From positions 1 through 11,407 of IMG/VR virus record IMGVR_UViG_3300020567_000318: a DNA stretch of 11,407 nt. The stretch is one strand, 5' to 3'. The position numbers and the translations under genes were made by a program. The notes below the pieces were generated by a model. That model did not search any database, was not told the origin of the DNA, and saw only the letters and a program-made list of their open reading frames with translations. Shown here in pieces: positions 1 through 11,407 of this stretch (within the stretch, counting starts at the first letter, position 1; each line of letters begins with the position of its first letter).

Positions 1-405
1 CACCCGCTCCCCCTCCAGCAGAACCACGCCCCACGGGGACCTAGGCTTGGTCACAACTATTGTCACCACCCTCCTAGCCATCCTGTAGATGTCCCGGGGG
101 TCGTAGAGTAGGATGTCATCGCAGTTCAGCGCGTACACGTACTCCTCCGTGCACTCCTGGAGCGCCCTCCTCAGCGCCCCGCCAGTGCCCCACTCGGGCT
201 TCGACTCGATCCACTCCACGTCAAGCTCTGGCACCCTGAAGCCCCGGGTCAGCACTATGATCCTGTCGAAGCCGTGCTTTCGTAGCCAAGACACTTGATA
301 CTCAAGTAGCGTCATCCCGTTGTTCAATTCAACTAGAGGTTTGGGCACCCACACGTAGGGCTTCATCCTCCACGACTCACCACCCGCAAGGATGACCGCC
401 TCCAT
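1..405 (-). CDS. Sugar-1-phosphate nucleotidyltransferase (NTP_transferase family), runs off the left edge of the window
   Basis: Manual translation from ATG at 405 gives 135 open codons: MEAVILAGGESWRMKPYVWVPKPLVELNNGMTLLEYQVSWLRKHGFDRIIV...EWGTGGALRRAL...YALNCDDIL...PWGVV. It has the LAGGxxxR, PKPL, GTGGAL and NxD motifs of the family. Not in the supplied track because the stop codon lies outside the window. Confidence 0.9.
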   Translation of the reverse strand, partial: MEAVILAGGESWRMKPYVWVPKPLVELNNGMTLLEYQVSWLRKHGFDRIIVLTRGFRVPELDVEWIESKPEWGTGGALRRALQECTEEYVYALNCDDILLYDPRDIYRMARRVVTIVVTKPRSPWGVVLLEGERV

Positions 406-431
406 CGCTTTGCATCGATGTTTGTGCGGAC

Positions 432-437
432 TATAAA
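432..437 (-). promoter_or_regulatory. Archaeal TATA box for the nucleotidyltransferase gene
   Basis: TTTATA on the - strand, 27-32 nt upstream of the ATG at 405, the spacing expected for a leaderless or near-leaderless transcript. Confidence 0.6.
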
Positions 438-471
438 TTGCTTGGCCCTACATCTAGCACCCACCGCAATC

Positions 472-479
472 TTTTTATA
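472..479 (+). promoter_or_regulatory. Archaeal TATA box for the 500..904 gene
   Basis: TTTTTATA about 21-37 nt upstream of GTG500/ATG509. An SD-like GGGAGTGAGG precedes ATG509. Confidence 0.6.
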
Positions 480-499
480 CCATGCTGGTACAATAGGGA

Positions 500-904
500 G
501 TGAGGGCCATGAACTGGAGGAGAATCAACGTGCCCGAAAACGTGTACCGGGAGATCGCACGCATCGCTAGCTCTCAGAAGACAGCCATGTGGAAGGTTTT
601 GGTGGAGATGGTCTCAACGTACCGTGCGGCTAGGCGCGACACGCAGAAGCGCCCGGTCTCTGACAAGGTGGCCTGGTACGTAACTAAGCTCGCCATGTCC
701 GCTGGCGAGTTCCGGGGCAACCCGGACCCGCAGAACAGGGACCTCCTCCTCCAGACCATCGAGCAGATAGAGAGCAGGCTGAAGGTGGACCTGAGCGAGC
801 TTAAGAGCGTGGTGAGGAGCTACGACGGTAGCGCTATGTCCAGGAAGGCGCTGAACGATACTGTGAAGCTAGCTGTCATGAAGATCATGGAGAGCGCTGA
901 GTAG
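500..904 (+). CDS. Putative DNA-binding protein with an N-terminal ribbon-helix-helix-like domain and a helical C-terminal domain (start GTG500 or ATG509)
   Basis: RRINVPENVYREIARIASSQKTAMWKVLVEMVSTY fits the beta-alpha-alpha RHH pattern. The gene has its own TATA box and a pyrimidine tract downstream. Confidence 0.6.
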   Translation: MRAMNWRRINVPENVYREIARIASSQKTAMWKVLVEMVSTYRAARRDTQKRPVSDKVAWYVTKLAMSAGEFRGNPDPQNRDLLLQTIEQIESRLKVDLSELKSVVRSYDGSAMSRKALNDTVKLAVMKIMESAE

Positions 905-922
905 GTCCCCCCACCTTTCTTT

Positions 923-1435
923 CTACTCTTCTTTCAACAGGTTCATCGATTTGGCCACCATCTCGCCCAGATCAATCAAATCGCGTTCCCACTCTTTCAT
1001 TACGAGCCTGAGTTGGGCCGCTAGGATGATGACAACTTTAGCCACCTCCTCTGGCAACTTGTATCTTATCGTAGCGACGCGTAGCATGAGCGATGCGAAG
1101 TCTGACCATAGCTCTAGTGGTATCTCATCTATCCTGTAGTACACCATCTCCGAGAAGAGGTATGTGGATAGGCGGCTTGAGTATGGAAGTGCGAAGTAAG
1201 ATATGACGGGTCTAAACACGTATTTCAGGAGGTTGAGGTTTATGTAATGCCTAAAGACCCTTGGAGGGAGGAGGCGCGGCCTCTCGTGCTTTATAGATGA
1301 GTAGCTCCTTACCGCGTTGATCACAGCGCGCGTTATGATCCTCTCCCAATTGATCGACTGTAGGATGGGCTTGATGGCATCTATGGATACCACTACATCC
1401 TCGTTTAAGGGCGCATCTCGCAACTTCTCGACCAC
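923..1435 (-). CDS. Hypothetical alpha-helical protein (170 aa), start uncertain
   Basis: Long ORF with protein-like composition. It is the last gene of the - strand cluster and converges on the 500..904 gene with an 18-nt gap. Confidence 0.7.
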   Translation of the reverse strand: MVEKLRDAPLNEDVVVSIDAIKPILQSINWERIITRAVINAVRSYSSIKHERPRLLPPRVFRHYINLNLLKYVFRPVISYFALPYSSRLSTYLFSEMVYYRIDEIPLELWSDFASLMLRVATIRYKLPEEVAKVVIILAAQLRLVMKEWERDLIDLGEMVAKSMNLLKEE

Positions 1436-1497
1436 CTCGTAGGCTACCTTGACGTCTAGACTACTATCCTCCCTCTATCCTTTGAGAAGATCCGGAT

Positions 1498-1836
1498 CTA
1501 AAAACCCCTACTCGCCAAGCGCTTTGCCAACCTCCTTGCAAGCTCGTGCCTCAGCGCTCCCAGACTGATGGCGTGGACCTCGCGCTTGAACGCGTCCCTG
1601 ATCCTGCTTTCGACCTCCTCTGGAGGTATGCCCTTGCCCGCACCCGCTAACAAAGATTGAATCGATTCGATCGCTTGTTTGAGGTACGGCTCGGCCTCCT
1701 CCAACGTGGCTCTTCCGCTGGCCACTTCCTCAGCCAGATCTCTGAGCAACGAGTACGCCTCCAGCTTTTCCTTTACGAGCGTTGTGCCCCTGAACAGCTC
1801 GTTGAGAACGTCTATCAGCCTAGGTCCCGCCGCCAC
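1498..1836 (-). CDS. Hypothetical alpha-helical protein (about 112 aa)
   Basis: Same frame as track ORF 1498..1863. The start is reassigned to GTG1836, which follows the SD-like GGGGTGAGG. Amphipathic helices with a basic C-terminus. Confidence 0.7.
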   Translation of the reverse strand: MAAGPRLIDVLNELFRGTTLVKEKLEAYSLLRDLAEEVASGRATLEEAEPYLKQAIESIQSLLAGAGKGIPPEEVESRIRDAFKREVHAISLGALRHELARRLAKRLASRGF

Positions 1837-1969
1837 CCACCTCACCCCTCGCGACCCTCGCAAGAGCTATCAAGATCAGGTCCTGGAGCGTCGTGCCCCG
1901 CTCTTTCGCCCTCCTCTCCAAGATCTCCAAGATACGCTTGGGGACCTTGATCCTGATCTCCTCGCTCAT
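1820..1969 (-). CDS. Small ribbon-helix-helix (CopG/Arc-like) transcriptional regulator, 49 aa
   Basis: Manual translation: MSEEIRIKVPKRILEILERRAKERGTTLQDLILIALARVARGEVGGGGT*. Alternating beta strand (IRIKVP), helix, G-T-T turn, then a second helix. GAGGAGGAG lies directly upstream. Below the track length cut-off. Confidence 0.85.
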   Translation of the reverse strand: MSEEIRIKVPKRILEILERRAKERGTTLQDLILIALARVARGEVGGGGT

Positions 1970-2282
1970 ACTCCTCCTCGCTCTCCGCACCGCTACCACT
2001 TAAAATTTCCTCCTCCATCTTGGCGAGCCTCCTCCCCTTGCCGCTCTTATCGTAAGCGTACTTCCTCAGCCTCTTGATGGCACCCTCCTCGGCACACAAC
2101 AAGCGGAACGAGATCACAACAGTGACAGCGGGCGGCGTATCGGGTGGGGACACGGTCTCGGAGATATCGATCGCCGTGATCAAACCCTGTCTTTGTAGTC
2201 GGCGGGCTACGTAATTCGCGTAGTTGGCGACTTGGTGGGCAACCTTTCGTAAAATCAACACGTACTCGATTGACCCGTCCAT
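1842..2282 (-). CDS. Hypothetical protein (about 146 aa) with an acidic tail overlapping the RHH gene
   Basis: Same frame as track ORF 1842..2417. The start is reassigned to ATG2282 (MDGSIEYVLILRK), 23-28 nt downstream of a TTTAAG box. The longer start would cross the promoter region and overlap MCP1. Confidence 0.65.
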   Translation of the reverse strand: MDGSIEYVLILRKVAHQVANYANYVARRLQRQGLITAIDISETVSPPDTPPAVTVVISFRLLCAEEGAIKRLRKYAYDKSGKGRRLAKMEEEILSGSGAESEEEYERGDQDQGPQAYLGDLGEEGERAGHDAPGPDLDSSCEGREG

Positions 2283-2304
2283 CGAGCGCACAGGCTTGCG
2301 CTCG
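2283..2304. repeat. Perfect 8-bp inverted repeat, candidate operator
   Basis: CGAGCGCA-caggct-TGCGCTCG, which exactly fills the gap between the TATA box (2305-2310) and ATG2282. Confidence 0.7.
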
Positions 2305-2312
2305 CTTAAATA
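2305..2312 (-). promoter_or_regulatory. TATA box for the - strand gene cluster
   Basis: TATTTAAG on the - strand at leaderless-promoter spacing from ATG2282. Confidence 0.6.
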
Positions 2313-2320
2313 CCTTATAC

Positions 2321-2345
2321 CACACCTCCCTGCTCGTAAGGTGTG
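2321..2345. repeat. 7-bp inverted repeat between the divergent promoters
   Basis: CACACCT-N11-AGGTGTG. Confidence 0.5.
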
Positions 2346-2374
2346 CAGAAAGCACGATGGGTCAGCTCTGGTAG

Positions 2375-2380
2375 TTATAT
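2375..2380 (+). promoter_or_regulatory. TATA box for the capsid genes
   Basis: TTATAT 25-30 nt upstream of ATG2405. No SD motif precedes the ATG, consistent with a leaderless mRNA. Confidence 0.6.
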
Positions 2381-2404
2381 CGGTCATGCTCCACACCATC
2401 CACG

Positions 2405-2761
2405 ATGCCGATAACAAAGACGTTGCAGGACCGATTCGAGAAGTTCAGCGCGAAGACGCCCCCCGATGTCACCGGGGCTAGGTACGCCGCTAGCAAGGAG
2501 ATAGCGCTACCCAGGTTCCTGGAGGGGTCCAGCGCGATGGCCGTGATAGTGGAGCTGACTAGGAACATATTGGAAACGGCGGGCGTCCCCGCCGGGCAGC
2601 AGGGAGTTTACTACGGGTTCGCGCAGAGGGCCAGGAAGCTGGCATGGAGCCACAGCGGTGAAACGCTGGCCAAGTTCATCGAGGGGCTGAAGTCAGAGTA
2701 CGTCGCCAAGGGCTGCGACCCGGCCATCCTCGACAAGATCGCTGCGCTAGTAGTTGGTTAG
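2405..2761 (+). CDS. Major capsid protein 1, SIRV2-type (Adnaviria)
   Basis: The N-terminal DRFEKFSAK and the C-terminal ILETAGVPAGQQGVYYGFAQR...GETLAKFIEGLKSEYVAKGCDPAILDKIAALVVG follow the SIRV2 MCP pattern as recalled (QRYAKWQAKF ... YQGFG ... INGLKGYY ... NPQVLD). Clear paralogue of the next gene. Confidence 0.88.
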   Translation: MPITKTLQDRFEKFSAKTPPDVTGARYAASKEIALPRFLEGSSAMAVIVELTRNILETAGVPAGQQGVYYGFAQRARKLAWSHSGETLAKFIEGLKSEYVAKGCDPAILDKIAALVVG

Positions 2762-2775
2762 GGGTGGGATAGGGC

Positions 2776-3156
2776 ATGCCGATCGTTAAGTCCCGGGTAT
2801 CGGACCGGTACGCCAAGTACAACCTAAAGTACCCCGATGCCACCACGATGACTAGCAGGCTGACCGCGGTCAAGGAGATAATGGACCTGCGCTACCAGGC
2901 CGGCTCCTCCGTGATCTACAACGCCGTCGAGGCAACCAGGAACATCTTGGAGTCTAAGGGCGTCCCCGTCGGGCTCCATGGTGCCTACTATGCCTTTGCC
3001 CAAGAGCTGGTGCGGGCGACTTTTAGTCATAGTGGCGCCACCCTCAATGCGATTATCAGCGGTCTAAAGCAGAAGTATGTGACCGCGCACGGCCTGGATG
3101 CGACTATCCTGGACGAGATAGTCAAGACCGTGGTTGGCGTCCTCCCGCCCTACTAG
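2776..3156 (+). CDS. Major capsid protein 2, SIRV2-type (Adnaviria)
   Basis: DRYAKYNLKY...TRNILESKGVPVGLHGAYYAFAQ...SHSGATLNAIISGLKQKYVTAHGLDATILDEIVKTVVG aligns end to end with MCP1. SD-like GGGGTG in the 14-nt spacer. Confidence 0.88.
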   Translation: MPIVKSRVSDRYAKYNLKYPDATTMTSRLTAVKEIMDLRYQAGSSVIYNAVEATRNILESKGVPVGLHGAYYAFAQELVRATFSHSGATLNAIISGLKQKYVTAHGLDATILDEIVKTVVGVLPPY

Positions 3157-3207
3157 CGGGGGTACGGGCGGGGGGAGGGACGCGGCGTAAAAATCATCTA
3201 TTTTTTT
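3137..3207 (+). terminator. Probable terminator region after the capsid genes: GC-rich imperfect hairpin/G-tracts followed by T7
   Basis: GCGTCCTCCCGCCCTAC (3137-3153) can pair, with bulges, with GTACGGGCGGGGGGAGGGACGC (3162-3183). A T7 run lies at 3201-3207. Confidence 0.45.
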
Positions 3208-3223
3208 GCACCATGCTTGACAC

Positions 3224-4267
3224 GTGAGGGTAGCCATCTGCACATCCGATAGATCCGTATCGCTACAGATTGTCGCTAGGGATGTAGCAGAGGTCCTGAG
3301 GTCCCGGGGCCACCTGGTGGACGTCCACCTCTTCGCATTGACAGACCCCAGCATCTACAAGAGGTACGACTCGTGGTTGACGGTCATGACGTTTGACGTG
3401 GTCTGGGCGACCCCGTACTTCTTTGTCGCAAGGTCCGCGAAGGTGCGCGGCCTGCGCTCGCTGTTTTACGCAACTATCGAAGGTAAGGTCTGGGGGCTGT
3501 GGATGCGCGAGTGGATAGTCCGAGACCTGGAGTTTATCGCGTGTAGCAATTACGTCAAGAGGAAGATTGCCGAGGTGGGTGGCAAGGTTGTAGCGGTGGT
3601 GTACCACGGCATAAAGCCAGAGGAGTACGAGGCGGCCAGGACCCTGGGAGCCTCGTTGAGGCGCAGGCTAGGGTTCACGGACAAGGACTTCGTGGTGGCA
3701 TACGTTGCAGCGGACTACCCGAGAAAAGGACATGATCTATTCGCAGAGGTCTGTAGGATCGTGGCGCAGAGGGACCCCAGCATCAAGTTCATCATCGCCA
3801 CTAAGGATGATGCGATCTCACACTACGCTGGGTGCAACAACGTCGTAGCGCTTGACTGGTTCGGGAAGGTCCCCCGCACGGACATTCTAGCGGTCTATGG
3901 GGCGTGCGACCTCTACGCCCAGGCCAGCCTAGCTGAGGGCTTCGGCTTGCCAGTGCTGGAGGCGCTAGCGAGTGGTAAGCCCGTTGTGCACGCGGACTAC
4001 GAACCGCTGAGCGAGATAACGACGCCAGAGACATCCTTCCGCGTCCCCGTCAGGGCGGTCATCGACTACAGAGACACGGGCCCCACAATGGGTGGCATCA
4101 TGTACGAGCACCACATCTACGACCCCTCCGAGTTCGCAGACGTCATCATCCAGGCCAAGGAGGAGGTGGTGTGCAGGAGGGGGGAGCTGGAGGAACTCTG
4201 CAAGCAGAGAGCTAAGGAGTTTGACGCTAGGAAGACCTACTCGGCGTTCGAGGTGCTCTTGCAATGA
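3224..4267 (+). CDS. Glycosyltransferase, GT-B fold, family 4 (Glycos_transf_1)
   Basis: VVYHGI, PRKGHD and the EX7E motif EGFGLPVLEALASGKPVV. Such enzymes are common in rudiviruses and lipothrixviruses. Confidence 0.93.
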   Translation: MRVAICTSDRSVSLQIVARDVAEVLRSRGHLVDVHLFALTDPSIYKRYDSWLTVMTFDVVWATPYFFVARSAKVRGLRSLFYATIEGKVWGLWMREWIVRDLEFIACSNYVKRKIAEVGGKVVAVVYHGIKPEEYEAARTLGASLRRRLGFTDKDFVVAYVAADYPRKGHDLFAEVCRIVAQRDPSIKFIIATKDDAISHYAGCNNVVALDWFGKVPRTDILAVYGACDLYAQASLAEGFGLPVLEALASGKPVVHADYEPLSEITTPETSFRVPVRAVIDYRDTGPTMGGIMYEHHIYDPSEFADVIIQAKEEVVCRRGELEELCKQRAKEFDARKTYSAFEVLLQ

Positions 4268-4268
4268 T

Positions 4269-4277
4269 TTTTTAAGC
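4269..4277 (+). promoter_or_regulatory. T-run/TATA box (possible combined terminator and promoter)
   Basis: TTTTTTAAG directly after the glycosyltransferase stop and 23-31 nt upstream of ATG4300. Confidence 0.55.
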
Positions 4278-4299
4278 GCAAGGCTCTTCCATCCTCCCG

Positions 4300-4656
4300 A
4301 TGGCGCAGGGCGAAGCTAGGAAAAGGTCTAAAAGGGCGGAGCGCAGGGTGGAGGGCGTGGGAGAGACAACGCCAGCTCCTGCGGTAGCCCCTACGGCCAC
4401 CCCCACGGCCACCCCTGAGGTGGCTCAACCGCAACGGAGGGAGCTTACTGAGGAGGAGAAGGAATTCATGAACGCGCTGGCGCAGCTGGTGGAGTCAGCC
4501 CAGGAGCTGTCCTATGCTCTGGCTGTCGTGGATGAGACACGAGATGAGCTGTCGCCAGAGATAAAGGAGGTGCTAGCGACAGCTAGAGCTGTGGTGAGGG
4601 CGGTCTGGAGGTTCCACAGGCTGGTGAGGAAGAGGGCTGGCACCAGGGTGCCATGA
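4300..4656 (+). CDS. Hypothetical protein: basic N-terminus, Pro/Thr/Ala linker, helical C-terminal domain
   Basis: Own TATA-like box, codon usage like its neighbours, and an ATGA overlap with the next gene. Confidence 0.75.
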   Translation: MAQGEARKRSKRAERRVEGVGETTPAPAVAPTATPTATPEVAQPQRRELTEEEKEFMNALAQLVESAQELSYALAVVDETRDELSPEIKEVLATARAVVRAVWRFHRLVRKRAGTRVP

Positions 4657-4943
4657 GCGCGGTTCTGCCAGCCAAGCCGCTCGATGTAGTCATCCCCCCC
4701 GTCGCCATCGACGTGGAGGGGGCCAAAGTCATCATCCTGGAGGTCATCAGGTACACGCGCTTCGATGGTGCCACCCGCTTCCTAGTTTCCTGCCAGGTGG
4801 AGTGCCAGGGCTGGCTGTCGCCCCAGTTCAGGCTTGACGTGAAGGATGAGAGGGACCTCATCAACCAGCTACGGGTCGAAGTGTCGAAGATGCAGCTTCT
4901 GTTGATGTCTGGCTTCACTCGGATCTTCCAGCGCGCTCAATAG
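4653..4943 (+). CDS. Small hypothetical viral protein (beta-rich N-terminal part, C-terminal helix)
   Basis: Translationally coupled by an ATGA overlap and followed by a T7 tract. Contains LDVKDERDLINQLRVEVSK. Confidence 0.75.
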   Translation: MSAVLPAKPLDVVIPPVAIDVEGAKVIILEVIRYTRFDGATRFLVSCQVECQGWLSPQFRLDVKDERDLINQLRVEVSKMQLLLMSGFTRIFQRAQ

Positions 4944-4951
4944 GACTCTAG

Positions 4952-4958
4952 TTTTTTT
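4952..4958 (+). terminator. Oligo-T terminator candidate
   Basis: T7 run 8 nt after the stop at 4943. Confidence 0.45.
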
Positions 4959-4992
4959 CTGACTACATCGCGCATCCAAGTGCGGTATAGGC

Positions 4993-7900
4993 ATGGAGGG
5001 GATGGACTGGGATGCGATCACGCCAGAGGATGCGCAGTACATCATCTCGATGCTCGACAGACTAAGAGATGTCGAGATCGGCTCAACGATACCAACCATC
5101 AGCATCGGTGAGCTGGACCTCGATGCGCTCGCCAGCTCTCTGGCTGGCATCACTGACCCCATAGGCCAGATTCAGAGCTGGTTCCAGGACCAACTGAGGG
5201 CTCTCACGTCGTGGTTCAGCAGCGCGGTCGACAGCCTGTTCCGATCGCTCTACAACACGCTCATCAAGCCAACATTGAGCGCAATAGCTGGTGGCGTCGA
5301 CTGGATCAGGAGCAACCTTCAGTCGATCGCGAGCACCGTAACATCATCGCTGGGCCAGATCGCCACGCTCGTGAGCAACCTGGGGTCCTCCATCGCTTCC
5401 ATATTGAGCGCGATAGCGCAACTTCCCTCCGCGATATGGAACCAGTTGCAGAGCGTATCCAGCGCGATAATCAGCAGCCTGTCCAGCGCCATCGCGTCCG
5501 TGGTCGCGAAGGTTTCGGATGCGCTGGGCGGGCTTAGGAGCTGGCTCTCCAGTGCGCTCTCCAACGTGATCAGCGGCATCGCGGGCCTGGCATCTACCAT
5601 ATCCGGAGCCATATCTCAGATAACGGGCGCGATTTCGAGTGCAATGGACGCGGTGGTGAAGGCGATAACGCAAATACCTGGCGTTGTGTCCGCCCTCATA
5701 TCAAGGCTACAGGAGTGGATAGGGGGGGCGTTCGCGGGGTTGCAGAAGTGGGTGGGAGAGAGGCTGGAGGGCATACTTGACGCGCTGGGCAGGGCGCTCG
5801 CGACGCTGTCTGACGCTCTGAGGGGCTTGCAGTCGTGGCTAGCCGCCACCTTGGCCGGTGTCGTATCCGGGTTGCGGGACCTGCTGTCCAGCTCTTTATC
5901 TGCAATCGGTAACTGGATAGCCGAGGCCACGAAGCGCTTGCAGGACATCGGGTACGTGTTCCAGGGGTTCGTGAACGCCATACTGAGGGTACCGGAGATG
6001 CTGGGGAGCATACTGGCCAACATATTCAAGCCAGTGGTGGACTTCCTGGGTTCTATAGCTCAGGCGATACTGAACTTCTTTGCCGATCCCGTTGGTACGC
6101 TACGAAGGGCGTTCGAGTGGCTGGCGAAACAGATCTGGGACCTGCTACCTAGCTGGCTCAAGGATGCGATTATCGCGTTGCAGAACGCCTGGAACAGCTT
6201 TGTTCAAGGGCTACAGGACTTCCTAAGGGATCCCTTGGGCTTCATCCAGCGTGGCTTCAGCTGGCTGGCGGAGCAAATCTGGAAGCTGTTACCAGATTGG
6301 CTCAAGGGAGCGATCGTTGCAATACAGAACGCTTGGAACACATTCGTTCAAGGGCTCCAGGACTTCATCAAGGACCCCATAGGCTTCATACGCGCGAGGT
6401 TTGAGGAGCTGGCGAAATGGATCTGGGAGCACCTGCCAGAGCCAGCGAAACAACTCATAGAGAAGATCCGCGATTGGATTTTGGGCGCGTGGGACTTCCT
6501 GTACAAGCTGTTCACCAAGTACCTGCCAGAGGCGATAGGGTGGGCGTGGAACGAGTTGCAGAGGTTCATAGCCAACCCGCTGAACTACATATGGGAAAAG
6601 CTACTGGGGCTGTGGGAGTGGATATCCAAGCAGCTCGCAGGCGTGTGGAACGTGCTAAGGGGCGCCTGGGACTGGTTCGTGGGGGCGTTGCGTGGCGCGT
6701 GGGACTGGCTCGTGTCAGCTGTCAGCGCGATCCCGCAGGTGATACTCACATCTCTGCGCGTGCTGGGAGAGACGGTCTTGAACCTGGCCAAGAGCGTTGG
6801 TGAGGCGCTCGCTGGCGTGTTCGGCGCTATCGTGAGGGAGGTGGCGAAGCCCTTCCAGCCACTGGTCGAGGTCGTTGGGCAGTACATGATGCAGGTGCTG
6901 GGGCCACTGGCGCCCAAAGAGCGGGCGCCACTCTTCGTGGACACCATGGTACGCTCGGGCACGGCGCTGATGGTGACGTCGCTCTACGCAGCTGGCATAG
7001 CGACCATACCGCTCATGCTCACGAAGGCAACTAAGGCTGGCGGTCACGCCGTCAAGTCGCTCCTGGAGCGGATCGGCATAGACCTGGACGGCCACCTGCA
7101 ACTCCTGATGGACGTTGGCCTAAGTGGGACTAAGGTTGGCGGGAGGGGAGGGGGTGGCGCCAGGTTCAGCATATCATCGAAGTTGGTGTCAGCGCTGGGG
7201 GAGGCGATAAACGAGCTTGGAGACGCCTTCGACAAGTACGCATCGAGCATACTACAATATGCGGTTCTCTGGACCACGGAGCCCCTGGGCTCGGCCATAG
7301 GCCGCTACTCAGCATACTTCATACGCGACCTCATCCCGGTTGAGCTACCGGGGCTCGATCAGCTGGTGGATTTCGCCAGGAGGGTCAAGGGGGTAGATAA
7401 GCCAGAGGAGTACCTGAAGGCGCTCAACTACTACGTGTCGCTTTACGGCTACTCGACGTATTTCGTGGAGCAGGTATTCGGCTTCACGCTGAATGAGGAG
7501 AAGATACCGGTCATAGAGATCCGCGACAGGTTCTACGATGTGAGCAGGGCGGTGAGGAAGGTCCCCATAGCGCTCATCTACGAGCTACCGAGCGCGTCTG
7601 ATGTGGCCGCGATGATGGTGCGCGACATCTTCTACTCGTACGATGACTTCATCAAGCTGGCGAGGGCCAGGGGCATGCCAGAGGACATCGCTGCGCTCTA
7701 CTACATCTACAGGTTCAAGTACCCGTCACCCGAGCAGCTCTTCGAGTTCTACTGGCGCGGTGTGTCTGGCGTCCTCTGGTACGCACCCAGGCAGCTGATG
7801 ACCGATGAGGAGAGGTCCACGCTGCTGGAGAGGCTGAAGGTGGGTGCCGAGCCCAGGCCACCGGCGGCGCTGAACTTCGACATCTCAACGCTCTCTGACA

Positions 7901-9909
7901 TGATAGGAACCTACATGAAGTGGCACGACCTGTTCCCAGCAGCTTGGGAGGCTGGCTTCACGAGCGACAGGGCGATAGTCATGGACCTAGCGGCGGAGAT
8001 GCCCGATAAGATAGATGTGCGCTGGATGCTCCGCTACGCAATCTTCGAGCTACTGGCAAGCAAGGGCATAACGCGCGAGACGCCCGTACCGCAGCTGAGG
8101 AACGTGCTGGAGGACGCGGCAACGAACAAGGAGGTCCTCATGGACCTGTCGATGGTGTGCAGGTTGCTACAGGCCCGGGGCCTGCACCCATACTTCGTGC
8201 CGTTCATAGCTGTCGCGGACACGCTAGCTGCGCTGGCGGATGAGCGCACGCTAGTGCGCTCGGGCTTCATAAACCTCTACGAGCGGGGCGCCCTGGACGT
8301 GAAGACGCTCGACAAGCTGCTCTCCAACCTAGTTGTAGCGTCGTTCAAGGTGTCATACTTCGACATAGAGCGGGGCACGTGGGTCGACAACAAGTACGTG
8401 AACGTCCCGGTGGCCTACCTGCCAGCAGAGCGCAAGCTGATAGAGTTGCGCGCACTGCTCGACAAGTTCGAGAGGCCATGGCGCGAGGTGTGGAGCGACC
8501 TGGAGACCGCGTACAGGGAGTACATCTTGGACGCAAGCTCAGCCATGATGGCCGCAACGGCGGTCGCCAAGGCGATCAATGAGTTGCTACCAGAGGAGTC
8601 CAAGGCGCTAGTGGGCACGGAGTACAAGCTCACCGTTGATGAGGACTACCTGAAGACACTGCTAAAGTCGTGGGAGGTTGCTAGAGAGGTCTACACGATA
8701 CGGAGGATTAGGTCCTGGGTCTACCGTGTTTTGGGCTGGCTGATATACAGAGTGGCTTACGGGTACGTTAGGCCCAGCGACCTGGACTCCCTAGCCAGCA
8801 CATTATCTGAGGTAGCCAGGCTACCGCAAGCGGAGAGGGAGGCGATCGCTACAATCACCAAGGCGGTGTGGCGGATCGCAACGAGGGAGTACATACCCAC
8901 GCCATCGCAGCTGGCCACGATAGCCGAGGTCGTGCCAGCCGCGCTCAAGTACGTGGATGACGTGCTGGAGGCTCTGAACGTGCCAGAGGAGTGGAGGCCA
9001 ATATGGAGGTCCTACATCACAGTGAAGCCAATAGCGGATGAGGTGAGGACGCTGGTGAGCTACTACTACCGCGCGAAGAGGTACGGCGTAACGTTGCCGG
9101 ATGATGTGGTCAAGGCCGTCGAGGCGCTCATGAGCGAGGTGGGGTACACGGACAGGGAGAAGGCGATACTGGACCTCGCGGCGTACATATACAACGTAAC
9201 GGAGGAGATGAGAAAGGAGGCGAGCGAGGTCATACCGTCGCTCTCCATGCTGGCATCGATGGCGGAGTACATCGACGTCCCGCTCGACTACGTGGCGAAG
9301 GTCATGGCAGCGAGGCGGGTCGAGAGGACGTACGCTGAGCTGTGGCTGAAGTACGTGTCAGCGAGAACGATAGCGAGCGAGGTCAACCGCGTCTCAAACA
9401 CGCTACGTAGCCTGTACGAGCACTTCGCTGTGCCCGATGACGTGGTCAAGGCGGTTGCGGATCTGATGAAACGGGGCGGGTGGACATCGAGGGAGCTTGC
9501 GATATTCCAGTTCGACCTGGAGCTGAGGAGGAGGTACCGCATCCTCAACACGCTGGTGCCAACCCTGCGGCAGTTTGTCACAGATGCCCTGTACTTAGGC
9601 GAGTGGGAGAGGCTACTGGAGGACTGGCTAGCAGCGAGAGGCATCGAAGCCGAAAAGTACAAGCAACAAGTAGAGTACTACAAGAAGCTGATAAAGTCCC
9701 GCAAGCTCAACAGGCGCCTGTCCTGGTTCATCGCGCGCCTGATGAACGCGTACTGCGCTGGCATCATTACCTTGGATGAAGCGAGAAAGCGACTGGAGCA
9801 GTTCAAGGACTACGGCTTGGATGATGATGAGATAAAGATCCTCCTTGCTGGCTTCGAGCTGGAGAGGGCGTACAGGCAAGCAGTGTACGGCAGAGGGGGA
9901 GGCGCGTAG
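4993..9909 (+). CDS. Very large minor structural protein (1638 aa): tape-measure-like amphipathic N-terminal part and helical repeat C-terminal part, candidate terminal/tail structure component
   Basis: Uninterrupted ORF. The first ~630 aa are amphipathic Ala/Ser/Ile/Trp helices, and a P-[ST]-x-x-[QDM]-[LV] motif recurs in the C-terminal part. Size and position resemble the large minor virion proteins of Ligamenvirales (for example SIRV2 P1070). The function is inferred. Confidence 0.75.
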   Translation: MEGMDWDAITPEDAQYIISMLDRLRDVEIGSTIPTISIGELDLDALASSLAGITDPIGQIQSWFQDQLRALTSWFSSAVDSLFRSLYNTLIKPTLSAIAGGVDWIRSNLQSIASTVTSSLGQIATLVSNLGSSIASILSAIAQLPSAIWNQLQSVSSAIISSLSSAIASVVAKVSDALGGLRSWLSSALSNVISGIAGLASTISGAISQITGAISSAMDAVVKAITQIPGVVSALISRLQEWIGGAFAGLQKWVGERLEGILDALGRALATLSDALRGLQSWLAATLAGVVSGLRDLLSSSLSAIGNWIAEATKRLQDIGYVFQGFVNAILRVPEMLGSILANIFKPVVDFLGSIAQAILNFFADPVGTLRRAFEWLAKQIWDLLPSWLKDAIIALQNAWNSFVQGLQDFLRDPLGFIQRGFSWLAEQIWKLLPDWLKGAIVAIQNAWNTFVQGLQDFIKDPIGFIRARFEELAKWIWEHLPEPAKQLIEKIRDWILGAWDFLYKLFTKYLPEAIGWAWNELQRFIANPLNYIWEKLLGLWEWISKQLAGVWNVLRGAWDWFVGALRGAWDWLVSAVSAIPQVILTSLRVLGETVLNLAKSVGEALAGVFGAIVREVAKPFQPLVEVVGQYMMQVLGPLAPKERAPLFVDTMVRSGTALMVTSLYAAGIATIPLMLTKATKAGGHAVKSLLERIGIDLDGHLQLLMDVGLSGTKVGGRGGGGARFSISSKLVSALGEAINELGDAFDKYASSILQYAVLWTTEPLGSAIGRYSAYFIRDLIPVELPGLDQLVDFARRVKGVDKPEEYLKALNYYVSLYGYSTYFVEQVFGFTLNEEKIPVIEIRDRFYDVSRAVRKVPIALIYELPSASDVAAMMVRDIFYSYDDFIKLARARGMPEDIAALYYIYRFKYPSPEQLFEFYWRGVSGVLWYAPRQLMTDEERSTLLERLKVGAEPRPPAALNFDISTLSDMIGTYMKWHDLFPAAWEAGFTSDRAIVMDLAAEMPDKIDVRWMLRYAIFELLASKGITRETPVPQLRNVLEDAATNKEVLMDLSMVCRLLQARGLHPYFVPFIAVADTLAALADERTLVRSGFINLYERGALDVKTLDKLLSNLVVASFKVSYFDIERGTWVDNKYVNVPVAYLPAERKLIELRALLDKFERPWREVWSDLETAYREYILDASSAMMAATAVAKAINELLPEESKALVGTEYKLTVDEDYLKTLLKSWEVAREVYTIRRIRSWVYRVLGWLIYRVAYGYVRPSDLDSLASTLSEVARLPQAEREAIATITKAVWRIATREYIPTPSQLATIAEVVPAALKYVDDVLEALNVPEEWRPIWRSYITVKPIADEVRTLVSYYYRAKRYGVTLPDDVVKAVEALMSEVGYTDREKAILDLAAYIYNVTEEMRKEASEVIPSLSMLASMAEYIDVPLDYVAKVMAARRVERTYAELWLKYVSARTIASEVNRVSNTLRSLYEHFAVPDDVVKAVADLMKRGGWTSRELAIFQFDLELRRRYRILNTLVPTLRQFVTDALYLGEWERLLEDWLAARGIEAEKYKQQVEYYKKLIKSRKLNRRLSWFIARLMNAYCAGIITLDEARKRLEQFKDYGLDDDEIKILLAGFELERAYRQAVYGRGGGA
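6076..6450 (+). repeat. In-frame tandem repeat, 144 bp (48 aa) unit, about 2.6 copies
   Basis: Units start at 6076, 6220 and 6364: FFADPVGTLRRAFEWLAKQIWDLLPSWLKDAIIALQNAWNSFVQGLQD / FLRDPLGFIQRGFSWLAEQIWKLLPDWLKGAIVAIQNAWNTFVQGLQD / FIKDPIGFIRARFEELAKWIWEHLPE. Confidence 0.9.
8890..9890 (+). repeat. Three degenerate ~110-aa protein repeats
   Basis: Units start YIPTPSQL (8890), VIPSLSML (9229) and LVPTLRQF (9553). PDDVVKAV recurs exactly at 9097 and 9433, 336 bp apart. Confidence 0.75.
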
Positions 9910-9922
9910 GTCCACTCTACTC

Positions 9923-9929
9923 TTTTTAA
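9923..9929 (+). promoter_or_regulatory. T-run/TATA-like box (possible combined terminator and promoter)
   Basis: TTTTTAA 13 nt after the large gene's stop and about 33-39 nt upstream of ATG9962. Confidence 0.45.
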
Positions 9930-9961
9930 CTGATCTCTAGATGGATGGAGTGGGTAGGGAT

Positions 9962-10189
9962 ATGGCCAGAAGGCCCCCCTCCGCCGCAACCAAAACGTCC
10001 CCGGGCAGGTCCCCTACTGGCATGAGCAGCCCCGATGAGGAGCTTAAGAGCGCCATCCAGCAACTTCAGGATGCAATCAAGAAGTTCCAGGAGGACGTGG
10101 AGAAGGCCAGGAAGGTGCTAGAGGCGGAGTTCGCGAAGTGGAGCGCGCCCCAGGCATCGCCCCAGGCATCCAAGCAGGCGTCTAAGTAG
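9962..10189 (+). CDS. Small coiled-coil protein (start could be 9941, 9962 or 10022)
   Basis: Heptad pattern LKSAIQQLQDAIKKFQEDVEKARKVLE with low-complexity ends. Its stop is 3 nt before the next ATG. Confidence 0.7.
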   Translation: MARRPPSAATKTSPGRSPTGMSSPDEELKSAIQQLQDAIKKFQEDVEKARKVLEAEFAKWSAPQASPQASKQASK

Positions 10190-10192
10190 GCT

Positions 10193-11407
10193 ATGGGCTA
10201 CGCACAAAGAGAGGTAGCAAAGGTAGTAGAGCAGAAGCTGAAGTATTGGCTGAAGACGCAGAGCGAGGACGCGATAGACGCGATGTTCGACCGCATGTTC
10301 GACACCTACGATCGCCTCTCGTTCTGGGGGGACTGGGTGCTCTCGGACACACTCTTCTCATCCCTCATCTCGCTGGCGTTCTTCGACTTGCCAATACCGG
10401 AGATCGTGCCGTGGAGCCTGGTGTGGGAGGTGGAGTTGCCATCTATCGATGAGTTCCTCGCTGGCGTCCTCATCAAGCTGGAGCCCATCGACGTGACGGC
10501 GGTCTTCCCCGAGCTATCGGAGGTCCTCAGCTCCCTCAAGCTCCTCCTGACCAGCGAGTACGCACAGAACATACAGGAAACCAGGGTTAGGAAGCTGATT
10601 GTTGGCGAGAGCTACTACGGTGATAGCTACGTGGACCCGCCAGCGGTCAGGGAGTTCCTGCGCTCGACGCTCTACGCGTTCACGAAGAAAGACCTGACGT
10701 GGCAGGCGGTAAGGGATAGGTTGCGCGTGGCCGCGAAGACGTGGAACGTCCACGAGAGGCTCGTTGAGGACGCGTTCAACAGGCTCTCGATGATATCGGC
10801 AGTAAAGGAGCGGGCGCTGACGTGGGACTACGGCTGGTGGGACCGTAGCTATTGGGCGGAGGAGGGCAGCGGTGGCGAGGTCGCTTTCATCAATTACGAG
10901 GGTCAGGAGGTCAAGGCGGAGTACGAGCACCTAGCGGATCCGCAGTTTGGAGGTTACTGGGACATGAGCTACTGGGACATGTTCTACTGGGCCGCGCCCG
11001 AATCCCCGTACAAGCCAGCGGTTGGCCTTGAGGACCCAACCGTATCGAAGGTGCGCGACTTCGTAGTGCAGAACTTCAGGAGCAGGATACACGTAACACC
11101 ACTAGCTGTGGCTAACTACCAGACAGCGGAGGGCAGGACATCGTGGAGCGAGTCGCCACGCACGGAGACCTACGCAATTCCCTTGTCCATGCGGTACAGG
11201 ATCGAGTCGCTGGTCGACAGCATGGTCAAGCAGCTGAAGCCCGATGTTGGCGTCTTCCAGCTCAGGTTGTACAAAACTGCCGTGCTGGACCTGTTCGGCT
11301 CGCTTTACTCCCCCCACAGGTGGGGGGAGGAGGCCCTGCGCGCGTCATCCAAGGAGGAGCTGAGGAGCTTCTGGATCGAGAAGTGGAAGGCTCAGGGCCT
11401 GGATGAA
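10193..11407 (+). CDS. Probable minor virion protein with aromatic repeats and a C-terminal MCP-like segment, runs off the right edge of the window
   Basis: Manual translation gives 405 codons with no stop: MGYAQREVAKVVEQKLKYWLKTQSEDAIDAMFDRMFD...GESYYGDSYVDPPAVREFLRST...WDYGWWDRSYW...GGYWDMSYWDMFYW...FWIEKWKAQGLDE. Not in the track. It follows the giant gene, as the ~560-aa structural gene does in rudiviruses (recalled). Confidence 0.85.
   Translation, partial: MGYAQREVAKVVEQKLKYWLKTQSEDAIDAMFDRMFDTYDRLSFWGDWVLSDTLFSSLISLAFFDLPIPEIVPWSLVWEVELPSIDEFLAGVLIKLEPIDVTAVFPELSEVLSSLKLLLTSEYAQNIQETRVRKLIVGESYYGDSYVDPPAVREFLRSTLYAFTKKDLTWQAVRDRLRVAAKTWNVHERLVEDAFNRLSMISAVKERALTWDYGWWDRSYWAEEGSGGEVAFINYEGQEVKAEYEHLADPQFGGYWDMSYWDMFYWAAPESPYKPAVGLEDPTVSKVRDFVVQNFRSRIHVTPLAVANYQTAEGRTSWSESPRTETYAIPLSMRYRIESLVDSMVKQLKPDVGVFQLRLYKTAVLDLFGSLYSPHRWGEEALRASSKEELRSFWIEKWKAQGLDE

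What the first reader, a model, noticed from the sequence alone, without database searches (positions are those of the whole stretch)
2405..11407. Virion module of a probably undescribed high-GC filamentous archaeal virus (Adnaviria)
Seen: two SIRV2-like capsid genes, a GT4 enzyme, a giant repeat protein and a downstream aromatic-repeat protein in one + strand block, in GC-rich DNA. Established: SIRV2-fold MCPs define Adnaviria and wrap dsDNA in A-form, and cultured rudiviruses and lipothrixviruses of Sulfolobales are AT-rich. Inference: this virus infects a different, higher-GC host (Thermofilales, Thermoproteales, Desulfurococcales or Bathyarchaeia type) and may be a new genus or family.
Basis: partly seen in the sequence, partly recalled or inferred. 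Interest (0 to 1): 0.85.

Follow-up and report, generated by a model that had tools for sequence, protein, structure and literature searches.

The report
Virion genes of uncultivated rod-shaped archaeal virus
This 11.4 kb hot-spring contig is a fragment of an uncultivated rod-shaped archaeal virus related to rudiviruses; it carries two adjacent, co-evolving capsid genes and belongs to a widespread lineage that I could not find named, a useful but not startling addition to a known kind of virus.

Summary
Window 2405-11407 (+ strand, 58% GC) encodes two paralogous SIRV2-type capsid proteins, a GT4 glycosyltransferase, two small conserved proteins, a 1638-aa repeat protein, a small coiled-coil protein and a truncated Trp/Tyr-rich protein.

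- **Capsid fold:** Pfam, a PDB profile search and AlphaFold+Foldseek all place the capsid proteins in the SIRV2 fold, closest to rudivirus capsid proteins.
- **Rudivirus homologs:** the glycosyltransferase, the giant protein and (weakly) the last protein match SIRV2 ORF335, ORF1070 and ORF488.
- **Clade:** the same gene order recurs in at least 20 metagenomic or MAG contigs from New Zealand, China and Guaymas Basin.
- **Duplication:** the two capsid paralogs stem from one old duplication, evolve congruently and are under purifying selection. A heterodimeric capsomer is likely.
- **Novelty:** no classified virus is close (25-28% capsid identity to Rudiviridae). Gene order differs from Chiyouviridae and from the preprint family "Demeterviridae".
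- **GC and host:** high GC is not a clade trait (35-60%; a relative with 84% identical capsid protein has 45% GC). Host evidence is indirect: 59%-GC relatives are mostly binned in Thermofilaceae MAGs.

Verdict: a new member, possibly a new family, of a known kind.

The parts
2405..2761 (+). MCP1, SIRV2-fold major capsid protein paralog (118 aa)
   Evidence: PF12193 at E 2e-10. 49% identical to MCP2. MCP1 orthologs form one clade (99/98) across 9 genomes. dN/dS 0.04-0.07 where computable. The N-terminal 45 residues carry 7 K/R.
2776..3156 (+). MCP2, SIRV2-fold major capsid protein paralog (126 aa)
   Evidence: PF12193 at E 2e-12. Profile hits 6wq0 at 1.6e-16 and 3j9x at 1.4e-15. AF2 pLDDT 79.6 with Foldseek top hits 3j9x, 6wq0 and 3fbz, and 3f2e at TMt 0.88, rmsd 1.7. 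tblastn finds only Rudiviridae MCPs, at 25-28% identity.
2375..2380 (+). TATA-like box (TTATAT) about 27 nt upstream of the MCP1 ATG, in the 122-nt divergent intergenic region 2283-2404
   Evidence: Read from the sequence. Its role as an archaeal promoter for a leaderless MCP transcript is inferred, not tested.
3224..4267 (+). GT4 (GT-B) glycosyltransferase, ortholog of SIRV2 ORF335
   Evidence: PF00534 at E 9e-21 and phrog_2170 at E 2.5e-34. 30% identity over the full length to SIRV2 ORF335, E 4e-37. E-x7-E motif at residues 238-246.
4300..4656 (+). p118, small basic protein with an Ala/Pro/Thr-rich N-terminus; conserved in the clade, function unknown
   Evidence: Orthologs sit at the same position in all tandem-MCP loci. 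No family hit. pI 9.3.
4653..4943 (+). p96, small conserved protein always directly upstream of the giant gene; function unknown
   Evidence: Alignment A5 of 14 orthologs includes Chiyouvirus-type loci L018 and L081. It occupies the position of Chiyouvirus_17, which is annotated 'Acr'. No match to SIRV2 ORF114 or to PDB.
4993..9909 (+). Giant repeat protein (1638 aa), homolog of SIRV2 P1070 (terminal-fibre / minor structural protein)
   Evidence: BLASTP to SIRV2 ORF1070 aligns both the N-terminal repeats and the C-terminal region (E 1e-10). phrog_7334 at E 2.5e-30 on residues 1298-1515, plus tape-measure-like N-terminal hits. Internal repeats. Hydrophobic segments at 154-172, 573-591 and 658-677.
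6118..6389 (+). Tandem 144-nt (48-aa) repeat inside the giant gene
   Evidence: Direct repeat D1, 128 nt at 77% identity and 144-nt spacing. The protein copies 381-440 and 429-499 are 56% identical.
9941..10189 (+). p82, small basic coiled-coil protein between the giant and the P488-like gene
   Evidence: Weak coiled-coil family hits only. An ortholog is detected in L003, and small genes occupy the same slot in other loci.
10193..11407 (+). Trp/Tyr-rich protein truncated by the contig end (about 441 aa in relatives); probable homolog of the SIRV2 P488 minor structural protein
   Evidence: hhalign of A2 against SIRV2 ORF488 gives probability 75%, E 2.5e-5, over 200 columns. phrog_7238 at E 1.4e-3 for the L003 ortholog. 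No match to ORF564. [quoted passage not shown] 14.3% aromatic.
1842..2282 (-). Conserved upstream gene, divergent from MCP1 (context, outside the finding)
   Evidence: tblastn with the L003 117-aa gene gives 68% identity at window 2267-1929.
1820..1969 (-). Ribbon-helix-helix DNA-binding protein (49 aa) (context)
   Evidence: Translation. Weak CopG hit. 60% identical to the L003 48-aa gene. RHH_1 genes lie at equivalent places in relatives.
1498..1863 (-). Conserved 121-aa protein, function unknown (context)
   Evidence: Orthologs in L002 and L003 at 56-57% identity.
923..1435 (-). Conserved 170-aa protein, function unknown (context)
   Evidence: Orthologs in L002 and L003.
500..904 (+). Conserved 134-aa basic protein, function unknown (context)
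   Evidence: Orthologs across the clade and in single-MCP relatives.
1..405 (-). Sugar-nucleotide nucleotidyltransferase, truncated by the contig start (context)
   Evidence: PF12804 at E 2.8e-17 and PF00483. Homologs at 51-81% identity, all on contigs of 47 kb or less.

Best explanation
The window is an 11.4 kb fragment, broken inside genes at both ends, of the linear dsDNA genome of an uncultivated rod-shaped or filamentous archaeal virus. The virus belongs to the realm Adnaviria and is rudivirus-like (Ligamenvirales-type). The contig comes from hot-spring sediment at Orakei Korako, New Zealand.

The + strand block 2405-11407 is its virion module.
- Two tandem paralogous SIRV2-fold capsid proteins most likely assemble as MCP1/MCP2 heterodimers. 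Their basic N-terminal helices would wrap the genome in A-form and coil it into a helical nucleoprotein rod.
- A GT4 glycosyltransferase (ORF335-type) probably glycosylates virion or host surface components. It would be fed by virus-encoded sugar-nucleotide enzymes.
- A 1638-aa P1070-type repeat protein and a P488-type Trp-rich protein would build the terminal structures that bind the host.
- Three small conserved proteins (p118, p96, p82) are likely assembly or minor virion factors.

Shown: the folds and homologies, the conserved synteny, a single old MCP duplication, and purifying selection on both paralogs.

Inferred: heterodimer formation (my estimate about 0.6), A-form wrapping, the glycosylation targets, the terminal-fibre role, and a host in Thermofilaceae or another non-Sulfolobales Thermoproteota lineage.
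For: - **MCP family and fold:**
- **Closest cultured relatives** are Rudiviridae MCPs at 25-28% identity.
- **Rudivirus homologs:** GT = SIRV2 ORF335, giant = SIRV2 ORF1070, last gene ~ SIRV2 ORF488.
- **Conserved gene order:** MCP1-MCP2-GT-p118-p96-giant-(small)-~440 aa recurs in at least 20 contigs from several continents and from Guaymas Basin.
- **MCP tree:** MCP1 clade 99/98 and MCP2 clade 99/93, joined at 100/98. The two have the same internal groupings and are separate from Rudiviridae and from a large single-MCP environmental clade.
- **Selection:** dN 0.12-0.28 with saturated dS, and dN/dS of 0.14 or less for both paralogs.
- **Both paralogs look competent:** both keep the full basic N-terminal arm.
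- **Contrast with MRV1:** the second coat paralog of MRV1 is a very long branch (2.46) lying outside this clade.
- **Realm definition:** per the ICTV profile PMC12282232.
- **Viral context:** contigs of relatives are 45 kb or less and hold virus-like genes only, including Hjc, RHH, STIV_B116-like and a helicase.
Against: - No virion, proteome or structure exists for any member, so incorporation of both MCPs is unproven.
- In the one cultured precedent for adjacent MCP genes (Hoswirudivirus MRV1), the second paralog is reported not to be in virions (PMC10848311).
- Terminal inverted repeats were not found at the ends of the 35,497-bp relative contig.
- The window has no termini of its own.
- The P488 homology is weak (hhalign probability 75%), and the AF2 model of that protein was poor (pLDDT 50).
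- Host evidence is MAG binning of a subclade only 57% identical in MCP2, with some obvious mis-binning into Thermosphaera and Thermotogae MAGs.
Confidence: 0.8

Rival explanations
1. The virus is rudivirus-like, but only one MCP paralog (probably MCP2, next to the GT) builds a homodimeric, non-enveloped rigid rod. MCP1 would be non-structural or regulatory, as reported for the second coat paralog of Hoswirudivirus MRV1.
For: - MRV1 has adjacent coat genes gp09 and gp10 next to a GT.
- Duan et al. state that the second rudiviral paralog is not incorporated into virions.
- The Caldarchaeales preprint raises the same possibility for its adjacent-MCP viruses.
- By sequence, the window's MCPs are closer to rudiviral than to lipothrixviral MCPs.
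Against: - MCP1 is retained in every clade genome.
- It evolves at about the same rate as MCP2 and with a congruent topology, under dN/dS of 0.07 or less.
- It keeps the full DNA-binding N-terminal arm.
- MRV1 gp09 is shorter (108 vs 134 aa) and extremely divergent (branch 2.46), and it arose from an independent duplication.
Confidence: 0.3
2. The contig is not a new family. It is a divergent member of an already named lineage: Chiyouviridae (ICTV 2025), or the preprint families Gaiaviridae or Demeterviridae, with a Bathyarchaeia or Caldarchaeales host.
For: - Chiyouvirus shares the core genes: a 124-aa MCP, GT4, a ~437-aa minor structural protein, a small gene and a P1070-like giant.
- The preprint describes two adjacent MCP copies next to a GT in Caldarchaeales-associated rod viruses.
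- A Gaiaviridae contig (IMGVR_UViG_3300020567_000363) comes from the window's own sample.
- Relatives carry methyltransferase and ArsR/MarR-type genes, like those highlighted for Demeterviridae.
Against: - Chiyouvirus has one rudivirus-type MCP followed by GT and the 437-aa gene, plus a distant 249-aa second MCP. That is a different order.
- Demeterviridae vOTU_0037 has a divergently oriented 219-aa MCP, then a 125-aa MCP, GT and a 439-aa gene.
- The Chiyouvirus-type locus L081 is only 25-35% identical to the window in core proteins.
- The tandem clade is a separate, fully supported branch of the MCP tree.
- Neither the window nor 17 clade contig ids occur in the stored supplements.
- MCP- and GT-pattern scans of IMG/VR did not retrieve the named exemplar contigs.
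- I could not obtain the exemplar sequences, so there was no direct comparison.
Confidence: 0.25
3. The block is a cellular or integrated element (provirus remnant or plasmid) of a high-GC archaeon rather than part of a free lytic virus genome.
For: Relatives are deposited inside MAGs of Thermofilaceae and others. No ITRs were found at the ends of one 35.5 kb contig.
Against: - All carrying contigs are 45 kb or less.
- They hold no ribosomal, tRNA or housekeeping genes in the stretches read.
- The same ~35-41 kb contig recurs as a separate contig in many MAGs, including bacterial ones, which is typical of binned free viral DNA.
- No integrase was seen.
Confidence: 0.03

Closest known systems
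Rudiviridae (SIRV2, SSRV1; Ligamenvirales)
   Same: - SIRV2-fold MCP, with the best sequence and fold matches.
- ORF335-type GT next to the MCP, a P1070-type giant protein and a probable P488-type protein.
- RHH regulators and an Hjc-like resolvase in relatives.
   Different: - Two conserved, co-evolving MCP paralogs instead of one.
- 25-28% MCP identity and a separate MCP clade.
- 58% GC against 25-47% in cultured rudiviruses.
- No detectable ORF564 homolog.
- Found in neutral hot springs and marine hydrothermal sediment, with MAG association to Thermofilaceae rather than Sulfolobales.
Hoswirudivirus MRV1 (Rudiviridae with two adjacent coat genes)
   Same: Two coat-protein genes side by side, upstream of a GT.
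   Different: - MRV1 gp09 is truncated (108 aa) and extremely divergent.
- Its duplication is independent of the one here.
- It is reported as not incorporated into virions.
- Here both copies are full length and equally conserved.
Chiyouviridae (Wargodvirus xiongnu, PP467602; Bathyarchaeia, hot spring)
   Same: - A rudivirus-like backbone in a non-Sulfolobales, neutral hot-spring setting.
- The same core genes: a 124-aa MCP, GT4, a ~437-aa minor structural protein, a small gene directly upstream of a P1070-like giant, and two MCP-fold proteins in total.
   Different: - Chiyouvirus order is MCP-GT-437aa-small-giant, with a second, 249-aa MCP about 11 kb away.
- Here the MCPs are a tandem pair, and the ~440-aa gene follows the giant.
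- The Chiyouvirus-type locus L081 shares only 25-35% identity.
- The exemplar sequence itself was not available for comparison.
"Demeterviridae" and "Gaiaviridae" (bioRxiv 10.1101/2025.08.23.671958; Caldarchaeales-associated rod viruses)
   Same: - Uncultivated hot-spring and hydrothermal adnaviruses with several SIRV2-like MCP genes next to a GT.
- One Gaiaviridae contig comes from the same New Zealand metagenome.
   Different: - The Demeterviridae layout is a 219-aa MCP on the opposite strand, then a 125-aa MCP, GT and a 439-aa gene.
- The window and its clade contigs are not listed in the stored supplements.
- Hosts there were assigned by Caldarchaeales spacers, whereas relatives here are binned with Thermofilaceae.
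Lipothrixviridae, Ungulaviridae and Tristromaviridae (heterodimeric, enveloped adnaviruses)
   Same: Two paralogous MCPs, the condition that gives heterodimeric capsomers in these families. AFV1 MCPs are detectable fold and sequence relatives.
   Different: - Much weaker similarity: AFV1 at E 7e-6, and SIFV and PFV2 not significant, against 1e-16 for rudiviruses.
- The paralogs here are 49% identical and duplicated within a rudivirus-like lineage.
- No envelope-related or multi-pass membrane proteins lie in the window.

Membership tests
Adnaviria (realm) | Major capsid protein with the SIRV2-type alpha-helical fold | tested here: met
   PF12193 above cut-off for both MCPs. Profile hits to 6wq0 and 3j9x at E 1e-16 and 1e-15. 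The AF2 model's only significant Foldseek hits are SIRV2, SSRV1 and AFV1 MCPs.
Adnaviria (realm) | MCP dimers wrap linear dsDNA in A-form into a helical filament | not testable with these tools
   Needs virions and cryo-EM. The only indirect support is the conserved basic N-terminal arms.
Adnaviria (realm) | Linear dsDNA genome with terminal inverted repeats | tested here: inconclusive
   The window is an internal fragment. The two ends of the 35,497-bp relative contig share no inverted repeat, and one end lies inside a gene, so that contig is probably incomplete. The two ends of the 44,957-bp relative could not be fully read.
Rudiviridae | Single MCP forming homodimeric capsomers | tested here: not met
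   Two full-length MCP paralogs are conserved in all clade members examined that span the MCP region, and both are under purifying selection. Capsomer composition itself was not testable.
Rudiviridae | MCP groups with Rudiviridae MCPs | tested here: not met
   Rudiviridae form their own clade (100/99). The window's MCPs lie in a separate clade (100/98) with 25-28% identity.
Rudiviridae | Conserved structural and GT genes (ORF335 GT, P1070, P488, P564) | tested here: inconclusive
   ORF335 and P1070 homologs are clear. P488 is weak (probability 75%). P564 was not detected in the window or in the protein tested. The rest of the genome is not in the window.
Chiyouviridae | Genome architecture of the exemplar: MCP-GT4-437aa-small-giant, with a second 249-aa MCP distant | tested here: not met
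   The published gene table differs from the window's order MCP1-MCP2-GT-p118-p96-giant-p82-~440aa.
Chiyouviridae | Proteome-level similarity to exemplar PP467602 | not tested
   The record is not in the searchable collections and was not retrieved by three IMG/VR scans. The proxy locus L081, which has the Chiyouvirus-type order, is 25-35% identical.
Lipothrixviridae / Ungulaviridae / Tristromaviridae | Two MCP paralogs orthologous to those families' MCP1 and MCP2; enveloped flexible virion | tested here: not met
   The paralogs arose by a duplication inside the rudivirus-like lineage. Similarity to AFV1 is far weaker than to rudiviruses, and similarity to SIFV and PFV2 is not significant. Envelope status is not testable.
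"Gaiaviridae" / "Demeterviridae" (preprint) | Listed vOTU membership; Caldarchaeales CRISPR spacer match; Demeterviridae MCP-region layout | tested here: not met
   Window and clade contig ids are absent from the stored supplements, which were cut when stored. The Demeterviridae layout differs. The Gaiaviridae layout and the spacers could not be examined.
GT4 glycosyltransferases (GT-B, retaining) | Glycos_transf_1 C-terminal domain with the E-x7-E motif | tested here: met
   PF00534 at E 9e-21 and PF13692. EGFGLPVLE at residues 238-246, with these positions invariant or nearly so across 13 orthologs.

The most novel reading that the evidence does not exclude
The window represents a family-level, so far unnamed lineage of Ligamenvirales-like viruses. 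It is widespread in neutral hot springs and marine hydrothermal sediments. In this reading a heterodimeric capsomer arose independently, by tandem duplication of a rudivirus-type MCP, giving a living intermediate between homodimeric rudiviruses and the heterodimeric enveloped families. Its hosts would include Thermofilaceae, an archaeal family for which my searches found no paper linking it to Adnaviria, Ligamenvirales or Rudiviridae.
Probability: 0.4. Interest if true: 0.6.

Novelty: new member of a known kind. Interest (0 to 1): 0.45.

Why it matters
Adnaviria is defined by one capsid fold. How homodimeric (rudivirus) and heterodimeric (all other families) capsomers relate is an open evolutionary question.

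This clade offers a recent, clean case: two 49%-identical tandem paralogs, both constrained, on an otherwise rudivirus-like backbone. It would let one test by structure prediction, proteomics or cryo-EM whether heterodimers evolve repeatedly.

It also extends the realm beyond its classified hosts (Sulfolobales, Thermoproteales, Bathyarchaeia, ANME-1), probably to Thermofilaceae. It shows that genome GC within one virus lineage can swing from 35 to 60%, which warns against reading host taxonomy from GC alone.

For annotation, it gives names to the 'hypothetical proteins' of many MAG contigs that are in fact viral.

Tried and rejected
- **AF2 of the ~441-aa P488-like protein** (alignment A2, 9 sequences) gave pLDDT 50. 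The model was too poor to search, so I made no fold claim. The A2 profile also has no PDB sequence hit and no relation to the MCP profile. I therefore could not reproduce the preprint's HHpred link of the 439-aa protein to AFV1 ORF140.
- **Fetching Chiyouvirus (PP467602 / IMGVR_UViG_3300022544_000008):** it is not in the phage collection. Scans with MCP patterns and a GT pattern did not retrieve it. It is not identifiable among the top 120 of 338 MCP homologs. The supplement holds no spacer sequences.
- **ITR search:** no inverted repeat between the ends of JAVYKL010000016.1. For the Guaymas contig, the first 896 bases could not be fetched, and no similarity was found between the available ends.
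- **Host via closest cellular homologs of the nucleotidyltransferase:** all hits sit on short, probably viral contigs, so there is no host signal beyond MAG names.
- **GTDB representative genomes:** only three Guaymas MAG contigs, two of them in a Thermotogae bin and so mis-binned.
- **p96 against SIRV2 ORF114 and PDB:** no relation.
- **Downstream protein against SIRV2 ORF564:** no relation.
- **tRNA and Rfam scans:** empty.
- **Considered and rejected:** a tape-measure protein of a tailed virus for the giant ORF. Many PHROG tape-measure hits occur, but they cover only the low-complexity Ser/Ala/Leu N-terminal repeats, whereas the specific C-terminal match and the synteny point to P1070.

Full report
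**What the window is**

The window is identical to the whole IMG/VR contig IMGVR_UViG_3300020567_000318 (11,407 bp). [quoted passage not shown] The contig is 58.4% GC, and every gene has GC3 of about 0.8. It breaks inside a gene at each end: a nucleotidyltransferase at 1-405 on the minus strand, and the last ORF from 10193 on the plus strand. It is therefore a genome fragment. It holds no tRNA and no Rfam family.

**Observation check**

The + strand block 2405-11407 holds eight ORFs:

| Gene | Coordinates | Length |
|---|---|---|
| MCP1 | 2405-2761 | 118 aa |
| MCP2 | 2776-3156 | 126 aa |
| Glycosyltransferase | 3224-4267 | 347 aa |
| p118 | 4300-4656 | 118 aa |
| p96 | 4653-4943 | 96 aa |
| Giant ORF | 4993-9909 | 1638 aa |
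| p82 | 9941-10189 | 82 aa |
| Last ORF | 10193 to the end | truncated |

- Both MCPs exceed the Pfam cut-off for PF12193 (Sulfolobus virus coat protein). The GT hits PF00534 and PF13692.
- The giant protein is truly repetitive. Many N-terminal repeats lie between residues 40 and 615, including a 48-aa tandem unit that is visible in the DNA at 6118-6389. A ~113-aa repeat lies near the C-terminus.
- The last protein is 14% aromatic with 18 Trp and has short W/Y-D motifs, but no statistically supported internal repeat.

**Capsid proteins**

- MCP1 and MCP2 are 49% identical.
- A profile of MCP2 and 20 database homologs matches the capsid chains of SSRV1 (6wq0, E 1.6e-16) and SIRV2 (3j9x, 1.4e-15). 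It matches AFV1 more weakly (5w7g and 3fbz, about 1e-5).
- The AlphaFold model of MCP2 (pLDDT 79.6, six helices) finds SIRV2 and SSRV1 as its only hits at E of 0.001 or better.
- The next best hits are AFV1 ORF140, the SIRV coat C-terminal domain (TM 0.88, rmsd 1.7 Å) and AFV1 ORF132. SIFV and PFV2 appear far down the list without significance.
- tblastn against GenBank phage and archaeal-virus records finds only Rudiviridae MCPs, at 25-28% identity. The whole window has no nucleotide match there.
The fold is there.

**Other module genes**

- The GT is 30% identical over its full length to SIRV2 ORF335 (E 4e-37). It keeps the E-x7-E motif.
- The giant protein aligns with SIRV2 ORF1070 in both its N-terminal repeat region and its C-terminal region. 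It matches phrog_7334 at E 2.5e-30. The many 'tape measure' PHROG hits cover only the low-complexity N-terminus.
- The last protein shows no relation to SIRV2 ORF564. Its family profile aligns with SIRV2 ORF488 over 200 columns (hhalign probability 75%, E 2.5e-5), and phrog_7238 gives weak support.
- The AlphaFold model of this protein was too poor to use.
- p118, p96 and p82 have no family assignment.

**Relatives and synteny**

Protein and pattern searches retrieved at least 20 contigs with the same order: MCP1-MCP2-GT-p118-p96-giant-(small)-~440 aa.

- They come from New Zealand springs (including two more contigs from the window's own sample), the Jinze spring in China, other geothermal samples and Guaymas Basin sediments.
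- They also include contigs of 21-41 kb deposited in NCBI MAGs.
- In two contigs the MCP pair is inverted relative to the GT.
- The closest long relative is a 44,957-bp Guaymas contig with 84% MCP2 identity.
- A second, much larger set of environmental contigs has a single 124-aa MCP (338 database proteins at E of 1e-5 or better). One of them (L081) has the Chiyouvirus-type order MCP-GT-438aa-91aa-giant.

**Phylogeny and selection**

- In a maximum-likelihood MCP tree, all MCP1 sequences form one clade (99/98) and all MCP2 sequences form another (99/93).
- The two clades are sisters (100/98) and share the same internal groupings.
- The pair is separate from Rudiviridae (100/99) and from the single-MCP environmental clade (96/94).
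- This indicates one duplication at the base of the clade, followed by co-inheritance.
- The second coat paralog of Hoswirudivirus MRV1 (gp09, 108 aa) is a very long branch outside this clade, so that duplication is independent.
- Between clade members, synonymous sites are saturated while dN is 0.12-0.28. dN/dS is 0.04-0.14 where it can be computed, for both paralogs.
- Both paralogs keep the basic N-terminal arm, with 7-8 K/R in the first 45 residues.
- These facts favour two functional structural subunits, and hence a heterodimer like that of all adnavirus families other than Rudiviridae. The MRV1 precedent, where the second paralog is reportedly absent from virions, keeps the alternative alive.

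**GC and host**

- Cultured rudivirus loci read here are 25-47% GC, so the window is indeed higher.
- GC is not a trait of the clade, however. Members range from 35 to 60%.
- Contigs from the same sample are 37% and 47.5% GC.
- The 84%-identical Guaymas relative is 45-50% GC, with MCP GC3 of 0.46 against 0.80 in the window.
- The only host lead is MAG binning. The MCP2 cluster that is 57% identical to the window's, on 59%-GC contigs, is recorded in several NCBI MAGs: five locus-tag series named 'Thermofilaceae archaeon', one 'Thermofilum sp.' and one 'Thermosphaera sp.'.
- Guaymas relatives sit in a 'Thermoprotei archaeon' bin and, wrongly, in a 'Thermotogae' bin.
- Homologs of the viral nucleotidyltransferase are all on short contigs and add only the names Thermoprotei, Thermofilum and Thaumarchaeota.
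- A non-Sulfolobales Thermoproteota host, probably Thermofilaceae, is therefore plausible but unproven for the window.

**Comparison with the literature**

- The ICTV 2025 profile lists six families with hosts in Sulfolobales, Thermoproteales, Bathyarchaeales and Syntropharchaeia.
- Chiyouviridae (Bathyarchaeia; Jinze spring) shares the rudivirus-like core. It has one rudivirus-type MCP and a distant 249-aa one, and the ~437-aa gene directly follows the GT.
- A December 2025 preprint proposes Caldarchaeales-associated 'Demeterviridae' and 'Gaiaviridae' with adjacent MCP copies next to a GT.
- The Demeterviridae layout differs from the window's.
- Neither the window nor 17 clade contigs occur in that preprint's stored supplements, although a Gaiaviridae contig from the same metagenome does.
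- Four literature searches combining Adnaviria, Ligamenvirales or Rudiviridae with Thermofil* found nothing.
- I could not obtain the Chiyouvirus, Gaiaviridae or Demeterviridae sequences. Family-level novelty is therefore likely but not demonstrated.

**Mechanism (shown versus inferred)**

- Shown: the homologies, the fold, the synteny, the duplication history and the selective constraint.
- Inferred from established adnavirus biology: MCP dimers wrap A-form DNA into a helical rod, and minor proteins such as P1070 form terminal structures for host binding.
- Inferred from gene content: GT-mediated glycosylation fed by virus-encoded sugar-nucleotide enzymes. These are the nucleotidyltransferase in the window, a phosphomannomutase-type enzyme in the Guaymas relative and an epimerase in the Thermofilaceae-binned relatives.
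- A TATA-like TTATAT lies about 27 nt upstream of the MCP1 start codon, in a 122-nt divergent intergenic region. This suggests a leaderless capsid transcript (inference).

**Verdict**

The finding is real and correctly interpreted. It is a new member, possibly representing a new family, of a known kind of virus. It is of moderate interest, mainly for the independent origin of a two-MCP capsomer and for a probable new host family.

Noticed in passing
L027:6131-9390 (= L028:13649-16908), JGI 3300005099 Ga0072682_123122: The closest long relative (44,957 bp, Guaymas Basin) carries a five-gene cluster with precomputed Pfam hits Csf1 and Csf3, a RAMP (Cas7/Csf2-like) protein and a PAPS-reductase (CysH-like) protein. 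[quoted passage not shown] I did not look for a CRISPR array.
   Followed up: partly
L026:10889-13135: In the same relative, a 748-aa gene downstream of the virion module is a GT4 glycosyltransferase interrupted by LAGLIDADG_3 domains. It looks like an intein or homing-endonuclease insertion in a viral GT.
   Followed up: partly
window 2405-3156 versus L003:6020-6771: Relatives with 74-84% identical capsid proteins differ greatly in synonymous composition: GC3 0.80 in the window against 0.46 in L003. Clade genomes span 35-60% GC. This is a large compositional swing within one virus lineage.
   Followed up: yes
L076 and L077 (IMGVR_UViG_3300020567_000043 and _000106): Two further tandem-MCP contigs from the window's own metagenome, at 37% and 47.5% GC. 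Several members of the clade therefore coexist in one spring.
   Followed up: partly
window 4653-4943; L081:8591-8866; L018:13142-13456: p96 is conserved directly upstream of (or overlapping) the giant gene in both the tandem-MCP clade and Chiyouvirus-type loci. The gene in this position in Chiyouvirus (gene 17) was predicted to be an anti-CRISPR. Its strict synteny with the fibre gene suggests a structural or chaperone role instead.
   Followed up: partly
L003:8562-14304: In the Guaymas relative, the giant gene is split into 644-aa and 1202-aa genes, with a 94-aa ORF in another frame bridging them. This could be a frameshift, an assembly error or a genuine split.
   Followed up: no
window 1-405 (-); L003:982-2331 and 3373-4020; L007:5561-6562: Clade genomes carry sugar-nucleotide genes next to their glycosyltransferases: a nucleotidyltransferase, a PGM/PMM-type mutase and an NAD-dependent epimerase/dehydratase. 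This suggests the virus supplies its own activated sugars.
   Followed up: partly
L078:4152-4901 and L079:8222-8988: In two clade members the MCP1-MCP2 pair lies on the opposite strand from the GT and giant genes. The pair is kept together while the module is rearranged.
   Followed up: no
L022, L023 (QNAP01000186.1, QNAP01000147.1): Two fragments of a tandem-MCP virus are deposited in a 'Thermotogae bacterium' MAG from Guaymas Basin. This is an evident binning error, and a warning for host inference from bins.
   Followed up: no
L143:1-5000 and L145:1-5000 (JAVYKL010000016.1, 35,497 bp): The two ends of this MAG contig share no inverted repeat. One end is inside a gene and the other is AT-rich non-coding DNA. 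Sister assemblies of 36.4-40.8 kb exist, so the true genome is probably longer than 35.5 kb.
   Followed up: yes
(P0034-P0153): Public metagenomes hold a very large radiation of single 124-aa rudivirus-like MCPs: 338 clusters at E of 1e-5 or better, on contigs up to 50 kb, some binned as Archaeoglobales or 'archaeon YNP-WB-062'. Most appear unclassified.
   Followed up: no

What the first reader, a model, noticed from the sequence alone, without database searches (positions are those of the whole stretch)
2405..3156. Closely similar tandem capsid paralogues suggest a heterodimeric capsomer
Seen: the two proteins align end to end (MPI, DR[FY]xK, KEI, GSS, TRNILE, GVP, YYxFAQ, SHSGxTL, GLK, ILD, VVG) and share a promoter. 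Established: rudiviruses use an MCP homodimer in rigid naked rods, while lipothrixviruses and tristromaviruses use heterodimers of paralogues in flexible enveloped filaments. Inference: this pair is still obviously alike and rudivirus-like, so it may show an early stage of the homodimer-to-heterodimer transition or an independent duplication.
Basis: partly seen in the sequence, partly recalled or inferred. Interest (0 to 1): 0.7.

Follow-up and report, generated by a model that had tools for sequence, protein, structure and literature searches.

The report
Paired capsid genes, archaeal filamentous virus
Two adjacent genes encode full-length, 49%-identical copies of the rudivirus-type capsid protein; the pair is old and conserved across a widespread, apparently undescribed group of hot-environment archaeal viruses, and it probably forms a mixed (heterodimeric) DNA-wrapping unit, which was not tested here.

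Summary
ORFs 2405-2761 (118 aa) and 2776-3156 (126 aa) align end to end (49% identity, E 3e-34). Both pass the Pfam threshold for the rudivirus coat protein. Both fold, by prediction, into the SIRV2/SSRV1 capsid fold.

The window is an IMG/VR contig of an uncultivated virus. Its MCP - glycosyltransferase - P1070-like fibre module resembles the rudivirus one.

The pair is not a young duplication:
- The same first-then-second arrangement is in all 22 distinct loci that hold both genes, found by exact-protein look-up and the viral- and genome-contig scans.
- It is also in all 55 metagenome loci with room for both genes (a few are the same contigs as in that first set). GC content spans 35-71%.
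- Each copy forms its own orthologue group, synonymous sites are saturated, and both copies are under purifying selection.
- Within-genome identity is 25-50%, and this window is the most similar pair seen.

A conserved Shine-Dalgarno-like spacer of 12-26 nt (one of 51) and a T-run only after the second gene fit one transcript.

A heterodimeric capsomer is the best reading (about 0.55) but is inferred. Some rudiviruses carry an upstream capsid paralogue that is reported not to enter virions; that copy lacks the DNA-binding arm, and both copies here keep it.

Trees favour a lineage-specific duplication but do not exclude an older shared one. Verdict: a new member of a known kind, of moderate interest.

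The parts
1842..2282 (-). Divergently transcribed conserved gene upstream of the capsid pair; function unknown. The mechanical ORF runs to 2417, but the real start is probably near 2282.
   Evidence: 68% identity to the 117-aa gene at the same position in L003; the match begins at residue 51 of the long ORF. A gene of this size and strand sits upstream of the pair in related loci.
2283..2404 (.). Intergenic region between the divergent gene and the first capsid gene. It holds a TATA-like box, TTATAT, at 2375-2380, about 27 nt before the ATG, which implies a leaderless mRNA.
   Evidence: Read from the sequence. The same A/T box at the same distance is present in the two closest relatives, L002 and L003; more distant relatives instead have a GAGGTG-type ribosome-binding site before the first gene. 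Inferred, not shown.
2405..2761 (+). First capsid paralogue ('first', 118 aa): a full-length SIRV2-fold major capsid protein with an N-terminal arm and a C-terminal helix bundle.
   Evidence: PF12193 at 41.3 bits. PDB 6wq0 and 3j9x by sequence. AF2 model pLDDT 87.4 with helices 7-17, 20-59, 63-82, 85-101 and 106-117. Foldseek best matches 3j9x (TM 0.62) and 6wq0 (TM 0.60). Its orthologue clade has support 94/92.
2762..2775 (+). 14-nt spacer with a Shine-Dalgarno-like GGGTGGG motif. There is no T-run and no A/T box.
   Evidence: Among the 13 loci whose spacers were read, 11 spacers are 12-26 nt and one is 51 nt, and these 12 carry a GGTGA(G)/GGTG motif; the L014 start is uncertain.
2776..3156 (+). 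Second capsid paralogue ('second', 126 aa): a full-length SIRV2-fold major capsid protein with a copy-specific C-terminal tail ending in P-x-Y.
   Evidence: PF12193 at 47.8 bits. PDB 6wq0 at E 1e-6. AF2 pLDDT 86.0. Foldseek 3j9x and 6wq0 both at TM 0.70. The terminal Tyr is present in 16 of 16 second copies and absent from first copies.
3201..3207 (+). Run of 7 T, 45 nt after the stop of the second gene. It is a candidate archaeal terminator of the two-gene unit and may also be part of the A/T-rich promoter of the next gene.
   Evidence: A run of at least 6 T lies downstream of the second gene, within the 110 nt read, in all 13 loci compared, and none lies between the two capsid genes. The bacterial-type terminator scan finds nothing, as expected for an archaeal virus.
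3224..4267 (+). GT4-family glycosyltransferase, syntenic with the glycosyltransferase that follows the capsid gene in rudiviruses.
   Evidence: PF00534 at E 9e-21. phrog_2170 at E 2.5e-34, the same PHROG as SIRV2 ORF335, which follows the SIRV2 capsid gene ORF134 with one short opposite-strand ORF between. Present after the pair in all longer relatives.
4300..4943 (+). Two small conserved genes (118 aa and 96 aa) between the glycosyltransferase and the giant protein; function unknown.
   Evidence: Genes of about 85-107 aa and about 85-92 aa occupy the same slots in relatives. No family match.
4993..9909 (+). Giant protein (1638 aa), a homologue of the rudivirus minor structural / terminal-fibre protein SIRV2 P1070. 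It has a tape-measure-like repetitive N-terminal part.
   Evidence: phrog_7334 at E 2.5e-30; SIRV2 ORF1070 is the type of that PHROG. BLASTP to SIRV2 ORF1070 gives E 1e-10, with matches that include the N- and C-terminal parts of both proteins. A 144-nt internal tandem repeat lies at 6118-6430.
10193..11407 (+). ORF that runs off the 3' end of the contig (about 405 aa held). It occupies the slot of the ~440-aa protein that follows the fibre gene in relatives.
   Evidence: Open frame seen by direct translation. Relatives have a 440-444-aa gene here. No PHROG match for the L007 homologue.

Best explanation
The window is part of the genome of an uncultivated filamentous archaeal virus (realm Adnaviria, Ligamenvirales-like). 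Its structural module matches the rudivirus one: capsid gene(s), then a GT4 glycosyltransferase, then a P1070-like terminal-fibre protein.

Instead of the single rudivirus capsid gene it has two full-length paralogues of the SIRV2-fold capsid protein. They appear to be made from one bicistronic transcript: a TATA-like box before the first gene, a Shine-Dalgarno-like spacer before the second, and a T-run after the second.

The pair arose by one old tandem duplication. It has been kept, in the same order, through the whole radiation of this lineage.

The most likely mechanism is the one solved for AFV1, SFV1, SIFV and PFV2. One molecule of each paralogue forms a pseudo-symmetric heterodimer. Its two N-terminal helical arms wrap about 12 bp of A-form DNA, and the dimers stack into a helical filament.

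Shown here: paralogy, fold class, synteny, conservation, purifying selection on both copies, and retention of the basic N-terminal arm in both.

Inferred: co-transcription, heterodimer formation, A-form DNA, and virion morphology.
For: Paralogy and fold:
- 49% identity, E 3e-34.
- PF12193 above threshold for both.
- Profile to SSRV1 and SIRV2 capsid chains at E 1e-20 and 3e-19.
- AF2 models at pLDDT 87 and 86, with best Foldseek hits 3j9x and 6wq0.

Rudivirus-like module:
- Glycosyltransferase in the same PHROG as SIRV2 ORF335, and the giant protein in the PHROG of SIRV2 P1070.

Conservation of the pair:
- Both genes are adjacent in the same order in every viral, assembly and MAG locus fetched.
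- The same holds in 55 of 55 metagenome loci with room for both.
- Second copies form 34 clusters at 90% identity.

Both copies functional:
- Between orthologues pN is 0.10-0.30 against saturated pS of 0.58-0.90; dN/dS is 0.07-0.27 where it can be computed.
- 28 columns are conserved in both copies, including the basic residues of the N-terminal arm: K13/14, K17/18, R26/28, K31/33, R37/39.
- 5 columns are fixed differently between the copies: 4 in the arm plus the C-terminal Tyr.

One old duplication followed by co-divergence:
- The first clade has support 94/92 and most second copies 80/90.
- Orthologue distance matrices correlate, r = 0.85.
- Within-genome identity between the copies (0.42) equals between-genome identity (0.41), so there is no gene conversion.

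Operon signals:
- The spacer is 12-26 nt in 11 of the 13 loci read and 51 nt in one (the L014 start is uncertain); those 12 spacers carry a conserved GGTGA-type motif. A T-run follows only the second gene in all 13.

Precedent:
- All non-rudivirid adnaviruses with solved virions use heterodimers of two paralogous MCPs.
- The two genes are adjacent in AFV1. In SIFV I take them to be the adjacent ORFs 0035/0036 (the assignment is from my own knowledge, the record calls both hypothetical).
Against: Nothing here shows that the two proteins touch each other or that both are in the virion. No multimer prediction, proteomics or transcript data were available.

A real precedent points the other way. 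Rudiviruses SSRV1, ARV2, MRV1 and ARV3 carry a capsid paralogue directly upstream of the capsid gene. The second paralogue of rudiviruses is reported not to be incorporated into virions (PMC10848311; also PMC9894754).

Divergence between the copies is spread evenly (identity 0.40 in the arm, 0.43 in the bundle). It is not concentrated at an obvious interface.

The promoter and terminator are motif-level inferences only.
Confidence: 0.55

Rival explanations
1. Only one copy builds the filament, most likely the second, more ancestral-like one, as a homodimer as in rudiviruses. The upstream copy is then a non-virion or accessory paralogue (chaperone, scaffold, decoy or regulator), like SSRV1 gp10.
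For: SSRV1 gp10, ARV3 gp13 and their homologues in ARV2 and MRV1 sit in the same position: directly upstream of the capsid gene, on the same strand, with a glycosyltransferase downstream. The literature says such second paralogues are not incorporated. Single-MCP relatives and rudivirus MCPs mostly score higher against the 'second' profile than the 'first', for example 105 against 86 bits and 101 against 82 bits. The second copy's model is closer to the SIRV2 chain (TM 0.70 against 0.62). Holding the rudivirus short paralogues with the 'first' clade is not rejected (3.6 lnL lower, p-AU 0.45).
Against: The rudivirus paralogue is truncated. It aligns only to bundle positions 37-116 of the profile, lacks the whole DNA-wrapping arm, is 22% identical to its MCP, and is separated from it by an 81-nt A/T-rich spacer with its own T-run. 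Here the first copy is full length and keeps the arm and its conserved basic residues. It is as constrained as the second copy. It is joined to the second copy by a 12-26-nt ribosome-binding spacer. The rudivirus short paralogue shows no special affinity for the 'first' profile (34.0 against 36.2 bits).
Confidence: 0.22
2. Both proteins are in the virion but not as a 1:1 heterodimer. Each forms homodimers that either mix along the filament or occupy distinct zones, for example body against ends.
For: At 36-50% identity with the same predicted fold, each protein may have kept the ancestral self-interface. Nothing here measures interface preference. Divergence is not concentrated in any one region.
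Against: No solved adnavirus shows this arrangement; all two-MCP virions solved are 1:1 heterodimers. Tight translational linkage, a fixed gene order and parallel evolutionary rates fit stoichiometric partners better. Single-chain two-domain MCP proteins in distant relatives suggest that the dimer of two different halves is the selected unit.
Confidence: 0.13
3. One reading: a recent duplication caught early in the homodimer-to-heterodimer transition.
For: This window has the most similar pair seen (49-50%), and the DNA of the two genes still aligns over 77 nt.
Against: Each copy has orthologues in every related genome, and the two orthologue sets co-diverge. Synonymous sites between the copies are saturated. 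The copies are only slightly more distant from each other than the most distant orthologues are. There is no excess within-genome similarity. Other members have pairs down to 25% identity.
Confidence: 0.04

Closest known systems
Rudiviridae major capsid protein (SIRV2 ORF134, PDB 3j9x; SSRV1 gp11, PDB 6wq0)
   Same: Same Pfam family (PF12193) and same predicted fold (TM 0.60-0.70). Same length class. Same neighbourhood: a glycosyltransferase of the same PHROG downstream and a P1070-like fibre protein.
   Different: Only 23-28% identity. There are two full-length copies here instead of one. No nucleotide similarity to any deposited genome, and few other shared gene families. GC is 58% against 26% for the SIRV2 stretch fetched. 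The contigs are binned with Thermofilaceae, Desulfurococcales and other Thermoprotei rather than Sulfolobales.
SSRV1 gp10/gp11, and ARV3 gp13/gp14 (also ARV2, MRV1): tandem 'putative coat protein' plus MCP in some rudiviruses
   Same: A capsid paralogue lies immediately upstream of the canonical capsid gene on the same strand, with a glycosyltransferase downstream. A common origin with the 'first' copy is not rejected.
   Different: The rudivirus paralogue is a 108-109-aa bundle-only protein without the DNA-binding arm. It is 22% identical to its MCP, is separated from it by an 81-nt A/T-rich spacer with a T-run, and is reported absent from virions. Here both copies are full length and tightly linked.
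AFV1 (Ungulaviridae) MCP1/MCP2 = ORF132/ORF140, PDB 5w7g; lipothrixvirus pairs (SIFV, SFV1)
   Same: Two adjacent, co-oriented paralogous SIRV2-fold capsid genes. This is the solved model for how such a pair works, a pseudo-symmetric heterodimer on A-form DNA. The AFV1 pair is 30% identical, which is inside the 25-50% range seen in this lineage.
   Different: Weak sequence similarity: profile E 5e-7 and 2e-5 for AFV1, 0.17 for SIFV. In the best tree the AFV1 proteins group with each other, not one with each copy here, although the alternative is not rejected. Whether this virus is enveloped is unknown.
Chiyouviridae (Bathyarchaeia chiyouvirus 1, IMGVR_UViG_3300022544_000008)
   Same: An uncultivated hot-spring Ligamenvirales-like virus with a SIRV2-like MCP, a GT4 glycosyltransferase and a P1070-like fibre. 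It occurs in the same metagenome as relative L008.
   Different: Chiyouvirus has one 124-aa MCP followed directly by the glycosyltransferase. Its second MCP-like gene is 249 aa and lies about 11 kb away (genes 14 and 23). That layout matches the single-MCP loci L022, L031 and L033, not the adjacent pair here.
Tristromaviridae (PFV2 MCP1/MCP2, PDB 6v7b)
   Same: Filamentous viruses of neutrophilic Thermoproteales with two paralogous MCPs forming a heterodimer. The host range is similar to that suggested by the MAG bins.
   Different: No detectable sequence similarity: 6v7b is absent from all PDB searches and from the matches listed by the fold searches. The published work also reports no sequence similarity between PFV2 MCPs and ligamenviral MCPs.

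Membership tests
SIRV2-type (Adnaviria) major capsid protein, Pfam PF12193 Sulf_coat_C | Sequence match above the curated family threshold | tested here: met
   41.3 and 47.8 bits against a cut-off of 25.2. Profile against the PDB chains of SSRV1 and SIRV2 gives E 1e-20 and 3e-19.
SIRV2-type (Adnaviria) major capsid protein, Pfam PF12193 Sulf_coat_C | All-alpha fold: extended N-terminal helical arm plus C-terminal four-helix bundle | tested here: met
   AF2 models at pLDDT 87.4 and 86.0, each with five helices. Foldseek top hits are 3j9x and 6wq0 (TM 0.60-0.70), then AFV1 ORF140. The bundle-only crystal structure 3f2e matches at rmsd 1.2 and 1.8. These are predictions, not solved structures.
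SIRV2-type (Adnaviria) major capsid protein, Pfam PF12193 Sulf_coat_C | Dimer wraps linear dsDNA and holds it in the A-form | not testable with these tools
   Only indirect support: conserved basic residues in the arm of both copies.
Rudiviridae | A single MCP that forms a homodimeric capsomer | tested here: not met
   There are two full-length MCP genes in this genome and in every relative that could show them. Whether one of them still acts as a homodimer is untested.
Rudiviridae | Shared structural module: MCP, GT4 glycosyltransferase, P1070-like fibre protein | tested here: met
   phrog_2170 and phrog_7334 are shared with SIRV2 ORF335 and ORF1070.
Rudiviridae | Genome-wide relatedness to known rudiviruses (gene content, nucleotide similarity); Sulfolobales hosts | tested here: not met
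   No megablast match for the window in 50,697 phage and archaeal-virus records. Of 10 further proteins of relative L007, 8 have no PHROG match and 2 match PHROGs not examined further. MCP identity is 23-28%. MAG bins are Thermofilaceae, Desulfurococcales and Thermoprotei; binning is weak host evidence.
Rudiviridae | Linear genome with inverted terminal repeats | not testable with these tools
   The window is a partial 11.4-kb contig, and no terminal repeats were found in it. Related contigs reach 35.5 kb, but their ends were not fetched.
Two-MCP adnaviruses (Lipothrixviridae, Ungulaviridae, Tristromaviridae type of capsomer) | Two paralogous SIRV2-fold MCP genes, adjacent and co-oriented | tested here: met
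   For comparison, AFV1 ORF140/ORF132 are adjacent, as are the ORFs I take to be the SIFV MCPs, 0036/0035 (assignment from my own knowledge).
Two-MCP adnaviruses (Lipothrixviridae, Ungulaviridae, Tristromaviridae type of capsomer) | Both proteins present 1:1 in the virion as a heterodimer | not testable with these tools
   No multimer prediction or proteomics was available. This is inferred only from conservation, operon signals and precedent.
Two-MCP adnaviruses (Lipothrixviridae, Ungulaviridae, Tristromaviridae type of capsomer) | Each copy orthologous to the established MCP1 or MCP2 lineage | tested here: inconclusive
   The AFV1 and SIFV MCPs score alike against the first- and second-copy HMMs. 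The AFV1 pair is monophyletic at 99/98. Placing ORF140 with 'first' is not rejected (p-AU 0.136).
Two-MCP adnaviruses (Lipothrixviridae, Ungulaviridae, Tristromaviridae type of capsomer) | Lipid envelope, flexible filament | not testable with these tools
   No sequence marker of envelopment is known to me, and none was sought.
Chiyouviridae | One canonical MCP followed by the glycosyltransferase, plus a distant 249-aa second MCP-like gene; Bathyarchaeia host | tested here: not met
   The published gene table differs from the adjacent 118/126-aa pair here. The chiyouvirus layout matches the single-MCP loci L022, L031 and L033. These fall outside the pair clade in the best tree, with support 72/92.7.

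The most novel reading that the evidence does not exclude
The tandem MCP pair may be ancestral to Ligamenvirales rather than a late, lineage-specific invention. On this reading the upstream 'first' copy here and the truncated upstream 'putative coat protein' of SSRV1, ARV2, ARV3 and MRV1 descend from the same duplication. The textbook rudivirus homodimer would then be a secondary simplification (heterodimer to homodimer), and this lineage would keep the intact ancestral state. A related reading is that the family repeatedly reinvents the asymmetric dimer: independent tandem duplications here, in AFV1-like viruses and in distant relatives, where the two halves have even fused into one chain (P0060, P0148). 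Either reading would make this lineage, whose paralogues still align at 25-50% identity, the best available system for reconstructing how a symmetric capsomer becomes asymmetric or the reverse.
Probability: 0.25. Interest if true: 0.65.

Novelty: new member of a known kind. Interest (0 to 1): 0.42.

Why it matters
Filamentous archaeal viruses (Adnaviria) package A-form DNA with dimers of one unusual capsid fold. How the symmetric homodimer of rudiviruses relates to the asymmetric heterodimers of the enveloped families is an open evolutionary question. In most solved heterodimer-forming viruses the two paralogues are hard to align with each other or with rudivirus MCPs.

This lineage helps for three reasons:
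- It has dozens of natural genomes in which both paralogues are full length, clearly rudivirus-like and still alignable.
- Single-MCP relatives and the truncated-paralogue rudiviruses are available as comparators.
- It therefore allows a structural and ancestral-state study of symmetry breaking in a capsomer.

It also extends Ligamenvirales-like viruses to neutrophilic and marine Thermoprotei, in hot springs and in Guaymas and Pescadero sediments.

The mechanism itself, two paralogous MCPs forming a heterodimer, is already the rule for adnaviruses outside Rudiviridae. The finding is therefore useful rather than surprising.

Tried and rejected
- **Bacterial promoter and terminator scan:** nothing found, and it is not informative for an archaeal virus.
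- **tRNA, Rfam and inverted-repeat scans of the window:** nothing relevant.
- **Reference genomes:** chiyouvirus PP467602 and ahmunvirus OP413840 are not in the collection, so I could not compare their MCPs directly. I used the published chiyouvirus gene table instead.
- **Wang et al. 2020 PNAS (PMC7443925):** this is the primary source for 'second rudivirus paralogue not in virions'. It is not held, so that statement is second-hand.
- **Genome-contig scan:** it failed with the mixed alignment A1 and was repeated with second copies only.
- **Regional concentration of divergence between the paralogues:** none found.
- **Gene conversion between the copies:** rejected, because within-genome and between-genome identity are equal.
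- **Deep tree resolution:** with about 124 columns the relations among the first clade, the second clade, rudivirus MCPs, single-MCP metagenomic MCPs, AFV1 MCPs and rudivirus short paralogues are not resolved. The quick search was visibly unreliable, since a constrained tree beat it by 18.7 lnL. I therefore rely only on the careful searches and AU tests.
- **Literature:** five searches, the last restricted to 2021 onward, found no description of this pair-bearing lineage. The library lacks most subscription journals.
Full report
**1. What is there**

The window is the whole of IMG/VR contig IMGVR_UViG_3300020567_000318. Two ORFs on the + strand occupy the flagged interval: 2405-2761 (118 aa, 'first') and 2776-3156 (126 aa, 'second'), 14 nt apart.

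They align from the first residue to the last shared glycine with 49% identity, 3 gaps and E 3e-34. A 77-nt stretch of the two genes is still 70% identical at the DNA level.

**2. What the proteins are**

- Both exceed the curated Pfam threshold for PF12193, the Sulfolobus rod-shaped-virus coat protein (41.3 and 47.8 bits, cut-off 25.2).
- Their best matches among solved structures are the capsid proteins of the rudiviruses SSRV1 (6wq0) and SIRV2 (3j9x).
- A profile of 33 relatives reaches E 1e-20 and 3e-19 for these two. It reaches 5e-7 and 2e-5 for AFV1 ORF140 and ORF132, 3e-5 for 6d5f (which I take to be SFV1, from my own knowledge; the PDB record names the chain a fimbrial protein), and 0.17 for SIFV. 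It finds nothing for the tristromavirus PFV2.
- AlphaFold2 models (pLDDT 87.4 and 86.0) have a short helix, a 40-residue helix and a three-helix C-terminal part.
- Foldseek ranks 3j9x and 6wq0 first for both models (TM 0.62 and 0.60 for the first copy, 0.70 and 0.70 for the second), followed by AFV1 ORF140.
- Identity to rudivirus MCPs is only 23-28%.

**3. Genomic setting**

Downstream of the pair lie:
- a GT4 glycosyltransferase (3224-4267);
- two small genes (4300-4943);
- a 1638-aa protein (4993-9909);
- an 82-aa gene;
- an ORF that runs off the contig end (from 10193).

The glycosyltransferase falls in phrog_2170. This is the family of SIRV2 ORF335, which follows the SIRV2 capsid gene with one short opposite-strand ORF between. 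The giant protein falls in phrog_7334, whose type member is the SIRV2 minor structural / terminal-fibre protein ORF1070. BLASTP between the two gives E 1e-10, with matches that include the N- and C-terminal parts of both proteins.

So the structural module is rudivirus-like. Beyond it there is little in common with known viruses. The window has no megablast match among 50,697 deposited phage and archaeal-virus genomes. Of ten further proteins of a 35-kb relative, eight match no PHROG.

**4. The pair is a conserved, old feature of a large lineage**

Protein and locus searches recovered relatives from several sources:
- IMG/VR;
- JGI, ENA and Logan assemblies;
- NCBI MAGs labelled Thermofilaceae, Desulfurococcales and Thermoprotei;
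- one Thermotogae MAG, which is evidently mis-binned.

The samples include terrestrial springs and Guaymas and Pescadero sediments.

An HMM scan shows first-then-second, adjacent on one strand, in every one of these loci. A separate metagenome scan returned 61 loci. All 55 with sequence on both sides have the same arrangement, and the six others are cut by a contig end. GC content ranges from 35 to 71%, and second copies fall into 34 clusters at 90% identity. The synteny pair - glycosyltransferase - two small genes - giant protein (1200-2300 aa) - ~440-aa protein is kept in the longer loci.

**5. Age and mode of the duplication**

- In a careful ML tree the first copies form one clade (94/92). 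All but one of the second copies form another (80/90). The internal groupings repeat in both clades: window/L002/L003, L006/L010/L018, L016/L017/L019/L026/L027/L030, and L012/L014 (recovered among second copies only).
- Pairwise distances of first-copy and second-copy orthologues correlate (r = 0.85).
- Identity between the copies is the same within a genome (0.42) as between genomes (0.41), so there is no gene conversion.
- Synonymous sites are saturated even between the closest genomes and between the two copies in the window (pS 0.58-0.90). Non-synonymous differences between orthologues are 0.10-0.30, and dN/dS is 0.07-0.27 where it can be computed. Both genes are therefore under purifying selection.
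- Orthologues are on average 43% different, and up to 61-64% different, against about 58% between the two copies. The duplication is thus only a little older than the crown of the lineage.
- Within-genome identity is 36-50% in the first set of loci and 25-47% (median 41%) in 47 metagenome pairs. The window has the most similar pair seen.
- AFV1's two MCPs are 30% identical over 116 columns. The contrast with known heterodimer pairs is therefore one of degree.

**6. Where the duplication sits in the family**

A search of 1.84 billion representative proteins found 395 family members at E <= 1e-3.

In the best careful tree, first and second copies together form one side of a branch against rudivirus and other MCPs. 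Support is only moderate (72/92.7). Mean identities fit that picture: 49% within each copy, 36% between copies, 30% to the nearest other group, and 23-25% to SIRV2.

The nearest outside sequences that I could place on DNA show a single canonical MCP followed by a glycosyltransferase-like gene (L022, L025, L031-L033). This is the layout published for chiyouvirus, which has a second, 249-aa MCP-like gene about 11 kb away. 'Single' here therefore means single at this locus.

On the AFV1 pair:
- AFV1 ORF132 and ORF140 group with each other (99/98) and near the second-copy clade.
- Copy-specific HMMs give them, and the SIFV MCPs, equal scores.
- Forcing ORF140 to the first clade costs only 9.4 lnL (p-AU 0.136), so it is not excluded either.

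**7. A precedent that cuts both ways**

The rudiviruses SSRV1, ARV2, MRV1 and ARV3 carry a 108-109-aa 'putative coat protein' directly upstream of the capsid gene on the same strand. Two papers state that in dual-MCP rudiviruses only one copy is used for the virion (PMC10848311; PMC9894754). The primary source was not available to me. This is the strongest rival to the heterodimer reading.

The rudivirus paralogue is a different object, however:
- It aligns only to the helix bundle (profile positions 37-116) and has no DNA-wrapping arm.
- It is 22% identical to its MCP.
- It is followed by an 81-nt A/T-rich spacer with its own T-run.

In the present lineage the upstream copy is full length. 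It shares with the downstream copy the conserved basic residues of the arm, among 28 columns conserved in both copies. The few columns fixed differently between copies are four arm positions and the C-terminal P-x-Y tail of the second copy.

Phylogenetically the short rudivirus paralogues sit among the single-MCP sequences. Holding them with the first clade costs only 3.6 lnL (p-AU 0.45). A single older duplication, with truncation or loss in rudiviruses, therefore remains possible.

**8. Expression signals (inferred)**

- The real start of the divergent upstream gene is near 2282, which leaves a 122-nt intergenic region.
- A TTATAT box at 2375-2380 lies about 27 nt before the ATG of the first gene, the spacing expected for a leaderless crenarchaeal mRNA. 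The same box is in L002 and L003, while more distant relatives have a GAGGTG-type ribosome-binding site instead.
- Between the two capsid genes the spacer is 12-26 nt in 11 of 13 loci. It is 51 nt in one, and one start is uncertain. These 12 spacers contain a GGTGA(G)-type motif.
- No spacer has a T-run, whereas every locus has a run of at least 6 T downstream of the second gene, within the 110 nt read (3201-3207 in the window).

This fits one bicistronic unit. No transcript data were available.

**9. Most likely mechanism**

By analogy with the solved virions of AFV1, SFV1, SIFV and PFV2, one first-copy and one second-copy molecule would form a pseudo-two-fold heterodimer. Its arms would enclose A-form DNA. 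Unlike the strictly two-fold rudivirus homodimer, this would give the filament polarity.

I put this at about 0.55. I put the 'one copy only in the virion' rival at about 0.22. I put mixed or zonal homodimers at about 0.13. Whether the particle is enveloped or rigid cannot be told from sequence.

**10. Novelty**

Two adjacent paralogous MCPs are the rule for adnaviruses other than rudivirids, so the mechanism is known.

New, as far as five literature searches, the last limited to 2021 onward, could show, is the lineage itself. It is a diverse, widely distributed group of Ligamenvirales-like viruses associated with neutrophilic and marine Thermoprotei. It has a rudivirus-like structural module and two full-length, still-alignable MCPs.

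I rate it a new member of a known kind, with moderate interest. Its value is as a tractable system for the homodimer/heterodimer question, together with the fused and truncated variants noted in passing.

Noticed in passing
L035:95-871 (P0060); L097:2497-3249 and L098:738-1490 (P0148); also P0091, P0118, P0107: Distant members of the same capsid family are single chains with two complete MCP domains. In P0060 (258 aa) the halves are 67% identical as protein and 80% as DNA, so this is a recent tandem duplication fused into one ORF. P0148 (250 aa, divergent halves) occurs on 11 contigs. These look like covalently linked capsomers. The 249-aa 'second MCP' of chiyouvirus may be of this type.
   Followed up: partly
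L099:4675-5001 (SSRV1 gp10) and L100:1201-1530 (ARV3 gp13); also ARV2 6326-6646 and MRV1 4083-4406: Four cultivated rudiviruses carry an arm-less, bundle-only MCP paralogue directly upstream of the capsid gene, in the same position as the 'first' copy here. A common origin with the 'first' copy is not rejected by the AU test (p 0.45).
   Followed up: partly
window 6118-6430: A 144-nt (48-aa) tandem repeat of about 2.2 copies at 74-78% identity lies inside the P1070-like giant protein. It sits in the tape-measure-like N-terminal part, where many PHROG tape-measure families also match.
   Followed up: no
window against L003, and all pair-bearing loci: GC content varies from 35% to 71% across the lineage. 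The window (58% GC) and L003 (45% GC) still share 84% identical second-copy proteins, which implies a large and fairly fast compositional shift, presumably tracking different hosts.
   Followed up: no
window 10193-11407: A long ORF of about 405 aa runs off the 3' end of the contig and is therefore missing from the mechanical ORF list. It occupies the slot of the conserved ~440-aa protein that follows the fibre gene in relatives.
   Followed up: partly
window 1498-2417, minus strand: A stack of overlapping minus-strand ORFs includes a 59-aa ribbon-helix-helix-like protein (1820-1999; weak CopG match). The 191-aa ORF 1842-2417 probably has its real start near 2282. Gene calls here need care.
   Followed up: partly
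L028, L029 (QNAP01000186.1, QNAP01000147.1): Two contigs of this archaeal-virus lineage are deposited inside a MAG labelled Thermotogae bacterium (Guaymas B41_G15). This is almost certainly a binning error. Host labels taken from MAG bins for these viral contigs should be treated as weak.
   Followed up: no
L008 (JGI 3300022544, Ga0212120_1001024): The same hot-spring metagenome that yielded the published chiyouvirus genome (Ga0212120_1000794) also holds a 22-kb contig of the pair-bearing lineage. The two kinds of Ligamenvirales-like virus therefore co-occur.
   Followed up: no

What the first reader, a model, noticed from the sequence alone, without database searches (positions are those of the whole stretch)
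11201..11407. Possible third capsid-fold domain at the C-terminus of the unannotated minor protein
Seen: IESLVDSMVKQLKPDVGVFQLRLYKTAVLDLFGSLYS...EELRSFWIEKWKAQGLDE parallels the MCP2 helical bundle VEATRNILESKGVPVGLHGAYYAFAQELVRATFS...LNAIISGLKQKYVTAHGLDA, including the V-x6-Y helix and the K-[WY]-x-x-x(x)-GLD turn. Inference: an MCP-derived domain could dock this protein at the end of the capsid helix as a cap or adaptor for terminal fibres.
Basis: inference. Interest (0 to 1): 0.75.

Follow-up and report, generated by a model that had tools for sequence, protein, structure and literature searches.

The report
Capsid-like domain in virion minor protein
The last, cut-off gene of this archaeal rod-shaped virus contig encodes a conserved minor virion protein whose helical tail end looks like a diverged copy of the virus's own coat protein, an idea already published in 2026 for its rudivirus relatives.

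Summary
The quoted peptide is really encoded at 11201-11407 (+). It is the end of a 405-codon ORF (10193-11407) that is cut by the contig end. More than 60 homologues are about 441 aa long, so about 37 residues are missing.

Pairwise BLASTP against MCP1 and MCP2 finds nothing. It beats reversed profiles, all 400 block-shuffled profiles and 40 other families, and conserved residues coincide.

Structure comparison does not confirm it. The AlphaFold2 domain model is confident (pLDDT 92) but matches no solved MCP. Its only MCP hit is a predicted lipothrixvirus MCP at TM 0.41-0.44, not significant.

The protein belongs to the rudiviral minor structural protein family (SRV1 ORF464, SIRV1 ORF510 = Q8QL30, SIRV2 Gp33). 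The evidence is hhalign probability 95.5% and a top Foldseek hit with TM 0.61. A 2026 paper already calls that family an MCP-like minor structural protein.

This is a new member of a known kind. The cap or adaptor role remains inference.

The parts
10193..11407 (+). Minor structural protein gene (rudiviral ORF464/ORF510/Gp33 family), 405 codons, cut by the contig end; about 37 codons missing
   Evidence: Open frame from ATG 10193 to the last base. 64 homologues of about 441 aa, the best 67% identical. hhalign against the rudiviral family A2: probability 95.5%, E 1.4e-8, 213 columns.
10193..11161 (+). N-terminal ~320 residues of the minor protein: mixed alpha/beta region with conserved motifs (LSDTLFSSL, DPxAVREFLR, TWDYGWWD), no known fold
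   Evidence: Conserved columns in A1. AF2 model of homologue P0001: pLDDT 90.6. No Pfam hit. No Foldseek PDB hit at E<=0.001. No segment of it matches the MCP profile.
11162..11407 (+). C-terminal helical domain (first 82 of ~119 residues present): helix A 11165-11236, loop KPDVG 11237-11251, helix B 11252-11308, loop with HRWG 11309-11329, short helix 11330-11344, helix C 11351-11389, G-L-D turn 11396-11404. Helix D and the basic tail lie beyond the contig end.
   Evidence: Helix limits were transferred from the AF2 domain model of the 82%-identical L002 copy (pLDDT 91.7), using the gap-free alignment. Alignment to MCP residues 45-125.
2776..3156 (+).
   Evidence: Pfam PF12193 Sulf_coat_C, E 2.1e-12. 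tblastn to rudiviral coat proteins. Profile A4 hits PDB 6wq0, 3j9x and 3f2e.
2405..2761 (+). MCP1 (118 aa), paralogue of MCP2
   Evidence: Pfam PF12193, E 2e-10.
4993..9909 (+). 1638-aa homologue of the rudiviral tail-fibre protein ORF1070/P1070, encoded just upstream of the minor protein
   Evidence: phrog_7334, E 2.5e-30, residues 1298-1515; SIRV1 ORF1070 matches the same phrog. ORF1070 is described as the tail-fibre protein in PMC7911016.
9941..10189 (+). 82-aa ORF between the fibre gene and the minor protein gene; function unknown
   Evidence: ORF list. Only weak sub-threshold Pfam hits. A small ORF also sits at this position in L002.
3224..4267 (+). Group-1 glycosyltransferase following the MCP genes, part of the conserved structural module
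   Evidence: Pfam PF00534, E 9.4e-21. Conserved gene order in related loci.

Best explanation
Shown: the ORF 10193-11407 is a 3'-truncated copy of a conserved adnaviral minor structural protein. This is the family of SRV1 ORF464, SIRV1 ORF510 (Q8QL30) and SIRV2 Gp33.

Probable: its last ~100-120 residues form a separate helical domain that is most likely a diverged copy of the four-helix C-terminal bundle of the SIRV2-type major capsid protein. That domain is followed by an arginine/lysine-rich terminal helix.

Inferred: the MCP-like bundle lets the protein occupy or abut an MCP position at the ends of the MCP/A-DNA helix. The basic tail may contact DNA. The ~320-residue N-terminal part forms part of the terminal plug or an adaptor for the P1070-like fibre protein encoded next to it.
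For: Family and length: 64 homologues of about 441 aa.

Homology to the rudiviral minor structural protein:
- phrog_7238 is hit by distant members, and that phrog is SRV1 ORF464.
- hhalign A1 against A2: probability 95.5%, E 1.4e-8.
- Domain-only profile A3 against the rudiviral C-terminal part: probability 91.9%.
- The top BFVD Foldseek hit of the domain model is SRV1 ORF464, probability 1.00, TMq 0.61.
- SIRV1 ORF510 = Q8QL30 shares a 90% cluster with SIRV2 gp33 and a SIRV3 'virion protein'.
- Gp33 is a minor virion component (PMC5537682).

MCP likeness:
- MCP is the best non-self hit of the domain, and the reverse also holds, among 42 families.
- Independent sub-profiles give the same register.
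- 0 of 400 block shuffles reach the real score.
- Only the C-terminal segment matches the MCP profile.

Context: the gene always lies in the structural module, next to the P1070 homologue or to MCP-GT. The tail is 36% K+R.
Against: - Foldseek with a confident domain model finds no solved MCP (3j9x, 6wq0, 3f2e, 5w7g and others) among the 50 PDB matches shown, and nothing at E<=0.001.
- The only MCP in the BFVD list ranks 21st, E 2.5, TM 0.41-0.44.
- No member hits Pfam's MCP models, and pairwise BLASTP is empty.
- The rudiviral version of the domain shows no profile similarity to MCPs here.
- hhalign probabilities are moderate, and much of the score comes from the G-L-D-xx-L helix. A similar string occurs by chance in ribosomal protein uL18.
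- Nothing here tests location in the virion.
Confidence: 0.6

Rival explanations
1. The protein is the rudiviral-type minor structural protein, but its C-terminal helical domain is unrelated to the MCP. The resemblance would be convergence or chance between small up-down helical bundles that share a G-L-D-xx-L helix cap.
For: No Foldseek support from solved MCPs. TM is only 0.41-0.44 to one predicted MCP. No Pfam MCP hit. The rudiviral homologues show no MCP signal. The profile truncated before the last helix scores at noise level. uL18 carries a similar motif.
Against: The real profile score exceeds all 400 block shuffles, which keep such motifs. It also exceeds all 40 other families. Three loops and the invariant Y, G-L-D and L columns coincide. 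Adding rudiviral MCPs raises the score. An independent published HHpred/AlphaFold3 analysis reaches the same view (PMC13700489).
Confidence: 0.3
2. The MCP-like domain is real, but the protein does not cap the ends as an adaptor for fibres. Instead it nucleates or terminates capsid assembly on the genome ends, or is scattered along the helix. In that case the basic tail would bind the terminal DNA.
For: The conserved basic terminal helix (36% K+R). In the single-MCP clade the gene sits directly after MCP-GT and away from the fibre gene. The homologue is present in virions only in minor amounts (PMC5537682).
Against: No direct evidence either way. In the window's clade the gene is adjacent to the P1070-like fibre gene. 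Terminal structures of adnaviruses are said to be built of minor structural proteins (PMC12282232).
Confidence: 0.2

Closest known systems
Rudiviral minor structural protein family: SRV1 ORF464 (B6EFC8), SIRV1 ORF510 (Q8QL30), SIRV2 Gp33 (488 aa); phrog_7238. PMC13700489 calls it the 'MCP-like MSP'.
   Same: Homologous over the C-terminal ~60% (hhalign 95.5%), including the domain in question (91.9%; Foldseek TMq 0.61). Similar length. Encoded in the structural module of a virus with SIRV2-type MCPs and a P1070-type fibre protein.
   Different: Only about 19% identity in the profile alignment. The N-terminal ~180 residues do not align. The window's clade has a PD-x-D/P loop and an HRWG loop, which the rudiviral proteins lack. 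Both families continue beyond the aligned region with different C-terminal sequences. The viruses here have two MCPs, 40-66% GC, and are binned with Thermoprotei, Thermofilales and Desulfurococcales MAGs.
SIRV2-type adnaviral major capsid protein (Pfam PF12193 Sulf_coat_C; PDB 3J9X, 6WQ0, 3F2E)
   Same: Four main helices in the same order, with loops at the same alignment positions. Shared invariant Tyr in helix 2 and a G-[LA]-D-xx-[IV]L-[DE] start of helix 4. Profile-profile P about 1e-5.
   Different: The bundle sits at the end of a 441-aa protein, not after a ~45-residue DNA-wrapping arm. There is a ~9-residue insertion with a short extra helix between helices 2 and 3. Helix 4 continues into a 19-residue basic tail. 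Below Pfam threshold. Fold match not demonstrated.
Capping or vertex paralogues of major structural subunits (phage T4 gp24 versus gp23 is cited in PMC9894754; minor pilins and inovirus tip proteins are cited from general knowledge)
   Same: The principle that a diverged copy of the main building block terminates or specialises a lattice.
   Different: Analogy only. There is no sequence relation, and the location of this protein in the virion is untested.

Membership tests
Rudiviral ORF464/ORF510/Gp33 minor structural protein family (phrog_7238) | Sequence homology to the family | tested here: met
   hhalign A1 against A2: probability 95.5%, E 1.4e-8, 213 columns. Distant members hit phrog_7238 at 1.1e-6. 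The window's closest relatives alone do not hit the phrog or tblastn.
Rudiviral ORF464/ORF510/Gp33 minor structural protein family (phrog_7238) | Shared fold of the C-terminal part | tested here: met
   The domain model's top BFVD hit is SRV1 ORF464 (B6EFC8): probability 1.00, TMq 0.61, rmsd 4.0 over 107 columns. Foldseek E is only 0.042.
Rudiviral ORF464/ORF510/Gp33 minor structural protein family (phrog_7238) | Encoded by a virus with SIRV2-type MCP, within the structural gene module | tested here: met
   MCP1 and MCP2 match PF12193. P1070 homologue identified. Conserved gene order in 19 long loci.
Rudiviral ORF464/ORF510/Gp33 minor structural protein family (phrog_7238) | Physical presence in virions in minor amounts | not testable with these tools
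   Known only for the rudiviral members (PMC5537682 for SIRV2 Gp33; SIRV3 'virion protein' label).
SIRV2-type adnaviral MCP fold (PF12193 / PF21660) | Match to the Pfam family models above threshold | tested here: not met
   None of 46 C-domain sequences hits PF12193, PF21660 or PF25647, even at E<=10. The full-length query also has no Pfam hit.
SIRV2-type adnaviral MCP fold (PF12193 / PF21660) | Profile-profile similarity to MCP families over the four-helix bundle | tested here: met
   Probability 62.6-85.7%, P 7.3e-5 to 5.5e-6, about 80 columns. Reciprocal best among 42 families. 0 of 400 block shuffles reach the score. The strength is moderate, not decisive.
SIRV2-type adnaviral MCP fold (PF12193 / PF21660) | Four-helix bundle superposable on solved MCP C-terminal domains | tested here: inconclusive
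   The AF2 model has four main helices plus one short helix. Foldseek PDB shows no MCP chain among the top 50 of 168 matches. BFVD lists one lipothrixvirus MCP at rank 21, TM 0.41-0.44.
SIRV2-type adnaviral MCP fold (PF12193 / PF21660) | N-terminal basic arm directly preceding the bundle, wrapping A-form DNA as a dimer | tested here: not met
   About 320 residues precede the bundle. A chimeric profile (residues 1-36 plus the C-domain) aligns end to end with MCP, but the score does not rise over controls. DNA wrapping is not testable here.

The most novel reading that the evidence does not exclude
The whole minor protein may be an MCP paralogue split by a ~290-residue insertion. Its first ~35 residues would correspond to the MCP's N-terminal DNA-binding arm, and its last ~110 to the bundle.

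Natural deletion variants would restore an MCP-sized protein. P0184 (145 aa) and P0231 (125 aa) consist of the N-terminal 35 residues fused to the C-domain. P0184 at least is a free-standing gene.

These mini-proteins align with the MCP profile almost end to end (E 3.2e-4, 105 columns). They could be alternative capsid or capping subunits.
Probability: 0.15. Interest if true: 0.55.

Novelty: new member of a known kind. Interest (0 to 1): 0.35.

Why it matters
Outside the MCP, adnaviruses are said to share no universal core genes, and their terminal structures are described as genus-specific (PMC12282232). This work shows a Gp33-type minor protein with an MCP-like C-terminal domain in a large, uncultured two-MCP clade, in a related single-MCP clade, and in Rudiviridae. 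PMC13700489 reports it for ahmunviruses and baiyanviruses. That makes it a candidate second conserved structural gene of the class.

It also gives a concrete hypothesis for how the ends of the MCP/A-DNA helix are closed. The idea itself is already in print for the rudiviral homologues. What is added here:
- family membership of this clade;
- the position of the MCP-like part at the C-terminus;
- the basic tail;
- the mini-variants;
- a warning that fold-level support is still weak.

Tried and rejected
- Downstream DNA of the same contig: the window is the whole 11,407-bp IMG/VR contig. Megablast and tblastn of the window's ORF against phage records found nothing.
- BLASTP of the ORF against MCP1 and MCP2: nothing.
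- Pfam and PHROGs on the window's clade members: no family.
- HMM of the C-domain against PDB sequences: only a chance uL18 match, E 0.8.
- Pfam scan of all 46 C-domains at E<=10: no MCP family.
- Foldseek of the full-length model against PDB: no hit at E<=0.001. Of the domain model against PDB: no MCP among the 50 shown.
- Rudiviral MSP (whole or C-domain) against MCP profiles: noise.
- Other segments of the protein against MCP: noise, so there is no second MCP-like domain.
- Chimeric profile to test the N-terminal arm idea: the alignment extends but the score does not rise.
- HMM search of 1.84 billion representatives with the C-domain: found only MSP-type proteins and fragments. No bona fide MCP came up as an intermediate apart from the two mini-variants, and those have no Pfam MCP hit.
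- Searches for more mini-variants in the protein database, viral contigs and genome contigs: none.
- Antisense ORF 11102-11317: rejected as coding, because the + frame is conserved in over 60 homologues.

Full report
WHAT IS THERE. The window is the complete IMG/VR contig IMGVR_UViG_3300020567_000318, 58% GC. It carries the structural module of an archaeal rod-shaped or filamentous virus of the realm Adnaviria:
- two paralogous SIRV2-type major capsid proteins: MCP1 at 2405-2761 and MCP2 at 2776-3156, both matching Pfam PF12193, with distant tblastn hits to rudiviral coat proteins;
- a glycosyltransferase at 3224-4267;
- two small ORFs;
- a 1638-aa homologue of the rudiviral tail-fibre protein ORF1070 at 4993-9909 (phrog_7334, E 2.5e-30);
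- an 82-aa ORF;
- the ORF of the finding.

That ORF starts at ATG 10193 and is still open at the last base, giving 405 codons.

THE MISSING END. The protein has 64 database homologues, the best 67% identical, almost all 436-450 aa long. A further 80 metagenomic loci carry relatives. The window therefore lacks only about 37 residues.

In the closest full-length relative (P0001, syntenic 23.7-kb contig L002) the sequence after GLDE runs on for 37 residues and stops. It then carries a conserved R-x-R-F-L-R-x-R-L type tail. The last ~19 residues are 36% K+R, against 13% in the rest of the domain.

IS THE RESEMBLANCE TO THE MCP MORE THAN CHANCE? At the single-sequence level it is not. BLASTP gives nothing. 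A family profile truncated where the window ends scores at noise level against the MCP profile (score 16.2, P 0.04).

With full-length family profiles the picture changes. The C-terminal domain alignment (A3: 46 sequences, 119 residues) was compared with an alignment of 44 MCPs from the same loci (A4). Adding six rudiviral MCPs to the MCP profile raises this to probability 85.7%, P 5.5e-6, score 38.7.

Controls:
- Reversed profiles score 11.6-12.9, 60 column shuffles reach at most 17.4, and 60 block shuffles of A4 reach at most 27.0, against the real 31.9.
- 400 block shuffles of the enlarged MCP profile, which keep local motifs, reach at most 35.6; none reaches 38.7.
- Among 42 protein families built from all fetched loci, MCP is the best non-self hit of the domain (32.5 against 20.4). 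The minor protein is the best non-self hit of MCP (31.5 against 21.2).
- Sub-profiles of the two-MCP clade and of a more distant single-MCP clade each recover the same register against their own MCPs, P 1.2e-4 and 6.1e-5.
- No other segment of the protein resembles the MCP.

Qualitatively, the three inter-helix loops coincide: KPDVG with GVPVG, the HRWG loop with SHSG, and G-L-D with G-[LA]-D. The invariant Tyr of the domain falls on the invariant Tyr71 of the MCPs. Its invariant G-L and the invariant Leu four residues further fall on the G-[LA]-D108 turn and on the nearly invariant L112.

I take this as moderate evidence of common origin. It is not proof, and much of the score sits in the last helix. 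A similar QGL[ED]xxxLE string occurs by chance in ribosomal protein uL18.

STRUCTURE. AlphaFold2 models are confident:
- Full-length P0001 with the 59-sequence alignment: pLDDT 90.6, pTM 0.87.
- The domain alone: pLDDT 91.7, pTM 0.83, with helices 2-25, 31-49, 57-61, 64-76 and 82-118.

This gives four main helices in the order required by the alignment, plus a short extra helix in the insertion between helices 2 and 3.

Foldseek against the PDB finds nothing at E<=0.001, for either the whole protein or the domain. None of the solved MCPs appears among the 50 matches shown; profile A4 identifies these as 6wq0, 3j9x, 3f2e, 5w7g, 3fbz, 3fbl and 6d5f. Against predicted viral structures, the only MCP listed is the putative MCP of Sulfolobales Beppu filamentous virus 2, at rank 21, E 2.5, TM 0.41-0.44, rmsd 4.9 over 98 columns.

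Foldseek is weak on small all-helical domains, and I had no access to coordinates for a direct TM-align. The fold criterion therefore stays inconclusive. No member reaches any Pfam MCP model.

WHAT THE PROTEIN IS. Several lines tie it to the rudiviral minor structural protein family:
- Distant members of the family hit phrog_7238 (E 1.1e-6). SRV1 gp22 (ORF464) matches that phrog at 5.9e-222.
- tblastn of a distant member finds only the ~466-aa ORF of Sulfolobus islandicus rod-shaped viruses.
- The profile of the window's family against a 21-sequence rudiviral alignment gives probability 95.5%, E 1.4e-8, over 213 columns that include the C-terminal domain. The domain alone gives 91.9%.
- The top BFVD structural match of the domain model is SRV1 ORF464: probability 1.00, TMq 0.61.
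- SIRV1 ORF510 is Swiss-Prot Q8QL30. It shares a 90% cluster with SIRV2 gp33 (488 aa) and a SIRV3 'virion protein'.

According to PMC5537682, Gp33 is part of SIRV2 virions in minor amounts. SMR1 shares 'three minor structural proteins' with other rudiviruses (PMC3569270).

Most relevant is PMC13700489 (Microbiome, July 2026). In my own comparisons, however, the rudiviral version of the domain shows no detectable profile similarity to MCPs. The signal comes from the window's clade and its single-MCP relatives.

HOW IT PROBABLY WORKS.
- Shown: homology to a known minor virion protein, a separate C-terminal helical domain, a conserved basic tail, and constant placement in the structural module. 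The gene order is MCP-MCP-GT-x-x-fibre-x-MSP in the window's clade and MCP-GT-MSP in the single-MCP clade.
- Probable: the domain derives from the MCP bundle.
- Inferred: it uses MCP-like surfaces to join the last turn of the MCP/DNA helix. The N-terminal ~320 residues have no known fold and carry the conserved TWDYGWWD and DPxAVREFLR motifs. They would build part of the terminal plug or hold the P1070-type fibres, and the basic tail may touch the terminal DNA.

The ICTV profile says terminal structures are made of minor structural proteins (PMC12282232). Nothing here locates this protein in the virion. An assembly-nucleation or DNA-end role is equally compatible with the sequence data.

AN UNEXPECTED SIDE RESULT. 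An HMM search of 1.84 billion representative proteins with the domain found only this family and its fragments. Two small proteins stand out. P0184 (145 aa) is a free-standing gene with an AT-rich upstream region; P0231 is 125 aa.
- P0184 residues 1-38 match the first 37 residues of a full-length family member from the same sample (P0058, E 8e-4). Its residues 34-143 match that protein's residues 328-438 at 55% identity. They are internal-deletion derivatives: the N-terminus joined to the C-domain.
- P0231 also lacks the insertion between helices 2 and 3.
- Their two-sequence profile aligns with the MCP profile over 105 columns, almost end to end, including the MCP's N-terminal arm (E 3.2e-4, probability 38.8%).

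This suggests the whole minor protein could be an MCP with a large insertion. A chimeric profile test shows the N-terminal arm adds alignment length but no score over controls, so I rate this as speculative.

VERDICT. The MCP-derived reading is moderately supported by sequence profiles and by the literature, but not by fold search. The cap or adaptor role is untested. This is a new member, in a large uncultured clade binned with Thermoprotei, Thermofilales and Desulfurococcales MAGs, of a protein kind already described.

Noticed in passing
L095:612-1049 (P0184); P0231: Two small proteins (145 and 125 aa) consist of the first ~35 residues of the minor structural protein fused to its C-terminal domain. 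P0184 at least is a free-standing gene. P0231 also lacks the loop insertion and is MCP-sized. Their profile aligns almost end to end with MCPs (E 3.2e-4).
   Followed up: partly
window 4993-9909: The 1638-aa ORF is a homologue of the rudiviral tail-fibre protein ORF1070 in its C-terminal part (phrog_7334). Its Ala/Ser/Leu-rich N-terminal ~700 residues hit many phage tape-measure PHROGs, which may reflect repetitive helical sequence rather than homology.
   Followed up: partly
relatives of window 11162-11407; e.g. L002:11270-11326: The domain ends in a conserved ~19-residue tail that is 36% Arg+Lys (R-x-R-F-L-R-x-R-L type, or K-K-x-E-L-G-R-K-L-R-L-x-R-L-G in the single-MCP clade). It is predicted as a continuation of the last helix. 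This part is missing from the window.
   Followed up: partly
L068-L087 (e.g. L068:8251-11305): A more distant clade (28-33% identity) has a single MCP gene detected in the part fetched, with gene order MCP-GT-MSP. The fibre gene lies elsewhere or on the other strand. The minor protein is therefore conserved across both one-MCP and two-MCP viruses.
   Followed up: partly
L010:3951-5276 and L039:5636-7056: In two metagenomic relatives the minor protein gene is split into two ORFs. This could be a frameshift, a pseudogene or an assembly error.
   Followed up: no
L100 (JAPWTS010000004.1, 52.9-kb contig of a Thermofilales MAG, 66% GC): A homologue lies inside a contig about twice the size of the related viral contigs. 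This may be an integrated provirus or a binned viral contig, and could point to the host.
   Followed up: no
cluster of SIRV1 ORF510: Near-identical copies of the SIRV minor structural protein are deposited under Streptomyces gamaensis, Aquimarina litoralis and Microbacterium sediminicola. This most likely reflects contamination of bacterial assemblies with rudivirus DNA.
   Followed up: no
window 9941-10189: An 82-aa ORF lies between the fibre gene and the minor protein gene. A small ORF also sits at this position in L002 (59 aa), and a small-ORF family (f13) is found there in L040. No family was assigned.
   Followed up: no
L002:11331-12491: The gene that follows the minor protein in complete relatives is beyond the window's end. 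It encodes a 386-aa protein that hits phrog_5335 (E 3e-11) and phrog_7221, both of unknown function, and is followed by a second glycosyltransferase.
   Followed up: no
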